Shown: positions 1 through 64,000, counted from the stretch's first letter. The stretch is DNA of 64,000 nt from an uncultured Clostridia bacterium (GCA_934457145.1 CAKSHP010000009.1:626-64625); one strand, 5' to 3'. Translations and numbers: made by a program. Notes: a model not told the origin generated them from the letters alone.

Positions 1-1
1 C

Positions 2-514
2 AAAGTAAGCATTGCAGCAAACCTGCCTTACTATATAACAACGCCGATACTCACCGGGCTGCTTGAAGACGATCTTATTGAGATAGAAAATATTGTTGTT
101 ATGGTTCAAAAGGAAGTTGCACAGCGCATCTGTGCCGCTCCGGGAAGCAAAAATTGTTCCGCACTTTCGGCTTTGGTACACTATCACAGTATCCCGGAAA
201 TGATTTGCACAGTCGGGGCAAATTCATTTTCGCCGCCGCCAAAAGTTGACTCCGCAGTAGTAAAGCTTAAGATATTAAAAACTCCGCCCGTACAGCCCAT
301 AAGCCGGGAAATGTTTTTTAAAACCATAAAGGCAGCTTTCGGTCAGAGACGAAAAACACTTCTCAATGCACTTCAGGGTTTTGGCGGATTTTCAATTTCA
401 AAAGACGAATTTAAAATAATATTTCAAAAAATCGGACTCAGCGAAAACATTCGCGGCGAGCAGCTCACATTAGAGGATTTCTGCCGCCTTTCCGACAGTA
501 TAGTTTCATATTAA
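2..514 (+). CDS. rsmA: 16S rRNA dimethyladenosine transferase RsmA/KsgA, C-terminal part (5' end lies outside the window)
   Basis: The frame is open from the window edge. Translation KVSIAANLPYYITTPIL...VMVQKEVAQRI...FSPPPKVDSAVV...FGQRRKTL carries the conserved NLPY and PPPKV motifs of the KsgA family. Stop is TAA at 512-514. Confidence 0.85.
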   Translation, partial: KVSIAANLPYYITTPILTGLLEDDLIEIENIVVMVQKEVAQRICAAPGSKNCSALSALVHYHSIPEMICTVGANSFSPPPKVDSAVVKLKILKTPPVQPISREMFFKTIKAAFGQRRKTLLNALQGFGGFSISKDEFKIIFQKIGLSENIRGEQLTLEDFCRLSDSIVSY

Positions 515-520
515 AGAACG

Positions 521-554
521 GCGCGCGGCATAAACTATTGCCGCGCGCAATTTT
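521..554. terminator. GC-rich hairpin between convergent rsmA and the 1017-aa gene (bidirectional terminator)
   Basis: GCGCGCGGCA (521-530) pairs with TGCCGCGCGC (539-548). It is followed by AATTTTA. Confidence 0.7.
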
Positions 555-556
555 AA

Positions 557-3500
557 TTATTCGCCGCTGTATTTTAAGTTTTCTATCCAGTATCCGCCCG
601 TTTTGCTTACCTGCACAGGCACGATTGTGCCGATATCGTTTATAGCGCCCGCACCTTCTCTGTATGCCATATCTTTAGCCACAAGCACTTCTTCTCTTAC
701 AGTCGGATAACTTTGCGAAATCCACACACTGTATTTTTTATTTGCAACATCAACACTTACTCTGAAATGATATTTATAGTTTGCCGCAACAGGGAACTGA
801 CTTTGGAAATATTTATTTCCGTTTCTTATGTTTATTCTGCCGGAGTTAAACTGAATAAGAATGTTTGCCTTTTTAAAGCTTATCGGATTTTCTTTGGCAC
901 CGCTGCCGTCGAATATAACAACACCGTCAAACGTACTTGAAATCACGTCTTTGTCAAAAGTTAAATCAAATTCGCTTTCAAATGTTTTTTTGTATTCTCC
1001 GATGCTTACAGCCGAATCTTTTGAAAATTCGCCGCTGCTCGGCTGAATAGTCGGCAGTGTTGCGCCCGCGGGAGCTTTTGTTATTCCGTTTTCGGGTTCT
1101 GCCGCAGGAGCCGGCAAAAGCTCAATGGGAGCATCGGGATTAGCCGCTGTTGTAACTTCTTCATTTCCCATACAATGGAAATTTCTCCATATATCTTTAT
1201 CCATTTTATATCCCATTGATGTTTTTGAATACTCAAATTCATCGCTGTGACTTCCCGACGATGAAGAATATCCGTGATAACCCTCTGTAAGTTTAAAAAT
1301 CAAATCCTCTGTTCCGATATAAATCAGCGAATCCAGCTTCTTTTGCCAGTCCTGAGTCGAATCCCATCCGTAGAGAAGCTTAAAATTAGCATACATAGGC
1401 ATAACAATCATCATTGAGTCGTAACAATATCCCGCACTGCTTCGCTTTGATGCCGCAAACTCATACATCATGCCGTTGTAGCCGTTATACGGCGACTCCT
1501 TGCCGCTTATTATATAACAATAATACTCGCCGTCCGGTGAACCGTATTTATCCTGTCCAACGGCGCTGTAAGTATAATTTTCAAGCATTGCAAAAATACC
1601 GTTTATGTTATCGAGTCCCATACCGTTATACTTAAACGGAATTTTTACGCCGGAGCCTGTTCCGCCGCTGTCGCCCTCTTTCATGTTGCTGAGTCCTATT
1701 CCGCCTTTAAGAATAACCGCGCCGCCTTTTTCCATAACATCTTTTCCGGCAACTGTCCATGTTGACAAAATATTTTTATATCCAAATTCTTCGAATTTCT
1801 TAATATACTCGTCATAGCTGAAGCTTGTAAAGATTTTGTCAAGCTCTTCTGCGCCGAAATACATTGCCCCGCTGATTACCACGTTAAGATAAGTATTTCT
1901 GTAGTTAGGATTCCAGCCTTTGCCGAAGTTTCCCAAAAGGTCAAATCCCGTTGAATAATTATTCGCGTCGTTAAATCCCCAGTTGCCGGCTATTGCAAGC
2001 GCACGCATAAGCCAGTCCATTCTTTGCTTTTCGCCTTCCGTAAGCTCATTATAAATTACGGGAGTATTTTTTATAAGCACCAGATCCGCCGCAACCACAG
2101 CATGGCTCCAATAAGCGCCTGTGCAGGCAAAGGGTTCTTTTCCTCCCGAGATTAAATCTTTTAATCTTCTTTTTGCTTCATCTTTTGCAAGCTTTCCGTC
2201 ACTTGATGCAGCCGTTTCATCAAGGTGCGCCGCAAGAGTTAAATAATAAAGCGATTTTGCCGCAATTGCGCCGTTCGGCGTGTTTCCCTTTTCGCCGTTA
2301 TAGTCAAAATCCGGAGCATTAAACGCTGCGTCTAAGATGTCTTTTGTAAACACCGGAGCCGCTGCATAATTAAGCGCGAGATTTCCTGTTTTTAAATATC
2401 CGTATATTGCGCTTATCAGTCTCTGATCTTTCGTTTCGTCAAGCGCGGCGGAAGAATTCGTTATTAAAATAAGGCCTCTCTGATCCCACAAAACATCTTT
2501 TCCGAGGCTTTCTGCCAAAGCTCTTAAGGGAAGCATTGTTCTGTTGTTTATAACCGTTGGCGCAACATCCGTCTGACTTGCCGTACCGTCGATAATAATC
2601 TGCGGGCTGTCTATAATAAAATCTATGACCTTGCCGTCAAGCACAACGCTTGCTTTTTGTTCATCGCCGTTCCAGCTGACATCTGCGCCGAAGTTTTCTG
2701 CAACAAATCTTACCGGCACAAGCGTGCGGTTATTTACAACAACAGGCATAACCTCTTTGTTCTGCTCGTCCACAACCGTAAGGCTGCCTTTTGCATATGC
2801 GTTTGAGCTGCCCAGCAAAAGCGCAACGGCGCCGTCAAGTTTTGACATATCCGCATAATTTATTTCATAGTTTTTGCCCGTGCCGGACTCAATTGCGCCG
2901 ATTGTCGGTTGAACGCTCGGCATTGCGGCAACTTCTTCATCGATATTTCTGGGCTTATCTCCTTCATAAATCGCAAGATTGTCCACCAAAAGGTCGCCCG
3001 TGCAGTTTTTTTCCATATACAGTCTGAACCAGCTGATGGTTTTTCCCGTTTTAACTGCAAGTTCTTTATCTTTTTCAACTATTTTTCCGTTTATATACGC
3101 ACTGTATGTGTTTTTTGAAAAGTCAACGGCATATGCCACGTTTGTCCACTTTCCGCTTTCCAAAGAAGTTAACGTTTCATTTGTTGCCGACGACATAACA
3201 CTGCTGTCTTTTTTCGTTTTGAAAAGCTTTCCTCTGTTATTTTCCGAGTCGCAATACTGGAAAGTAACCATTGCGCCGCCTACTTCAACAGACAAATCCA
3301 TTGAAACAACAATTTTTTCAAAATCCGACTTTGCATTAAGAGATACAAGCGCATCTTCAACAGCTTTTCCGTCCGCTGCGGCAATTTTCAGTGCCTTCAC
3401 ATTCTTTTTTCCCTCATACAAAGAAATCGAATTGGATTTCGGTGTGATGGTTGTTTTTCTGTAAATATCCTCGTTGAAATCATTAAAATAAACGATTCTG

Positions 3501-3610
3501 CTGCTGTCGGCGCTGTCGGCGGCAATTACCGCTCCGCTAAACGCGCCCGTCAAAATCATGCAGCACGATAAAACAAAACAAATAATTTTCTTCAAATCAA
3601 ATTCCTCCAA
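557..3610 (-). CDS. Secreted multidomain protein: signal peptide, LamG/ConA-like domain, two Cu-amine-oxidase-N-terminal-like repeats, large unassigned core, C-terminal LamG-like domain
   Basis: 1017-aa ORF with an N-terminal hydrophobic signal (ICFVLSCCMILTGAFSGAVIAAD). The two VNNRTLVPVRF.../INNRTMLPLRAL... segments are typical of the copper amine oxidase N-terminal-like fold. Function of the central region is unknown. Confidence 0.75.
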   Translation of the reverse strand: MEEFDLKKIICFVLSCCMILTGAFSGAVIAADSADSSRIVYFNDFNEDIYRKTTITPKSNSISLYEGKKNVKALKIAAADGKAVEDALVSLNAKSDFEKIVVSMDLSVEVGGAMVTFQYCDSENNRGKLFKTKKDSSVMSSATNETLTSLESGKWTNVAYAVDFSKNTYSAYINGKIVEKDKELAVKTGKTISWFRLYMEKNCTGDLLVDNLAIYEGDKPRNIDEEVAAMPSVQPTIGAIESGTGKNYEINYADMSKLDGAVALLLGSSNAYAKGSLTVVDEQNKEVMPVVVNNRTLVPVRFVAENFGADVSWNGDEQKASVVLDGKVIDFIIDSPQIIIDGTASQTDVAPTVINNRTMLPLRALAESLGKDVLWDQRGLILITNSSAALDETKDQRLISAIYGYLKTGNLALNYAAAPVFTKDILDAAFNAPDFDYNGEKGNTPNGAIAAKSLYYLTLAAHLDETAASSDGKLAKDEAKRRLKDLISGGKEPFACTGAYWSHAVVAADLVLIKNTPVIYNELTEGEKQRMDWLMRALAIAGNWGFNDANNYSTGFDLLGNFGKGWNPNYRNTYLNVVISGAMYFGAEELDKIFTSFSYDEYIKKFEEFGYKNILSTWTVAGKDVMEKGGAVILKGGIGLSNMKEGDSGGTGSGVKIPFKYNGMGLDNINGIFAMLENYTYSAVGQDKYGSPDGEYYCYIISGKESPYNGYNGMMYEFAASKRSSAGYCYDSMMIVMPMYANFKLLYGWDSTQDWQKKLDSLIYIGTEDLIFKLTEGYHGYSSSSGSHSDEFEYSKTSMGYKMDKDIWRNFHCMGNEEVTTAANPDAPIELLPAPAAEPENGITKAPAGATLPTIQPSSGEFSKDSAVSIGEYKKTFESEFDLTFDKDVISSTFDGVVIFDGSGAKENPISFKKANILIQFNSGRINIRNGNKYFQSQFPVAANYKYHFRVSVDVANKKYSVWISQSYPTVREEVLVAKDMAYREGAGAINDIGTIVPVQVSKTGGYWIENLKYSGE

Positions 3611-3767
3611 TACTTTATATTTTATAATTTTATTGTATCATATTAAAAAATTTTTTCTATACCTTTTTAGGTCATATAATAGCACAAAACAGTCGCTTGA
3701 CTTTTTTGATTTTATGTAGTAATATTAATTTATAAAACAAAAACAATTCGTTTTGCGAGGTGAAAAA

Positions 3768-4646
3768 ATGGAATCCTTTAACCGCTCATACGGCGCCTAT
3801 TTTGACACTATGTATCAAAAAAATATATATCCCGATCCCGCTATACATATGGATGTTTTTACATCTTCTTTTTCGCCGGAACAAAAAACCACAATTTTCC
3901 CCAGACACTTTCACGACGATATAGAACTTTGGTATCTTGTTTGCGGAACAGCTGAATTTGAAACAAACTTTAAAAAATATACTATCACTTCGGGAGATCT
4001 TGCAATTGTAAACAGCTTATACTGTCACAGTGCAAAAAATGTAAGCGCACAGGATATCAAGTATATCTGTATCCGTTTTGCATTTGATTATTTTGAAAAC
4101 CAAAACTTAAGCGAAATAAAAAATGTTATTTTTAATGATGTTGTATTAAACAATTCCGAGCTTAAATCAATTTTTGAAAAATTATACAGTGATCTGACAT
4201 ATGCCTTTGATTACAGCGGATTTGCAATAACAACTTATGTAAACGAAATTGTTCTTTTTTTAATGAGAAATTATTCAAAAAAACAAAATTTTTTCCCGTC
4301 CTCCGCTGTTTTGGAAAAGCGAACCGGAAAATACATACGTTTAAAGGACGCTTTGGAATACATCGACAAAAACTGCGAAAATATATACACCATTTCCGAT
4401 ATTGCAAATAAAATGCACATAAGTCCGACTCGTCTTACACATATTTTTAAAGAAACAACAGGTTTTTCCGTTATGCAGTTTGTAAACAGCCGAAAAATAT
4501 TTAAAGGTTATCAGCTTATTCAAAACACAGATTTATCAATATCGCAGATTGCCGAAAAAGTCGGAATAAAAAATGCCAACTATTTTTCAAGGCTTTTTAA
4601 AAAAGCATACACTTTTTCTCCCTCCGACGTACGGCGAAAAAAATAA
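3768..4646 (+). CDS. AraC-family transcriptional regulator (cupin-like N-terminus plus HTH_AraC)
   Basis: The C-terminal pattern ISDIANKMHISPTRLTHIFKE...ISQIAEKVGIKNANYFSRLFKK is a double AraC HTH. ATG at 3768 is preferred over the track TTG at 3753 because GAGGTG lies 5 nt upstream. Confidence 0.85.
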   Translation: MESFNRSYGAYFDTMYQKNIYPDPAIHMDVFTSSFSPEQKTTIFPRHFHDDIELWYLVCGTAEFETNFKKYTITSGDLAIVNSLYCHSAKNVSAQDIKYICIRFAFDYFENQNLSEIKNVIFNDVVLNNSELKSIFEKLYSDLTYAFDYSGFAITTYVNEIVLFLMRNYSKKQNFFPSSAVLEKRTGKYIRLKDALEYIDKNCENIYTISDIANKMHISPTRLTHIFKETTGFSVMQFVNSRKIFKGYQLIQNTDLSISQIAEKVGIKNANYFSRLFKKAYTFSPSDVRRKK

Positions 4647-4677
4647 TGACTGCAAAAACACAGTCATTATTTTTTTA
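4643..4677. terminator. Rho-independent terminator between the AraC gene and the convergent VanW gene
   Basis: ATAATGACTG (4643-4652) pairs with CAGTCATTAT (4661-4670), followed by T7. An A-run upstream allows bidirectional use. Confidence 0.8.
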
Positions 4678-4691
4678 TCTATATTAAATTT

Positions 4692-6431
4692 TTATATTCC
4701 CTCGGGATACTCTTGCTGAATTTCCTGAGGCGTTATAACCTCGGAATCCGGTTTTTGTTCGGTTTCGCCTCCGGCCGGCGCCGAAGGAGCAGGAGTTTGT
4801 TCGGGAGCTGCGGTCGGCTGCGGAGTCTGCGTTGCGGCAGGCGTTGTGCTTGCCGGCGCCGGCCCTACGCGCACAACTTTTTCTGCCATTCTGTACACGC
4901 TTGTTCCGAGTTTTTCTCTTTTTACTTCCGTACCGTTTTTATAGTAAACCTTATAAGTATTAACGCTGCTTCCGTTAAATCCGTTGCTTTCCGACACTCT
5001 CTTTCCCGGAGCCAGCGATGCGTCCGGAATTTCCTTTGTTGTGTAGGGAGTGTAGCTTGTTCTTTCGGTTATAATTTTAACTGTTTTGCTTTTATCTTCA
5101 TTTGTTCCGACAATTTTAACGTTTACAGTTCCGCCGCCTGCCGAGCAAACAACCTTAACAGGATAATTTGTTGTGTTTTTAAATTTGAAATCAAGGCTGT
5201 TCCATGCAACCGTTGCGTCCATCCCCAAAGGCACATAGCTTACCTCCAAAGAGTGGTTATGTCTTTCGACTATTCCCAAATCCGCATACAGCACAGCCGG
5301 ATAAAGAGTTGAGCAGGTTTGGCATATTCCTCCGCCCATGCCGTCTGCAACGCGGTTTGCCTCATACACAGATGCCACCTTAAAACCGCGCCCCGCAGTT
5401 CGCGGGCCGACAGATTCATTATATGAAAATACCTCGCCGGGCAAAAGCGTCTGTCCGTTGATATTTCTTCCCGCCTGTTCAACATTTGCCGAACGGTTTT
5501 TATTTGATGCCGCGTATTTTGAAGAATACTGTCCAAGCACATCAACAAAAAGCTTTGACGAAAGCGCCTGTTTTTTTATTTCTGCCGGAGTCACAATAAT
5601 TTTTATCTTAACATCGGGCGAACCAGGACCAAAACCCTTTAATTTTTCTTCGGCGTCTTTTCTGTCAAGCTCGCGTCCGTCAACTTCGTCTTTAACAACG
5701 ATAGTTCCGTTCTCACGGGCAAACTGAGCATTCTGAACATCCCGTTTAACGGTGTCATACAAAATATCTAAATCTATAGGCTCGGGATCGGTTTCTTTCA
5801 TGGTAACCTTTGCTTCCGTGCTCGAATTGGGCTTAAAGCTTTTTATAACAATCTCTGCCGCTTCATCGGCATGAACGCCGTTTCCTCTTTTGCCGGCTTT
5901 TATTAAAACATAGTCGCTTTCAATTGTAACCTCGTGTTCTTTTAAATCTCCTCCGACAATCACGCCAAACGATTCGATTATGCTTTTTAAAGCCTCTTTA
6001 TCATAATCAAATTCATATCCAACGTCAACTTTTTGCTTGCTTTTAAAAAACCCTGAGGAGTCTTTGCCGTATTTAAATGCTTTTTCGGCAGTTTTATCAA
6101 CATTAAACTTCAGCGATATGTCTTTTGCGTTAATCTTTTCCGTTTCGCTTCTTCCTTCAACTTCGAGCACAACGGAAGATTCGTCAAACGCATCGCTAAG
6201 ACCGCTTAATGCTTCCTTTATCTGATCCAGATTTTTTCCGCCTACATTTATATCTCCTACCATCACGCCGTCCGCCGCTTGTGCCGAATTGCCCCTGTTG
6301 CATGCCGACACCGTGAAAAACACGGCGGCAACAATCACTATAACCGCTGCGGCAACAATAATTCCGACATGGCTTTTTTTCGCCGCTCCCCTTCTGCGTC
6401 TGTTTGTTTTATTCTTTTCAATTTCTGCCAC
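4692..6431 (-). CDS. VanW-family protein with N-terminal membrane anchor, G5 domain and Pro/Thr/Ala-rich tail
   Basis: 579 aa. TM segment IIVAAAVIVIVAAVFF. VanW-like core LLPGEVFSYNESVGPRT...GGGICQTCSTLY. G5-like YTTKEIPDASLAPGKRVSESNGFNGSSVNTYKVYYKNG. Confidence 0.85.
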   Translation of the reverse strand: MAEIEKNKTNRRRRGAAKKSHVGIIVAAAVIVIVAAVFFTVSACNRGNSAQAADGVMVGDINVGGKNLDQIKEALSGLSDAFDESSVVLEVEGRSETEKINAKDISLKFNVDKTAEKAFKYGKDSSGFFKSKQKVDVGYEFDYDKEALKSIIESFGVIVGGDLKEHEVTIESDYVLIKAGKRGNGVHADEAAEIVIKSFKPNSSTEAKVTMKETDPEPIDLDILYDTVKRDVQNAQFARENGTIVVKDEVDGRELDRKDAEEKLKGFGPGSPDVKIKIIVTPAEIKKQALSSKLFVDVLGQYSSKYAASNKNRSANVEQAGRNINGQTLLPGEVFSYNESVGPRTAGRGFKVASVYEANRVADGMGGGICQTCSTLYPAVLYADLGIVERHNHSLEVSYVPLGMDATVAWNSLDFKFKNTTNYPVKVVCSAGGGTVNVKIVGTNEDKSKTVKIITERTSYTPYTTKEIPDASLAPGKRVSESNGFNGSSVNTYKVYYKNGTEVKREKLGTSVYRMAEKVVRVGPAPASTTPAATQTPQPTAAPEQTPAPSAPAGGETEQKPDSEVITPQEIQQEYPEGI

Positions 6432-6854
6432 TTTGATATTCTCCTTTTACCCGCATTTTAATACGCTTTAAAACCTGAGCCTGCAGCATAATAAAATGCA
6501 TTTTTATTTTGAAACTCAAATCAAAATATTGTGTGTATTTTTAAATTTACAATCATTTAAATCTATATACGGTATCATTCTACTACATTTTATTTTTAAT
6601 GTAAAGTCTTTTTATGTTACATTTATCAGCCTCTTTTTCATAAAAATATTACATTTGTTTTAATACTTTTTTTACCCTTTTGACGTCTTGATTTTTTAAC
6701 TTTTCTCAAATTTCATTAATATATTACAAATAAACTGCGTATATTTTTCTATATTTTGTAGATATTATATATAAAAAGCATGAAAAGTATGTCGTTTATT
6801 TTCCTTTTTATTCCTTTTAACTCCTCGAATTTGTTACAAAGTTATTAAAAAAAC

Positions 6855-6883
6855 TTGACAAATCTCAAAAAATGTTTTAAAAT
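6855..6883 (+). promoter_or_regulatory. Candidate sigma-A promoter for the YabE-like gene
   Basis: TTGACA (6855-6860), 17-nt spacer, TAAAAT (6878-6883). This would give a leader of about 165 nt. Confidence 0.45.
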
Positions 6884-7052
6884 AAAGAAGCCCTAAATCA
6901 AAAAATAAAAATACGCTTGTTTTTTTACCGGCTTTGTATTCTTTTTATATGGTGCAAATATATTTTGTCTTAATGCCCGGTAAAAATACGCTGCAAATAT
7001 TTTACGGCAGCTTTTATGTTATTATTGTCAAAGCGTAGAACGGAGGTAAATT

Positions 7053-8060
7053 ATGATATTTCGATTTTTAAAAAACCGTATATCCCAAAGAAAATTTTTG
7101 ATGACCGGTATACTCACTGCTATGGTTGTTGCAACATGTTTAACATTGATTGCCGCAACACAAAAGGAAATCAAAATTTCCGACAACGGAAATGTATTTG
7201 TTGTTAAAACAGCAAAAAACACTGTATCCGAAGTTTTTGAAGATGAAAACATAACGCTTGAGCCAAACGATATTTTAAATGTGGACCTTTCTTCAAAACC
7301 GGACAAAGACGTTTGCGTTGACATAACACGCGCCAAAGCATACACTTTAAAAAACGGCAGCTGCGCACCTTATGAAATAAAAAGCGCTTATGATAATGTA
7401 TATGATATTTTAAATCAGAATAATATCATATATGATGACGACGACAAAATCACAATGGATAACGGCTTTATCACTCTTACTCACGTAGACACAATTCAAA
7501 AAGCTCAAAACGAGGTTATCGGATTTGAAACGGTTTACGAAAACGACGACACCATGTATGAAGGAACTTCAAAAACCGTAACCGAAGGAAGCAACGGAAT
7601 CTGTTCCGTTTTGTACAACGAGCTTTATGAAAACGGCGCTTTCGTATCAAAAAGCGAGGTTTCAAGGGAAGTTGTGAAAGCTTCTGTAAACAAAGTTATA
7701 AAAAAGGGCACTAAAAAGAAGGTTTACAAAGCATCCCCGCTCACATCTTCTTATTCAAACGTTATAACATGCCGTGCAACGGCATATGACGGCTCATATG
7801 CAACACTAAAAAAATCAACTCCCAAAACCGCTATAGGAACCGTTCCGTCTTACGGAACAGTTGCTGTTGATCCGAAGGTTATTCCTTTGGGAACAAAGCT
7901 TTATATCGCATCGGTTGACGGTTCTTATATATACGGCTACTGCACAGCATCAGACACAGGCGGAGCAATAAAGGGCAACAGAGTTGACTTATTTATGAAT
8001 TCAAGATCAGATGCATTAAACTTCGGTTCAAGACAGGTTAATGTATTTATATTGGGATAA
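7053..8060 (+). CDS. YabE-like cell-wall protein (membrane anchor, DUF348-like region, G5 domain, C-terminal 3D/MltA-like domain)
   Basis: 335 aa. RBS GGAGG is 8 nt upstream of the ATG. G5-like VYENDDTMYEGTSKTVTEGSNGICSVLY. 3D-domain tail TCRATAYDG...GTVAVDPKVIPLGTKLYI...DTGGAIKGNRVDLF. Confidence 0.8.
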   Translation: MIFRFLKNRISQRKFLMTGILTAMVVATCLTLIAATQKEIKISDNGNVFVVKTAKNTVSEVFEDENITLEPNDILNVDLSSKPDKDVCVDITRAKAYTLKNGSCAPYEIKSAYDNVYDILNQNNIIYDDDDKITMDNGFITLTHVDTIQKAQNEVIGFETVYENDDTMYEGTSKTVTEGSNGICSVLYNELYENGAFVSKSEVSREVVKASVNKVIKKGTKKKVYKASPLTSSYSNVITCRATAYDGSYATLKKSTPKTAIGTVPSYGTVAVDPKVIPLGTKLYIASVDGSYIYGYCTASDTGGAIKGNRVDLFMNSRSDALNFGSRQVNVFILG

Positions 8061-8083
8061 AAAATACTTTCTAAATTCACTAC

Positions 8084-8123
8084 AGGAGTTGTATTAAATT
8101 AAATACAGCTCCTTATTTTTTTT
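8084..8123 (+). terminator. Rho-independent terminator of the YabE-like gene
   Basis: AGGAGTTGTATT (8084-8095) pairs with AATACAGCTCCT (8102-8113) with one G-T wobble, followed by a T-run (8116-8123). Confidence 0.8.
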
Positions 8124-8132
8124 GCAAAACAC

Positions 8133-8160
8133 TTGAAAATATTAAATCTTATGATATAAT
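8133..8160 (+). promoter_or_regulatory. Candidate extended -10 promoter for the ACT/UPF0210 operon
   Basis: TTGAAA (8133-8138), 16-nt spacer, TGaTATAAT (8152-8160). Confidence 0.55.
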
Positions 8161-8237
8161 ATATTCGTATATCTTTTGCAGGCAATAAATTTTTATGTCT
8201 GCAAAAATTTTTATCAACTAAAGAAAGGTGTAAAATT

Positions 8238-8507
8238 ATGAAAGCTGTTATAACCGTTATAGGAAAAGATAGAGTCGGAATTATATATTCCGTTACACAA
8301 ATTCTTGCAAAATCAAAAATAAATATCTTAGATATTTCCCAAACAATAATGCAGGATATTTTCACAATGATTATGTTAGTCGATATAAGCAAAAACGAAG
8401 TCAGCTTCGCAGAAATATCCGACAAACTCAAAGACTTGGGAGAAGAGCTCGGTCTTTCGATCAGAATTCAGCATGAAGATATTTTTAATTCGATGCACAG
8501 AATATAA
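8238..8507 (+). CDS. ACT domain protein (UPF0237 family)
   Basis: 89 aa. [36 protein letters not shown] is a typical ACT fold start. Its conserved pairing with the following UPF0210 gene supports the call. Confidence 0.8.
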
Positions 8508-8524
8508 TTTTATACCGGAAAGGA

Positions 8525-9898
8525 TTGTTATTTTTGATTAATTCGTTTGAAATAATGGAAACTATCAAAATGCTTGATGAAGAGCATCTTGATATAAGAA
8601 CTATCACTATGGGAATATCTTTAAAAGACTGTTCAGATCCCGATATCGACAAAATGTGTGATAAAATTTATAAAAAAATCACGACCTATGCAAAAGACCT
8701 GGTTAAAACCGGCGAAGATATTGAACGCGATTTCGGTATTCCTATTATAAACAAAAGAATTTCCGTAACCCCCGTTTCATATTTATGCGAAAACGCATCT
8801 TCAACAGACGACTGCATAAAAATAGCAAAAACGCTCGACCGTGCCGCAAAAGCCACAAAGGTGAATTTTATCGGCGGATACAGCGCATTGGTACATAAAG
8901 ACTACACAAAAGGCGACCGCCTTTTAATAGACTCTATCCCCGAAGCTCTTTCATGCACCGACATGGTTTGCTCAAGCGTAAACGTTGGCACAACGAGAGC
9001 CGGAATTAATATGGACGCTGTGCGCCACATGGGAAAAATTATAAAACAAGCCGCTCAAAATACAAAAGAAAGCGGCGGTTTTGCCTGTGCAAAACTCGTT
9101 GTTTTTGCAAATGCCGTTGAAGATAATCCGTTTATGGCGGGCGCTTTTCACGGAAGCGGAGAGGGCGAATGTGTTATAAATGTTGGAGTGAGCGGGCCAG
9201 GTGTTGTAAAATGCGCTCTTGAAAAGCTTGGAAAAAATGCCGATTTCGGCATGGTTGCAGACACCATAAAGAAAACAGCCTTTAAAATAACAAGAATGGG
9301 ACAGCTTGTTGCAAAAGAAGCTTCAAAGAGGCTTAACGTTCCTTACGGAATAGTTGATTTATCATTAGCGCCCACTCCCGCAGTCGGCGACAGCGTTGCC
9401 TATATATTAGAGGAAATGGGACTTGAAAAGTGCGGAACGCACGGCACAACCGCGGCGCTTGCCCTTTTAAACGATGCTGTTAAAAAAGGCGGAGTTATGG
9501 CGTCGAGCTTTGTCGGCGGACTTTCGGGCGCATTTATTCCCGTCAGCGAAGATGCCGGAATGATAGAAGCTGCGCTTTGCGGCGCGCTCTCGATTGAAAA
9601 GCTTGAGGCAATGACTTGCGTTTGCTCTGTCGGCCTTGATATGATAGTTGTTCCGGGCGACACGTCCGCTCAGACTATTTCGGCAATAATTGCCGACGAA
9701 GCCGCAATCGGAATGGTAAACAACAAAACGACCGCCGTCAGAATTATTCCCGCACCCGGCAAAAAAATAGGCGACACGGTAGAGTTCGGAGGTCTTTTGG
9801 GAAGCGGTCCGGTAATGAATATAAACAATTATAAAAGCGATGAATTTATTGCGCGCGGCGGAAGAATTCCCGCACCGCTGCACAGCTTGAGAAACTAA
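8525..9898 (+). CDS. UPF0210/DUF711 family protein
   Basis: The sequence [22 protein letters not shown] is the hallmark N-terminus of the UPF0210 family. The true start is probably TTG 8534 or ATG 8555 rather than the track start, since GGAAAGGA lies at 8516-8523. Confidence 0.85.
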
Positions 9899-9933
9899 AT
9901 AAATTTATATAAAAACACGTCATTAATTTTGGC

Positions 9934-9971
9934 AAAATTCCGCAGGCTCAAAAGTCTTGCGGAATTTTTTT
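9934..9971 (+). terminator. Rho-independent terminator after the UPF0210 gene
   Basis: AAAATTCCGCA (9934-9944) pairs with TGCGGAATTTT (9958-9968), followed by a T-run. Confidence 0.8.
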
Positions 9972-10118
9972 ATTAAAAATAAAACTTTTTTAATTACAAT
10001 AATTTTGAAAATCTATTGAATTTTTTAAAAAGACGTGATACAATATACTTGCGAAACAAATTGAATTAACAAAATTTGAAATCTCTTTTGCATGGGGGTA
10101 GTATACCCTTTTTTACAA

Positions 10119-10741
10119 TTACCATTTTTGAATTGGTAAAAATGCAAATTCCACTTGGTAATTGTAGGAGATTTTCCTCTTTAGCGTTAAATTTTTCATA
10201 TTGTTAAAAAACATAAATGTTGAAACGCCGTAAAAACTTCTGTTTTTGTCATACATTCCGCTGTTGCCGTAGCCTATTCTTTCGCGGTATGATTCTTCCC
10301 ATGTGCCGCCGTTTATGCTGATGTTAAAATTTTTATTTTCGTCTTTTATCGGCATATGAGTTCCGTCTTTTGTTGTTTCGTTTCTCATTAAAAGAGCCCT
10401 GCATCCCTCGCTTTGGCAAATAACGGCTCCGTCCTGCGCTTCAATTCTTCTGTTTGAGCCTATAATAAGAGAGTTATCTATATAATACTTTTCATCTCTT
10501 TTCGGAATAAAAACAAATTCATGCTCGTCAATAGCTTGTCAATAGCTTTCTGAAAGGCTTTTGTCCATATTTTAATGCCGTTTTTTTCTTCTGCCAGCGA
10601 TTCATATTCAAAAACGGAAACTCTGTCCGTTAAAGCGTCTATAAGCTTAAAATTTCTGTTTTTCATTTCATCTAATGTTTTATATGTTTGTTTTTTGTTA
10701 ATTTTTTTGCACCTTCTGATTTTTTTCTTTGATTTTACCAT
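10119..10741 (-). pseudogene. Right-handed beta-helix glycoside hydrolase-like gene (Pectate_lyase_3/GH28-like N-terminus), frameshifted by an 11-bp tandem duplication and apparently 3'-truncated
   Basis: Track ORFs 10478-10741 and 10119-10388 join into one frame if the duplicated GTCAATAGCTT (10527-10537 and 10538-10548) is reduced to one copy. The joined reading is ...TKAFQKAIDEHEFVFIPKRDEKYYIDNSLIIGSNRRIEAQDGAVI...NISINGGTWE..., a beta-helix hydrolase pattern. Confidence 0.55.
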
Positions 10742-10778
10742 ATTTATATGACTATTTCAAGTCATTTTCATTTTTTTC

Positions 10779-10807
10779 TTGCAAATTGCATGGTTATATG
10801 TTAATAT
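10779..10807 (+). promoter_or_regulatory. Candidate promoter of the GH36 gene (an identical copy lies at 13503-13531)
   Basis: TTGCAA (10779-10784), 17-nt spacer, TAATAT (10802-10807). Confidence 0.5.
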
Positions 10808-10845
10808 ATGCTTGATTTTAATTTTTTTAAAGGAGATTTTAATAT

Positions 10846-13041
10846 ATGGCAATAATATTTGACGAAAAATCCAAAATTTTTAATCTTAAAACAAAAACTT
10901 CATCATACATTTTCAAAATATTGTGTGATAAGGTTTTAATGCATATCCACTACGGAAAAAGAATTGAAAACACAGAGAATATGGATTATCTTTACCGCGA
11001 TTTTACGCATGCTTCGTTTGCGTCTGTTGATAAAGATTTAACCTTTAACGGCCACAATTTTTCAACCGACTCTTTAGAACAGGAATATTCGTTTTTCGGC
11101 AGCTGCGATTTGCGCACTCCCGCTTTTCACGCACAGTATAAAGACGGTTCAACAGTAACAAAAGCATATTATAAATCGCATAAAATATATAACGGCAAGC
11201 CGAAATTATGTGGTCTGCCCGCAACCTATGCAGAAGATGACAGCGAAGTGCAGACTCTTGAAATAACTCTTTTCGACGCTCTTACAAACATGAGCATAAT
11301 TTTATACTACAGCGTTTTTGAAAAGTTTGACGCAATAACAAGAAGCGTTAAGGTTATAAACGGCGGAAAAGACAACATAAACTTAAAATCGGTTCTCAGC
11401 TTCAGCGTTGATTTTCCGAATGATGACTTCGATTTTACCCATCTTTACGGTTCATGGTACCGCGAAAGATATATAGAAAAACGCCCGGTTGCTCACGCAA
11501 ATCTTTCAATCGACAGCAAAAGAGGTTCAAGCAGCCACTACCATAATCCGTTTTTTGCGCTTTCTTCTAAAAATGCAGATGAATTTGCCGGCGATGTGTA
11601 TGGTTTTTCATTGGTATACAGCGGCAATTTCATAGGCGGTGTTGAATGTGACACAACAAACATTGCGCGCGTGTATATGGGAATTAATCCTTTTAATTTT
11701 AACTGGCTTTTAAAAGAAGGCGAAAGTTTTCAGACTCCCGAAGCGGTTATGGTTTATTCCGACTGCGGATTTTCAAAAATGTCTAATATTTATCACACCT
11801 TATACAGAAAGCGCCTTTGCCGCGGCGAGTACCGCGATAAAGTCCGCCCTGTTCTGGCAAACAATTGGGATGCAACCGTTTTTGATTTTGACGAAGATAA
11901 GCTTTTACGCATTGCCGAAAACGCAAAGAAAATAGGCGTTGATTTATTTGTTTTAGACGACGGCTGGTTCGGAAAGAGAAACAATGATAACTGTTCTTTG
12001 GGCGACTGGGTAACAAACACCAAAAAGATCCCCAGCGGTATGGGCGGTCTTGCAAAAAAAATAAACGATTTGGGCATGGAGTTTGGTTTGTGGTTTGAAC
12101 CAGAAATGGTAAGCCCCGACAGCGATTTGTACCGCGCACACCCGGACTGGTGTATTCATGTTAAAAACCGCGACAGAAGCGAAGCAAGAAGTCAGCTTGT
12201 TTTGGATCTTTCAAGAAAAGACGTTTGCGATTATATTGTAAACACTCTTTCCGATGTGCTTTCAAATGCCAACATAACATATGTAAAATGGGATATGAAC
12301 AGAAATATAACCGAACCCGGCTCCGAGCTTTTGCCCCCCGAGCGTCAGATGGAGATATATCACAGATATATTTTGGGACTCTATAACGTGCTTGAACGCT
12401 TAACAACCAAGTTTCCTCATGTTTTGTGGGAGGGATGCAGCGGAGGCGGCGGCAGATTTGATCCCGCACTTTTATACTATTTTCCGCAAAGCTGGGCAAG
12501 CGACAACACAGATGCGTGCGACAGAATATTTATTCAGTACGGCACAAGCCTTGTTATGCCTTGCTCATCAATGGGTTCTCACGTTACATCGGCTCCGAAA
12601 TCAAACGGAAGAATAACTCCTCTTAAAACAAGAGGCAACGTTGCAATGACAGGACAGTTTGGATATGAGCTTGATTTGTCAAAATGCAGCGAAGAAGAAA
12701 TAGAAGAGATGAAAGAGCAGATTGTGTTTTATAAAAAATACCGCCATGTTATTCAAAACGGCGATATGTATCGTTTGCGCAGTCCGTATACAATGAAAAA
12801 CTGTGCGCTTGAGTTTATTTCGGAGGATAAAAACACCGTTATGGTATTTTACTTCACTCTCCACAGATTTGCAAACGATTTTTCAACGCGTCTTACTCTT
12901 CACGGACTTGACAAAACGGCCGTTTATAAAGAAGTTAACTCAAATCTTCTCTACGGCGGAGATATGCTTTTAAATGCAGGAATAAAGGTTCATGACCAAA
13001 AAGATTTCGACAGTTTTGTATTTATTTTTGAAAAACAATAA
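10846..13041 (+). CDS. Alpha-galactosidase, glycoside hydrolase family 36 (copy 1)
   Basis: 731 aa. GH36 signatures are FVLDDGWFGKRNNDNCSLGDW, YVKWDMNR (nucleophile region) and WEGCSGGGGRFD. RBS AAAGGAG lies upstream. Confidence 0.9.
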   Translation: MAIIFDEKSKIFNLKTKTSSYIFKILCDKVLMHIHYGKRIENTENMDYLYRDFTHASFASVDKDLTFNGHNFSTDSLEQEYSFFGSCDLRTPAFHAQYKDGSTVTKAYYKSHKIYNGKPKLCGLPATYAEDDSEVQTLEITLFDALTNMSIILYYSVFEKFDAITRSVKVINGGKDNINLKSVLSFSVDFPNDDFDFTHLYGSWYRERYIEKRPVAHANLSIDSKRGSSSHYHNPFFALSSKNADEFAGDVYGFSLVYSGNFIGGVECDTTNIARVYMGINPFNFNWLLKEGESFQTPEAVMVYSDCGFSKMSNIYHTLYRKRLCRGEYRDKVRPVLANNWDATVFDFDEDKLLRIAENAKKIGVDLFVLDDGWFGKRNNDNCSLGDWVTNTKKIPSGMGGLAKKINDLGMEFGLWFEPEMVSPDSDLYRAHPDWCIHVKNRDRSEARSQLVLDLSRKDVCDYIVNTLSDVLSNANITYVKWDMNRNITEPGSELLPPERQMEIYHRYILGLYNVLERLTTKFPHVLWEGCSGGGGRFDPALLYYFPQSWASDNTDACDRIFIQYGTSLVMPCSSMGSHVTSAPKSNGRITPLKTRGNVAMTGQFGYELDLSKCSEEEIEEMKEQIVFYKKYRHVIQNGDMYRLRSPYTMKNCALEFISEDKNTVMVFYFTLHRFANDFSTRLTLHGLDKTAVYKEVNSNLLYGGDMLLNAGIKVHDQKDFDSFVFIFEKQ

Positions 13042-13064
13042 AAACCGAAAGCGAAGTGATTTTT

Positions 13065-13237
13065 ATGCAGACTGCGCTTAAAAAAAAGCCTGAGTTTAAA
13101 ATTAAATCTGCGTCAAGAGATATATCTCTTGACGCAGTGAAGTTTTTTGCAATCATAGGCGTTTTATTTATACGTTCATGCAATTATTTTTACCCGTGCC
13201 GTTTGTGAACATATATATAACCTTTATTCCGTTAAAG
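13065..13237 (+). pseudogene. Remnant of the acyltransferase-3 gene at the duplication junction (5' 132 bp fused to about 40 bp of internal sequence)
   Basis: 13065-13196 matches 15789-15920 with three substitutions. 13197-13234 matches 16357-16394 with one small indel. The roughly 436 bp between those two intact-gene segments is missing here. Confidence 0.7.
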
Positions 13238-13465
13238 CGGAATAAAAACAATTTCATGCTCGTCAATAGCTTTCTGAAAGGCTTTTGTCCATATTTTAAT
13301 GCCGTTTTTTTCTTCTGCCAGCGATTCATATTCAAAAACGGAAACTCTGTCCGTTAAAGCGTCTATAAGCTTAAAATTTCTGTTTTTCATTTCATCTAAT
13401 GTTTTATATGTTTGTTTTTTGTTAATTTTTTTGCACCTTCTGATTTTTTTCTTTGATTTTACCAT
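13232..13465 (-). pseudogene. Truncated 5' fragment of the beta-helix hydrolase-like gene (duplicate of 10513-10741)
   Basis: The first 68 aa are identical to ORF 10478-10741. The frame then ends at the duplication junction (…AIDEHEIVFIPL*). Confidence 0.7.
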
Positions 13466-15920
13466 ATTTATATGACTATTTCAAGTCATTTTCATTTTTT
13501 TCTTGCAAATTGCATGGTTATATGTTAATATATGCTTGATTTTAATTTTTTTAAAGGAGATTTTAATATATGGCAATAATATTTGACGAAAAATCCAAAA
13601 TTTTTAATCTTAAAACAAAAACTTCATCATACATTTTCAAAATATTGTGTGATAAGGTTTTAATGCATATCCACTACGGAAAAAGAATTGAAAACACAGA
13701 GAATATGGATTATCTTTACCGCGATTTTACGCATGCTTCGTTTGCGTCTGTTGATAAAGATTTAACCTTTAACGGCCACAATTTTTCAACCGACTCTTTA
13801 GAACAGGAATATTCGTTTTTCGGCAGCTGCGATTTGCGCACTCCCGCTTTTCACGCACAGTATAAAGACGGTTCAACAGTAACAAAAGCATATTATAAAT
13901 CGCATAAAATATATAACGGCAAGCCGAAATTATGTGGTCTGCCCGCAACCTATGCAGAAGATGACAGCGAAGTGCAGACTCTTGAAATAACTCTTTTCGA
14001 CGCTCTTACAAACATGAGCATAATTTTATACTACAGCGTTTTTGAAAAGTTTGACGCAATAACAAGAAGCGTTAAGGTTATAAACGGCGGAAAAGACAAC
14101 ATAAACTTAAAATCGGTTCTCAGCTTCAGCGTTGATTTTCCGAATGATGACTTCGATTTTACCCATCTTTACGGTTCATGGTACCGCGAAAGATATATAG
14201 AAAAACGCCCGGTTGCTCACGCAAATCTTTCAATCGACAGCAAAAGAGGTTCAAGCAGCCACTACCATAATCCGTTTTTTGCGCTTTCTTCTAAAAATGC
14301 AGATGAATTTGCCGGCGATGTGTATGGTTTTTCATTGGTATACAGCGGCAATTTCATAGGCGGTGTTGAATGTGACACAACAAACATTGCGCGCGTGTAT
14401 ATGGGAATTAATCCTTTTAATTTTAACTGGCTTTTAAAAGAAGGCGAAAGTTTTCAGACTCCCGAAGCGGTTATGGTTTATTCCGACTGCGGATTTTCAA
14501 AAATGTCTAATATTTATCACACCTTATACAGAAAGCGCCTTTGCCGCGGCGAGTACCGCGATAAAGTCCGCCCTGTTCTGGCAAACAATTGGGATGCAAC
14601 CGTTTTTGATTTTGACGAAGATAAGCTTTTACGCATTGCCGAAAACGCAAAGAAAATAGGCGTTGATTTATTTGTTTTAGACGACGGCTGGTTCGGAAAG
14701 AGAAACAATGATAACTGTTCTTTGGGCGACTGGGTAACAAACACCAAAAAGATCCCCAGCGGTATGGGCGGTCTTGCAAAAAAAATAAACGATTTGGGCA
14801 TGGAGTTTGGTTTGTGGTTTGAACCAGAAATGGTAAGCCCCGACAGCGATTTGTACCGCGCACACCCGGACTGGTGTATTCATGTTAAAAACCGCGACAG
14901 AAGCGAAGCAAGAAGTCAGCTTGTTTTGGATCTTTCAAGAAAAGACGTTTGCGATTATATTGTAAACACTCTTTCCGATGTGCTTTCAAATGCCAACATA
15001 ACATATGTAAAATGGGATATGAACAGAAATATAACCGAACCCGGCTCCGAGCTTTTGCCCCCCGAGCGTCAGATGGAGATATATCACAGATATATTTTGG
15101 GACTCTATAACGTGCTTGAACGCTTAACAACCAAGTTTCCTCATGTTTTGTGGGAGGGATGCAGCGGAGGCGGCGGCAGATTTGATCCCGCACTTTTATA
15201 CTATTTTCCGCAAAGCTGGGCAAGCGACAACACAGATGCGTGCGACAGAATATTTATTCAGTACGGCACAAGCCTTGTTATGCCTTGCTCATCAATGGGT
15301 TCTCACGTTACATCGGCTCCGAAATCAAACGGAAGAATAACTCCTCTTAAAACAAGAGGCAACGTTGCAATGACAGGACAGTTTGGATATGAGCTTGATT
15401 TGTCAAAATGCAGCGAAGAAGAAATAGAAGAGATGAAAGAGCAGATTGTGTTTTATAAAAAATACCGCCATGTTATTCAAAACGGCGATATGTATCGTTT
15501 GCGCAGTCCGTATACAATGAAAAACTGTGCGCTTGAGTTTATTTCGGAGGATAAAAACACCGTTATGGTATTTTACTTCACTCTCCACAGATTTGCAAAC
15601 GATTTTTCAACGCGTCTTACTCTTCACGGACTTGACAAAACGGCCGTTTATAAAGAAGTTAACTCAAATCTTCTCTACGGCGGAGATATGCTTTTAAATG
15701 CAGGAATAAAGGTTCATGACCAAAAAGATTTCGACAGTTTTGTATTTATTTTTGAAAAACAATAAAAACCGAAAGCGAAGTGATTTTTATGCAGACTGCG
15801 CTTAAAAAAAAGCCTGAGTTTAAAATTAAATCTGCGTCAAGAGATATATCTCTTGACGCAGTGAAGTTTTTTGCAATTATAGGCGTTTTATTTATACATT
15901 CATGCAATTATTTTTATCCG
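13238..15920 (+). repeat. Tandem segmental duplication, copy 2
   Basis: See copy 1. The right end of homology is 13196 in copy 1 and 15920 in copy 2. Confidence 0.9.
13570..15765 (+). CDS. Alpha-galactosidase, glycoside hydrolase family 36 (copy 2, protein identical to copy 1)
   Basis: The 731-aa translation is identical to 10846-13041. Confidence 0.9.
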   Translation: MAIIFDEKSKIFNLKTKTSSYIFKILCDKVLMHIHYGKRIENTENMDYLYRDFTHASFASVDKDLTFNGHNFSTDSLEQEYSFFGSCDLRTPAFHAQYKDGSTVTKAYYKSHKIYNGKPKLCGLPATYAEDDSEVQTLEITLFDALTNMSIILYYSVFEKFDAITRSVKVINGGKDNINLKSVLSFSVDFPNDDFDFTHLYGSWYRERYIEKRPVAHANLSIDSKRGSSSHYHNPFFALSSKNADEFAGDVYGFSLVYSGNFIGGVECDTTNIARVYMGINPFNFNWLLKEGESFQTPEAVMVYSDCGFSKMSNIYHTLYRKRLCRGEYRDKVRPVLANNWDATVFDFDEDKLLRIAENAKKIGVDLFVLDDGWFGKRNNDNCSLGDWVTNTKKIPSGMGGLAKKINDLGMEFGLWFEPEMVSPDSDLYRAHPDWCIHVKNRDRSEARSQLVLDLSRKDVCDYIVNTLSDVLSNANITYVKWDMNRNITEPGSELLPPERQMEIYHRYILGLYNVLERLTTKFPHVLWEGCSGGGGRFDPALLYYFPQSWASDNTDACDRIFIQYGTSLVMPCSSMGSHVTSAPKSNGRITPLKTRGNVAMTGQFGYELDLSKCSEEEIEEMKEQIVFYKKYRHVIQNGDMYRLRSPYTMKNCALEFISEDKNTVMVFYFTLHRFANDFSTRLTLHGLDKTAVYKEVNSNLLYGGDMLLNAGIKVHDQKDFDSFVFIFEKQ

Positions 15921-16847
15921 ATTAATTCAGCCGCATGGACAACAAACATATTTTTAAGCTCTGTTTTGCGCTGCGCAGTTCCTTTGTTTTTAATGTGTAG
16001 CGGAGCACTTTTGTTAAACCCGAAAAAACAAATAACATTTAAAGCACTTTTTACAAAATATCTTCTAAGGCTTGTTATTGCAATGTTTTTCTGGGCAGCT
16101 TTCTACAAAGTGCTTGACCTTTATTTCCAAAATAACCTTTCTTATAAGAGCCTTGTAAAAGCAGCAAAAGAAGTTTTAAAGTTTGACCATAAATTTCATA
16201 TGTATTATATGCATATTATAATTTTGGTTTATGTTTTATTGCCGGTTACAAAAGTTTTGGTAAATAACATGAATAAAAAAGAACTTCTCTACACGCTTAT
16301 GGTATGGTTTTTAACCGGAATAATTATTCCGACATTTATATCGCTGAATTTTCTTATGCCGTTTGAACATATATATAACCTTTATTCCGTTAAAATGGCA
16401 TATGCTGCGGTAGGTTACTGCATTTTGGGATACTTTTTAAAAACATACAGTCAAAATAACTTTTTTTATACAGTTTGCGCCGCAGCGGGATTTTTAATTA
16501 TATTTTCCGGCACCGTGCTATGCTCTTTAAAATATAACTTTTTATACACCGAGTTTTTCAACGGATTTTCTCTGGGCGTGTTTTTATCGGCTGTCGGAAT
16601 TTTCGGTATATTAAACAATATTAAAAGCTTTGGAATTTTTAACGGTTTAATAACTTATATTTCAAAGGCCTCGTTTTGTATATACCTTGTCCATGTTGCA
16701 TTTTTAAATTTTACCGATTTCGGATTTTTTTTAAAATTTCCGCAAATCATAGCCGTGCCGTCAAAGGTTTTTATAAATCTTGTTTTAAGCACAGCCGTTT
16801 ATTTTGTAATATCTAAAATACCGGTTGCAAAAAAATATATTATATAA
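15789..16847 (+). CDS. Membrane acyltransferase family 3 protein
   Basis: About 10 predicted hydrophobic segments. The N-terminal DISLDAVKFFAIIGVLFIHS is typical of Acyl_transf_3. ATG 15789 is preferred over the track GTG 15780. Confidence 0.75.
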   Translation: MQTALKKKPEFKIKSASRDISLDAVKFFAIIGVLFIHSCNYFYPINSAAWTTNIFLSSVLRCAVPLFLMCSGALLLNPKKQITFKALFTKYLLRLVIAMFFWAAFYKVLDLYFQNNLSYKSLVKAAKEVLKFDHKFHMYYMHIIILVYVLLPVTKVLVNNMNKKELLYTLMVWFLTGIIIPTFISLNFLMPFEHIYNLYSVKMAYAAVGYCILGYFLKTYSQNNFFYTVCAAAGFLIIFSGTVLCSLKYNFLYTEFFNGFSLGVFLSAVGIFGILNNIKSFGIFNGLITYISKASFCIYLVHVAFLNFTDFGFFLKFPQIIAVPSKVFINLVLSTAVYFVISKIPVAKKYII

Positions 16848-16864
16848 TATTTTGCACAGACTCT

Positions 16865-16913
16865 AAAAAAACTCTTGAAAAACAGGATTAAACCTGATTT
16901 CAAGAGTTTTTTT
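16865..16913. terminator. Bidirectional terminator between the acyltransferase and GH31 genes
   Basis: AAAAAACTCTTGAAA pairs with TTTCAAGAGTTTTTTT, with A-run and T-run flanks. Confidence 0.8.
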
Positions 16914-16918
16914 AATCT

Positions 16919-18439
16919 TTATAATTTTTCAAAATAGGGTATTCTCTCTATAGGAGTGTCTATCTCTATTTCGCAGCCGCCGTCATAAACCGTGCCGTCG
17001 TCTGATTTCCATTTTCCGCCCGGAAGCTTTATTTTCTTTTTCGTCTGATCCTTTACTATAACTGGAGACACAAGGTATTTATCGCCCAACATAAAAGAAT
17101 CTTTAACATTTTCAAAGCCTTCGCCCGAAAATTCATATTCAAGCGCGCGCACTACCGGCTCACCTGTATTAACAGCGTCTTTTGCAAGCTTAAGTATGTA
17201 GTCTTTGAATTTATCGTGAAGCTTTGCAGCCTCAAAGCATAAATCACAATGCTTTTTATCCAAAACTCTCCACGGCGCCGCACTAAACTGCATCATGGGC
17301 ATAAGAGCCGCGCACTGCGCATAGCGGACGAAAAGCTGCTGGTCAACGCCTTTTTCCTTATCCGTAAAATATGAAAACTGTCCGCCGCCTATCATATCGG
17401 AGCAAACATAAGGATATCCCATAAGTCCCTGAGCTATTGTGTCTGCTATTAAAGAATCAATTCCGTTGTCGTCCCATGCAGGTCTTTTGTCGCAAAGTCT
17501 TTGAACAAGCGCAAGGTTTTGCGTGTTAAAAGCGGCGCGAAACTCATTATATTTATATTTTGCGCCGAGCTTTCCGAAAAGCGATGTATAGTGGTTTGCG
17601 GAAGGATATTCTTTATAAAAAGAATAATCGCCGTTATAATACTCACAGTCGCCCGCATCAAATTTAAAACCGTCTATACCGTAATCATCCATCAACCGCT
17701 TATTTTCATCATCATACCATTTAACGGCGTCCGGATTTGAAAAATCAAGTTCTGCGCTGTATCCGTTCCACCATTTTATAACTGCGGCATCTTCCGAGCC
17801 TTTCTTTTTTACCAAAAGCCCTTTTTTCTCAAGGCTTCTGAAAACCTCGCAATCCGGGCTTATAAAAGGAGATGTCCAAAGCATAACCTTAAATCCCATA
17901 TCGTGAAGCATATCAACCATTTTTTTAGGATCTTCAAATCTGTCTGCTCTGAATTTAAAAACTCCGTAGTCCTCCTGCCAGTTATCGTCAATCATCAAAA
18001 TTGCATTGTCTATGCCGAATTCTTTTATCTTTTTTGCATATTCAATTATATCCTTTTGATTTTGGTCATAGATAAGCTCTATCCATGTGTTAAACTGCGG
18101 AGATGTGAAAAATTCGTCTTCAACGCATTTTTCGGGTTTTAAATTCATTATCTCAACAGCTGTTAAATATGCTCCCTTTAAGGTCTTATTTGAGCTCTGA
18201 GCCAATTTTATATCATTTCCGTATAGTTTTATATTTTCTTCTTTTATTTCAAAATCAAAGGGATTTTCGCTGTATATGCATTTTCCCATATTTGTTATCA
18301 AAAACGAAGCACACTGATTTGAATGATTATTTCCGATTGTTTTTCTGCTGTAACCGTTTTTATAAGGCATTTCGTCGCCGTATCTGCTCAATCCGCCCCA
18401 AACATATTCATTTTTTTCAAGCGTGAAAACATATTCCAT
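16919..18439 (-). CDS. Glycoside hydrolase family 31 protein (alpha-glycosidase)
   Basis: GH31-like motifs WWNGYSAELDFSNPDAVKWY and GIDGFKFDAGD. ATG 18439 is preferred because AAGGAG lies 8 nt upstream, and the track start at 18490 would overlap gyrB. Confidence 0.75.
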   Translation of the reverse strand: MEYVFTLEKNEYVWGGLSRYGDEMPYKNGYSRKTIGNNHSNQCASFLITNMGKCIYSENPFDFEIKEENIKLYGNDIKLAQSSNKTLKGAYLTAVEIMNLKPEKCVEDEFFTSPQFNTWIELIYDQNQKDIIEYAKKIKEFGIDNAILMIDDNWQEDYGVFKFRADRFEDPKKMVDMLHDMGFKVMLWTSPFISPDCEVFRSLEKKGLLVKKKGSEDAAVIKWWNGYSAELDFSNPDAVKWYDDENKRLMDDYGIDGFKFDAGDCEYYNGDYSFYKEYPSANHYTSLFGKLGAKYKYNEFRAAFNTQNLALVQRLCDKRPAWDDNGIDSLIADTIAQGLMGYPYVCSDMIGGGQFSYFTDKEKGVDQQLFVRYAQCAALMPMMQFSAAPWRVLDKKHCDLCFEAAKLHDKFKDYILKLAKDAVNTGEPVVRALEYEFSGEGFENVKDSFMLGDKYLVSPVIVKDQTKKKIKLPGGKWKSDDGTVYDGGCEIEIDTPIERIPYFEKL

Positions 18440-18458
18440 ATCTTTTTCTCCTTTAACT

Positions 18459-20384
18459 TTATATATCAAGATTTTGAACAAATTTTGCATTCGTTTCTAT
18501 AAACTCTCTTCTCGGATCAACATTATCTCCCATAAGCACAGTGAACACCTCATCTGCTTTAACCGCATCGTCTAAAGTTACTCTGCGCATTGTTCTTGCC
18601 GATGGATCCATTGTTGTTTCCCAAAGCTGTTTAGATGTCATCTCACCCAAACCTTTGTAACGCTGAACATCGCATTTGCCGCCCATTTCTTCTGTTACTT
18701 TTGTTAAATCGTTATCATTGTAAACATATTTAACCGTTTTTCCTTTTTCAACTTTAAAAAGCGGCGGCTGGGCAAGATATATATATCCTCCCTCAACCAA
18801 AGGACGCATATGACGGAAAAAGAACGTTAAAAGAAGAGTTCTGATATGCGAACCGTCAACATCGGCATCCGCCATTATTATAATTTTATGATATTTAAGC
18901 TTTTCTATATTGAATTCATCGCCAATGCCGGCGCCCAATGCCATTATTATAGGCAAAAGCTTTTCATTTCCGTAAACCTTGTCAAGTCTTGCTTTTTCAA
19001 CGTTAAGCATCTTTCCCCAAAGCGGCAGAATAGCCTGAAAGCTTCTGTCTCTTCCCTGTTTTGCGCTGCCTCCTGCGGAGTCACCCTCAACTATATATAT
19101 TTCATTTTTTTCAGGATCTTTTCCAGAGCATTTTGCAAGTTTTCCCAAAAGCGAGCTGTCGCCCGAAGACGCCGACTTTCTCGTTGCTTCTCTTGCCTTT
19201 CTTGCAGCCTCTCTTGCTCTTGAAGCAGTCAGCGCTTTTTCCAAAATCATTTTTGCAACAATCGGGTTTTCTTCAAGAAAATCTCCGAATTTTTCTGTTA
19301 CAACTCTGTCTACCAGGCCTCTTATTTCGCTGTTTCCGAGCTTTGTTTTTGTCTGTCCTTCAAACTGAGCCTCGGTAACCTTAACGCTTATTACAACCGT
19401 TAATCCCTCTCTGACGTCATCGCCGGAAAGATTTTGGTCTTTTTCTTTTAAAATATTATATTTTCTTGCATAATCATTAAACACTCTTGTGAGCGCAGTT
19501 TTAAAACCTGCCTCATGAGTACCGCCCTCGGTCGTGTTTATGTTATTTGCAAATGTCATAAACGTTTCCGAATAGTTATCGGTATACTGCATTGCTATTT
19601 CAACATATGAGTCGCCCTTCTGACCGTCAAAATATATAACATCGTCATGAATCGGCACTTTTTTGCGGTTTATATGTTTAACAAACTCTCTTATGCCGCC
19701 CTCGTAGTGCATTTTGTTATGAACTTCTTCTTCTCCTCTTAAATCCGTGAACTCAATGTTTAGTCCCGCATTTAAAAATGCCTGTTCGCGAAGGCGCGTT
19801 AATAAAACGTCGTAATCGTAATCAAGCGTTTCAAAAATAGAATTATCCGCCAAAAACGTTACCTTTGTTCCCGTTTTATCCGTGTCGCCTATTATTTTTA
19901 CGCTGCCGCAGCTCTTTCCTCTTTCGTATCTCTGATAATAAACATGCTCGCCGTTTGAAACTTCAACTTCCAGGTATTCCGAAAGCGCATTAACAACCGA
20001 CGAACCAACACCGTGAAGACCGCCGGAAACCTTATATCCCCCGCCGCCGAATTTTCCTCCGGCGTGAAGTATTGTAAACACAACCTCCAAAGTTGAAATT
20101 CCCATTTTAGGATGTATTCCGACAGGTATGCCTCTGCCGTCGTCTATAACCGTAACAACATTACCCGGTTTTAATATAACGTTAATATTTTTGCAGTATC
20201 CTGCAAGAGCCTCATCTATAGCGTTGTCCACTATTTCATACACAAGATGATGCAATCCTCTTATTGATGTTGAACCTATATACATACCCGGTCTTTTTCT
20301 TACAGCCTCAAGACCTTCCAAAACCTGTATCTGGTTTTCATCATAATTGTTTTGTGTTGCGGTTATATTAATTTTGTCATCCAT
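18459..20384 (-). CDS. gyrB: DNA gyrase subunit B
   Basis: [21 protein letters not shown], the Toprim EGDSAGG motif and DADVDGSHI are all present. ATG 20384 is preferred because GGAGGA lies 10 nt upstream. Confidence 0.95.
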
Positions 20385-20419
20385 TTTAACAAAATCCTCC
20401 ATTTTATAATTTACATTTA

Positions 20420-20686
20420 TTAAAATTTATAATCTTTATCATTTGCTCTTTTCAAAATAGTTGATGCCGAAAGAGGCGAAATATAAAGCTTTGTTTTTTT
20501 GTTTTCTTCGCATAAAATATAGCTTTTCGGCAAGTCAAACCTGCTTACGTCTATAACTGCTCCGCTTTTTTGCGATGCCTCCAAAAACTCTCTTGTCCTT
20601 TTCGACATTGATGTGCTTTCAAGGTCAAAAATTGCAACAACTTCTTTTAAAGACACGCAAACGTCGCTTCCGAGATGCAAAAACAT
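20420..20686 (-). CDS. DUF370 (RemB-like) small protein
   Basis: 88 aa. The position between recF and gyrB is conserved in Firmicutes. Pattern ...VVAIFDLES...[10 protein letters not shown]...[12 protein letters not shown]. Confidence 0.7.
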
Positions 20687-20690
20687 TTTT

Positions 20691-21800
20691 TCACCCTTCC
20701 GTTATTTTTCTGTTACAAACATGAAAATACTTAACAAATCCTTTATTTTTAAGATTATTTTCTTTGTCCGTACAGGTTATAATAGTTTGTTTATTATTTA
20801 TGCTGCCGTTTAAATAGCTTCTTCTGTTTTCATCAAGCTCGCTTAAAATATCGTCAAGCAAAATAATCGGATAATCGTTTTTCTCGTTCTTTATAAGCTC
20901 TGAAAGAGCAAGCTTTAAGCTTAAAACAATGCTTCTCATCTGCCCCTGTGAGGCATATCTTCTGACTTCTCTTTTATTTATAAAAAACAAAATATCATCT
21001 TTATGAACTCCTGTTTGCGTAGCGCCTGTTTCTATATCTTTTTTTCTTGTTAAAAAAAGCTTTTCTTCAACGCTCTTTTTTATTTCGGATAAATCGCATC
21101 CGTTTTCAAAATTATCGTAAAAATTGCATAAATACTTTATTTTAAGGCTTTCAGATGATATATCCTTATAAATTTCATACAGATAAACTTTAAGCTGTTT
21201 AAAAAAATTAAATCTGTAAACACATATTCTTGCGCACAAATCAGATAAATAACTGTCCCACACGTCAAGCGTTTCCGTGCCGCATTCGTTTTGATTTATT
21301 CTTTTCAAAAGCGCATTTCTCTGACTTAAAATCTTTAAATATTCGTTTAAAAGTCCGACATAAACCGGCCTTATCTGACTTATTGCCATATCCGTAAAAC
21401 GCCTTCTTTCCGAAGGAAACCCCTTTATCAAAAAAAGATCCTCCGGAGAAAACATAACAACATTTATGTAGTTTGAAATTTCGCTTATTTTTTTTATTTC
21501 GATTTCATTTATGCAAAAAAGCTTTTTTTTATCGTTATAAAGAGAAAAGCTCCCGAAAAAATCTCTGCCGCAACTTTCAAACGACATTTCGATTTTTGCC
21601 ATATTTTTATTTTCGTTTATTAATTCTTTAACCGATGCTCTTCTGTGTGAGCGTCCGGTGCAAAACAAATACACAGCCTCCAAAACGTTTGTTTTCCCGG
21701 CGGCATTTAAGCCGTATATAATATTTGTTTTATCATAAAAGTTAATTTCAGCTTCTTCATAGCAGCGAAAATCGGTGAGCCTTAAGCTTTTTATAAACAT
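20691..21800 (-). CDS. recF: DNA replication and repair protein RecF
   Basis: The N-terminus MFIKSLRLTDFRCYE...GLNAAGKTNVLEAVY contains a Walker A motif. ILLDDILSELD is the Walker B/signature region. Gene order dnaN-yaaA-recF supports the call. Confidence 0.9.
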   Translation of the reverse strand: MFIKSLRLTDFRCYEEAEINFYDKTNIIYGLNAAGKTNVLEAVYLFCTGRSHRRASVKELINENKNMAKIEMSFESCGRDFFGSFSLYNDKKKLFCINEIEIKKISEISNYINVVMFSPEDLFLIKGFPSERRRFTDMAISQIRPVYVGLLNEYLKILSQRNALLKRINQNECGTETLDVWDSYLSDLCARICVYRFNFFKQLKVYLYEIYKDISSESLKIKYLCNFYDNFENGCDLSEIKKSVEEKLFLTRKKDIETGATQTGVHKDDILFFINKREVRRYASQGQMRSIVLSLKLALSELIKNEKNDYPIILLDDILSELDENRRSYLNGSINNKQTIITCTDKENNLKNKGFVKYFHVCNRKITEG

Positions 21801-21801
21801 A

Positions 21802-22026
21802 TTATTTCACCTTTATCAAAAGCGTTTCATCTTCAAATTCTATTTTAACAACATCGTTTGGTCTTATTTTTTTTCCGCGCATTGTGCACACGCTGCCGTT
21901 TACCAAAACAATCTCATCTAAAATCATGTCTTTTGCGTCACTGCCGTTTTCAGCAACACCGCTGAATTTTAAAAGCTGATCAAGTTTTATATATTCAGTA
22001 TTTATTTTAACTTCTTCACTTTGCAT
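21802..22026 (-). CDS. yaaA: S4-domain RNA-binding protein YaaA
   Basis: 74 aa. IKLDQLLKFSGVAENGSDAKDMI...VNG...RGKKIRPNDVV matches the family. It lies between dnaN and recF. Confidence 0.8.
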   Translation of the reverse strand: MQSEEVKINTEYIKLDQLLKFSGVAENGSDAKDMILDEIVLVNGSVCTMRGKKIRPNDVVKIEFEDETLLIKVK

Positions 22027-22052
22027 TTATTTTTCACCTGTTTTCGCAATTT

Positions 22053-23171
22053 TTATTGAGACTGTATATTAATAGGCATAACCATGTATATAAACTCTTC
22101 TCCTTCAACCGGACGAACTATGCATGGGTTTCTTGAAGATATAAAGTCTAACAAAACTTCGCTTTTTTCGCAGTTTCTAAAGACATTATACAAATATCTC
22201 TGATTAAGTCCTATTAAAAGCTCTCCCGATTTTAAAGCATCAGCGTTTATAACATCAGATATTTTTCCTATCTGCGAGCTGCAGTTTACGTTTATTTCAT
22301 CATCTTTTATGTCAAGCTTTAAAGGCGATTTTGCGCTGTCGGCATTAATTATAAGAGCCGCTCTTTCAAGAGAGGATAAAACGTTTGCCGTATCAACCTT
22401 AAGCTCTATTTCAAAATTTTTCTGTTTTTCTATAACGTTTTTATAATTTGTATACTCTCCGTCTCTTAATCTTGACGTTACGGTAAAGTTTTCAAACTCA
22501 AAAAGTATATGCTTTTCGCTGAAATATATTTTAACGTTTAAATCGTCATCGGAAATTATTTTTAAAAGCTCGTTTAATGTTTTTCCCGGAACAATAACTC
22601 TTATGTTTTTGCCGTTTTCCTCTATATTTTCATTTCTTATTGCCATTAAAAATCCATCGGTTGAAACGACAGATATTTTATTGTTTTCTATTTCAAACAA
22701 AGAGCCTGTCCATATAGGTTTTTTATCGTTTGTTGAAATTGCGAAAATTGTTTGCTTTATAAGGCTTTTTAAAACACGCTGATTTATTGTTATGCTGTCG
22801 TTTTTGTTAATCTGAGGAATTTTAGGATATTCGGAAGCGTCTAATCCTAAAATATCAAAATTAACGTTTGAGCATTTTATTTTTGTAACGAATTTATCGT
22901 CTGTTTCAATAAAAACAGGTGCATCGGGAAGTTTTCTTATTATTTCGCCAAACATTCTTGCATTTAAAACAACTTTTCCTTCTTCTATTACCTGAACTGT
23001 ACATTCGTGCTCTATTGCAAGTTCAAGGTCGTTGCCCGTAAGAGTTATTTTATCGTTTTTCGTTTCTATTAAAATTCCTTCCAGAACAGGAAGCGTTGAT
23101 TTTGAAGAAACTGCTTTTGAAACTATATTAACAGCTTCAATTAATATGTTTTTGTCACACAGTATTTTCAT
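22053..23171 (-). CDS. dnaN: DNA polymerase III beta sliding clamp
   Basis: 372 aa. MKILCDKNILIEAVNIVSKAVSSKSTLPVLEGILIE is a typical N-terminus. The position after dnaA supports the call. Confidence 0.9.
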   Translation of the reverse strand: MKILCDKNILIEAVNIVSKAVSSKSTLPVLEGILIETKNDKITLTGNDLELAIEHECTVQVIEEGKVVLNARMFGEIIRKLPDAPVFIETDDKFVTKIKCSNVNFDILGLDASEYPKIPQINKNDSITINQRVLKSLIKQTIFAISTNDKKPIWTGSLFEIENNKISVVSTDGFLMAIRNENIEENGKNIRVIVPGKTLNELLKIISDDDLNVKIYFSEKHILFEFENFTVTSRLRDGEYTNYKNVIEKQKNFEIELKVDTANVLSSLERAALIINADSAKSPLKLDIKDDEINVNCSSQIGKISDVINADALKSGELLIGLNQRYLYNVFRNCEKSEVLLDFISSRNPCIVRPVEGEEFIYMVMPINIQSQ

Positions 23172-23419
23172 AAAGTTTCAGACCTTTCAAAAAAAAATTC
23201 AAAATTATTATAATTATATATAATAAAATAAATATATAATGAATAGTAGTAATAGTAGTAGGTATGTGAAAACAGTGGAAAACGCTTAAAGATGCCGTAT
23301 ACAAAGTGTTTTTCGATGTTAATATATTATTGATAACATAAACGGTTTATCAACATAAATAACATATTGACATTGTTTAGGATAACTTATGCATATTTTC
23401 ACATATTTTTTATGGAAAA
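23172..23419. other. oriC, dnaA-dnaN intergenic part (DnaA boxes, DnaA-trio array, AT-rich unwinding region)
   Basis: Degenerate DnaA boxes TTATCAACA (23347-23355), TGTGAAAAC (23265-23273) and GTGGAAAAC (23275-23283). TAG-trios lie at 23244-23261. A tract of about 40 bp toward dnaN is over 90% AT. Confidence 0.65.
23244..23261. promoter_or_regulatory. DnaA-trio-like array (TAG TAG TAA TAG TAG TAG)
   Basis: Six consecutive trinucleotides, five of them TAG, lie immediately next to two DnaA-box-like 9-mers and next to the AT-rich tract. This is the same order as the Bacillus subtilis basal unwinding system. Confidence 0.5.
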
Positions 23420-24757
23420 CTACTTCAATATACTTTTTAACTGTTTCGTCATTATTTCTATTGCAGAAGCAACCTCTTTATTTGTTTTTATATTCTTTTC
23501 AATGTTGTCAACAGCATGTATAACGGTTGTGTAATGTCTTTTTCCGTATTCGTTTCCGATAACGACAAACGACATATCCGTCAGCTTTCTGCAAAGATAC
23601 ATGCAAATCTGTCTTGCGTCTGAAATATCTTGGGTTTTTCTTTTTCCTTTTATATCTTCAATCGGTATTCCGTAATATTTAGACACTGTTTCGTTAATTG
23701 ATTTCGCCGTAATTCTTATAACACCCTCTTTTGCTATAACAGAGCTTAAAGCTTCCTCTGCAAGCTCAAGATTTAATATTTTGCCCGTTATTTTTGCATA
23801 TGAAACAATTCTTGTTAAAGCTCCTTCAAGCTCTCTTATGTTTGATTTGATACTGTCGGCTATATAACAGTAAACATCATACGGCACATCAACATTTTCA
23901 AATGACGCTTTCTTTTGAAGAATTGCAATTCTTGTTTCATAGTCCGGCGGTTTAATATCGCCTATAAGTCCGCATTCAAATCTTGTGCGCAGTCTGTCTT
24001 CCAAGGTGCTTATTTCTCTCGGCAAACGATCCGATGTTAAAACTATTTGCTTGTTTGAATTAAAAAGATCGTTAAAAGTATGGAAAAATTCCTCCTGGCC
24101 AAGCTCTTTTCCGGCTAAAAACTGAATATCGTCTATCAAAAGAATATCGGCGTTTCTGTATTTATTTCGAAAATTTGCCGTTGTTCTTGATGAAATAGCG
24201 TTAATAAGCTCGTTTATAAACATTTCCGAAGAAATATACACTATATTTGAATTCGGATTAGCGGATTTTGCATAGTTTGCTATAGCATGCATAAGATGAG
24301 TTTTTCCGAGTCCCGAATCGCCGTATAAAAACAGAGGATTGTATGCCTGAGCGGGCGCCTGGGCAACCGCAACTGCCGCTGCATGCGCAAAGTAATTCGA
24401 ATTTCCGACAACGAACGTGTCAAATGTGTATCTCGGATTTATATATGAAGGCACATCATTTGAATTTTTTAATTCGTTTTTCTTTTCGTTTTTTTCAATA
24501 AAAGATATGTTTTCTGCTCCGCCTATAACAAATTCGATATCATAGCTGTTTTTTAAAACGGATTCAAATGCCCCTGATATAAGCGGTTTATATCTTTTTA
24601 TCATAGACAGTATTAAATCGTTTGAAACCGAAAGAGTAACTTTGTTTTCGGTTATGGAAAGAGGTTTTACATCTCCAAACCATGTATTAAAAGTAAGAGG
24701 TGTAACTTCAGGTTTTATAAGCTGTAAAACTTCGTCCCAAACATTAAAAATATTCAT
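23420..24757 (-). CDS. dnaA: Chromosomal replication initiator DnaA
   Basis: 445 aa. AAA+ Walker A LFLYGDSGLGKTHL, Walker B LLIDDIQFL, and the C-terminal DNA-binding motif YGKRHYTTVIHAVDNI. Confidence 0.95.
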   Translation of the reverse strand: MNIFNVWDEVLQLIKPEVTPLTFNTWFGDVKPLSITENKVTLSVSNDLILSMIKRYKPLISGAFESVLKNSYDIEFVIGGAENISFIEKNEKKNELKNSNDVPSYINPRYTFDTFVVGNSNYFAHAAAVAVAQAPAQAYNPLFLYGDSGLGKTHLMHAIANYAKSANPNSNIVYISSEMFINELINAISSRTTANFRNKYRNADILLIDDIQFLAGKELGQEEFFHTFNDLFNSNKQIVLTSDRLPREISTLEDRLRTRFECGLIGDIKPPDYETRIAILQKKASFENVDVPYDVYCYIADSIKSNIRELEGALTRIVSYAKITGKILNLELAEEALSSVIAKEGVIRITAKSINETVSKYYGIPIEDIKGKRKTQDISDARQICMYLCRKLTDMSFVVIGNEYGKRHYTTVIHAVDNIEKNIKTNKEVASAIEIMTKQLKSILK

Positions 24758-25082
24758 TTATAAAACCCCTTGCAACAATTTGTAGTGTTAGGCTTATGTT
24801 TAAAAGTTATCCATATAGTTATCCATAAGTGTGGATAACTTTTTTAATTATAAAATAATATTGCCGTTTTACTTAAAGAAACCGAATTTTTTATATTGTG
24901 GATAAAAGTGTGCAAAATATAAGTATAAAGATTTTAAGTAAAACAAAAAAACAATATATTGTGGTTTTTAATTAAATTTGTCAAATTATATTTTAATATG
25001 AAAAATATTAAAAATGAGCCTATACATCTAATATTAATTATATCAAAAATAAAAATATTAATCAAGTGATTTTACAAATTTA
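24758..25082. other. oriC, region upstream of dnaA (DnaA-box cluster plus AT-rich tract)
   Basis: TTATCCATA at 24807-24815 and 24819-24827. Perfect TGTGGATAA (complement of TTATCCACA) at 24830-24838 and 24897-24905. Roughly 150 bp of highly AT-rich sequence follows. Confidence 0.7.
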
Positions 25083-25142
25083 TTGACAAATAAAAAAGCA
25101 CAGTGTATAATTTATATAAAAATAAGAAAGAGGGAGATTATT

Positions 25143-25433
25143 ATGGTAAAGCATATTGTTATATGGAAATTAAAAGATGAAAATAAAAAAGAAAATGCTG
25201 CCGAGATAAAGAAAAGGCTTGAAAATCTTGTCGGCATTGTAAAAGAAATAAAGAGTCTTGAGGTCGGAATTAATTTTAATAGCTCCGATGCCGCATATGA
25301 TTTATGCCTGATTTGCGAGTTTGAAAATGAAGATGATCTTAATTCATATCAGGTAAATGAAAATCATGTTAAGGTAAGTAAATTTGTAAGAAGCGTTATA
25401 ACAGACAGAAAGGTTATAGATTTTAACTTCTAA
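25143..25433 (+). CDS. Dabb (stress-responsive alpha/beta-barrel) domain protein
   Basis: 97 aa. MVKHIVIWKLKD...LVGIVKEIKSLEVGINF...YDLCLICEFENEDDLNSYQVNENHVKV is the Dabb pattern. ATG 25143 has a GAGGGAG RBS. Confidence 0.75.
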   Translation: MVKHIVIWKLKDENKKENAAEIKKRLENLVGIVKEIKSLEVGINFNSSDAAYDLCLICEFENEDDLNSYQVNENHVKVSKFVRSVITDRKVIDFNF

Positions 25434-25437
25434 AAAG

Positions 25438-25486
25438 AAAAACGGGATTTGAAAAGCTAACAGCTGTTATTTCAAATCCCGTTTTA
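25438..25486. terminator. Bidirectional terminator between the Dabb and SleB-like genes
   Basis: AAAAACGGGATTTGAAA pairs with TTTCAAATCCCGTTTT. Confidence 0.85.
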
Positions 25487-25493
25487 AATTTTA

Positions 25494-26273
25494 TTATAAA
25501 TAAAAATCGTGATTTCCTATTGAAGTATAAAAAGTTCTGTTGTTTTTAATCCATGAGCTTGAAGCTGTTTTTGGGTTAAAAAAATATAAACAGTCGGCAA
25601 CAACGTTAAAACCGTTTAAAGAAAGTTTTGCAGCCTTTATACTTTCATATGACGGGGTGTTGTATATTGTTTTATTTATAACAGGTTCATACTGCACGGC
25701 GTATTTTGTGTCAAATATAACCGTGTAAATTGTGTTTGGAAATTCATCTGATTTAACTCTGTTTAATATAACATTTCCGACAGCTATTTTTCCTAAAAGT
25801 GTTTCGCCTTCGCTTTCGGCGTTTATTATTCTTGAAAGCCAGTAAATATGGTCGTTTGTATAGTCATATTTTATTTGTGAGGGCAAGAGGTTTATATTTT
25901 CATTATCTATATTTATGCAGTAATACTCCTGATCCCATGAAAAATCAATATCAAATATATCAAAAAAATCTCTTGCGCCGACATATAAAGTGTTGTCTTT
26001 AATTACGGGACAGTCATTTAAGTAATAATTTTTTAAATTTTTTGCATAGTAGTTTTTATCTTTGTAGAAAATAACATCTTCAACCTCTGCGCTTTGATTT
26101 GTATAGTCCCATGTTACATCTTTGTTTAAAATTTCGCTTATTTTTCTTAGCGGAATATAGGTTTTGTCATTAATAATATGAGCATACGATAAATCAAAAT
26201 CGGCAAAGTTTCCGTTTATTACAACATCAACAATTATGTCTTCGCTGTAACAGCTGAAAGAAAAAGACATCAA
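25494..26273 (-). CDS. SleB/CwlJ-family cell-wall hydrolase with an N-terminal Cu-amine-oxidase-like domain
   Basis: Hydrolase_2 motifs WLSRIINAESEGETLLGKIAVGNVILNRV...YTVIFDTKYAVQYEP...FFNP. See the finding on the ATG-TGA start-stop at 26301-26306. Confidence 0.8.
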   Translation of the reverse strand: MMSFSFSCYSEDIIVDVVINGNFADFDLSYAHIINDKTYIPLRKISEILNKDVTWDYTNQSAEVEDVIFYKDKNYYAKNLKNYYLNDCPVIKDNTLYVGARDFFDIFDIDFSWDQEYYCINIDNENINLLPSQIKYDYTNDHIYWLSRIINAESEGETLLGKIAVGNVILNRVKSDEFPNTIYTVIFDTKYAVQYEPVINKTIYNTPSYESIKAAKLSLNGFNVVADCLYFFNPKTASSSWIKNNRTFYTSIGNHDFYL

Positions 26274-26484
26274 AACAAAAAATAATATAAAAAATTTCTT
26301 TCACATAATAAAAACCCTCCTTAAAAATAATAATATTATGGCTGCAATTAAATTATAATATATATTATAATTTAATTCAATGATATATATATGGAAAAAA
26401 AGTAAATAAATTTGTTGCAAAAACCAAAGTTATTTGATAAAATAAGAAAAGAAGATGTATAAATTATGAAAGGATTTGATATAA

Positions 26485-27186
26485 ATGAGCAGATGCGTTT
26501 TGATAGTTGACGATGAAAAGCCTATAGTTGATATATTAAAATATAATCTTGAAAAGGAAGGATATGAAACAATAGAAGCGTATGACGGGGAGCAGGCATA
26601 TAAATATGCTTTGGAAAAGTCTCCGGATATAATACTTTTAGACGTTATGCTTCCTAAAATGGACGGTTTTGAAGTGTGCAGAAAAGTAAGAGAAAAGCTA
26701 AATGTTCCTATTTTAATGCTGACTGCAAGAGAAGAAGAGGTAGATAAAGTTCTCGGGCTTGAGCTTGGCGCCGACGATTATATAACAAAGCCTTTTTCTC
26801 CGAGAGAGTTAATGGCAAGAGTTAAGGCAAATTTAAGAAGAACCATGCCCTATGAAAATAAAGAAGATGAAAAAGATAAAAATATTATAGAAAGAGGACG
26901 TCTTGTTTTAAATCTTGACAGATATGAAGTTAAAAAAGACGGCGAAATAATAGATTTAACATTAAGAGAATTTGAACTTTTAAAATTTCTTGCGCTTCAG
27001 CCGGACAAGGTTTTTACAAGGGAAATGCTTTTGGAAAAAGTGTGGGACTATGATTACTACGGCGATGTAAGAACGGTTGACGTTACAATAAGGCGTCTGC
27101 GCGAAAAAATAGAAGACGATCCGGGAATACCTTCTTTTGTTGTTACAAAAAGAGGAGTCGGATATTGTTTTAATAAAAATAATTAA
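26485..27186 (+). CDS. OmpR-family response regulator (WalR/YycF-like)
   Basis: Receiver domain with LIVDDE and a phospho-acceptor D in ILLDVMLP. The winged-helix output domain reads LTLREFELLKFLA...VDVTIRRLREKIE. Confidence 0.9.
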   Translation: MSRCVLIVDDEKPIVDILKYNLEKEGYETIEAYDGEQAYKYALEKSPDIILLDVMLPKMDGFEVCRKVREKLNVPILMLTAREEEVDKVLGLELGADDYITKPFSPRELMARVKANLRRTMPYENKEDEKDKNIIERGRLVLNLDRYEVKKDGEIIDLTLREFELLKFLALQPDKVFTREMLLEKVWDYDYYGDVRTVDVTIRRLREKIEDDPGIPSFVVTKRGVGYCFNKNN

Positions 27187-27208
27187 ACCTAAGATAAAGG
27201 TGAAGTAA

Positions 27209-29002
27209 ATGTTTAAAAAGCGTTTAAGATTAAAAATTATAACAATGTTTGTGCTGCTTGCACTGGCAATGATGATAATAGCCGGCACGGTTTTGATAAC
27301 TCAGATAGGAAAGTTTTACACGCAAAAGTTTTCCGAAGAAATGAACATTGTTTTTTCAGACAGTCAGATAAATAAAGAATTTTTAAACGCAGTTGAAAAC
27401 GACGGAGGCGTTGAAAAATTAACCGAAGTTGTTAAAGCGTATTCCGGTTCGGGACGGCTCGGAATAAACAAAAACAGAAACTATTATATTTTAGACGGAA
27501 AAACGGGAAGATGTCTTGAAAGCTCGGACACAAATATAAGCGTTACAAAAACGGAAAATATAATAACGGCTCTGACCGGCGAAATCGGGAAAAAATCGGA
27601 TTATTCCGCCTCGGGAATGGATTATGCGTATCCCGTAAAAGACAGCAATCAAAAGGTTTTGTATATTGTTTATATAAATGATAACCGCTCAGAGGTTAAA
27701 GGCGTTATAGAAAGCATATTTTTAATACTTTTGCAGGTAATGGGCTGGTGTGTTTTAATTTCGTTTATACTCGGTTATTTTATTTCAAAAACAATAACCG
27801 ATCCTATATTAAACTTAACAAAAAAAGCCGAAAAGCTTGCAAAGGGCGAAAAGCCAGACAGCGACAGCGTTAAAAAATCAAACGACGAAATCGGTATTTT
27901 GTCAGACACGTTTAACTTTATGTCGGCTGAGCTTTTTAACACATTAGAACAGGTCAGAAACGAAAAAATAAAGATGGAAACTATTTTGGCAAACCTTACA
28001 GACGGCGTTATGGCGTTTGATTTGGACGGAAAAATAGTTCATATAAATAATAAGGCAAAAGAAATGTTTTCGGTTGTCGACGAAAATATTATTGAGTTTG
28101 ACAGATTTTTTAAAGATATAGACGTTAATATACATATGGGCGATATAGTGTATCTTAACAAAGACAAGATAGAAGAAAGAATAATATATTTTAACAAACA
28201 GATTTTAATGGCTTATTTTGTTGTTTATAAAATATCAGACGACAGCGGAAACAAGAGAACAGGCGGCGTTGTAACGGCTGTTCAGGATATAACAAAGCAG
28301 CAAAAGCTCGACGAATCAAGACGCGAATTTGTGGCAAATGTTTCGCATGAGCTTCGCACCCCGCTAACAACAATAAAATCTTATACTGAAACTTTAATAG
28401 ACGGTATGGAAAATAAAACTTCAATGGAATATAACTTTTTGGGAGTTATAAATTCTGAAATAGACAGAATGACAAGAATAGTAAAAGACCTTTTAACTCT
28501 TTCGCGTCTTGACCATGGCGAAAGTATTAAAAAGAGCCTGTTTAATATAAAGGATATTATTTCTGAAATAGTTAATAAAATGAGCATGAATGCCAAAAAG
28601 CATAATCAGACAATTAACTTCACATCAACAACGGATATTCCCGATTATATGGGAGATAAAGATAAAATAGAAAGAGTTATAATAAATATAGTTTCAAACT
28701 CTTTAAAATACACTCCCGACGGCGGAAAAATAGATATATATGCAGGCTGCGTTTATAATGAAATATATATAAGAATAAAGGATAACGGAATAGGTATACC
28801 GCAAAAGGATCTTGCAAGAATTTTTGAAAGATTTTACAGGGTTGATAAGGCTCGCACAAGGTCAATGGGAGGCACAGGACTCGGGCTTGCAATTGCAAAA
28901 GAAATTGTTGAAAAACATGAAGGAAAAATAAAAATAAACTCAGAAGTTGATAAAGGAACCGAGGTTTTAATAACGCTCCCGTTAAAAACCATTAACAGTT
29001 AA
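27209..29002 (+). CDS. Sensor histidine kinase (WalK/YycG-like: 2 TM, HAMP, PAS, HisKA, HATPase_c)
   Basis: H-box FVANVSHELRTPLT, N-box IINIVSNSLKYT, G-boxes DNGIGIP and GGTGLGLAI. Confidence 0.9.
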   Translation: MFKKRLRLKIITMFVLLALAMMIIAGTVLITQIGKFYTQKFSEEMNIVFSDSQINKEFLNAVENDGGVEKLTEVVKAYSGSGRLGINKNRNYYILDGKTGRCLESSDTNISVTKTENIITALTGEIGKKSDYSASGMDYAYPVKDSNQKVLYIVYINDNRSEVKGVIESIFLILLQVMGWCVLISFILGYFISKTITDPILNLTKKAEKLAKGEKPDSDSVKKSNDEIGILSDTFNFMSAELFNTLEQVRNEKIKMETILANLTDGVMAFDLDGKIVHINNKAKEMFSVVDENIIEFDRFFKDIDVNIHMGDIVYLNKDKIEERIIYFNKQILMAYFVVYKISDDSGNKRTGGVVTAVQDITKQQKLDESRREFVANVSHELRTPLTTIKSYTETLIDGMENKTSMEYNFLGVINSEIDRMTRIVKDLLTLSRLDHGESIKKSLFNIKDIISEIVNKMSMNAKKHNQTINFTSTTDIPDYMGDKDKIERVIINIVSNSLKYTPDGGKIDIYAGCVYNEIYIRIKDNGIGIPQKDLARIFERFYRVDKARTRSMGGTGLGLAIAKEIVEKHEGKIKINSEVDKGTEVLITLPLKTINS

Positions 29003-29040
29003 ATAAAAAAATGTTAAAAAACTTCGGAAAGTGCAGAAAA

Positions 29041-29071
29041 AAGGGGCTGTTTAAAAAATAAACAGCCCCTT
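29041..29071. terminator. Bidirectional terminator between the kinase and the convergent AraC gene
   Basis: AAGGGGCTGTTTA (29041-29053) pairs with TAAACAGCCCCTT (29059-29071). It overlaps the AraC stop codon. Confidence 0.7.
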
Positions 29072-29894
29072 AAATTTTATGTTTATATTCTGTCGGAGCA
29101 AATCCGTTATATTTTTTAAAAAGCTTTGAAAAATAAAAAATATCGCCTATTCCAACGCTTTTTGAAATTTGAGAAATACTCATATTTCCCTCGGAAAGAA
29201 GCTGTTTTGCTCTGTTCATCCGCATGTTGTTTATAAATTTTATAGGAGAAGAACCGAAAAATGATTTAAAGTATCTTATAAAATAATTGGGATGCAGATG
29301 CATAACATCGGCAAGCTCGTTAATAGTTAGCTTTTTTTCCATGTTTTTTTCTATATATTGCAAAACATTACGAAAGTCTGTTTCGTATTGCTGCGTGCCG
29401 TCGTTTGGAAGTTTGCTGTCCATTTTTAAATAAAATGATATTATTTCCAATATCAATCCCTTTATTGCAACAGTGTTATAAACGGTTTCTTCCTGATTTG
29501 TTAAATCTATAAGCCTTATAAACAAATTTTTTATATGCTCGCCGTCATCATCTAATTTTATGCAAAATCTCGGGTGAACAAGATTAAAAAGATTCATATT
29601 CCCTACCTTTGCGGAAAAATGAAACCAGTATTTTGTAACAAAATTATCGTTAATATGATAAAAAGACTGCTTGGTTTCTGCCGGCATAAGATAAATATTG
29701 CCGGGAACTAAATGATATTTAACATTATTAACAACTATCTCGCCCTCTCCGTCGGTCGGAAGCAAAAATTTATTATACTGCGGAACATAATCTATTGATT
29801 TCCAGCCTGCCCAGCAATGGGTAAACGAACCGGAGAGAAAATTTACGTATATATTATCAAGGTATTTGCAATTTATATTGTTTTTGTAAGGCAT
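29070..29894 (-). CDS. AraC-family transcriptional regulator
   Basis: Cupin-like N-terminus and C-terminal double HTH (INELADVMHLHPNYFIRYFK...ISQISKSVGIGDIFYFSKLFKK). Confidence 0.85.
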   Translation of the reverse strand: MPYKNNINCKYLDNIYVNFLSGSFTHCWAGWKSIDYVPQYNKFLLPTDGEGEIVVNNVKYHLVPGNIYLMPAETKQSFYHINDNFVTKYWFHFSAKVGNMNLFNLVHPRFCIKLDDDGEHIKNLFIRLIDLTNQEETVYNTVAIKGLILEIISFYLKMDSKLPNDGTQQYETDFRNVLQYIEKNMEKKLTINELADVMHLHPNYFIRYFKSFFGSSPIKFINNMRMNRAKQLLSEGNMSISQISKSVGIGDIFYFSKLFKKYNGFAPTEYKHKI

Positions 29895-30060
29895 AAATTA
29901 TTCCCCCAAAAGCGTCTTTATAGTTTTAATTATACACAACTATAATTAAAAAGTCAATAAAAAAACAATATAAATTATTTAATTATACTAAAAAACAAAC
30001 AAAAATACAGATTTCCATAATTAACTATAAAAATCTGTATTTTGATTTATTTTATCTTAT

Positions 30061-30510
30061 TTATTTCATGTTGTTTGCCTTATCATAAAATCCCGGTAAA
30101 ACGGCTTCAAGCTCTTCTTTTGAAAAGTTTGCAAGCTGCTGCTTAACAGAGGATTTGTTGTTTGAAAGGTAAGCGTTTAAAAGGGAAAATAATTTTTTAT
30201 TAGACGCATCAATAAAATTTTTATCACTGTTTACCAATTCATATTGTTTAACAAGTTCTTCGTTTGAAGCTTTTGCATTTTCATATTCTTTAGTAACGGA
30301 ATCAAGTTTATTTTTTAAATCAACGTTTTCCTGAGTGAGCTGATCTATGCGCTGATTTGAATTTTGAGAAAAACTTTTTAAAACCTGAAGATTTCCGTTT
30401 TCCGGAATAAGCTTCCATTGAGTTATTGTTGTTATGCTTATGAGTGCAATTGCAATTATAAATAATATGCCTGCATAAATCCACATCTGCTTTGTGTTTT
30501 TGTTTTTCAT
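30061..30510 (-). CDS. Membrane-anchored coiled-coil protein, function unknown
   Basis: 149 aa. A single N-terminal TM (WIYAGILFIIAIALISITTI) is followed by heptad-like Q/E/K/L-rich sequence. RBS AAAGGAG lies upstream. Confidence 0.6.
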   Translation of the reverse strand: MKNKNTKQMWIYAGILFIIAIALISITTITQWKLIPENGNLQVLKSFSQNSNQRIDQLTQENVDLKNKLDSVTKEYENAKASNEELVKQYELVNSDKNFIDASNKKLFSLLNAYLSNNKSSVKQQLANFSKEELEAVLPGFYDKANNMK

Positions 30511-30677
30511 ATTAAAATCTCCTTTAAAAAATACAAAATTTTAAAATCATGTAAAACACCTTTAAAATGCGCTGTATTAAAAAAACTGATTAAAACGCAT
30601 AAGTATATCAAAATTTTCTGAAAATTGATTACACGAAGGGCGTTTTTAAGAAAAATACTCAATAATTTTACAAAATA

Positions 30678-31556
30678 TTACAAGTTTAATAAATTTAAAA
30701 CTCTTTCAAAATCATCTTTACCGTAATACTCTATTTCTATTTTCCCCTTTTTATCTTTTGATATTATTTTCACTTTTGTGCCTAATTTTGTTGATAACCT
30801 CGATTGAATTTCTTTAAGCTGCATTTCAATAGCGGTGTCTTTGTTTTCGGTTTTCTTTTCTTTAATATTTTCTTCGCGCAGCTTTTGAGCCATTTTTTCA
30901 GCCTGGCGAACGCTTAACCCGGCAGATACTATTTGATTTGCAAATTCGTCTTGATATTTTTCATCAACTGAAAGAATTGCGCGTGCATGTCCGCCGGAAA
31001 TAAGTCCGTCTGAAATCATTTTTTGAATATTGTCTTTAAGTGAGAGCAAACGCAACGAATTTGCAACCGCACTTCTGCTTTTTCCGACTCTTTGCGAAAC
31101 GGTTTCCTGTGTCAGCGAAAATTCATCTAATAACGATTTATACCCTAAAGCTTCTTCAATCGGATTTAAATCTTCTCTTTGAAGATTTTCAACCAATGCA
31201 ATTTCCATTGACTGCTGTTTTTCATATGAACGAACTATTGCCGGAATTTCTTTAAGCCCGGCAAGCCTTGATGCTCTCCAGCGTCTTTCGCCGGCAATGA
31301 TTTGGTAGTAGCCGTTATCAGCTTCGCTCACTATTATCGGCTGTATAACGCCGCAAGTTTTAATTGAATCAGATAAAACTTTAAGTTTTTCTTCGTCAAA
31401 CACTTTTCTTGGCTGTTCTTTATTTGGTTCTATTAAAGAAATTTTTATATTAACAACAGCATTTTCAGATGTTTTATCTTTTTCCGGATAAAAAACTTTT
31501 GAATCTTCTGTATCAAAAAGAGCTCCAAGTCCTTTTCCGAGTCCTTTTTTAGCCAT
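30678..31556 (-). CDS. parB: Chromosome partitioning protein ParB/Spo0J
   Basis: MAKKGLGKGLGALF N-terminus, ParB box GERRWRA, and HTH LTQETVSQRVGKSRSAVANSLRLL. ATG 31556 has a GGAG RBS. Confidence 0.9.
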   Translation of the reverse strand: MAKKGLGKGLGALFDTEDSKVFYPEKDKTSENAVVNIKISLIEPNKEQPRKVFDEEKLKVLSDSIKTCGVIQPIIVSEADNGYYQIIAGERRWRASRLAGLKEIPAIVRSYEKQQSMEIALVENLQREDLNPIEEALGYKSLLDEFSLTQETVSQRVGKSRSAVANSLRLLSLKDNIQKMISDGLISGGHARAILSVDEKYQDEFANQIVSAGLSVRQAEKMAQKLREENIKEKKTENKDTAIEMQLKEIQSRLSTKLGTKVKIISKDKKGKIEIEYYGKDDFERVLNLLNL

Positions 31557-31701
31557 AATAATCTCCATTCTGCCGTTCTGCGCCGGCATAAACAGTAATT
31601 AAAATTCTCTTATCCGCAGAAAAAATAATAAGAGATTTTTTGATTTTATAAAAATTTATGAGGGTAATTTGATTTTTTACAGGTTAGATTAAATTTTTGC
31701 G

Positions 31702-32472
31702 TTAAATATTTTTATTTTTGCTTATAACTTCATTTGCCAAAGCCAGGTATGCATCGGCGCCTTTTGACGTTATATCGTATGATAAAATTGATTCGCCAAA
31801 GCTTGGAGCTTCGCTTAAACGCACGTTTCTCGGAATTGCCGTTGCGTAAAGCTTGTCCGGAAAATATTTTTTAAGCTCGTCTAAAACCTGTATTGCAAGA
31901 TTTGTTCTTGAGTCATACATTGTTGCCAAAACGCCCTCAAGTGAAAGAGAGGGGTTTATTGTTTTTTTAACTTGTTTTATTGTTCCGGTAAGCTGTGAAA
32001 GTCCTTCAAGTGCATAATATTCACACTGAATTGGAATTAAAACCGAGTCTGCTGCGGAAAATGCATTTAAGGTTATAAGTCCGAGTGACGGAGGACAGTC
32101 GATAATTATATAATCGTAATTGTCTAAAACAGGTTTTAAAGATTTTTTTAATCTTGATTCTCTGTCGGAAATGCCGACTAATTCAATTTCGGCGCCCGCC
32201 AAAGAAATATTTGAAGGCAGACAGTCTAAATTGTTTTGAGTTGTGCTGCAAATTGCATTTTGCACAGGTGCTTCATTTATTATGCAATCATATATTGAAT
32301 ATTTTATATCTTTTCGGTTAATGCCTATTCCGCTTGTGGCATTTCCCTGCGGATCCGCATCTGCAAGAAGCGTTTTTTTCTTTTTATATGCCAATGCTGC
32401 GGACAGATTAACGGAGGTTGTGGTCTTCCCCACTCCGCCTTTTTGGTTTACTACAGCAATTACTTTTGCCAT
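31702..32472 (-). CDS. parA: Chromosome partitioning ATPase ParA/Soj
   Basis: Deviant Walker A NQKGGVGKTTT and IIIDCPPSLG. ATG 32472 is preferred (MAKVIAVVNQKGG). Confidence 0.9.
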   Translation of the reverse strand: MAKVIAVVNQKGGVGKTTTSVNLSAALAYKKKKTLLADADPQGNATSGIGINRKDIKYSIYDCIINEAPVQNAICSTTQNNLDCLPSNISLAGAEIELVGISDRESRLKKSLKPVLDNYDYIIIDCPPSLGLITLNAFSAADSVLIPIQCEYYALEGLSQLTGTIKQVKKTINPSLSLEGVLATMYDSRTNLAIQVLDELKKYFPDKLYATAIPRNVRLSEAPSFGESILSYDITSKGADAYLALANEVISKNKNI

Positions 32473-32634
32473 GTGTAAGCGTCCTTTCATTATTTATTGC
32501 ACTTACTATTTTAGCACATTTATATTAAATAGTAAAGAAAAATTTAAAAAAGTGTTTGAAAACATAAATATAACTGTCAAAAACTAAATATACTTTTTGT
32601 AAACAACAGGCTGTGTAATAAAAAAAACAACAAA

Positions 32635-32650
32635 TGTTTCACGTGAAACA
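32635..32650. promoter_or_regulatory. parS site 1 (perfect TGTTTCACGTGAAACA)
   Basis: This 16-bp palindrome matches the Firmicutes parS consensus tGTTNCACGTGAAACA. It is embedded in a longer palindrome AACAACAAATGTTTCACGTGAAACATTTGTTGTT (32626-32659). Confidence 0.9.
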
Positions 32651-32681
32651 TTTGTTGTTTTTAAATATATGGGGGTAAAAA

Positions 32682-32697
32682 TGTTTCACGTGAAACA
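32682..32697. promoter_or_regulatory. parS site 2 (perfect TGTTTCACGTGAAACA)
   Basis: A second identical 16-mer starts 47 bp after the start of the first. Confidence 0.9.
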
Positions 32698-32705
32698 TTT
32701 TTAAA

Positions 32706-34580
32706 TTAATCAACCAAATCGCAGAGGTTGTTTGAAAATTCAACAGGATCTTCGATATTAAGTCCTTCAATAAGCAATGCACTTGAATAAAGAAGATTTG
32801 TGTATTTTGTTAGCTTATCTTTATCGGTATTGTAAAGAGTTTTTAAAGTGTCGAAAACTTTATGATTAATGTTAATTTCCAAAATTTTCTGAGCGTTTAC
32901 TTTATTATCATTCGGCATTTTATTTAACACTTTTTCCATCTCAACCGATAAATCTCCTTCGCTTGTTATGCAAACGGGATGGTTTTTAAGTCTTGCAGTT
33001 GCTTTAACTGCTGTAATTTTGCCGTCTAACGCTTTTGTCATAAAGTCAAACAAATCTTTATTTTCTTCTTTTGTTTCCTTTTCCTTTTTAGCGTCCTCGT
33101 CGGATTCAAGTCCGGAGTCGCTTGCTGAAACTGATTTAAACTCTTTATCTTTATAGGTGTTTAAAATTTTGAGTGCAAATTCGTCAACGTCTTCGGTCAG
33201 ATACAATATCTCATATCCTTTGTCGCGCGCTGCTTCAACCTGAGGAAGTTTGTCAATCTTGTCTGCGCTGTCACCCGTTGCATAATAGATATATTTTTGC
33301 TCCTCGCTCATGTTCTTGGCATATTCGCTAAGTGTTGTGTACTTCTTTTCTTTTGAAGAAATAAACATTATAAGGTCTTTTAGAACGTCTTTGTCAGCGC
33401 CGTAATTATCATATATGCCGAATTTCAGCTGACGGGCAAAAGCTTTATAAAAAGCTTCATAGTTTTCGCGGTCGTTTTTAAGCATCGATTCCAATTCGTT
33501 TTTGATTTTTTTCTTGATATTTGATGCGATTGCCTTAAGCTGACGGTCGTGCTGAAGAATTTCTCTTGAAATATTAAGCGATAAATCAGCAGAGTCAACC
33601 AAACCTTTAACAAAGCCGAAATAGTCCGGAAGTAAATCTGCACATTTGTCCATAATTAAAACGCCGTTTGAATAAAGCTGCAAGCCTTTTTCGTATTCTT
33701 TTGTATAGTAATCAAAGGGCGGGTGCTTTGGAATAAACATAAGAGCCGTATAGCTTACTATACCGTCGGCGCTTGTGTGAATAACCTTTGCCGGAGTTTC
33801 ATAGTCATAAAATTTGTCGCGGTAAAAATTGTTATAATCCTCGTCTTTAAGTTCGGATTTTGACTTTTTCCATATAGGAATCATGCTGTTAAGAGTTTCA
33901 TCTTCCTGATATTCTTCAAAATCCTCGCTGCCCTCTTTTTTGCGGCTTTTTGTAACAAGCATCTTTATCGGATACTTAATGTAGTCGGAATATTTTTTAA
34001 CAAGCATACGGATTTTGTATTCGTCTAAAAATTCGTCATAATTTTCGTCTTCCGTGTTTTTCTTTATCGAAAGAGTAATCTGTGTGCCGTTTGTGTCATA
34101 ACTGCAAGGCGTTATGTCATATCCCGATGCCCCTTTAGACTGCCACATAAAAGCTTCGTCGCTTCCGAATTTTCGGCTTACTACGCTGACGCAGTCGGCA
34201 ACCATAAATGCCGAATAAAATCCAACACCGAACTGACCTATAATATCGATATCGTCGGAAAGCTCATTCGACTTTTTAAAAGCAAGCGATCCGCTTTTTG
34301 CAATTGTGCCGAGGTTTTCTTCAAGCTCCTTTTCGCTCATTCCGATACCCGTATCGGTAATGGTTAAAAGGCGTTTTTCCTTGTCGGCGCTTATTCTTAT
34401 ATAAAAATTATCGCGGTTAAATTCAATGTTTTCATCCGAAAGCGACATATAGTAGAGTTTATCTATGGCGTCGTTTGCATTTGAAATAAGTTCACGCAAA
34501 AAAATTTCTTTATGCGTATAAATTGAATTAATCATCATATCCAAAAGTCTTTTCGACTCGGATTTAAATTGTTTTGCCAT
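32706..34580 (-). CDS. htpG: Molecular chaperone HtpG (Hsp90)
   Basis: 624 aa. [37 protein letters not shown] and [16 protein letters not shown] are Hsp90 N-domain signatures. Confidence 0.95.
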
Positions 34581-34616
34581 TTATAACATCCTCTTTCTTT
34601 AGTATATACAAAATTA

Positions 34617-34643
34617 TTAGCACTCTCATCTTACGAGTGCTAA
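34617..34643. promoter_or_regulatory. CIRCE operator (HrcA binding site) upstream of htpG
   Basis: TTAGCACTC-N9-GAGTGCTAA is a perfect match to the CIRCE consensus. It lies 37 bp upstream of the htpG ATG and immediately downstream of the -10 element. Confidence 0.85.
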
Positions 34644-34647
34644 TATA

Positions 34648-34675
34648 ATTCTACCATATATTTCGTATTTGTCAA
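34648..34675 (-). promoter_or_regulatory. Candidate sigma-A promoter of htpG
   Basis: On the minus strand: TTGACA (34675-34670), 16-nt spacer, TAGAAT (34653-34648) preceded by TGG. Confidence 0.6.
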
Positions 34676-34812
34676 TATTTTTTTTGTAGTTTTAACTATT
34701 TGTTCATAGTTGAAAATTTTTTGTTACATTGAATATAAAAACGTTGACCGCAAATAATTAAAATGGTACAATATAAAAAAGCATAAAAATAAAAGAAGGT
34801 GTGTAAAAGCTT

Positions 34813-35688
34813 ATGAAAAAAGGAAAAAGAAAAGCGGCAAAGATAATATGCGTGGTTTTTGCGGTTTTGATTGCTGTCGTTTCCGGCGCTGCAATCTGGC
34901 AAAAAGATAACATAAAAGCCTTTATACTGTCAAGAAAATATTCTTCAAAAGAGCTTTTGGCACAGATGTCTGAAAATGATAAACAGTTAAAAGAAGAAAT
35001 AGAAAAATACTTCCCCGAAGGAATAAGAGAATATACGGACGAAGAAAAAGAACAGATTGAATCGGGCGAATTAAGCGAAAAACAGGTTCTTGCAAAAATT
35101 TTGTCGGAAAAGAGCGAAGAGCTTGAAAACAAAGAAAATATGACAGATGAAGAACGCGAAATATATGAAAAAATAGAGCAAATACAAAAGAAAATAAATC
35201 CAAACGTTAAAGTGAGCGTCGACACAAGCGATGTTTTGGTTCCAAAACCCGCAAAAGACGCAAACAGCAGCGGCGAGATAGTTGTTATAGGAAAACCGTC
35301 GCAGACGGGCGCAAATAACTCATCAAAAAGCGACCACTCCCCCACTGCCGAGTCAATAATAAGCAAATATGTTTCGCAGCTTTACGCGCTTGAGGGAAAA
35401 TATATCGGATATATTGAAGGAGTTGTTTCATCGGCAAAGGGCGAAGCAAAATCAAAAGGACTTACCAAAAAGGATACATCCGCACTTTTGAGCATCGGCG
35501 CAAAATACACAAGCAGAATAAATTCGCTTGAGGCTTCATGCGACGGAGAAGTTGAAAACGTTATTTCAAATCTAAAGCGCGAGCTTAATGCAATCGGGGC
35601 AGATACCGGCATAATTTCAACCATACGCTCGGCATATTCAAATGAAAAAAGCCTGAAAAGAGCATATTATATGAATATGATTTACTAA
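34813..35688 (+). CDS. Membrane-anchored protein with E/K-rich coiled-coil region, function unknown
   Basis: 291 aa. N-terminal TM IICVVFAVLIAVVSGAAIW. No recognisable catalytic motif. Confidence 0.6.
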   Translation: MKKGKRKAAKIICVVFAVLIAVVSGAAIWQKDNIKAFILSRKYSSKELLAQMSENDKQLKEEIEKYFPEGIREYTDEEKEQIESGELSEKQVLAKILSEKSEELENKENMTDEEREIYEKIEQIQKKINPNVKVSVDTSDVLVPKPAKDANSSGEIVVIGKPSQTGANNSSKSDHSPTAESIISKYVSQLYALEGKYIGYIEGVVSSAKGEAKSKGLTKKDTSALLSIGAKYTSRINSLEASCDGEVENVISNLKRELNAIGADTGIISTIRSAYSNEKSLKRAYYMNMIY

Positions 35689-35724
35689 ATTTACGGCAAA
35701 AATCAAAAAAATTTGAAAAAAACA

Positions 35725-35753
35725 TTGATAAATACTACAAAATATGATATATT
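35725..35753 (+). promoter_or_regulatory. Candidate promoter of serS
   Basis: TTGATA (35725-35730), 17-nt spacer, TATATT (35748-35753). Confidence 0.55.
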
Positions 35754-35788
35754 ATTCTTTAAAGAAACAATAAGGAGATATAGTTGGT

Positions 35789-37084
35789 ATGTTAGATATT
35801 AAATTTGTTAAAGAAAATCCCGAAATTGTAAAGGAGAATATAAAAAAGAAGTTTAAAGACGAAAAACTTTCGCTGGTTGACGAGGCAATAAAGCTTTACG
35901 ACGCTAAAAAAGAGGCAAACAGCAAAGCCGGCGACCTTCGCGCTAACCGCAATAAATACAGCAAACAGATAGGCGCGTTGATGGGACAGGGCAAGCGCGA
36001 TGAAGCTGAGGAGCTTAAAAAGCTTGTAAATGCCCAGGCAGATGAACTTCGCGAGCTTGAGGCAAAAGAAAACGAGTATGAAACAAAACTTAAAGACGTT
36101 ATGATGAAAATTCCGAACATTGTTGATGCTTCGGTGCCGGTTGGCAGAAACGACGAAGAAAACGTTGAAGTTGAGCAGTTTGGCGAAAAAACAAAAGTTG
36201 ATTTTGAAATTCCTTACCACACCGATATAATGGCAAAGTTTAACGGTATTGATAAAGAAGCGGCAGGCCGCGTTGCGGGTGAAGGTTTTTACTATTTAAT
36301 GGGCGATATTGCAAGACTTCACAGCGCCGTTACGGCATATGCAAGAGACTTTATGATAGATAAAGGCTTTACTTATTGCATACCTCCGTTTATGATAAGA
36401 AGCAACGTTGTTACAGGCGTTATGAGCTTTGAAGAAATGGATGCAATGATGTATAAAATTGAAGGCGAGGATTTGTATCTTATCGGTACGAGCGAACACT
36501 CCATGATCGGTAAATTTATAGACACTATGACTCCCGAGGCAGACCTTCCCTTAACTCTTACAAGCTATTCGCCGTGCTTCAGAAAAGAAAAAGGCGCACA
36601 CGGTATAGAGGAAAGAGGAATATACAGAATACATCAGTTTGAAAAACAGGAAATGATTGTTATATGCAAGCCTGAAGAAAGCATGGACTGGTTTAATAAA
36701 ATGTGGAGCTACAGCGTTGAACTTTTCCGCTCAATGGATATACCGGTAAGAACGCTTGAGTGCTGCACGGGCGACCTTGCAGACCTTAAAGTTAAATCAT
36801 ATGATGTTGAGGCATGGTCGCCGAAACAAGGCAAATATTTTGAAGTTTGCTCGTGCTCTAATCTGGGAGATGCACAGGCAAGACGTTTGGGCATAAAAGT
36901 TAAAGGTGCGGACGGCAGAAAATATCTTGCACACACCTTAAACAACACGGTTGTTGCGCCTCCGAGAATGCTTATTGCGCTTTTGGAAAACAATCTTTGC
37001 TTTGACGGCAAAAAATACAGCGTAAAAATTCCTAAAGCTTTAAGACCGTATATGGGCGGTAAGGAAATTATAGAAGAAAAATAA
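35789..37084 (+). CDS. serS: Seryl-tRNA synthetase
   Basis: 431 aa. N-terminal coiled-coil arm MLDIKFVKENPEIV. Class II motifs are present (FRKEKGAHG, GDLADLK..., LNNTVVAPPR). Confidence 0.95.
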   Translation: MLDIKFVKENPEIVKENIKKKFKDEKLSLVDEAIKLYDAKKEANSKAGDLRANRNKYSKQIGALMGQGKRDEAEELKKLVNAQADELRELEAKENEYETKLKDVMMKIPNIVDASVPVGRNDEENVEVEQFGEKTKVDFEIPYHTDIMAKFNGIDKEAAGRVAGEGFYYLMGDIARLHSAVTAYARDFMIDKGFTYCIPPFMIRSNVVTGVMSFEEMDAMMYKIEGEDLYLIGTSEHSMIGKFIDTMTPEADLPLTLTSYSPCFRKEKGAHGIEERGIYRIHQFEKQEMIVICKPEESMDWFNKMWSYSVELFRSMDIPVRTLECCTGDLADLKVKSYDVEAWSPKQGKYFEVCSCSNLGDAQARRLGIKVKGADGRKYLAHTLNNTVVAPPRMLIALLENNLCFDGKKYSVKIPKALRPYMGGKEIIEEK

Positions 37085-37092
37085 TCTGATAT

Positions 37093-37128
37093 AAAAAATC
37101 GGTGTGAATTTTTTCACACCGATTTTTT
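37093..37128. terminator. Bidirectional terminator after serS
   Basis: AAAAAATCGGTGTGAA pairs with TTCACACCGATTTTTT. Confidence 0.9.
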
Positions 37129-37187
37129 ATATATTTGCATTGTTTTATGCTGTTTTAAGAATTAAAAAGATGTAATCTGTGCGTGTT

Positions 37188-39179
37188 TTATATTATTTTC
37201 ATTATATCGCGCGTAAGGGCAAGCAAATCCGAGCAGTATTGCGATTTTTTGAATTTTGCGATTTGTCCGTTTTCACCGTAAAGCGTTATTGTTTCTTTTT
37301 CAAACTTTAAATAGTTTAGATAATATATAAATCCGCAAACATCTTCTTTTTCAAAGAAATCTTTGATACACGAATATAAAATAAATTCTTTTTCGGAATT
37401 AATATAAAGCTCCGGAAGTGTTTGTGCATTTTTTAATAAAAACATATTCGTAAACATGCAAACATCGGCAAAATCCTTAGGCTTTATCGGAGTTTCAAGC
37501 TTTTGCCACTGTTTTATGTCAAACCTGTAATAAAGCTCGGGGGAGTCTTTAAAAATTTCTTTTATATATCTTCTTTCAGTCAGCGTTTGTTTTGCAACCT
37601 CGCCGTAGTATAAAATGCCGCTTTCGGCTCCGAACAGTGATTTTGACTGATATATTGCAACATATTTAACCGGTAGATTTTCCTTAAAAACATATTTTTG
37701 CGGTATATAGTAAAAATTTTTTGATATATTTATTTCAAATTGCGCCCTTGTTTTCACAACGCCCGTCAAAACGTTTTTCCTTTCAAACATCATGTTGTTT
37801 TTTAACCTGCAAAAAACGTTCTGGTATTTTAAATCGTCGCTGTCGCCTGTTATTTCTTTTAAAAACTTATCAAAATCCGAATCGTAATCGGGCGAAAGCG
37901 CGATTGCGTTTTCAAATTCCGAATGTTTGTCATCAAAATAGAAAAGACTGCATTTTGAAATAATGCGGCGTTTGCTCGTTTTGCCTGTTAAAAGATTCGG
38001 ATATGCGCAAGTTTTAATAATATCCGTTTTATCGGGAGCTTTTTTATAAACGGCGTCAAATGCATAAATGTTTAAAAGCGATGCGCGTTCGTCATTTGTT
38101 TTAACGCTTATGAAAATGCACGGCAAATCAGGTTTCGGATCGTATTTAACCGAAATTGCAAGGTTTGCTTTGGTGTTTACAAATTTTGTTTCGCATGGCT
38201 TTGTTATATCCGCAAAAAACTTTGTTTCATCAAAAGTAAAAATATTTAAACAAACTTTCTGGCAGAGCTTTAAAAGCATATCGTTTATTTTTGCAAAACA
38301 CCAGAATTTATAAAGCATATCGGCATTATCTAACCCGCAAAAATAAAACAGAGATGTGTTTTGAGCTTTGATATCATCTATTAAAGAAAGCGGAGCTGAT
38401 AGAAGCGGTATGTTTTTTAGCATATCGCAAAGACCGGGGTAAAATACTTTTAATTCATTTAAAAGGTTTATGGTCTTTAAAATATTTTGCTTTAAATTTT
38501 TGTTTTTCTCTGTGTTGTATGCATCAATTATTTTATAGCCTTTAAAGGTTCTTTTGGGTGCGGCATTTCTTTTTGAAAACACAGCGGCAAATTTTCGTCT
38601 GCTTTTCGGTTTTAAAAATTTTAACGACTTGTCAGAAACCTTAAAGCTTCGCGGTTTAACGGACGAAATAAGCGTATTTAAGTGATCATATATATAAAAC
38701 GGCGTTTTGTGGTTTTTCACATTATAAAAGCTTAAACCGTCTAATGCGCCGCAATCGTCAAGAAACTTGCGGATTTGCGAGTCTGCATATTTTCCGATAA
38801 AGGAAAGCATGGCGTGCAAATCTTCTTTATATGAATCCATGCCTGCAAACGCTTCAAGTTCGGCATAACCGTAAAGAGAGGAATTTATATATAATTCAAG
38901 CCTGTTAATTCCTGAAAGAAAATTTATCCCGGCGCAGTATATGCCGGAAAAAATTTTTGTAAGAGCCAGCGGATTTCCGTTTAACAAAAGCTCGGTTCTA
39001 TCTTCCGGGCTTTTGTTAAGATAAAGAAAATACTTTCCGCTTTGGTATAGCGCATAATTTTTTTCGCATTTAAAATTTTCGCTCAGGCTGATATTTCCCG
39101 CGCTTTCAGGTCGGTTTTCGTTTTCGCAAAATATGCATATGCTGACCGTGCCGGAAGTTATGTTTAAAACTTCTGTCAA
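37188..39179 (-). CDS. Orphan large protein with DUF2357/McrC-like N-terminus, degenerate PD-(D/E)xK (DUF524-like) core and a PUA-like C-terminal module. This assignment is a hypothesis.
   Basis: Start is placed at TTG 39179 (AAGGAGG at 39194-39188, 8-nt spacer) because the track start at 39236 lies inside the metQ terminator stem. Motifs: MLYKFWCFAKI, PDLPCIFISV...(18 aa)...FDAVYKK, and VKYVAIYQS...GILYYGEV...YYRFDIKQWQKLETPI. Confidence 0.7.
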   Translation of the reverse strand: MTEVLNITSGTVSICIFCENENRPESAGNISLSENFKCEKNYALYQSGKYFLYLNKSPEDRTELLLNGNPLALTKIFSGIYCAGINFLSGINRLELYINSSLYGYAELEAFAGMDSYKEDLHAMLSFIGKYADSQIRKFLDDCGALDGLSFYNVKNHKTPFYIYDHLNTLISSVKPRSFKVSDKSLKFLKPKSRRKFAAVFSKRNAAPKRTFKGYKIIDAYNTEKNKNLKQNILKTINLLNELKVFYPGLCDMLKNIPLLSAPLSLIDDIKAQNTSLFYFCGLDNADMLYKFWCFAKINDMLLKLCQKVCLNIFTFDETKFFADITKPCETKFVNTKANLAISVKYDPKPDLPCIFISVKTNDERASLLNIYAFDAVYKKAPDKTDIIKTCAYPNLLTGKTSKRRIISKCSLFYFDDKHSEFENAIALSPDYDSDFDKFLKEITGDSDDLKYQNVFCRLKNNMMFERKNVLTGVVKTRAQFEINISKNFYYIPQKYVFKENLPVKYVAIYQSKSLFGAESGILYYGEVAKQTLTERRYIKEIFKDSPELYYRFDIKQWQKLETPIKPKDFADVCMFTNMFLLKNAQTLPELYINSEKEFILYSCIKDFFEKEDVCGFIYYLNYLKFEKETITLYGENGQIAKFKKSQYCSDLLALTRDIMKII

Positions 39180-39195
39180 AAAAGCCGCCTCCTTA

Positions 39196-39243
39196 CTAAA
39201 AATATAATAAAGGGCGCGCAGCAAAATATGCCGCACACCCTTT
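39196..39243 (-). terminator. Rho-independent terminator of metNIQ
   Basis: On the minus strand, AAAGGGUGUGCGGC (39243-39230) pairs over 14 bp, including 3 G-U pairs, with GCUGCGCGCCCUUU (39222-39209). AUUAUAUUUUU follows. Confidence 0.75.
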
Positions 39244-39254
39244 TAAGGATTTAA

Positions 39255-40073
39255 TTAAAATATTGCAACAACAGCGCCTTCATATTTGTCTTCTATGAAT
39301 TTGCGGATTTCTTCTGTTTGCAAAGCTTTTAATAAAGCTTTGGTTTTTTCGCTGTTTTCGTTGCCTTCTTTAACCGCAACTATGTTTGCATAGCGTTTTG
39401 CGGCTTCGGAGTTTGCGTCTTCTGTTGCAAGAGCCTGCGAAACCTTAAGTCCGCCGCCTATAGCATAGTTACCGTTGATAACTGCCATGTCAACGTCTGC
39501 CAAAGCGCGAACAAGCTGCGCTGCTTCAATTTCTTCAATAACAAGGTTTTTCGGATTTTCCGCAATATCAAGAACGGTTGCCGTGAATCCAATGCCCTCG
39601 CGGAGCTTTATAAGATCTAAAGACTCTAAAAGGAAGAGCGCTCTTGCTTCGTTTGTTCCGTCGTTGGGGATAGCAATTTTAGCTCCGTCTGCCAAAGCGT
39701 CTAAAGAGTTTGTTTTTCCGGCATACAAACCGAACGGCTCATAGTGAATTGCGCCTGCGGAAACAAGATGTGTGTTGTTGTTTTTGTTAAAGTCTTCAAG
39801 ATAGGGCAAGTGCTGGAAGTAGTTTGCATCAAGCTCGCCGCTTTCGGTTGCCGTGTTGGGAAGAACATAATCGTTATACTCAACAACTTCGAGAGTGTAG
39901 CCTTCTTTTGCAAGTGCGTCTTTTGCAGCTGCCAAAATTTCAGCATGCGGAGTTACGCTTGCGCCGACTTTGATAACCTTTTCTTTTGAAGCGCTGTTTT
40001 TGCCGCAGCCTGTAAATGAGAAAATCATAACTATTCCCAATACAACTGCCAATACCTTTGATAATTTTTTCAT
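39255..40073 (-). CDS. metQ: Methionine ABC transporter substrate-binding lipoprotein (NlpA/MetQ family)
   Basis: Lipobox FSFTGC. The NlpA-family pattern reads IKVGASVTPHAEIL...LDANYFQHLPYL... Confidence 0.9.
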   Translation of the reverse strand: MKKLSKVLAVVLGIVMIFSFTGCGKNSASKEKVIKVGASVTPHAEILAAAKDALAKEGYTLEVVEYNDYVLPNTATESGELDANYFQHLPYLEDFNKNNNTHLVSAGAIHYEPFGLYAGKTNSLDALADGAKIAIPNDGTNEARALFLLESLDLIKLREGIGFTATVLDIAENPKNLVIEEIEAAQLVRALADVDMAVINGNYAIGGGLKVSQALATEDANSEAAKRYANIVAVKEGNENSEKTKALLKALQTEEIRKFIEDKYEGAVVAIF

Positions 40074-40090
40074 TTTAAAACATCTCCTTT

Positions 40091-40750
40091 TTATTTTATT
40101 CGTTTGTCGGACAGTTTGGCAAGCGCCATGCCCAACTCCTGAAATATTTGAACAATGACTACCAGCAAAAGCACCGTAATCATCATTACATCATTTTGAT
40201 AACGGTAATAACCGTAGTTAATGCCTATTGCGCCCAAACCGCCGCCGCCTACAAAGCCTGCCATTGCAGAGTAACCCAAAATGGTTGTAATGGCAATTGC
40301 AGCGCCCGTTATAAGAGAGGGCGTTGCCTCGGGAATAAGCACTTTATAAATAATCTGAAATGCATTAGAGCCCATCGACTCCGCAGCTTCTATAACGCCT
40401 AAGTCAACCTCTTTTAAAGATGATTCAACCATTCTTGCAACAAACGGTGCCGACGCTATAACAAGCGGAACAATTGTTGCCGTTGAGCCTATGGTTGTGC
40501 CGATAAGCCAGCGCGTGAACGGAAGTATCGCAACGAGCAAGATGATAAACGGAACCGAGCGCAAAAGATTTATTATAACGCCCAAAACAGTGTTTATTAT
40601 TTTGTTTCTGCAAATTCCGTCTTTGTCCGTTATATATAATATAATGCCCAAAGGAAGACCGAAAACATATGCCAAAGCTGTTGAAACGATAACCATATAC
40701 AGCGTTTCCAAAACGCCGTTTATAAGCAAATCAATTATTGATTGTGTCAT
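40091..40750 (-). CDS. metI: Methionine ABC transporter permease
   Basis: 219 aa, 5 TM. The EAA-like loop reads VDLGVIEAAESMGSNAFQIIYKVLIPEA. Confidence 0.9.
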   Translation of the reverse strand: MTQSIIDLLINGVLETLYMVIVSTALAYVFGLPLGIILYITDKDGICRNKIINTVLGVIINLLRSVPFIILLVAILPFTRWLIGTTIGSTATIVPLVIASAPFVARMVESSLKEVDLGVIEAAESMGSNAFQIIYKVLIPEATPSLITGAAIAITTILGYSAMAGFVGGGGLGAIGINYGYYRYQNDVMMITVLLLVVIVQIFQELGMALAKLSDKRIK

Positions 40751-41744
40751 CTTTTCTTTCCTCCTCTTTGTAGATTAAATTTTTGTTTTTTAAATATTCG
40801 AGCACCCTTTTTGAATCCTCCTCGCTTTCGGGCAGCTGCAAAACCATTTGTCCGTAAGCTATGCCGTCTATAGTTTGAGTGTTTGCCGCCAAAATATTTA
40901 CCGCCGCGTGACATTCAAACGCAAGGTTTGAAATTGTCGGCTCAAAGGCGGAGGCGCCGTCGAAAACAATTCTTATGCACTTTTTGCCCGCCATGCGCTC
41001 TATTGCCTCGGTTTTCGGCAAGATAAGCTCTTTTGCAATCTGCGATTTCGGACGCATAAAAATTTCTTTAACGCTTCCCTGTTCAACAATGTGGCTTTTG
41101 TCTATAACGGCAACCTTGTTGCATATCTGCTCAATAACTTTCATTTCATGAGTTATAACAACAATTGTAACGTTCATTTTTTTGTTGATATCTTTTAAAA
41201 GCTGCAAAATCGAGCGTGTCGTGTTAGGATCAAGCGCGCTTGTTGCCTCGTCGCAAAGCAAAACCTTCGGATTTGTTGCAAGCGCCCTTGCAATGGCAAC
41301 TCTTTGTTTTTGTCCGCCGGAAAGCTGAGCCGGATACGAATTTGCTTTATCCGAAAGTCCGACAAGCTCTAAAAGCTCTTTTGCTCTTTTTTTTGCTTCG
41401 TGCGACGGTACTTTTGCAATTTCAAGCGGATAACATATGTTTTTTAAAACGGTTCTCTGCGCTAAAAGGTTAAAGCCCTGAAAAATCATTGACATAGACT
41501 GTCTTGTTTTTAAAAGCTCTTTTTTTGAAAGCTTTGAAAGGTCTTTGCCGTCAAAAACAACCGTTCCGCCGGTCGGAATTTCAAGATAGTTTATACAGCG
41601 TACAAGCGTGCTCTTGCCGGCGCCCGACAAACCGATTATCCCGAAAATATCGCCCTTTTCGATGTCTAAATTGATATCTTTGATTGCTTCAACGCTGTTT
41701 TCGCCGCTTCCGTAAACCTTTGTGAGGTTTTGTAGTTTAATCAA
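40731..41744 (-). CDS. metN: Methionine ABC transporter ATP-binding protein with C-terminal NIL domain
   Basis: Walker A GLSGAGKST, signature LSGGQKQR, Walker B LLCDEATSALD. TTG start with a GGGGAG RBS. A 20-bp overlap with metI supports operon structure. Confidence 0.9.
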   Translation of the reverse strand: MIKLQNLTKVYGSGENSVEAIKDINLDIEKGDIFGIIGLSGAGKSTLVRCINYLEIPTGGTVVFDGKDLSKLSKKELLKTRQSMSMIFQGFNLLAQRTVLKNICYPLEIAKVPSHEAKKRAKELLELVGLSDKANSYPAQLSGGQKQRVAIARALATNPKVLLCDEATSALDPNTTRSILQLLKDINKKMNVTIVVITHEMKVIEQICNKVAVIDKSHIVEQGSVKEIFMRPKSQIAKELILPKTEAIERMAGKKCIRIVFDGASAFEPTISNLAFECHAAVNILAANTQTIDGIAYGQMVLQLPESEEDSKRVLEYLKNKNLIYKEEERKDDTINN

Positions 41745-41779
41745 AGTTTGTTCACTCCCCCAAATATAGTTGCCGTATA

Positions 41780-41810
41780 ATAAAAACGGCAGGATATCTG
41801 CGCTCCTGCC
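41780..41810 (-). terminator. Leader terminator (attenuator) between the leader ORF and metN
   Basis: On the minus strand: GGCAGGA (41810-41804), loop GCGCAGAUA, UCCUGCC (41794-41788), then GUUUUUAUUAU. It lies 44 nt upstream of the metN TTG. Confidence 0.7.
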
Positions 41811-41849
41811 AAAATAATATTCATCAAAATTATTAAAAAGATGAAATAA

Positions 41850-41936
41850 TTATATGATAGAACGCGCTGCAAAAAGATATGTATCCATGCACATATCCAT
41901 AAAACACATACCACATGTCATACAAAGCTTTTTCAT
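41850..41936 (-). CDS. 28-codon Met/Cys-rich leader ORF (MKKLCMTCGMCFMDMCMDTYLFAARSII)
   Basis: Not in the ORF track because it is under 60 aa. ATG is at 41936. AAGGAGG lies 8 nt upstream. Ten of 28 codons are AUG or UGY. Stop is TAA at 41852-41850. Confidence 0.55.
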   Translation of the reverse strand: MKKLCMTCGMCFMDMCMDTYLFAARSII

Positions 41937-41984
41937 ATTCAGCGCCTCCTTTTTTAAATACTACTAATTCACTATGTTTAGTTT

Positions 41985-42013
41985 ATTATAGCACCGGGAC
42001 GCCTGTATGTCAA
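41985..42013 (-). promoter_or_regulatory. Consensus sigma-A promoter of the met leader/metNIQ operon
   Basis: On the minus strand: TTGACA (42013-42008), 17-nt spacer, TATAAT (41990-41985). Both hexamers match the consensus perfectly. Confidence 0.7.
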
Positions 42014-42094
42014 CAAAAAATTAGCTTCTAATTCTGTTTTTTGCAGATAACTTAAAAAGTTATCTGCAAATATGTTTTAAATGCATAAAATTTA

Positions 42095-43855
42095 TTATTT
42101 AAGTCTGTCTGCCATAGTGTAAAATTTAGCATATATTCCGTTTTCGCGCATCAAAAAATCATGAGTGCCGCTTTCGGCAATGCCGTCGCAGGTTAAAACC
42201 AAAATTCTGTCGGAATTTTTTATGCTTGAAAGACGGTGCGCAATGGTGATGGTTGTGCGCCCCTGTGCAAGAGCGTTTAAAGATTTTGCAACTTCAAACT
42301 CGCTTTCGTTGTCAAGAGCGCTCGTTGCTTCGTCTAAAATGATAATCGGCGGATTTTTTAAAAATATGCGCGCGATGCTTATGCGTTGTTTCTGTCCGCC
42401 GGAGAGCTTTACGCCTCTTTCGCCGACATAGGTGTTATATCCGTCTTTTAGCTTTGATATAAACTCATCTGCGCCGGCGCGGCGTGCCGCTTCTTTCACT
42501 TCTTCAAAAGAAGAACCCGGTTTTCCGTAAGAAATATTTTCAAAAACCGTTCCGGAAAATAAATAAACGTCCTGCTGAACCATGCCGATGTTTCGGCGAA
42601 GGCTTTTTAGCGTAAATTCTTTAATATCGTGACCGTCGATAAAAATGGTTCCTCCGGTGGTGTCGTAAAAACGGGGAATAAGGTTGCAAAGGGTTGTTTT
42701 TCCGCCACCCGACGGACCGACTATTGCCACTTTTTCGCCGGGGCTGACGCTAAGATTTAAGTTTTTAAACACCGTATTGTGATCGTCGGGATATTCAAAG
42801 GAAACATTTTTAAAAACGATATTTCCCTTTGGCGATACCATCTCTTTTGCGTCCGGCGAATCAAAAATTTCAATATCGGAGTCTATTATTTGCAAAAACC
42901 TTTCTATTCCCGTCATACCGCGCTGAAATTGCTCGGTAAACTCTATTATTTTGCGGATTGTGGTAATCAGCGTTGAAACATACATAACATATGCAACCAT
43001 ATCACCCGGCAAAATACTGCCGTTTACCAGAAATATTCCGCCGCCGATAATTACGGCTAAATACATAAGTCCGTCAAACACGCGCGTTGAGGTTTGAAAA
43101 AGCCCCATTATTTTATAGGTGTGCTGTTTGATGTCGAAAAAATTTTGGTTTCCTTTTTCAAACTTATTAATTTCCAAGTCCTCGTTTGCAAAAGCTCTAA
43201 CAACCTTTTGCCCGAGAAGAGTATCTTCAATATCCGCGTTAAGCTCGCCTATCTGATAGCGCTGTTTTGCAAAGGCGCTGCGCATTTTTTTATTTATTTT
43301 TTTGCATACAATAAACATAACCGGAACAAATATAAATATCATCAGCGTTAAAAGAAAGTTTATGTTTGCAAGTATTATAAACGAAAAAACTATCTTAACC
43401 CCGGCGATAAAAATTTCCTCCGGGCAATGGTGGGCAAACTCTGTTATGTCAAATAAATCGTTTGTTATGCGCCCCATTATCTGCCCTACTTTTGTGTTGT
43501 TAAAATATGAATCGGACAGCTTCTGAAGATGCGCATAAGCATCGCGGCGCATATCCGTTTCGATTTTTGTGCCCATGATATGACCCGTGCTTGCCATGTA
43601 GTAGTTTGCGAAGCTGTCGATAATTCTTAAAACAAAATATAAAAAACCGAGCGACAAAACGGTTTGCATGGTTAAAAGAGCCGTGTCTTTTAAGGCGGTG
43701 TTTGTTATGTAGCGAATTATCATCGGCAGCACTATTTCACACACCGTTGTCAGCGACGCGCAAAATAAATCTGCAATCAATGTTTTTACATACGGTTTAA
43801 AATACGGAGAAAACCGCATTATCAGTTCTTTGTTTGAATAGCTTTTGTTTTCCAT
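42095..43855 (-). CDS. ABC transporter, fused permease/ATPase (MsbA/multidrug-exporter type)
   Basis: 586 aa. Six N-terminal TM segments, Walker A GPSGGGKTT, signature LSGGQKQR, Walker B IIILDEATSALD. Confidence 0.85.
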   Translation of the reverse strand: MENKSYSNKELIMRFSPYFKPYVKTLIADLFCASLTTVCEIVLPMIIRYITNTALKDTALLTMQTVLSLGFLYFVLRIIDSFANYYMASTGHIMGTKIETDMRRDAYAHLQKLSDSYFNNTKVGQIMGRITNDLFDITEFAHHCPEEIFIAGVKIVFSFIILANINFLLTLMIFIFVPVMFIVCKKINKKMRSAFAKQRYQIGELNADIEDTLLGQKVVRAFANEDLEINKFEKGNQNFFDIKQHTYKIMGLFQTSTRVFDGLMYLAVIIGGGIFLVNGSILPGDMVAYVMYVSTLITTIRKIIEFTEQFQRGMTGIERFLQIIDSDIEIFDSPDAKEMVSPKGNIVFKNVSFEYPDDHNTVFKNLNLSVSPGEKVAIVGPSGGGKTTLCNLIPRFYDTTGGTIFIDGHDIKEFTLKSLRRNIGMVQQDVYLFSGTVFENISYGKPGSSFEEVKEAARRAGADEFISKLKDGYNTYVGERGVKLSGGQKQRISIARIFLKNPPIIILDEATSALDNESEFEVAKSLNALAQGRTTITIAHRLSSIKNSDRILVLTCDGIAESGTHDFLMRENGIYAKFYTMADRLK

Positions 43856-44120
43856 TTTTTATCCTCTTTAAATAATAATCAAAAACATTTTATCACAATC
43901 AAAAGCGTTTTTCAACAAAAATTATTGCAAAGCGGCAAAATGAACGAAAAAAAACGTCTTACGGGAAAATTTTAATTATTATTTATTAAATAGGAAGAAA
44001 AAGAAAAAAATAAAAAAAATAAAAAATTTTTTTATTTTAATGCAACTTTTCGGGCTTTTAAAATGTATTATAAGTGAAAAGGGTAAAACACCTAAAAAAA
44101 TTCATAAAAGGAAAAGAGGA

Positions 44121-45686
44121 ATGAAAATGAAAAAAATTATTTCAATTGCTTTAACGGCAGCAATGGTATTTTCATCAATGGTATTTACTGCTTTTGCAGA
44201 AGATGAAGAAAACGGCGTTGTACCGATTTCGGCGCCTGTGGATTCTTCAAAACCTGTACCGATTTCAGCTCCGGTGGATTCTTCGGAAGCACCCGTGCAG
44301 AATATAGAAAAGGTTACATATAACGGCACTGTTGAAGAAGCCGGCGAAGGTTATATCACATTAAAGGAAGAAAAAATTCAGCTTAACTATGATGAAAGCA
44401 CTCTTGTTTGCGACTACGACTTTATGCCTTATGAGAGCATAAAGGCAGGCGACAGCGTAACGGTTGTTGCAGACACAGTTACAACAATGAGCATACCGGC
44501 TCAGTCTTATGCATACTACATTTTGGTTAACACCAAAAATTCTTCGGCAGCGCCGATATATGCAAAGGTTTTGTCAAATGACGGCAAAGAGATAATGTCT
44601 GCGGATAATCAGAACAAAATTATTATCTCAGACGAAACTCCCACATCTCACTACAGAGCAAAAATAAAAATAATGGCAAAAGATATTCCCGCGGGTTCTG
44701 AAATATTTGCATTTGCGACAACCGTAGGTCTTAGCATGCCGGCATATGTGCCCGCAGAGAAAATTGTTGTAATAAACATGGGAGAAGAAGCAAAAGAGCC
44801 TTCAGAAGGCGCAGAAAATATAACAATTTCAAAACCTGCTGATACCGACAGCGTTACATATAACGGCACTGTTGAAGAAGCCGGCGAAGGTTATATCACA
44901 TTAAAGGAAGAAAAAATTCAGCTTAACTATGATGAAAGCACTCTTGTTTGCGACTACGACTTTATGCCTTATGAGAGCATAAAGGCAGGCGACAGCGTAA
45001 CGGTTGTTGCAGACACGGTTACAACAATGAGCATACCGGCTCAGTCTTATGCATACTACATTTTGGTTAATACCAAAAATTCTTCGGCAGCGCCGATATA
45101 TGCAAAGGTTTTGTCAAATGACGGCAAAGAGATAATGTCTGCAGATAATCAGAACAAAATTATTATCTCAGACGATACCCCCACAGCTCATTACAGAGCA
45201 AAAATAAAAATAATGGCAAAAGATATTCCCGCGGGTTCTGAAATATTTGCTTTTGCAGAAACTGTAGGTCTTAGTATTCCGGCATATGTTGCACCCGAGA
45301 AAATCACGGTTGTAAACCTTGCCCAGGATACGGCTGCGGCAGATGTTGAAAAAATTATTGTTGACGATAAAACATATGAGGTATCGTTTAACTTTGAAAA
45401 AAAAGAAGAATTCGGCGAAAACCCAACTGCAAGATTTGCGTTAAGGCCGGTTTGCGAAGCTTTGGGCTATGATGTTTCCTGGGTTGGCGAAACGCAGAGC
45501 ATCGTTCTTTCAAAAGGCGGAAAAGACGTAAGCTTGGATATTGGCGTTGCAGTGCAGAAAATCGGCCACACACCGATGATTATTGACGGCAAAACATATG
45601 TTACACTTTCTTTGTTTAAAGTTTTATACGGAGATGAGGCAGAAGTTTCACTTAAAGACAACGCAGTAGTTGTTACAACAAAGTAA
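44121..45686 (+). CDS. Secreted protein with an internally duplicated 180-aa unit and a C-terminal Cu-amine-oxidase-N-like domain
   Basis: ATG 44121 is preferred (AAGAGGA RBS; signal peptide MKMKKIISIALTAAMVFSSMVFTAFA). The C-terminus RFALRPVCEALGYDVSWVGETQSIVL...IIDGKTYVTLSLF is stalk-like. Confidence 0.8.
   Translation: MKMKKIISIALTAAMVFSSMVFTAFAEDEENGVVPISAPVDSSKPVPISAPVDSSEAPVQNIEKVTYNGTVEEAGEGYITLKEEKIQLNYDESTLVCDYDFMPYESIKAGDSVTVVADTVTTMSIPAQSYAYYILVNTKNSSAAPIYAKVLSNDGKEIMSADNQNKIIISDETPTSHYRAKIKIMAKDIPAGSEIFAFATTVGLSMPAYVPAEKIVVINMGEEAKEPSEGAENITISKPADTDSVTYNGTVEEAGEGYITLKEEKIQLNYDESTLVCDYDFMPYESIKAGDSVTVVADTVTTMSIPAQSYAYYILVNTKNSSAAPIYAKVLSNDGKEIMSADNQNKIIISDDTPTAHYRAKIKIMAKDIPAGSEIFAFAETVGLSIPAYVAPEKITVVNLAQDTAAADVEKIIVDDKTYEVSFNFEKKEEFGENPTARFALRPVCEALGYDVSWVGETQSIVLSKGGKDVSLDIGVAVQKIGHTPMIIDGKTYVTLSLFKVLYGDEAEVSLKDNAVVVTTK
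44313..44780 (+). repeat. Intragenic tandem repeat, unit 1
   Basis: The offset to unit 2 is exactly 540 bp. Only 3 substitutions were seen by eye in the first roughly 330 bp, and divergence rises toward the 3' end. Confidence 0.9.
44853..45320 (+). repeat. Intragenic tandem repeat, unit 2
   Basis: See unit 1. Both encode VTYNGTVEEAGEGYITLKEEKIQLNYDESTLVCDYDFMPYESIKAGDSVTVVADTVTTMSIPAQSYAYYILVNTKNSSAAPIYAKVLSNDGKEIMSADNQNKIIISD... Confidence 0.9.
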
Positions 45687-45703
45687 ATCCCTTCCCTTTT
45701 TTC

Positions 45704-45748
45704 GGGGGCGCGCCGGCGCAAAAAGCCGGTGCGCCCCCGGCTTTTTTT
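45704..45748 (+). terminator. GC-rich rho-independent terminator
   Basis: GGGGGCGCGCCGGC (45704-45717) pairs with GCCGGTGCGCCCCC (45725-45738), followed by GGCTTTTTTT. Confidence 0.85.
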
Positions 45749-45853
45749 ATGCATAACGGCAAAATATATCTCATATATATTACAAAGGAAAGTTTTAAAA
45801 ATCTTAAGGTCTGCCAAAAAGCTTTATTACGGCGGACGGAAAGGCGAATATGT

Positions 45854-47413
45854 ATGGATATAAAAAAAGAAACGATAACAGTCAGCGAAACTGTTATGAG
45901 AACAAATGAAAAAGTGCTTGTGAGTTCGGATATTATTGTGCCGGATGTGAAAAGCGATATTGCAAAGGTTCTGCGCCTTGATGCAGACGCAATTGTGGAA
46001 AGCTGCACCTACACCGGATCCCATATAGAAATTGACGGCAAAATATATCTCACAATTTTATATGTTCCGGAAAATAACGAAAATCAGCCCGTTTGCTCGA
46101 TAGTAACGGACATACCTTTTGAAACGCAGATAGAAGATTCGCGCCTTACGGAGGGAGTAAAGGCTGTTTGCAAGGCGGATGTTTATAATATAGAATTTAA
46201 TCTTTTAAACTCCAGAAAGCTTTGCGCAAAAACGCTGGTCGACTTAAATCTGCACGTGATAAGACTAAAACAGGAGGATTTTGTTGTTTCAATGGACGAT
46301 AGCTCCTTTGAAGTTTATGACGACAGTGCGAAAATTTTTTCTTTGATTGATTTTAAAAACACAAAATTCACAGCCGAGGAGGTTTTGGATTTTCCGAGCG
46401 GAAAACCGGGTGCGGTTTCGGTTTTAAAAACCGACGTTAGGCTCATGGATTATCAAACGCATATAATAACCGGCAAAATCATAGTAAAGGGCAGCGTTGA
46501 AAGCTGCTGCTTATATGTGGGCGACAACGGCAAAATAGAATTTGTGAACCACGAAATACCGTTTACGGAGGTGATTGACGCTTCGGGCGTTAATGAAAAC
46601 AGTATTTGCGATTTAACGCTCGGAGTGTGTGTATCGTCGGCAAGGCTTCGCGCCGATTCTGACGGAGATATGAGGCTTTTGGAGCTTGAGATGCTTTTTT
46701 CCGCCGAGGTTTTGGCATATGAGCAAAGCGAAATAAAATTAATATCCGATTGCTTTTCCGTAAGCGACAACGCAGTTTGCAAACAAAAGAAAATAAACCT
46801 TGAAAAACTTGTTTACAGCGAATGTTTAAGAAAAGACATAAAGGGCAGCATAGTGCTTGGCGAAAACATGCCCCCGGTTGAAACGGTTTACAATATTCTG
46901 GTTAAGCCGTATATCGAAAAAACAACCGTGTCGGACGGACAGATAAACATAGAGGGCAGCTGCGACTGTTATGCTTTGTATTTAAGCAGCAAGGAAAACA
47001 TGCCGATTTTCAGCGCAATGTCATCTGTGGAGTTTTCGCTTAGCGTTAATTCAAATCAGATAAACGAAAACTGCATATGTTCGGCTGCTGCAAAGGTTAA
47101 TTCATCCTCGTATAACATAACGCTTTCGGGAGAAATTGAGATAAGATGTGCGCTTGATGTGTGCGTGTCTGCAACGGATACATATGAAAAGGAATTTGTG
47201 AGCGAAATTGAGCCGGCGCAAGATGAGCCAAAAAACAAAAGACACGGGGTTTGCGTGTATTTTGTAAAAAAGGGCGACAGCCTTTGGAAGATAGCAAAGA
47301 AATATAAAGTTCCGCTCGGACTTCTGATAAAGTTAAACAAGCTTGAAAACCCGGATTTGATTTATCCCGGTCAGCCTGTTTTGGTGCCTATGCCGCAAAA
47401 GGCATGTAAGTAA
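45854..47413 (+). CDS. DUF3794-repeat protein with C-terminal LysM domain (SipL-like sporulation protein)
   Basis: ATG 45854 is preferred (MDIKKETITVSETV...). The C-terminal LysM reads YFVKKGDSLWKIAKKYKVPLGLLIKLNKLENPDLIYPGQPVLVP. This architecture matches clostridial SipL; the assignment rests on architecture only. Confidence 0.65.
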   Translation: MDIKKETITVSETVMRTNEKVLVSSDIIVPDVKSDIAKVLRLDADAIVESCTYTGSHIEIDGKIYLTILYVPENNENQPVCSIVTDIPFETQIEDSRLTEGVKAVCKADVYNIEFNLLNSRKLCAKTLVDLNLHVIRLKQEDFVVSMDDSSFEVYDDSAKIFSLIDFKNTKFTAEEVLDFPSGKPGAVSVLKTDVRLMDYQTHIITGKIIVKGSVESCCLYVGDNGKIEFVNHEIPFTEVIDASGVNENSICDLTLGVCVSSARLRADSDGDMRLLELEMLFSAEVLAYEQSEIKLISDCFSVSDNAVCKQKKINLEKLVYSECLRKDIKGSIVLGENMPPVETVYNILVKPYIEKTTVSDGQINIEGSCDCYALYLSSKENMPIFSAMSSVEFSLSVNSNQINENCICSAAAKVNSSSYNITLSGEIEIRCALDVCVSATDTYEKEFVSEIEPAQDEPKNKRHGVCVYFVKKGDSLWKIAKKYKVPLGLLIKLNKLENPDLIYPGQPVLVPMPQKACK

Positions 47414-47414
47414 T

Positions 47415-47452
47415 AAAAACCGCCGCTGTTTTTTCCATAGCGGCGGTTTTTT
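47415..47452 (+). terminator. Rho-independent terminator
   Basis: AAAAACCGCCGCT pairs with AGCGGCGGTTTTTT. Confidence 0.9.
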
Positions 47453-47485
47453 GTGTATTTTTGAAAATGGTTTGCGATATATATT

Positions 47486-47564
47486 GTAGGGAAAGGGCTT
47501 GCTCTTTCCGTTTTTGCAATCAGTTTTTATCTGCGTTTGCGGCAGGACGGGGCCCCTGCCCTAC
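47486..47564. repeat. GC-rich structured intergenic repeat, copy A (diverged)
   Basis: GTAGGGAAAGGGCTTGCTCTTTCCG...GCGGCAGGACGGGGCCCCTGCCCTAC. It shares both ends and the internal hairpins with copies B and C. Flanking modules AAAATGGTTTGNNATATATA and TACCTATTCCCTCAAA are also shared with copy C. Confidence 0.8.
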
Positions 47565-47624
47565 AAGATTTTATTTAACTTTTTCACTATTCACTATTAC
47601 CTATTCCCTCAAATCGCCTCTGCC

Positions 47625-47966
47625 CTACAGGGCGGAAAAATATTCTTCTTTACTTACAACTTTAATAAACGGATACTCTTTTTGCAAACGCCGGAGTATA
47701 TTTGCGCTTTCATCATTGCTGCCCATATCGACTGCCGTGAGCGATAAAAACATTTTCTCCCTCGAGGTGAAAAATATTTCTTCTGCCAGAAGCCGCACGG
47801 TGTTTTCTATTGTATCCTCGTCATTTTTAAATTTTACAACGATTTCCGACTTTAAAACTCTGCATTTTTTAATCAGATAAAAGCTGCACAGCATACGAAG
47901 CGCGCTGAAAAGCCCGAAAATCGAAAAAATCCAGAAAAGTGCAGTAAAAACGCTTTCTAAAAACAT
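47625..47966 (-). CDS. Small membrane protein with a GT2-N-terminal-like segment, function unknown
   Basis: 114 aa counted from ATG 47966 (AAAGGA RBS). TM segment FTALFWIFSIFGLFSALRML. The stop codon lies within repeat-related sequence GCCCTACAGGGC. The coding call is weak. Confidence 0.45.
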   Translation of the reverse strand: MFLESVFTALFWIFSIFGLFSALRMLCSFYLIKKCRVLKSEIVVKFKNDEDTIENTVRLLAEEIFFTSREKMFLSLTAVDMGSNDESANILRRLQKEYPFIKVVSKEEYFSAL

Positions 47967-48132
47967 AAAATCCGTCCTTTCTTTGATTTTGGCATATTGC
48001 GGCCGTTTTTTTGATGCCTGTGGTAATATAATATGCAAAAGGAAAAAAATACGTGCTTAAAAAGTGTTGCAATTTTTTCGGTTTTGTTGTATAATCGGTT
48101 ATATAGATTAAGTAGTCAAAGAGGAAAACGTA

Positions 48133-50310
48133 ATGAAAACAAAAAAATATTTTAACAGAATATTTGGCGTTTGTGTGGCTTTGTGCGCTGCGTTTTCGCT
48201 TTTATTTTCGCTTACATATTACATTACTTCTGCAAAAAGAATTTATACGGATTTTTGCGCGGACAAACAAATTCAAACCGCAAACGAATCTGCCGCTTTG
48301 GAGCAGATTTTTAAAATGTGCGAAAAATCTGCGCAGTATTCAGCAAAAAATATCGATTATACGCCGGCCTCTTTTCAAAACGCGCTGCAAAGCGCACAGG
48401 ATTTTTTCGACTTCGGCAGCATATATGTCATGGACGAAAACAAAACGGTCTATAAAAAGGACGACAGCTTTTTTTTAGACGCGTCCGTGCGAGAAAAGCT
48501 TGCGGCAATGAAAACTGATTTTAAACTCTTTTCATTTTCGGAGGGCGGCAGAGAATATATAGCGATTGCAAACCGCATAAACACGGATGATAAAAATATA
48601 TATTTCCTGCGTGCGTCGGAAAAGGGCGAGTTTTTAAGAGCGGGCAAAATAAGTTCCGATTCGCTCGTGTTTTTAAATGACACAAATGCAATATATCTCG
48701 GCAGCGAAAAATATTTTGCGGATATGAAAAGTCATATAAACGAAAAGGGCGCCCAAAGCGTGTTTTCAAATATAATCGATGGAGAATACAAAGGAAAAGA
48801 CTGTGTGTACACAGCAGCGCAGAGCGAATATATTAAAAATGCCGGAGAGGTGTTTATTTATTCAACAGCGTCTGTTTCTTCAAAATATGCCGAGTTTGCG
48901 CTTATCTGCGTGGCGGTGTTTTTTATTGTTTTAATACTGCTGTCGCTTTTGTGCTTTGCGGCTGCAAAAATAGCGTATCACCCGATAGACGAACTAAACG
49001 CCCTCGCCGTCAGATACACAAACGAAAGCGATTCGGCAGACGAGGTTGCGCATATTTCGTCGGCGCTTAAGGCTATGGCAGAAAAGATAAATGTTTTAAA
49101 AGCCGACGCACAAAAAAAACAGCAGCTTTTAAGAGAACACTTTGTTAAAGACCTTCTTTCCGGCATTGTCGGCGAAGAATCGTATGCATCATATGCCGGG
49201 GAGTTTTTTATGACGGAATATGAAACGCCTTTTTATGCGGGCGTGTTTGAAATAGCGGATTATGAGTCTTTGTCGGAGGTATTTGGCGAAAGAAACCTTT
49301 TGCAGATAAAAAAACAGATTTGCTCGTTTATAGATAACGAGCTTATGGGCAGAAGCATACAAAGCGCCGTTGAAATTGATAAAAAACGCTTTGCCGTGGT
49401 AACGTACGGGTGCGATGTTTCAAGAATACATCAGAATTTTTCTTATATAGTGTCGGTGATTAACGGCGAGTTTGACGTTGAAATGATTGCGCTTATCGGA
49501 AGCCGCTGCGACAATCTGTTTTATATAAACGAAAGCTATGCAAACTGTGTTAAAGCTCTGGACGAGTCGGGCGTGCTCGGATTTTGCGGCACAGTTATTT
49601 CTTATGAAGATATTGAAACCAAAGCAAACTTTTACTATCCCGTAAATCTTGAGCGCGATCTGATAAGCAGCGTTATAAGATTAAAGCGCGGGGAAAGCAT
49701 GCGCATAATAAATAATATCTTAGATGAAAACCTGAACGGAAAAACGCTCACAAAAGAAAAACACAATGCAATTATATTTGCCTTTACCGCCACGATTAAC
49801 AGAATTGTTGAGGCAATTAACAAAACGGTCGACGAGGTGTACGGCAAGGACAATATAGTGTTTCTGGAGCTTAAAATGTGTGACGGTGCGCCGGCGCTGC
49901 GCGCAAAGGTGATACAGTGCTTTGACAAAATTTTAAACTATATGTCGGGCGATGAGGACGCGGATATGTCAAAAAGGCTTATGGACTATATACACTCTCA
50001 CTATAACGAAGACATTTCCCTAACCGAAATCGGAGCATATTTTAAACGCTCAAAGTGCTATATAAGCACGGTGTTTAAAGAAACAACCGGCGAAAACTTC
50101 AAAGACTATTTAAGCCGTTACCGCATAAAAAAGGCAAAGGAAATCCTTTTAAAAAACCCGAACATCAAAAACAAAGAGCTTGCCGCGATGATCGGCTGCA
50201 ACACGCCCGCAACGCTGTTTCGTTTGTTTAACAAATATGAAAATATGTCTCCGGGGCAGTTTGCAAAAAACGGCACCGACGGCAAAGACGGCTCTGAAAA
50301 ATCAAATTAG
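48133..50310 (+). CDS. Membrane-bound AraC-family regulator (two TM segments flanking an extracytoplasmic sensor domain, C-terminal HTH_AraC)
   Basis: 725 aa. TM1 FGVCVALCAAFSLLFSLTYYI and TM2 FALICVAVFFIVLILLSLLCFAA. The C-terminus reads ISLTEIGAYFKRSKCYISTVFKE...NKELAAMIGCNTPATLFRLFNK. Confidence 0.8.
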   Translation: MKTKKYFNRIFGVCVALCAAFSLLFSLTYYITSAKRIYTDFCADKQIQTANESAALEQIFKMCEKSAQYSAKNIDYTPASFQNALQSAQDFFDFGSIYVMDENKTVYKKDDSFFLDASVREKLAAMKTDFKLFSFSEGGREYIAIANRINTDDKNIYFLRASEKGEFLRAGKISSDSLVFLNDTNAIYLGSEKYFADMKSHINEKGAQSVFSNIIDGEYKGKDCVYTAAQSEYIKNAGEVFIYSTASVSSKYAEFALICVAVFFIVLILLSLLCFAAAKIAYHPIDELNALAVRYTNESDSADEVAHISSALKAMAEKINVLKADAQKKQQLLREHFVKDLLSGIVGEESYASYAGEFFMTEYETPFYAGVFEIADYESLSEVFGERNLLQIKKQICSFIDNELMGRSIQSAVEIDKKRFAVVTYGCDVSRIHQNFSYIVSVINGEFDVEMIALIGSRCDNLFYINESYANCVKALDESGVLGFCGTVISYEDIETKANFYYPVNLERDLISSVIRLKRGESMRIINNILDENLNGKTLTKEKHNAIIFAFTATINRIVEAINKTVDEVYGKDNIVFLELKMCDGAPALRAKVIQCFDKILNYMSGDEDADMSKRLMDYIHSHYNEDISLTEIGAYFKRSKCYISTVFKETTGENFKDYLSRYRIKKAKEILLKNPNIKNKELAAMIGCNTPATLFRLFNKYENMSPGQFAKNGTDGKDGSEKSN

Positions 50311-50695
50311 AGCGGGTGCGCCAAAACGGTTATTAGTCATTATAACCATAAAACGCAGTGCAATTTTGTTGAAAATTACAGAAAATATTTTTTAAAAATT
50401 AAAAATTTTAAAAAAACATAAAAAATATAATAAAATTACAAAAATTATAATTTACATAACGGCAAATATGTGTTATTATACTATATGTTAATATATGTGC
50501 AGTGTCTTTAGAAGAGGACGGTGCATGGTTTTTATAAAAATAAGGCCGTGTTTTGGGCAAATATCAATAAAGAAAATATGGTTTTATTTTTATTGTGTTA
50601 AGTATATTTTTTGCGAAGCGCAAGCCTTTTTGGCGGGCGCGAGCGATAATATAAAAAAATTTATTAAAATTTTTTGTAAACGAGGGGGAATCTTC

Positions 50696-53600
50696 ATGTT
50701 TAAGAAGTTTGTGTGTATAGCGCTTTCTTTGATGATGGTGCTTTGCACAGTTTCTGTAACCGGATTTGCAGCTTCCTATGAGAGCGGCGATTTGGTTGCT
50801 TCAAACGTAGTATTTTCAGATGCGGCAGACGCGTCGGGAAATAAAACGGTAACAGCGCAGATTAATGTTTCAAATAATTCTGCGTCGGAGAGCGGCAGCG
50901 CCGTTTTCTGGGTTGGTAAGTATGACGCAAACGGCGTTTTGGTTGACTCTGCAAAGCAGGACATAAGCCTTGCTGCAGGTGAAAACAAAGACGCAAGCGC
51001 AGCGGTAAGCCTTGCTTCGGATGAAACGGGCTACAGCATTAAAGCTTACATTTGGGAAAAGATGATAGGCGGTAAAGCTATAGCAACTGCTGCTACATAC
51101 AACAGCTCAAGCACGGAAATTCTCTATGCAATGGCAGGAGACGAAGCTTGGGAAGCGTTTGACGAAAACACTTCGGAATATGATATAGTTCTTGAAAGAA
51201 CTCAGTTTGATATTCCAGAGTACAAGCTTTTTGCAAAAGACAATGCAACAAAGGTTACAGAGCCTGCTGCATTTGTTTTGGGCGAAAACAAAATCACGGT
51301 AACTTCGGGCGACGGTTCGGCAACGAAAGAGTATAAATTAAATATCTCTTACAAGGCTCCCGAATTTGCAAACTTTAACTGTGCAGGTAAAGTATACGGA
51401 ACATATCCTGTTCAGAATATAGACGTTAAATTTGAAGATCTTGATACTATGCCGAGAGACATTCTTGAAGGTACAGACGGCTGGAATAAATATCCCGGAA
51501 AGGACGGAAGTGCGGTTAACTCGCCCGGTAAAATAACAACATATCTTGACTCACTTGGCTATAATGTCGGCGAATTGTTTGTGTTTAAAACAGACAAGGG
51601 TCCCGGAGATGCAGCAAATTATTATAAGGGCGGTATCGGCAAGTATGACGGTACAGCCGGCGGTTACTTTATGACCTTCGATATCGAAAAAGCAGGTACA
51701 ATGTATCTTTTGGATAAAGAAGGCAAAGGTATGCCGAATGCAACAAAAGAAGGTTATACAAAAGTTGCAGGCACAGACGCTTACAAAAAGCACTATGAAG
51801 CAGGCGAAACAGTAAAAGTTCCTTCCTACGGTTGGGATAACAGCTGGAAATCGGCCAATGACAGATATTTCTGGAACTCCACAATCTTTATGTTCGGTTA
51901 TGATGCAGGCTGGGAAATCCCGGACAAATTCGATACAACGGATGCAACACTTAAAGCTCTTAAGTACACAGCAGACGGAGCAGAATACGATGTTGACGGT
52001 TTTGATCCGGCAGACGCAGGCGAAAAAGTTTATGACGCAGTTCTTCCTTACGGCACAAAAGACGTAACGGTTGCGGCAACGAAAAACGAAGGTCATGCAA
52101 CAGTTTCAGTAGAGCCTGAAACAATCGCTTTGACAGACGGCAAAGCAACAGCAAAGGTAACAGTTGTATCTTTTGATAAAACAGTTACAAACACATACAC
52201 GATTAACTTCACAACAGACATTCCGGCAGACAACAATGCAGACTTGAAAGCTCTTGAATACAAATACGGCGACAGCGACTATGTATCGGTAGACTCCTTT
52301 GACGCAGCAACCGACACATACAGCGTAACTCTTCCCGAGAAGACAACAACAGCCGAAGTAAGAGCAACAGCATATGTTTTTGATAAAGCAACAGTTGAAA
52401 TAACTCAGCCGGTTATTGAAAACTATAAAGCAACTGCAACGGTTAAAGTAACTGCTGCGGATGGCACAACAGTAAAAACATACACAATTAACTTTACTGT
52501 TGAATTGGCTTTTGAAGAAAGACCTAACAAGATTTATAACTTAACAGCTAAGGAATCTTATAAAACAGATAACCACGGTTATCAGACAGACGACGAGGCT
52601 GTTGGACAGGCGGGCAAGATCGTAATCGGCGAAAATCTGTCAACCTCTTCTCTGAGATATTACGACAGAACAACAACATATCCGAAAACATCCGATGATA
52701 TGGTTGGCGCTTCGTATATCCGTTTGATGAGAAACTATCATGGTATGTATGATGTTGCAACAAGCGGTACGTTTAAGAGAAACGGCGTTGAAATGACAAG
52801 CTACAACGGTGCACCTACCGGTAACTTCAGAAAATTCAAATATGATACGGCAGCGTTCTATTCCGATGAATACACAGGTATAGGCGATGCAGACGGTTGG
52901 GTTGAGTTTAATGTAACAAGCGACTGTACTGTAGTTTTGGGCGACGTTGGTAACTTCGGATATCCGAATGCAAACCTTGCAGGCTGGACAAAAGCTGTTG
53001 ACACAACTAAAAACTATCTCGGCTACGCATCTTATTATAAAACGTTTAACGCAGGCGACAGAGTTAAAATCCCGAGCTATGGTAAATCTTCAGGAAAGCT
53101 TGCCGATAAAACACCTGTAGTTTATGAGTATACAGACAAAAACGGCAATGCTCAGGTTTTCACAACAACAGCCGGATATGATTCAGCTCACTGGGATGCT
53201 ATCACGGTAGCAATAAAGTGGGGCAAAGAAGTTTCAAAAAATGCTAACCTTTCTTCAATCAAGGTTGACGGCGCAGAAGTTGAAGGCTTTGCAGCAGACA
53301 AGACTGACTACACAGTTATGGTTGACAAATCAAAAACAAGTGTTAGCCTTGAGGCTGTTGCAGCAGACTCAAAAGCAACTGTTGACTGCCCTGCAACAAT
53401 AAACGTTGGCAGCAGCGCAACTATCACAGTAACAGCAGAAGATAAAACAACGGTTAAAACTTATAAAGTAACGGTTAAAGCAAAAGAGCCAAACAATGCA
53501 ATGCTTTCATCTTTGAAGTATGCAATAGGCTCTGCGGCTCCCGTTGATGTTGAAGGCTTTGACGCATCGGTTGAAGGCGGTTCGTACACGGTAGCAGCAT

Positions 53601-55852
53601 TTGAATATTCAAAAACTCCTATCGTTATAACCTTAAGCGGTACAACAGTTGACGAAGAAGCAACAATTTCAACAACTCCGGTAACTCTTTCGGCTCCCGG
53701 AAAGGTTGAAGCAGTTTTAAGCGTAACAAGTGCAGACGCTACTGTTACAAAAGAATATAAAGTAACATTTGAAATGCTTGCAAAGGTAGCAAGCGCAGTT
53801 GTTGTCGGTACAGATGAATATCAGGCGCTCCTTAATGACGGTAAGTATGACGGAAAGTACAGAATTATTTTGGCAGATCCGGTTTCTTATACAGACGGTC
53901 AGAAAAGTCTTATGTTGACATGGGACGAAAACGGTCTTGCAAAGAACAGACTTTATGAAATCAGCGTTGACGGAACTGTTTACACTGAAACGCAGGCAGG
54001 CAAGGTGGTTAATCTCTTTAAGCTTTCAAAAGCTAAAGAGGTTAAGGCTGCTAAAGAGGCAGAAGGCAAAACAGTTACATTAACTGCAAAAGATTATAAC
54101 TATGAAGAATCAAAGGTTGTTGCTTCAAGAGGTTCTGCATTTAACCTTGCAGGAATTCATAACTTCGGTGCAGCGGGCGCAAAGATTAAAACGGCAATGC
54201 AGATTATGACAAGCCGCGAGGTAGCGCCCGGAAGAATCGGCGCTTCATACACTTCGGAATATAAAAATCCGACAGATGCAAGAAATTGGCTTGCAACAGA
54301 CGGCAACTATTTGTTTACTGTTACACCGAACACAAAGGCTACTGTTTATGTAACAATGGCACACACAAATGCGAAAGACGCTAAAACATATAAAGCAGAC
54401 GGTTGGACATTTTTGGATTACTCTGCAGAGTTTACAAGAGATAAACTTAATGCACTTCCTGAGGAAGCAATTATTGAAACATACAGAAATCTTCCCACAG
54501 GTATAGCAAGACAGTGGTTTATGGTTGAGCCTTCGTTCACATATCCGAACGCTCCGTTCTCACTTACAAAGATACAGTATGATGTAGGCTCTGACACAGT
54601 TTGCGCAAACTATCCTTATGTTTGGTATAAAACAGTTGAAGAAGACGAAACATTAAAGGTTCCGACAATCGGAAGTATTTCGCCTAACGGTGATCAGGCT
54701 CCGCTGAAAGCATTTGTATTGTATGAAGAGCATGACTTGAGCTTAAATCCCGCAAGCGGAGATGCAACATTAAAATCAATCACAATCGGCGGCACAGCGC
54801 TTGAAGGTTTTGCAGCAGATAAAACTGATTACACTGTAGACCTTCCCTATGGAAGCACAATTCCGGAAGTTGAAGCTGCGGCAAATGATGCAGGCGCAAG
54901 CGTTGCTAAAAATGCAGACGGCAATGTTGTAAAAATTACGGTAACTGCTAAAAACGGTACTGTTAAAACATACACAATTACGTTTAACATTAAAGCAGCT
55001 AAAACAGATGCAACATTAAAATCAATTTCAGTTGGCGGCGCAGCACTTGAAGGCTTTGCAGCAGATAAAATTGATTACACAGTAGAGCGTGCATACGGTG
55101 ACAGTGTTGTTCCCGAGGTTACATATGAAGTAAACGACGCAGACGCAACGGCAGTTAAAAATGTTGCAGGCGATGTGGTTACTATCAAGGTAACAGCTCA
55201 GGACGGTGCAACCAAAAAGACATACACAATCACGTTTACAAATAAAGCGCCCAAAACAGATGCAACATTAAAATCAATTTCGGTAAACGAAACACCGATT
55301 GCAGATTTTGCAGCAGGTACGCTTAATTACACAGTTAAGCTCCCCTACGGCAGCGAAACCAAAATCGAATATGAAGCAAACGATGCAGACGCAACAGCAG
55401 TTGTAAACGATTTGGGATCAAATGTATTTGAAATTGTAGTAACAGCTCAGGATGGCAAAACAAAACTGACATATAAAATAACATTGGATATTGAATCCGC
55501 AGTAAGCTCAGACGCTACGCTTAAGTCTTTAATCGTTGGCGGCACACCTATCACCTTAGAGGACGCTAAGTTTGAATATGAGTGCACATTGATTGACGGA
55601 TTTGTAAAAGTAGTAGCTGTTGCAAACCATGCCGGCGCAACTGTTACAATCGCAGACGCTGATAATAACGTAACAGATAAGTTCTACGGCGGAACAGCTG
55701 TAATAACAGTAAAAGCAGCTGACAACACAACAACAAACATCTATAAAGTAATCTTCAAGAGCGGTACTCCCGGCGGAATTGAAGACGGCGGCGAAACAGG
55801 CGACGGACTTATCACCGATATAACCGGCAGCGAAGACGGCGGAGATGTTTAA
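50696..55852 (+). CDS. Giant secreted surface protein: Ig-like N-terminal domain, about 9 cadherin-like beta-sandwich modules, 3 copies of an unassigned module, acidic Gly/Asp tail
   Basis: ATG 50696 is preferred (GAGGGGGA RBS; signal peptide MFKKFVCIALSLMMVLCTVSVTGFAAS). Repeated segments of the form DATLKSISVGGAALEGFAADKIDYTV...VTAQDGATKKTYTITF match the Cadherin-like (PF12733-type) pattern. Confidence 0.85.
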   Translation: MFKKFVCIALSLMMVLCTVSVTGFAASYESGDLVASNVVFSDAADASGNKTVTAQINVSNNSASESGSAVFWVGKYDANGVLVDSAKQDISLAAGENKDASAAVSLASDETGYSIKAYIWEKMIGGKAIATAATYNSSSTEILYAMAGDEAWEAFDENTSEYDIVLERTQFDIPEYKLFAKDNATKVTEPAAFVLGENKITVTSGDGSATKEYKLNISYKAPEFANFNCAGKVYGTYPVQNIDVKFEDLDTMPRDILEGTDGWNKYPGKDGSAVNSPGKITTYLDSLGYNVGELFVFKTDKGPGDAANYYKGGIGKYDGTAGGYFMTFDIEKAGTMYLLDKEGKGMPNATKEGYTKVAGTDAYKKHYEAGETVKVPSYGWDNSWKSANDRYFWNSTIFMFGYDAGWEIPDKFDTTDATLKALKYTADGAEYDVDGFDPADAGEKVYDAVLPYGTKDVTVAATKNEGHATVSVEPETIALTDGKATAKVTVVSFDKTVTNTYTINFTTDIPADNNADLKALEYKYGDSDYVSVDSFDAATDTYSVTLPEKTTTAEVRATAYVFDKATVEITQPVIENYKATATVKVTAADGTTVKTYTINFTVELAFEERPNKIYNLTAKESYKTDNHGYQTDDEAVGQAGKIVIGENLSTSSLRYYDRTTTYPKTSDDMVGASYIRLMRNYHGMYDVATSGTFKRNGVEMTSYNGAPTGNFRKFKYDTAAFYSDEYTGIGDADGWVEFNVTSDCTVVLGDVGNFGYPNANLAGWTKAVDTTKNYLGYASYYKTFNAGDRVKIPSYGKSSGKLADKTPVVYEYTDKNGNAQVFTTTAGYDSAHWDAITVAIKWGKEVSKNANLSSIKVDGAEVEGFAADKTDYTVMVDKSKTSVSLEAVAADSKATVDCPATINVGSSATITVTAEDKTTVKTYKVTVKAKEPNNAMLSSLKYAIGSAAPVDVEGFDASVEGGSYTVAAFEYSKTPIVITLSGTTVDEEATISTTPVTLSAPGKVEAVLSVTSADATVTKEYKVTFEMLAKVASAVVVGTDEYQALLNDGKYDGKYRIILADPVSYTDGQKSLMLTWDENGLAKNRLYEISVDGTVYTETQAGKVVNLFKLSKAKEVKAAKEAEGKTVTLTAKDYNYEESKVVASRGSAFNLAGIHNFGAAGAKIKTAMQIMTSREVAPGRIGASYTSEYKNPTDARNWLATDGNYLFTVTPNTKATVYVTMAHTNAKDAKTYKADGWTFLDYSAEFTRDKLNALPEEAIIETYRNLPTGIARQWFMVEPSFTYPNAPFSLTKIQYDVGSDTVCANYPYVWYKTVEEDETLKVPTIGSISPNGDQAPLKAFVLYEEHDLSLNPASGDATLKSITIGGTALEGFAADKTDYTVDLPYGSTIPEVEAAANDAGASVAKNADGNVVKITVTAKNGTVKTYTITFNIKAAKTDATLKSISVGGAALEGFAADKIDYTVERAYGDSVVPEVTYEVNDADATAVKNVAGDVVTIKVTAQDGATKKTYTITFTNKAPKTDATLKSISVNETPIADFAAGTLNYTVKLPYGSETKIEYEANDADATAVVNDLGSNVFEIVVTAQDGKTKLTYKITLDIESAVSSDATLKSLIVGGTPITLEDAKFEYECTLIDGFVKVVAVANHAGATVTIADADNNVTDKFYGGTAVITVKAADNTTTNIYKVIFKSGTPGGIEDGGETGDGLITDITGSEDGGDV

Positions 55853-55957
55853 TAACCGTTAAACAATCGGATATAATAACATGAAAATTTATATGCCCTG
55901 CAAGCCGGGAAAGCAAAAATGCTTTTCCGGCGGGAAAGGGAGAGGAGGAATAGACAA

Positions 55958-57682
55958 ATGAAACATACTAAGTTTTGTAAGCTTCTTTCGGTTGTGTTGA
56001 CAGTTGTGATGGTAATGTTAAGTTCTGTAAGCGTATTTGCAGGCTCAACATTGACCGCTTCGCAGGATATCGCAACCACAGAGGTAAATTTAACATACAC
56101 CGGAACTGCTGAAGGTATCAACCCGGTAGGTCTTGCAGTTGTTATGATCGGACCTGCAACGGAGGATGCTGAAGGTAATTTGGTTTTTGATGAAACAAAA
56201 GACATTATAAGCGGTATGCAGGTGTTCGTTGATGAAAACGGCAGCTACACAGGCAAGTTTGTATTGTCATCAGACACAGATGCAGACGGCAATTCTGTTG
56301 TAAAGGCAGGTTATTACAAAATCGTTGCTTCTTCAAATGATGAAGTTGTTGACACTGTAATTTACTTTGCTGCTCCTTCCGACAGAAAAGGCGCTCTTAA
56401 GAGAATTTTGGAAGCTACAGACGATGCAACTGTTGTAAGCATAATTGATTCTTCGGCAGATATGCTCGGTATTGATGAAGATATCTGGGATCTTCTTCCC
56501 GATACAAAAGCTAAAGAAAAAGCTGCAAAAGCAATCAGAGCCAATGCAGTTATGAAAACTATCGACAAAGACAACATCAAAGATTCAGATGTTGCCAAAG
56601 CAGCAGATCAGATTAATAAAGAAGCTTTAACAGCAATATTAAATTCTGATAAAGGTCTTGTAAGCGATCTTAACGATTATAAAGACGTTATAGACAACAC
56701 AGACGCTATGACTCTTTATGACGGTTTGAAAGACGCTAAAAAGGAAATGATTAAGCTTATTTCCGGCAAAAACTATGAAAACTATGAAGCTTTGGACAAA
56801 GACCTTGGCGACATGGCAAGACTTGCTTATATCAATGCAGACGGCGGCGATATAGAAACAGTTTCAAAGTATGCAAAAAATCTTGGTCTTGACAAAGCAG
56901 ACGATTTTGATAAAATTGCTTCATCTCGTTTGAAGAAAGAAGCTATTGACGCAGTTAAGGCTGCAAAAGCAACAACAATTGAAGATCTTAACAAAGCATT
57001 CACAAAGGCTGTAAACGCAAGATTGACAGGCGGCAGCAGCGGCGGTGTTGCTGACAGAGATAACAGCGGCAGCGGAAGTGGCAGCGGTAACACAACAATA
57101 ATTAAGTCCGATACTGTAAAGCCTGATGACAGCAAGGCTCTTGATTATATTGATATTGATAACTATCCCTGGGCAAAAGATTCTATCAACGAACTCACAA
57201 AGCTTAACGTTTTGACAGGTTACGGCGATGGCTTGTTCGGACCTGCAAACCTGATTAAGAGAGAAGAGTTTGCAAAGGTTATAGTTGCTGCTATGTATGG
57301 TGAAGAAGCAGACAAGGCAAATGTGGTTCCCGCATTTGTTGATGCTCAGAACGCTTGGTATTCTTCATATGTAGGCTACGGCGCACAGATCGGAATTATT
57401 TCCGGCTACAGCGCAGACACATTCGGTGTTGGTCAGAATATTAAACGTCAGGATATTATGGCAATCCTATATCGTATAATGGTAGCAAAGGGATACGCTG
57501 TAAACACAACTCCTATAGCTTATTCTGATGCAGCAGACATTTATGATTATGCAAAAGACGCTGTTTACGCTCTTGCAAATGCAGGCGTTGTAAGCGGTTA
57601 TAACGGAGCAATCAATCCTAACGGTGAAGCAACAAGAGCAGAAGTTGCAGTTATGGTTGCTAACTTTATAAAATTATTCTAA
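55958..57682 (+). CDS. S-layer-homology (SLH) domain cell-wall-anchored protein
   Basis: ATG 55958 (GAGAGGAGGA RBS, signal peptide). Three C-terminal SLH repeats: DNYPWAKDSINELTKLNVLTGYGDGLFGP, AWYSSYVGYGAQIGIISGYSADTFG and YAKDAVYALANAGVVSGYNGAINPNGEATRAE. Confidence 0.85.
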   Translation: MKHTKFCKLLSVVLTVVMVMLSSVSVFAGSTLTASQDIATTEVNLTYTGTAEGINPVGLAVVMIGPATEDAEGNLVFDETKDIISGMQVFVDENGSYTGKFVLSSDTDADGNSVVKAGYYKIVASSNDEVVDTVIYFAAPSDRKGALKRILEATDDATVVSIIDSSADMLGIDEDIWDLLPDTKAKEKAAKAIRANAVMKTIDKDNIKDSDVAKAADQINKEALTAILNSDKGLVSDLNDYKDVIDNTDAMTLYDGLKDAKKEMIKLISGKNYENYEALDKDLGDMARLAYINADGGDIETVSKYAKNLGLDKADDFDKIASSRLKKEAIDAVKAAKATTIEDLNKAFTKAVNARLTGGSSGGVADRDNSGSGSGSGNTTIIKSDTVKPDDSKALDYIDIDNYPWAKDSINELTKLNVLTGYGDGLFGPANLIKREEFAKVIVAAMYGEEADKANVVPAFVDAQNAWYSSYVGYGAQIGIISGYSADTFGVGQNIKRQDIMAILYRIMVAKGYAVNTTPIAYSDAADIYDYAKDAVYALANAGVVSGYNGAINPNGEATRAEVAVMVANFIKLF

Positions 57683-57822
57683 AATAATTCAGTCTCAATA
57701 AATCCTTATAAAAGAAGGGCTGTCGGACATTGATCCGGCAGCCTTTTGCATTTGTGCTGGCAAATATTTTTTATTATAATTCCTCTTTTTTATGTTACTT
57801 ACCCTCCCTTGCATCGGACGTT

Positions 57823-57904
57823 GTAGGGAAAGGGCTTGCTTTTTCCGTTTTGTTTTCAGTCAAATTTTATCTAAACCCGCGGCAGGGCGGGGCCCCTGCC
57901 CTAC
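57823..57904. repeat. GC-rich structured intergenic repeat, copy B
   Basis: 82 bp, identical to copy C. The outer inverted ends GTAGGG/CCCTAC enclose the hairpins GGAAAG..CTTTTTCC and GGCAGGG-CGGGGC-CCCTGCC. Confidence 0.85.
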
Positions 57905-58010
57905 AGGGTTTGACGTGGTTTTCACTGTACATTTTTCCTGCTTTTTTAAATATATTTAAAAAAATGGTTTGAAATATATAAAAGGGAAAATAAAATTTAC
58001 GGTTGGTTTT

Positions 58011-58092
58011 GTAGGGAAAGGGCTTGCTTTTTCCGTTTTGTTTTCAGTCAAATTTTATCTAAACCCGCGGCAGGGCGGGGCCCCTGCCCTAC
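58011..58092. repeat. GC-rich structured intergenic repeat, copy C
   Basis: Identical to copy B and located 188 bp downstream of it. Confidence 0.85.
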
Positions 58093-58164
58093 AGGGATTT
58101 ACCTATTCCCTCAAAAAAATACGCCGCATACAAAAACTGCGGCGCATTTTTCTTTATTAAAAAC

Positions 58165-59475
58165 TTATTTTAAAAACAGTTCAATAACGGGAACAACAAC
58201 GTTTGGCTTAACTTCGGGGAGCGTTATAACCAAAAGACCGGCATTTTCCGAGGCAGACTCGCTGAAGTGTTCAACCTTGCCTTCGGTGTATAAAAGTTCG
58301 CTTCCGTCATGCAAAAACTGTGCATAGTCAACTTTTCCGGCAAAACCGTCAAGCTCTAAGAACTTATAAGGATAGTCGAAAAGATGAATGTAAAGGCGCG
58401 AACCATCCTCCGATTGAGTAAGTCGGCAACCATTCGGCGCTTTAAACTCCGGCTCTGCCATCGTGCAGCCATAGATTGAACGTGAGTTATATTTCATCCA
58501 GTCGCCGTAAACCTTTAGTGCGTTTTCGGCGCGGTAGTCAAAATATCCTCTTGAAGTTGGGCCAACGTTCATTAAAAGGTTACCACCGCAGGAAACGGTG
58601 TTTACAAGCATCTGAATAAGCATTTCGGGCGATTTCCATGTCATTTCATCTCTGTAGTAACCCCATGAACCGGAAAACGTCTGGCAAGCCTCCCATGTGA
58701 CAAGCTCGCCGGTTTCCTTGTGTTTAACCCAGCTTAACGGCTGATACTGTTCAGGCGTCCACAAATCCTGTTCAATTTCGGTGCGGTTATCGATTATAAT
58801 ATGCGGCTGAAGAGAGCGTGCGGTTTTAATAAGCTCCTCTGCCTCCCAGTCATCCTTGCCTTTTCCCTGCATCCAGTCCGGAAAATCGGGATTTTTTTTG
58901 TATGAAAAGTCAAACCACAAAATGTCGATTTTGCCATAGTTGGTTAAAAGCTCGGTCACCTGGTTTCTCATATACTCGGCATATTTGTGCATATCTCTGC
59001 CTTCGTTTAACTCCTGTGCGTTTGGCTCATTTTTTCTTGGGTGAATATGGTCAATCGTAAAATCCGGATGGTGCCAGTCGAGCAGCGAATAATAAAAGCC
59101 TATGTGCAGTCCTTCGCTGCGAAAAGCGTCGACATATTCGCGGACAAGGTCGCGGCCGGCTTTTGTGTTGGTGCATTTGTAGTCGGTGTATTTTGAATCG
59201 AACATACAAAAGCCCTCGTGGTGTTTGGTTGTTAAGACAACATATTTCATGCCGGCGTCTTTTGCCTGTCTTGCCCACTCTTTCGGATCATACATATCGG
59301 GATCAAAATACTTAAAATACTTATCGTATTTTTCCTCGGAAATGGCCTCTCTTGTTTTAACCCATTCGTGACGCGCAGGCATGGAATAAAGTCCCCAGTG
59401 GATAAACATGCCGAAACGGTCATGCGTAAACCATGAGGTGTCGCCCGGAGTTTTTCTTGTTACATAGCTTGACAT
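58165..59475 (-). CDS. Alpha-L-fucosidase, glycoside hydrolase family 29
   Basis: DRFGMFIHWGLYS, YVVLTTKHHEGFCMFDS and GKIDILWFD are GH29 signatures. ATG 59475 is preferred (AAAGGA RBS). Confidence 0.85.
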   Translation of the reverse strand: MSSYVTRKTPGDTSWFTHDRFGMFIHWGLYSMPARHEWVKTREAISEEKYDKYFKYFDPDMYDPKEWARQAKDAGMKYVVLTTKHHEGFCMFDSKYTDYKCTNTKAGRDLVREYVDAFRSEGLHIGFYYSLLDWHHPDFTIDHIHPRKNEPNAQELNEGRDMHKYAEYMRNQVTELLTNYGKIDILWFDFSYKKNPDFPDWMQGKGKDDWEAEELIKTARSLQPHIIIDNRTEIEQDLWTPEQYQPLSWVKHKETGELVTWEACQTFSGSWGYYRDEMTWKSPEMLIQMLVNTVSCGGNLLMNVGPTSRGYFDYRAENALKVYGDWMKYNSRSIYGCTMAEPEFKAPNGCRLTQSEDGSRLYIHLFDYPYKFLELDGFAGKVDYAQFLHDGSELLYTEGKVEHFSESASENAGLLVITLPEVKPNVVVPVIELFLK

Positions 59476-59633
59476 AAAAAACATTCCTTTCAAAATTATA
59501 TTTTTAATTATTTTACCATGAAAATATTTTATTGTAAATAGACAATACTAACCTTTGATGCGTTTAATTTGTAAAATGCTAACCTCTTTTTACACATATG
59601 AATTAATTGTCATTTTATGAAAACAGTTTTTAG

Positions 59634-59662
59634 TTGACAATTGTGCGAAAAAGAGTTATAAT
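59634..59662 (+). promoter_or_regulatory. Consensus sigma-A promoter for the SCP2-domain gene
   Basis: TTGACA (59634-59639), 17-nt spacer, TATAAT (59657-59662). Confidence 0.6.
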
Positions 59663-59777
59663 TTATATGATAGGTGATACAGAAAATGTTTTGTATTGCG
59701 TATTTTTCAATAGATAGGGTTTTCACAGGCTTATTTTTAACCGCGAAAAGTAAATTTTTTTGAAAGGTGGAATAGAA

Positions 59778-60275
59778 ATGACGTTTATTGAAAAATTTGA
59801 AGCTATAGAAAAGAAAATGAAAAATATTGAGGCAGACGCTTTAAAAGAGGAGTTTGCAATTCAGGTTACCATGAATGATAAGGATTGCGGCGGAACGTTT
59901 TATGTTGCAAACATCGGCGGAGACTTTAATGTTAAGCCGTATAATTATTATGATAACACGGTGGCAATCGTGTGCGCTGCAAAAGATTTTATCGATCTTA
60001 TAGGCGGTAAGGCGGATTTTGAAAAGTCGGTTGCAGAAAATAAAATTGAAGTGTACGGAAACGAAGAACATGCAAAGCTTTTGGGAAAGCTTGTGAAAAA
60101 GCCCGCAAAAAGAACGGTTAAAAAGCCTGCTGCAAAGAAACCGGCAGCTGCAAAGCCCGCGGCTAAAAAAACGGTGCAGAAAGTTGCAGCGGAAGTGAAA
60201 AAAGAAGAAACAAAGCCTTTGGCAGCGGAGAAAAAAACCGAAGTTAAAAAGGCTGCTGATAAGAAAATAAAATAA
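59778..60275 (+). CDS. SCP2 sterol-carrier-like domain protein with a Lys/Ala/Pro-rich histone-H1-like tail
   Basis: 165 aa counted from ATG 59778 (AAAGGTGG RBS). The N-terminal roughly 100 aa is SCP2-like (GGTFYVANIGGDFNVKPYNYYD...DLIGGKADFEKSVAENKIEVYG). The tail reads KKPAKRTVKKPAAKKPAAAKPAAKKTVQK... Confidence 0.7.
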   Translation: MTFIEKFEAIEKKMKNIEADALKEEFAIQVTMNDKDCGGTFYVANIGGDFNVKPYNYYDNTVAIVCAAKDFIDLIGGKADFEKSVAENKIEVYGNEEHAKLLGKLVKKPAKRTVKKPAAKKPAAAKPAAKKTVQKVAAEVKKEETKPLAAEKKTEVKKAADKKIK

Positions 60276-60280
60276 ATTAT

Positions 60281-60309
60281 AAAAGGTGCTGTTTTTGCAG
60301 CACCTTTTA
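60281..60309 (+). terminator. Rho-independent terminator
   Basis: AAAAGGTGCTG pairs with CAGCACCTTTT. Confidence 0.85.
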
Positions 60310-60401
60310 TGTTAGATTGTGGATTTATGATATGCTCAAACTGAAAATCTATCATTTGTATCAGTCCCTTTGGTTTACTAACCTATAGATTTACACTACT
60401 C

Positions 60402-60545
60402 TCAAACGCCGTCAACTTCTGCAAATGAAGTCTCGCAGTAATCGTCATAAAATATAGGAAACTTCGGTATTGTGTTTTTGACGTTCTTTTTGCAGCAGTC
60501 ACACTGTGCAAAAGCTTTTACCTCGGGCATAAGTTTTGTTTTCAT
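60402..60545 (-). CDS. 47-aa Cys-rich small protein (MKTKLMPEVKAFAQCDCCKKNVKNTIPKFPIFYDDYCETSFAEVDGV)
   Basis: A strong RBS AAAGGAGG lies 8 nt upstream of ATG 60545. The longer track ORF (to 60632) lacks an RBS. The gene is divergent from the XRE/S24 repressor gene. Confidence 0.45.
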   Translation of the reverse strand: MKTKLMPEVKAFAQCDCCKKNVKNTIPKFPIFYDDYCETSFAEVDGV

Positions 60546-60752
60546 GTTTACTACCTCCTTTCGAAAATTTGACTTATTTTTTCTTTTGTGGTATGATTGA
60601 TTGGTAATCGCTGTGGCCATAGTATAATTCAATCTTGTTCGATTGTCAACAGACTAATTCGTTTAATTTCAATTTAATCACCTTAGACAAATTTTATGAT
60701 TGAATATAGTTGAATTTGCACAAAAACAATTGTAATTTTGAGGTGGTAAAAA

Positions 60753-61382
60753 ATGTTTTGGGAAATTTTTGACGACTTATGCAAACAAAATGGAATATCA
60801 GCAACCGCTGTTTGCAAAAAACTTTCAATTGCTTCCGGAATGGTTACAGAATGGAAGAAAGGGCGAACGCCGTATAATGCAACATTAAAAAAAATAGCAG
60901 ATTATTTCAACGTTTCGGTTGATTATCTGCTCGGCAAAGAAGAAAAAGCAGACATTGCGGCAGCACTATTAAAGCAATACGGACTAATGCCTATAAAACA
61001 TAAAAAATTCCGTATGCTTGGTGAAACAGCTTGTGGCGAACCGATATTTTGCGATGAGGAATACGATACCTTTGTCGACGCGAGTGCCAATATAGATGCA
61101 GATTTTTGTTTAAAAGCAAAGGGAGACAGCATGGTAAATGCCCGCATATATGATGGTGATATCGTGTTTATCAAACAAACGACTATGGTTAATAACGGTG
61201 AAATTGCTGCCGTAATTGTTGGTGATGAAGCAATGTTAAGAAGAGTTTATTATAACGAAGATAACACGTTTGTTTTATCTGCTGAAAATCCGCAATATGA
61301 GCCCCTTGTTTATACAAAGGAGGAACTTAACAATATAAATATTCTTGGTCGTGCAGTTGCTTTTATGAGTCATGTAAAATAA
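60753..61382 (+). CDS. XRE-family HTH / S24 peptidase repressor (CI/HdiR/LexA-like)
   Basis: The N-terminal HTH_3 reads ISATAVCKKLSIASGMVTEWKKGRTPYNATLKKIADYFNVSVDYLLG. The C-terminal S24 fold carries GDSM. Confidence 0.8.
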   Translation: MFWEIFDDLCKQNGISATAVCKKLSIASGMVTEWKKGRTPYNATLKKIADYFNVSVDYLLGKEEKADIAAALLKQYGLMPIKHKKFRMLGETACGEPIFCDEEYDTFVDASANIDADFCLKAKGDSMVNARIYDGDIVFIKQTTMVNNGEIAAVIVGDEAMLRRVYYNEDNTFVLSAENPQYEPLVYTKEELNNINILGRAVAFMSHVK

Positions 61383-61473
61383 AAAATAATGAAAGCGCAT
61401 GAAGCAAAGAGTATTTTGAAAGCTTTTTTTATTGAGCGTTTACGCTGAAATAACCAATAAAAAACACGCAAAA

Positions 61474-61513
61474 AGCCTATGAACATTAGATTTTCTAACA
61501 TTCATAGGCTTTA
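61474..61513 (+). terminator. Hairpin downstream of the repressor gene (probable terminator)
   Basis: AGCCTATGAA (61474-61483) pairs with TTCATAGGCT (61501-61510), extended by inner TTAG/CTAA pairing. Moderately T-rich sequence follows. Confidence 0.55.
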
Positions 61514-61520
61514 ATGATTT

Positions 61521-61597
<77 letters not shown>

Positions 61598-61613
61598 ATA
61601 ACGCAACTCGTTT

Positions 61614-61641
61614 AAAAATACTGCCCTAAGGCAGTATTTTT
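61614..61641 (-). terminator. Rho-independent terminator of ptsH
   Basis: AAAAATACTGCC pairs with GGCAGTATTTTT around a 4-nt loop. Confidence 0.8.
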
Positions 61642-61655
61642 AAACTGCATTTTAC

Positions 61656-61919
61656 TTACTCTGCAAAATTATTTTCAACAAGAGCTACCAATGCGTCAAC
61701 AGCTTCTTTTTCATCGATACCGTCGGCAATAACATTAATAGATGTTCCTCTTGTAATTCCTAATGACAAAACGCCAAGCAAGCTTTTTGCGTTCACTTTT
61801 CTTTCTTCTTTTTCAACCCAAATACTGGACTTAAACTCATTTGCTTTCTGAATGAAAAAGGTTGCCGGTCTGGCATGAAGCCCTACCTGGTTCTGAAGAA
61901 CAACTTCCTTAGAATACAT
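61656..61919 (-). CDS. ptsH: Phosphocarrier protein HPr
   Basis: 87 aa. The His15 motif GLHARPA and the Ser46 regulatory motif KSLLGVLSLG are both present. Confidence 0.9.
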   Translation of the reverse strand: MYSKEVVLQNQVGLHARPATFFIQKANEFKSSIWVEKEERKVNAKSLLGVLSLGITRGTSINVIADGIDEKEAVDALVALVENNFAE

Positions 61920-62065
61920 TACACACTATCTCCTCTCAGAAATATATGACAAACCCTTAACTGTAACGATACAAATCTACTTTAATTACTATACACTTTA
62001 TTTTGTAAATAGTCAAGAACTTTTTAATATATTTTTAAAATTCTACTTTATTACCTAAATTTCCG

Positions 62066-63196
62066 CTATATACGGGTAGAAATTTTATTTATATTTTCAG
62101 CTTTAAATTCTTTAAAACGTCCTTCGTCGAGTGCGTCGCGGATTTGCTTTGTTAAATTGTTATAAAAATACAAATTGTGCAGCACACATAAACGCTGCGC
62201 AAGCATTTCTTTTGCTTTAAATAAATGCCTGATGTATGCCCGGCTGTAAAATCTGCATGCCTCGCATCCGCAGCCCTCCTCAATGGGATTTGTGTCAAGT
62301 TCATATTTTGCATTCATTATATTCATTATGCCGTTTTTTGTAAAAACATGTCCGTGACGGGCATTTCTGCTCGGCATAACACAGTCAAAAAAGTCCACGC
62401 CGCGGTCCACCGCTTCTATAATGTTTGCCGGTGTGCCAACGCCCATCAGATAACGCGGTTTGTCCTTTGGCATAAACGGCTCAACCTGTTCAATTATATG
62501 ATACATCTCCTCATGGCTCTCGCCGACCGCAAGACCGCCGATTGCATACCCGTCAAGATTAAGTTCTGCAATCTTTTGCATGTGCTCTGTGCGTATGTCA
62601 TCATATGTGCCGCCCTGATTAATGCCGAAAAGCATCTGTTTTTTATTTATGGTATTTGGCATTTCGTTTAGCCTGTCAAGCTCTTTTTTGCATCTTTCAA
62701 GCCAGCGTGCCGTTCTGTCAACCGATTTTCGTGTGTAGTCATATTCCGACGGATTTTCTATACATTCGTCAAATGCCATTGCAATTGTTGATGCAAGGTT
62801 CGACTGTATGCGCATGCTTTCCTCCGGACCCATAAATATTCTTTTGCCGTCAATATGCGAAGAAAAATAAACTCCTTCTTCTTCAATTTTCCGCAGTCCC
62901 GCAAGCGAAAACACCTGAAAACCGCCGCTGTCCGTTAAAATCGGTCTGTCCCAGTTCATCATTTTGTGAAGTCCGCCAAGTTTATATACAACTTCGTCGC
63001 CCGGACGAAGATGCAAATGATAAGTGTTTGAAAGCTCTATCTGACAGCCGACCTCTTTTAAATCAACCGTTGAGACCGCTCCTTTTATTGCGGCAATTGT
63101 GCCGACATTCATAAAAACAGGGGTTTGAATTGTGCCGTGAATTGTTTTAAATTCTCCCCGCCTTGCTTTTCCTTCCGTTTTTTTTAGTGTAAACAT
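62066..63196 (-). CDS. tgt: Queuine tRNA-ribosyltransferase
   Basis: TPVFMNVGT, LTDSGGFQV and the zinc motif CxCxxC (CGCEAC)...H are present. ATG 63196 is preferred over TTG 63208. Confidence 0.9.
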   Translation of the reverse strand: MFTLKKTEGKARRGEFKTIHGTIQTPVFMNVGTIAAIKGAVSTVDLKEVGCQIELSNTYHLHLRPGDEVVYKLGGLHKMMNWDRPILTDSGGFQVFSLAGLRKIEEEGVYFSSHIDGKRIFMGPEESMRIQSNLASTIAMAFDECIENPSEYDYTRKSVDRTARWLERCKKELDRLNEMPNTINKKQMLFGINQGGTYDDIRTEHMQKIAELNLDGYAIGGLAVGESHEEMYHIIEQVEPFMPKDKPRYLMGVGTPANIIEAVDRGVDFFDCVMPSRNARHGHVFTKNGIMNIMNAKYELDTNPIEEGCGCEACRFYSRAYIRHLFKAKEMLAQRLCVLHNLYFYNNLTKQIRDALDEGRFKEFKAENINKISTRI

Positions 63197-63221
63197 TGTT
63201 TCCCCCAAATATAACTAAAAT

Positions 63222-64000
63222 TTAATAAATAAACATTGCATCACCGAAACTGAAAAATCTGTATTTTTCTTTAACGGCTGTTTCATATGCATGCATAATG
63301 ATCTCTTTTGAAGCAAATGCACTCACAAGCATAATAAGAGTGGACTCGGGAAGATGAAAATTTGTTATAAGTGCGTCAACGCATTTAAATTTATACCCCG
63401 GATATATAAAAATATCCGTCCAGCCCGTTTCGGGCGACACAAACCCGTTTTCGTCAGATACCGTTTCAATAACGCGGTTAGACGTTGTACCGACGCAAAT
63501 AATGCGTTTGCCTGCCTTTTTTGCACCGTTTATCACATCACATGTTTTTTGGTCTATGCAGTAAAACTCTGAATGCATTTTATGATCCGTTATTTCGTCT
63601 GCTTTCACCGGACGAAATGTTCCGAGTCCGACGTGAAGCGTGACATATGCAATTTTTACGCCTTTGTTTTCAATCTGGGCCAAAAGCTCTTTTGTAAAAT
63701 GAAGTCCCGCGGTCGGTGCAGCGGCAGAACCTTCGTTTTTTGAATATACTGTCTGATAGCGCTCTTTGTCCGTAAGTTTTTTTGTTATATAAGGCGGCAG
63801 CGGCATCTGTCCGAGACGGTCTAAAATTTCTTCAAACACGCCGTCGTAATAAAACTTAACTAAGCGGTTGCCGTCGTTTACAATTTCAAGCACTTCCGCT
63901 TTTAAAAGTCCGCCGCCAAATTCAAAAACAGCCCCCGGCTTTGCCCGGCGCCCCGGCTTTAAAATAACCTCCCACACATCAAGCGAGTGTTTGTGTAAAA
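63222..64000 (-). CDS. queA: S-adenosylmethionine:tRNA ribosyltransferase-isomerase, partial (5' end outside the window)
   Basis: [37 protein letters not shown] and the end [11 protein letters not shown] are QueA signatures. The frame is open to the window edge. Confidence 0.9.

Follow-up and report, generated by a model that had tools for sequence, protein, structure and literature searches.

We analyzed a 64,000-nt window of DNA from an uncultured Clostridia bacterium and examined a surface-protein cassette within it (Table 1). The initial annotation had described three co-oriented genes forming a compact unit: a membrane AraC sensor, an anchorless giant protein with a signal peptide and an acidic Gly/Asp ending, and a partner with three C-terminal SLH repeats behind an N-terminal beta-rich and helical region. 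We confirmed all three ORFs and found that their order recurs across lineages. The descriptions of the giant, its ending, and the partner also held, as detailed below.

Table 1. Features of the cassette, numbered from the first nucleotide of the window
Feature	Position	Strand	Remarks
Small divergent ORF, 113 aa	47625..47966	-	Homologs at the same position and orientation
Promoter-like TTGCAA-17-TATAAT upstream of the AraC gene	48067..48095	+	Consensus scan only
Membrane AraC/XylS-type one-component regulator, 725 aa	48133..50310	+	HTH_18, hydrophobic segments
Conserved upstream box TTTTGTTGAAAATTACAGAAAA	50364..50385	+	Candidate regulator-binding site
Giant-gene promoter TTTACA, 17 nt, extended -10 TGTG-TTATTAT	50451..50479	+	Scan match
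Giant secreted protein, 1718 aa	50696..55852	+	ATG behind RBS GAGGGGG
Acidic Gly/Asp tail GTPGGIEDGGETGDGLITDITGSEDGGDV, residues 1691-1718	55766..55849	+	Two IEDGG-type motifs
Intercistronic stem-loop	55896..55940	+	Inner 12-bp stem 55904-55931, outer CCCU/AGGG helix
SLH partner, 574 aa	55958..57682	+	Three SLH repeats, E 1.9e-28 (Pfam PF00395)
Terminator-like hairpin and T-run past the partner	57826..57856	+	8-bp stem, tail GTTTTGTTTT

The giant protein, its SLH partner, and their pairing

The giant consists of a signal peptide (residues 1 to 26), a CARDB-like domain (29 to 125), nine cadherin-like repeats (counted by iterative HMM), three copies of an unclassified beta-rich domain of ~200 to 240 aa that we call the A domain (226 to 412, 606 to 845, and 1131 to 1345), and an unassigned region (1027 to 1130). 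Pfam identified it as cadherin-like, with PF12733 as its sole match (E = 1.4e-31), and NCBIfam found nothing in it. The only hydrophobic segment is N-terminal (residues 1 to 28), and we found no SLH, LPXTG, CWB, or transmembrane anchor by Pfam, NCBIfam, or hydrophobicity. The C-terminus is acidic and glycine-rich, with no hydrophobic stretch or LPXTG there, and thus does not resemble that of a sortase substrate. All giants share the signal-peptide motif MFKK[FY]xC. The A domain was modeled at a pLDDT of 75, and no PDB entry matched it in fold (E<1e-3) or in sequence. It is rare, occurring in just 32 representative proteins among 1.84 billion. An unrelated A-domain protein, P0051, bears a dockerin.

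The partner carries a signal peptide (residues 1 to 28), an Ig-like beta-sandwich (29 to 138), an all-alpha region (139 to 359), a Gly/Ser linker (360 to 396), and three SLH repeats (397 to 574), the last of which contains a TRAE motif (GEATRAEVAVMV). These three tandem stretches mark it as an SLH-anchored wall protein. Three SLH repeats form a pseudo-trimer that binds pyruvylated secondary cell-wall polymer. Pfam had no match to the N-terminal domain. The AF2 model agreed with the layout, placing strands at model residues 3 to 109 and helices at 112 to 331 with pLDDT values of >90, and the Ig-like domain modeled as complete by itself. Foldseek returned no cohesin among the top 50 matches to the partner; the best were generic Ig/FnIII folds at E >= 4e-3, namely, BslA, a GH3 C-terminal domain, and CD160.

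A check for co-occurrence of the giant and partner genes in other genomes had been proposed in the initial annotation, and we found the pair in every lineage examined (at least 10). Full-length partner homologs lie downstream of every giant, and the homology between partners spans their whole length (32% identity, E = 4e-65). The order AraC, giant, SLH partner occurs in L003, L004, L010, L011, L019, and L020. The order probably also holds in L005, where the pair follows a 765-aa gene with no Pfam record, and the pair stands alone in L006 plus L008, L018, and L021. Giants range from 1151 to 4010 aa across lineages, and the non-SLH half of the partner occurs only beside giants. All of the lineages come from one poorly sampled clade labeled "Clostridia bacterium," so part of the co-occurrence is explained by shared ancestry.

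Upstream lies a small divergent ORF with an N-terminal transmembrane helix and a stretch similar to the initial ~60 positions of a family 2 glycosyltransferase (Pfam Glycos_transf_2, E = 1.4e-4, slightly under the gathering score). Homologs of 103 to 117 aa hold the same place and orientation in L003, L004, L010, L011, and L019. Given these homologs, we count this gene, which encodes a predicted membrane protein, as a fourth conserved member of the cassette. Genes outside the cassette vary between lineages. The adjacent GH29 fucosidase gene had been taken as a hint of host-glycan or mucin targeting, but only the window's own species has it beside the cassette; in other lineages, that position is taken by SecA, an Flg_new protein, RecR, an MFS transporter, or shikimate kinase. 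We found no peptidase, transpeptidase, or sortase gene within or beside the cassette in any lineage.

The acidic tail and a natural fusion

The giant ends in GGIEDGGETGDGLITDITGSEDGGDV. We found a (G)IEDGG-type motif at the extreme C-terminus of all giant orthologs and of the distant family members P0037-39, P0043-45, and P0057. This tail, which occurs once per locus, is the sole C-terminal feature common to the giants, whereas the last folded domain varies between clades. We infer that it is a candidate attachment element and the best candidate for contact with the partner. The docking proposed in the initial annotation did not yield an interface: in an AF2 monomer model of the giant's last 34 residues on the partner's N-terminal half, with no alignment depth for the tail and the SLH region left out, the tail was disordered (pLDDT, ~30). 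The tail and every partner domain are acidic (pI 4.0 to 4.9), and because all parts are acidic, simple charge attraction between them is unlikely, barring bridging cations.

We also found the two proteins naturally joined. In P0049 (1883 aa), the signal peptide and N-terminal domains are those of the giant (33% identity, E = 2e-20), and A domains are present as well. The junction reads SGGGIEDTGEVPA and is followed by the whole mature partner (partner residues 28 to 574, E = 1e-39), so that an IEDxGE motif sits exactly where giant meets partner. A second fusion member, P0064, comes from a separate assembly, and the fusion locus and the split locus L020 have the same downstream genes. Pfam had no GAIN or GPS match in the giant, the partner, or P0049; the microbial MAIN profile lay outside the libraries used. 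The fusion is strong indirect evidence that giant and partner function together as a single surface structure whose SLH part lies nearest the wall. It shows a functional link, from which binding of the split products does not necessarily follow.

The constant pairing taken together with the fusion suggests that the partner holds the giant at the cell surface. We assign a probability of roughly 55% to the whole explanation, in which the cassette is a conserved four-gene surface-display unit of uncultured spore-forming Clostridia from one narrow clade and the giant is tethered by its partner. The giant may instead be a released or freely binding exoprotein and the SLH protein an independent, coregulated wall component, with splitting of a fused ancestor, or fusion in one lineage, having switched the giant between anchored and released states. 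The lack of a predicted tail interface and the acidity of all parts fit such an arrangement, and the dichotomy is plausible given the argument that shedding large ectodomains from their wall-anchored stubs is biologically useful (10.64898/2026.05.12.724683). We nevertheless consider it unlikely. The IEDGG tail stays C-terminal in at least 10 split lineages despite remodeling of the giant, the partner's non-SLH half is exclusive to neighbors of giants, and products that never meet would not readily account for the tight, invariant pairing, spacer length, and hairpin.

Regulator, promoters, and intercistronic stem-loop

The AraC protein has two hydrophobic segments (6 to 33 and 247 to 285), giving a predicted layout of TM1 (6 to 33), an extracytoplasmic domain (34 to 250), TM2 (251 to 285), a cytoplasmic middle part (286 to 610), and an HTH region (611 to 715). 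HTH_18 matched residues 637 to 712 above the Pfam gathering score (E = 9.6e-12), which identifies an AraC/XylS double HTH; NCBIfam TIGR04094 matched weakly, over the HTH only, with scores far under the family cutoffs. Its cytoplasmic part is 42% identical to that of the L011 ortholog (E = 7e-129), whereas the extracytoplasmic parts could not be aligned, and no known family matched the extracytoplasmic domain. This outer domain diverges along with the giant. Among the orthologs, a central GGDEF_2 domain passed the cutoff in L010 (E = 1e-5) and L011 (E = 4e-7); no such match passed in the L003 ortholog or the window regulator.

AraC regulators adjoining large surface-protein genes are a known pattern, as for YSIRK surface antigens (TIGR04094), and Bacillus subtilis YesS has two transmembrane helices around an extracytoplasmic domain. 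YesS is an AraC/XylS activator of ~750 aa (PMC2788870), and the cassette regulator appears to resemble it in its C-terminal double HTH and central regulatory domain (GGDEF_2 in orthologs). Paralogs without a cassette also exist, including a full-length one in L013. To call this membrane AraC protein unusual, as had been done, thus overstated the case: it is probably of the general YesS type. Going by conserved adjacency alone, it is probably the cassette's regulator.

Between the regulator and giant genes, the box TTTTGTTGAAAATTACAGAAAA is kept with no more than one mismatch in L003, L004, and L005. By eye, distant loci show degenerate look-alikes of it. The giant-gene promoter precedes a leader of ~210 nt, and its -35 element, spacing, and TGTGnTAT(T/A)AT also occur in L004, L005, L010, L011, L019, and L020. 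All clades keep this promoter, as well as the sequence context of the giant gene's RBS and start codon. Most likely, the giant and partner genes are cotranscribed from this conserved sigma-A-type extended -10 promoter. The hairpin past the partner gene, which belongs to a ~95-nt repeat, probably marks where the giant-partner transcript ends.

The initial annotation had placed a stable hairpin without a U-tract between the giant and partner genes at about 55899-55925 and had judged it compatible with cotranscription. We found that hairpin ~5 nt away; the inner hairpin reads GCCGGGAAAGCA-AAAA-TGCTTTTCCGGC. For the 105-nt spacer, the predicted folding energy is -31 kcal/mol (z = -4.4 versus shuffles). 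A stem-loop occupies this position in 11 loci, among which there are nine different stem sequences and three to five pair types per position, and a covariance model derived from sequences of the window clade recovered the L010, L011, and L021 sites. In the window, a single nucleotide separates the end of the stem-loop from the partner's GGAGG-rich RBS. The distance from that end to the SD is 1 to 6 nt in the eight loci that allowed this measurement, and the distance to the start codon is 17 to 23 nt in 9 of 10 measured loci; in L003 and L010, the longest predicted helix reaches into the SD. In all 10 loci analyzed, the 10 nt after the stem contain 0 to 2 U, which is not the pattern of an intrinsic terminator. 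Rfam 15 had no match at the hairpin or the giant-gene leader and gave sub-threshold noise elsewhere. The compensatory changes, together with the constant lack of a U-tract, are consistent with cotranscription and fit some posttranscriptional role.

A strong stem-loop (-21 to -31 kcal/mol) could also be a plain terminator of the giant gene, with no operon and the partner expressed as a separate unit from its own promoter, for which promoter-like TTAATA-17-TATAAT at 55849-55877, between the giant's stop codon and the hairpin, offers a candidate. The scarcity of U after the stem makes this improbable. In addition, the stem ends so close to the SD that there is no room for a promoter downstream of it, and by eye, the promoter-like hexamers are not kept in distant clades. 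Even if true, plain termination would leave the conserved giant-partner pairing intact.

Proposed mechanism and comparison with known systems

In the mechanism that we propose, the AraC regulator would sense an extracellular cue through its fast-evolving extracytoplasmic domain, and giant and partner would be transcribed together from the extended -10 promoter. The U-less stem-loop would probably set the relative amounts of giant and partner through mRNA stability, processing, or partial termination. Both proteins, given their signal peptides, would be exported by Sec. The SLH trimer, by its established function, would bind the partner to the wall polymer, and the partner's Ig-like and helical domains would provide a stalk or adaptor. 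This adaptor may hold the giant by its C-terminus, with the acidic IEDGG tail making the contact, which would leave the giant's conserved N-terminal domains and its variable set of cadherin-like and A domains to face outward as an adhesive or glycan-binding fiber.

More tentatively, the IEDGG tail and the partner's Ig-plus-helical module could be an unrecognized attachment pair, either dockerin-cohesin-like or covalent but sortase independent, with the AraC protein and the stem-loop setting expression and stoichiometry and the split and fused forms being variants of one device. That the tail is instead a sorting or processing signal, through which a sortase-like enzyme with a new motif joins the giant to the partner or wall, would suit a short conserved motif at the very C-terminus with a small residue set at its end, the lack of predicted docking, and the motif's place at the would-be covalent link in the fusion, but this is very improbable, since no peptidase, transpeptidase, or sortase gene accompanies the cassette, the tail contains neither a hydrophobic nor a charged retention segment, and the sole extra conserved gene encodes the GT2-fragment-like membrane protein.

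If an anchorless giant does need a dedicated SLH adaptor, the tethered-giant reading would add a new attachment module to the Gram-positive display routes, which comprise sortase/LPXTG, SLH, CWB2, LysM, GW, and cohesin-dockerin systems. If the attachment-pair reading is also true, the IEDGG tail could act as a portable display tag. The candidate element, a C-terminal IEDGG, is short and testable, and the fused relative beside split forms offers a natural control. The cassette also brings together uncharacterized parts: a rare beta-rich domain, a conserved intercistronic RNA, and a membrane AraC sensor. Its hosts are uncultured Clostridia known from metagenomes only, and what their cells adhere to probably depends in large part on this cassette.

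Among known systems, Clostridioides difficile SlpA likewise pairs a wall-binding and an outward subunit (HMW and LMW) in a noncovalent surface complex. In contrast to the cassette, SlpA is one precursor cut by Cwp84, has a CWB2 rather than an SLH anchor, and is unrelated in size and domains. MAIN/GAIN proteins display giant cadherin- or Ig-like ectodomains on a wall-anchored stub (LPXTG or SLH), and their two polypeptides, which arise by autoproteolysis inside a GAIN-like fold, stay associated and releasable (10.64898/2026.05.12.724683). The cassette differs in that its pieces come from two genes, each with its own signal peptide, and we detected no GAIN/GPS. In the cellulosome, the SLH-bearing scaffoldins SdbA, OlpB, and Orf2p hold CipA through type II cohesin-dockerin binding (PMC12484212, PMC5817068). 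As there, the cassette combines a large anchorless multidomain secreted protein with a separate anchor carrying three C-terminal SLH repeats, the genes are clustered, and the client's C-terminal end would meet the N-terminal part of the anchor. Unlike the cellulosome, the giant has no dockerin (no Dockerin_1, PF00404, at E<=0.01) and the partner no cohesin, and each anchor would have one client, without attached enzymes. For contact, the candidate is an acidic tail of 26 aa, compared with a Ca-binding module of ~70 aa in the cellulosome. On balance, we regard the cassette as a new version of two-component SLH-mediated surface display, one with neither cohesin nor dockerin.

Gene content and recurrence of the cassette

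We found the three ORFs that the initial annotation had described, together with a small divergent membrane ORF (113 aa, minus strand) upstream of them. We refer to these four genes as the cassette. The claim that the giant has no anchor held up in an HMM check, in which one family alone matched, and an NCBIfam search of the giant gave no match. Self-comparison and iterative HMMs divided the giant, behind its signal peptide, into one CARDB-like domain, nine cadherin-like repeats, and three copies of a domain we named 'A', plus an unassigned segment of ~100 aa and an acidic tail of 26 to 28 aa.

Features of the window and of compared loci (L004, L009, L013), with coordinates in the window unless a locus is named
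Feature	Coordinates	Strand	Length	Description
Secreted protein	44040-45686	+	548 aa	internal ~190-aa duplication
SipL/LysM sporulation gene	45854-47413
Intergenic repeat	47485-47575; 57821-57914; 58009-58102	+	~95 nt	two internal hairpins (TTGTAGGGAAAGGGCTTGCTTTTTCCG...GGCAGGGCGGGGCCCCTGCCCTACAGGG)
Membrane AraC regulator	48133-50310		725 aa	hydrophobic segments 6-33 and 247-285; C-terminal AraC-type HTH
AraC extracytoplasmic domain	48232-48882			residues 34-250
Upstream box	50364-50385
Giant promoter	50451-50479			TTTACA-17-TGTGnTATTAT
Giant	50696-55852		1718 aa	single N-terminal hydrophobic segment; sole family match cadherin-like PF12733
Intercistronic hairpin	55904-55931			GCCGGGAAAGCA/AAAA/TGCTTTTCCGGC
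SLH partner	55958-57682		574 aa	three SLH repeats
GcvB-like Rfam match	58113-58290	-		sub-threshold
LexA-like repressor	60753-61382	+		HTH_3 and Peptidase_S24
tRNA-Pro(CGG)	61521-61597	-
Second-subfamily 'A'-domain gene	L004, 12166-16638
Protein 3' of a fused giant-partner gene	L009, 5937-9041		1034 aa	signal peptide
Membrane AraC paralog	L013, 9014-11296		760 aa

The check proposed earlier, co-occurrence of the pair in other genomes, showed that giant and partner recur across lineages. Two metagenome contigs carry an identical giant among the same neighbours. Where giant orthologs are 53% and 41% identical, the order small ORF (minus strand), membrane AraC gene, giant gene, and SLH partner gene is retained. 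In a fifth lineage, the two genes are split between two contigs of a single MAG, and the contig ends overlap. At one locus (L005), only giant and partner were confirmed, as the contig starts within a 765-aa upstream ORF without a Pfam record. Searching with the 'A' domain exposed a wider family of giants (1855 to 4010 aa) whose members are alike in their MFKK[FY]xC signal peptide and in their tail. Each giant examined in this family is preceded by an AraC protein of ~750 aa and followed by a protein of ~580 to 600 aa, which is a full-length partner homolog (32% identity, E 4e-65); on the L018 contig, only the beginning of the downstream gene is visible. A 117-aa ORF homologous to the small ORF of the window is present in L010, L011, and L019. 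In a reverse search from a partner homolog (P0065), the product of the upstream gene ended in ...VEEGGVEDGGE*. When genomes were scanned with the profile of the partner N terminus, only 2 MAGs matched.

The gene 3' of the cassette varies among close lineages (fucosidase, SecA, or Flg_new protein), and the flanking genes vary by clade (SipL, sigma factor, heparinase, RecR, MFS transporter, and shikimate kinase). Because these genes differ between clades, the conserved entity is the cassette and not its neighbourhood, which places the fucosidase outside it. The suggestion that the GH29 fucosidase pointed to host glycans did not hold, as this gene adjoins the cassette only in the window's own species. 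The cassette is real, conserved, and beyond a chance gene neighbourhood. Its taxonomic range is narrow.

The 'A' domain spans ~200 to 240 aa, with SDCxVV, IPxYG, and Trp positions invariant (alignment A3), and was modeled as a beta-rich fold (pLDDT 75). A PDB fold search gave no match at E<1e-3, and a PDB sequence profile search returned nothing. The top Foldseek hit was a GH2 accessory domain (E 0.02, TM 0.40), followed by lectin-like noise; we did not accept a function from fold and made no assignment. An exhaustive HMMER search of 1.84 billion proteins found the domain in only 32 representatives, nearly all of them very large secreted proteins that also bear cadherin-like or Flg_new_2 repeats. 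We also observed a second 'A'-domain subfamily (P0036, P0040-42, P0047, P0050, P0055, and P0011-13; ~1300 to 1800 aa) with Flg_new/Flg_new_2 repeats. Its members lack the IEDGG-type tail and have instead a conserved C-terminal segment, ...GQYTVRKxNV..G.TW.A.AY.IY.D......YS..V..., which may serve as another kind of attachment or sorting module. In L004, a gene of this subfamily lies directly 3' of the SLH partner gene.

Several other features lie near the locus. One copy of a ~95-nt intergenic repeat lies just 5' of the cassette and two tandem copies lie just 3' (chance expectation, zero matches), so that direct repeats bracket the cassette. In L001 and L002, which are of the same species, the copies are found at corresponding positions; the loci of other lineages lack them. 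The repeat may represent a REP- or MITE-like element, or else act as a terminator module. Immediately 3' of the second downstream copy, before the fucosidase gene, is a match to Rfam GcvB that is most likely noise (25.5 bits, below the gathering score of 42; E 0.025). The 548-aa secreted protein has nearly identical duplicated halves and a C-terminal copper-amine-oxidase-N1-like domain, and its gene adjoins the SipL/LysM sporulation gene, which indicates that the host is a spore-former. The LexA-like repressor and tRNA-Pro(CGG) genes, 3' of the locus, have no apparent connection to the cassette.

The natural fusion and the proposed attachment of the giant

We found a natural fusion of giant and partner, P0049 (1883 aa). 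At its N terminus, residues 1 to 221 match the signal peptide and N-terminal domains of the giants (33% identity, 236 alignment columns, E 2e-20), and the protein also carries 'A' domains. It then reads ...SGGGIEDTGEVPAKTASSVELAADA and runs on through the mature partner in full, which matches over its residues 28 (directly behind its signal peptide) to 574 (E 1e-39). The IEDGG motif sits exactly at the join. A second member of the fusion cluster comes from a different assembly, and the downstream genes of the fusion locus (shikimate kinase, AraC, and GalK) are the same as those of a split locus (L020). By the classical Rosetta-stone argument, this suggests that giant and partner function as a single structure whose SLH end sits at the wall. 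At L009, directly 3' of a fused giant-partner gene, we observed a gene for a protein whose SLH-like region is N-terminal (residues ~43 to 192), not C-terminal.

All giants end in (G)[IVTA][ED][DE]GG plus 1 to 5 more residues, and the motif is often duplicated. This tail motif, found once per locus, is the sole C-terminal feature common to the giants; as last folded domain, the window clade has a cadherin-like one and the other clades an A-like one. For the partner, the results agreed with the earlier description of a beta-rich N terminus, a helical region, and SLH repeats: in the AF2 model, an Ig-like sandwich is followed by an all-alpha domain (pLDDT >90) and a Gly/Ser linker, and the SLH repeats matched in the HMM check. 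Foldseek returned only generic Ig/FnIII folds for the N-terminal domain, and a PDB profile search with the partner returned nothing. The non-SLH half is extremely rare: word-indexed searches of 5.8 billion proteins placed it in only 4 to 6 clusters.

The initial annotation had proposed that the partner tethers the giant. The conserved pairing and the fusion favor this model; docking of the tail on the partner does not. When the tail was appended to the partner N-terminal half in AF2, a shallow test that gives a weak negative, the domains were modeled well and the tail was disordered (pLDDT ~30). The partner domains are all acidic; thus, no interface is predicted. The disordered tail and the acidic domains would suit a giant that is released as an exoprotein, with the wall protein merely co-regulated. 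We consider release a doubtful alternative.

Intercistronic hairpin, promoter, and membrane regulator

The hairpin noted earlier between the giant and partner genes is present and has no U-tract (spacer z = -4.4 versus shuffles). We found a stem-loop of 15 to 22 bp (-21 to -31 kcal/mol) in 11 loci. Its gap to the partner ribosome-binding site (SD) was measurable in 8 of 10 loci, and in these it ends 1 to 6 nt before the SD. In 9 of 10 loci it ends 17 to 23 nt before the partner start codon. For L003 and L010, the longest helix predicted reaches into the SD region. Nine different stem sequences occur, and each position shows 3 to 5 canonical pair types. A covariance model of the window clade found the correct site in L010, L011, and L021, was marginal in L018, and missed L019 and L020. 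Neither the hairpin nor the giant-gene leader matched an Rfam family. Masking of the SD by the hairpin 5' flank (CCCU/ACCUU) was not adopted, since the flank pairs with the SD in some loci only. A strong stem between two genes could also be a plain terminator; with 0 to 2 U residues in the 10 nt after the stem, we regard this as improbable. The giant promoter and the RBS/start context are conserved across all clades, and the upstream box is conserved in the close clade.

The cytoplasmic parts of the AraC regulator are 42% identical between the window and the L011 ortholog (E 7e-129), and the extracytoplasmic domains are not alignable between these clades. This outer domain diverges together with the domain composition of the giant, a hint that its stimulus might have to do with the giant or the giant's ligand. 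A metagenome scan with the AraC profile returned mostly short soluble paralogs (386 aa in L012 and L014; a truncated one of 337 aa on L015, a 2-kb contig) and a frameshifted copy in L016. A full-length membrane paralog (34% identical) from a JGI metagenome, L013, is followed by neither a giant nor a partner gene. These paralogs without the cassette indicate that the regulator family is broader than the cassette. Like YesS (PMC2788870), the window regulator is of the long type.

A proposed two-polypeptide surface structure and known systems

The best-supported reading, to which we give a probability of about 0.55, is a two-polypeptide surface structure to which the giant is attached by its C-terminal end. 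The SLH partner would serve as wall anchor and adaptor, and the giant, held by that end, would point outward. A single conserved promoter would drive both genes, which are separated by a structured RNA element, putatively under the control of a cassette-specific membrane AraC sensor. Of this picture, the genes and their conservation, the fusion, the missing anchor, and the conserved RNA structure are observed; binding, the parts played by tail and hairpin, and control by AraC are inferred. An enzyme-mediated covalent link would also give the shared tail a role, and the fusion holds the two parts in one chain at that motif; we consider such a link very unlikely.

We found no description of the giant-partner pair or of the IEDGG tail in the literature. 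The cassette would represent SLH-mediated two-component surface display. It brings together a putative new motif for attachment, a new domain that is rare, and an RNA element conserved among the loci. Cellulosome anchoring likewise combines an SLH scaffoldin with an anchorless scaffoldin, but the cassette fails the cohesin and dockerin tests: with no Pfam matches and no cohesin-like fold, we rejected a cohesin-dockerin reading. MAIN/GAIN surface proteins (10.64898/2026.05.12.724683) likewise place an ectodomain on a wall-anchored stub; unlike them, the giant-partner pair is encoded by two genes, and the Pfam search detected no GAIN domain in it.
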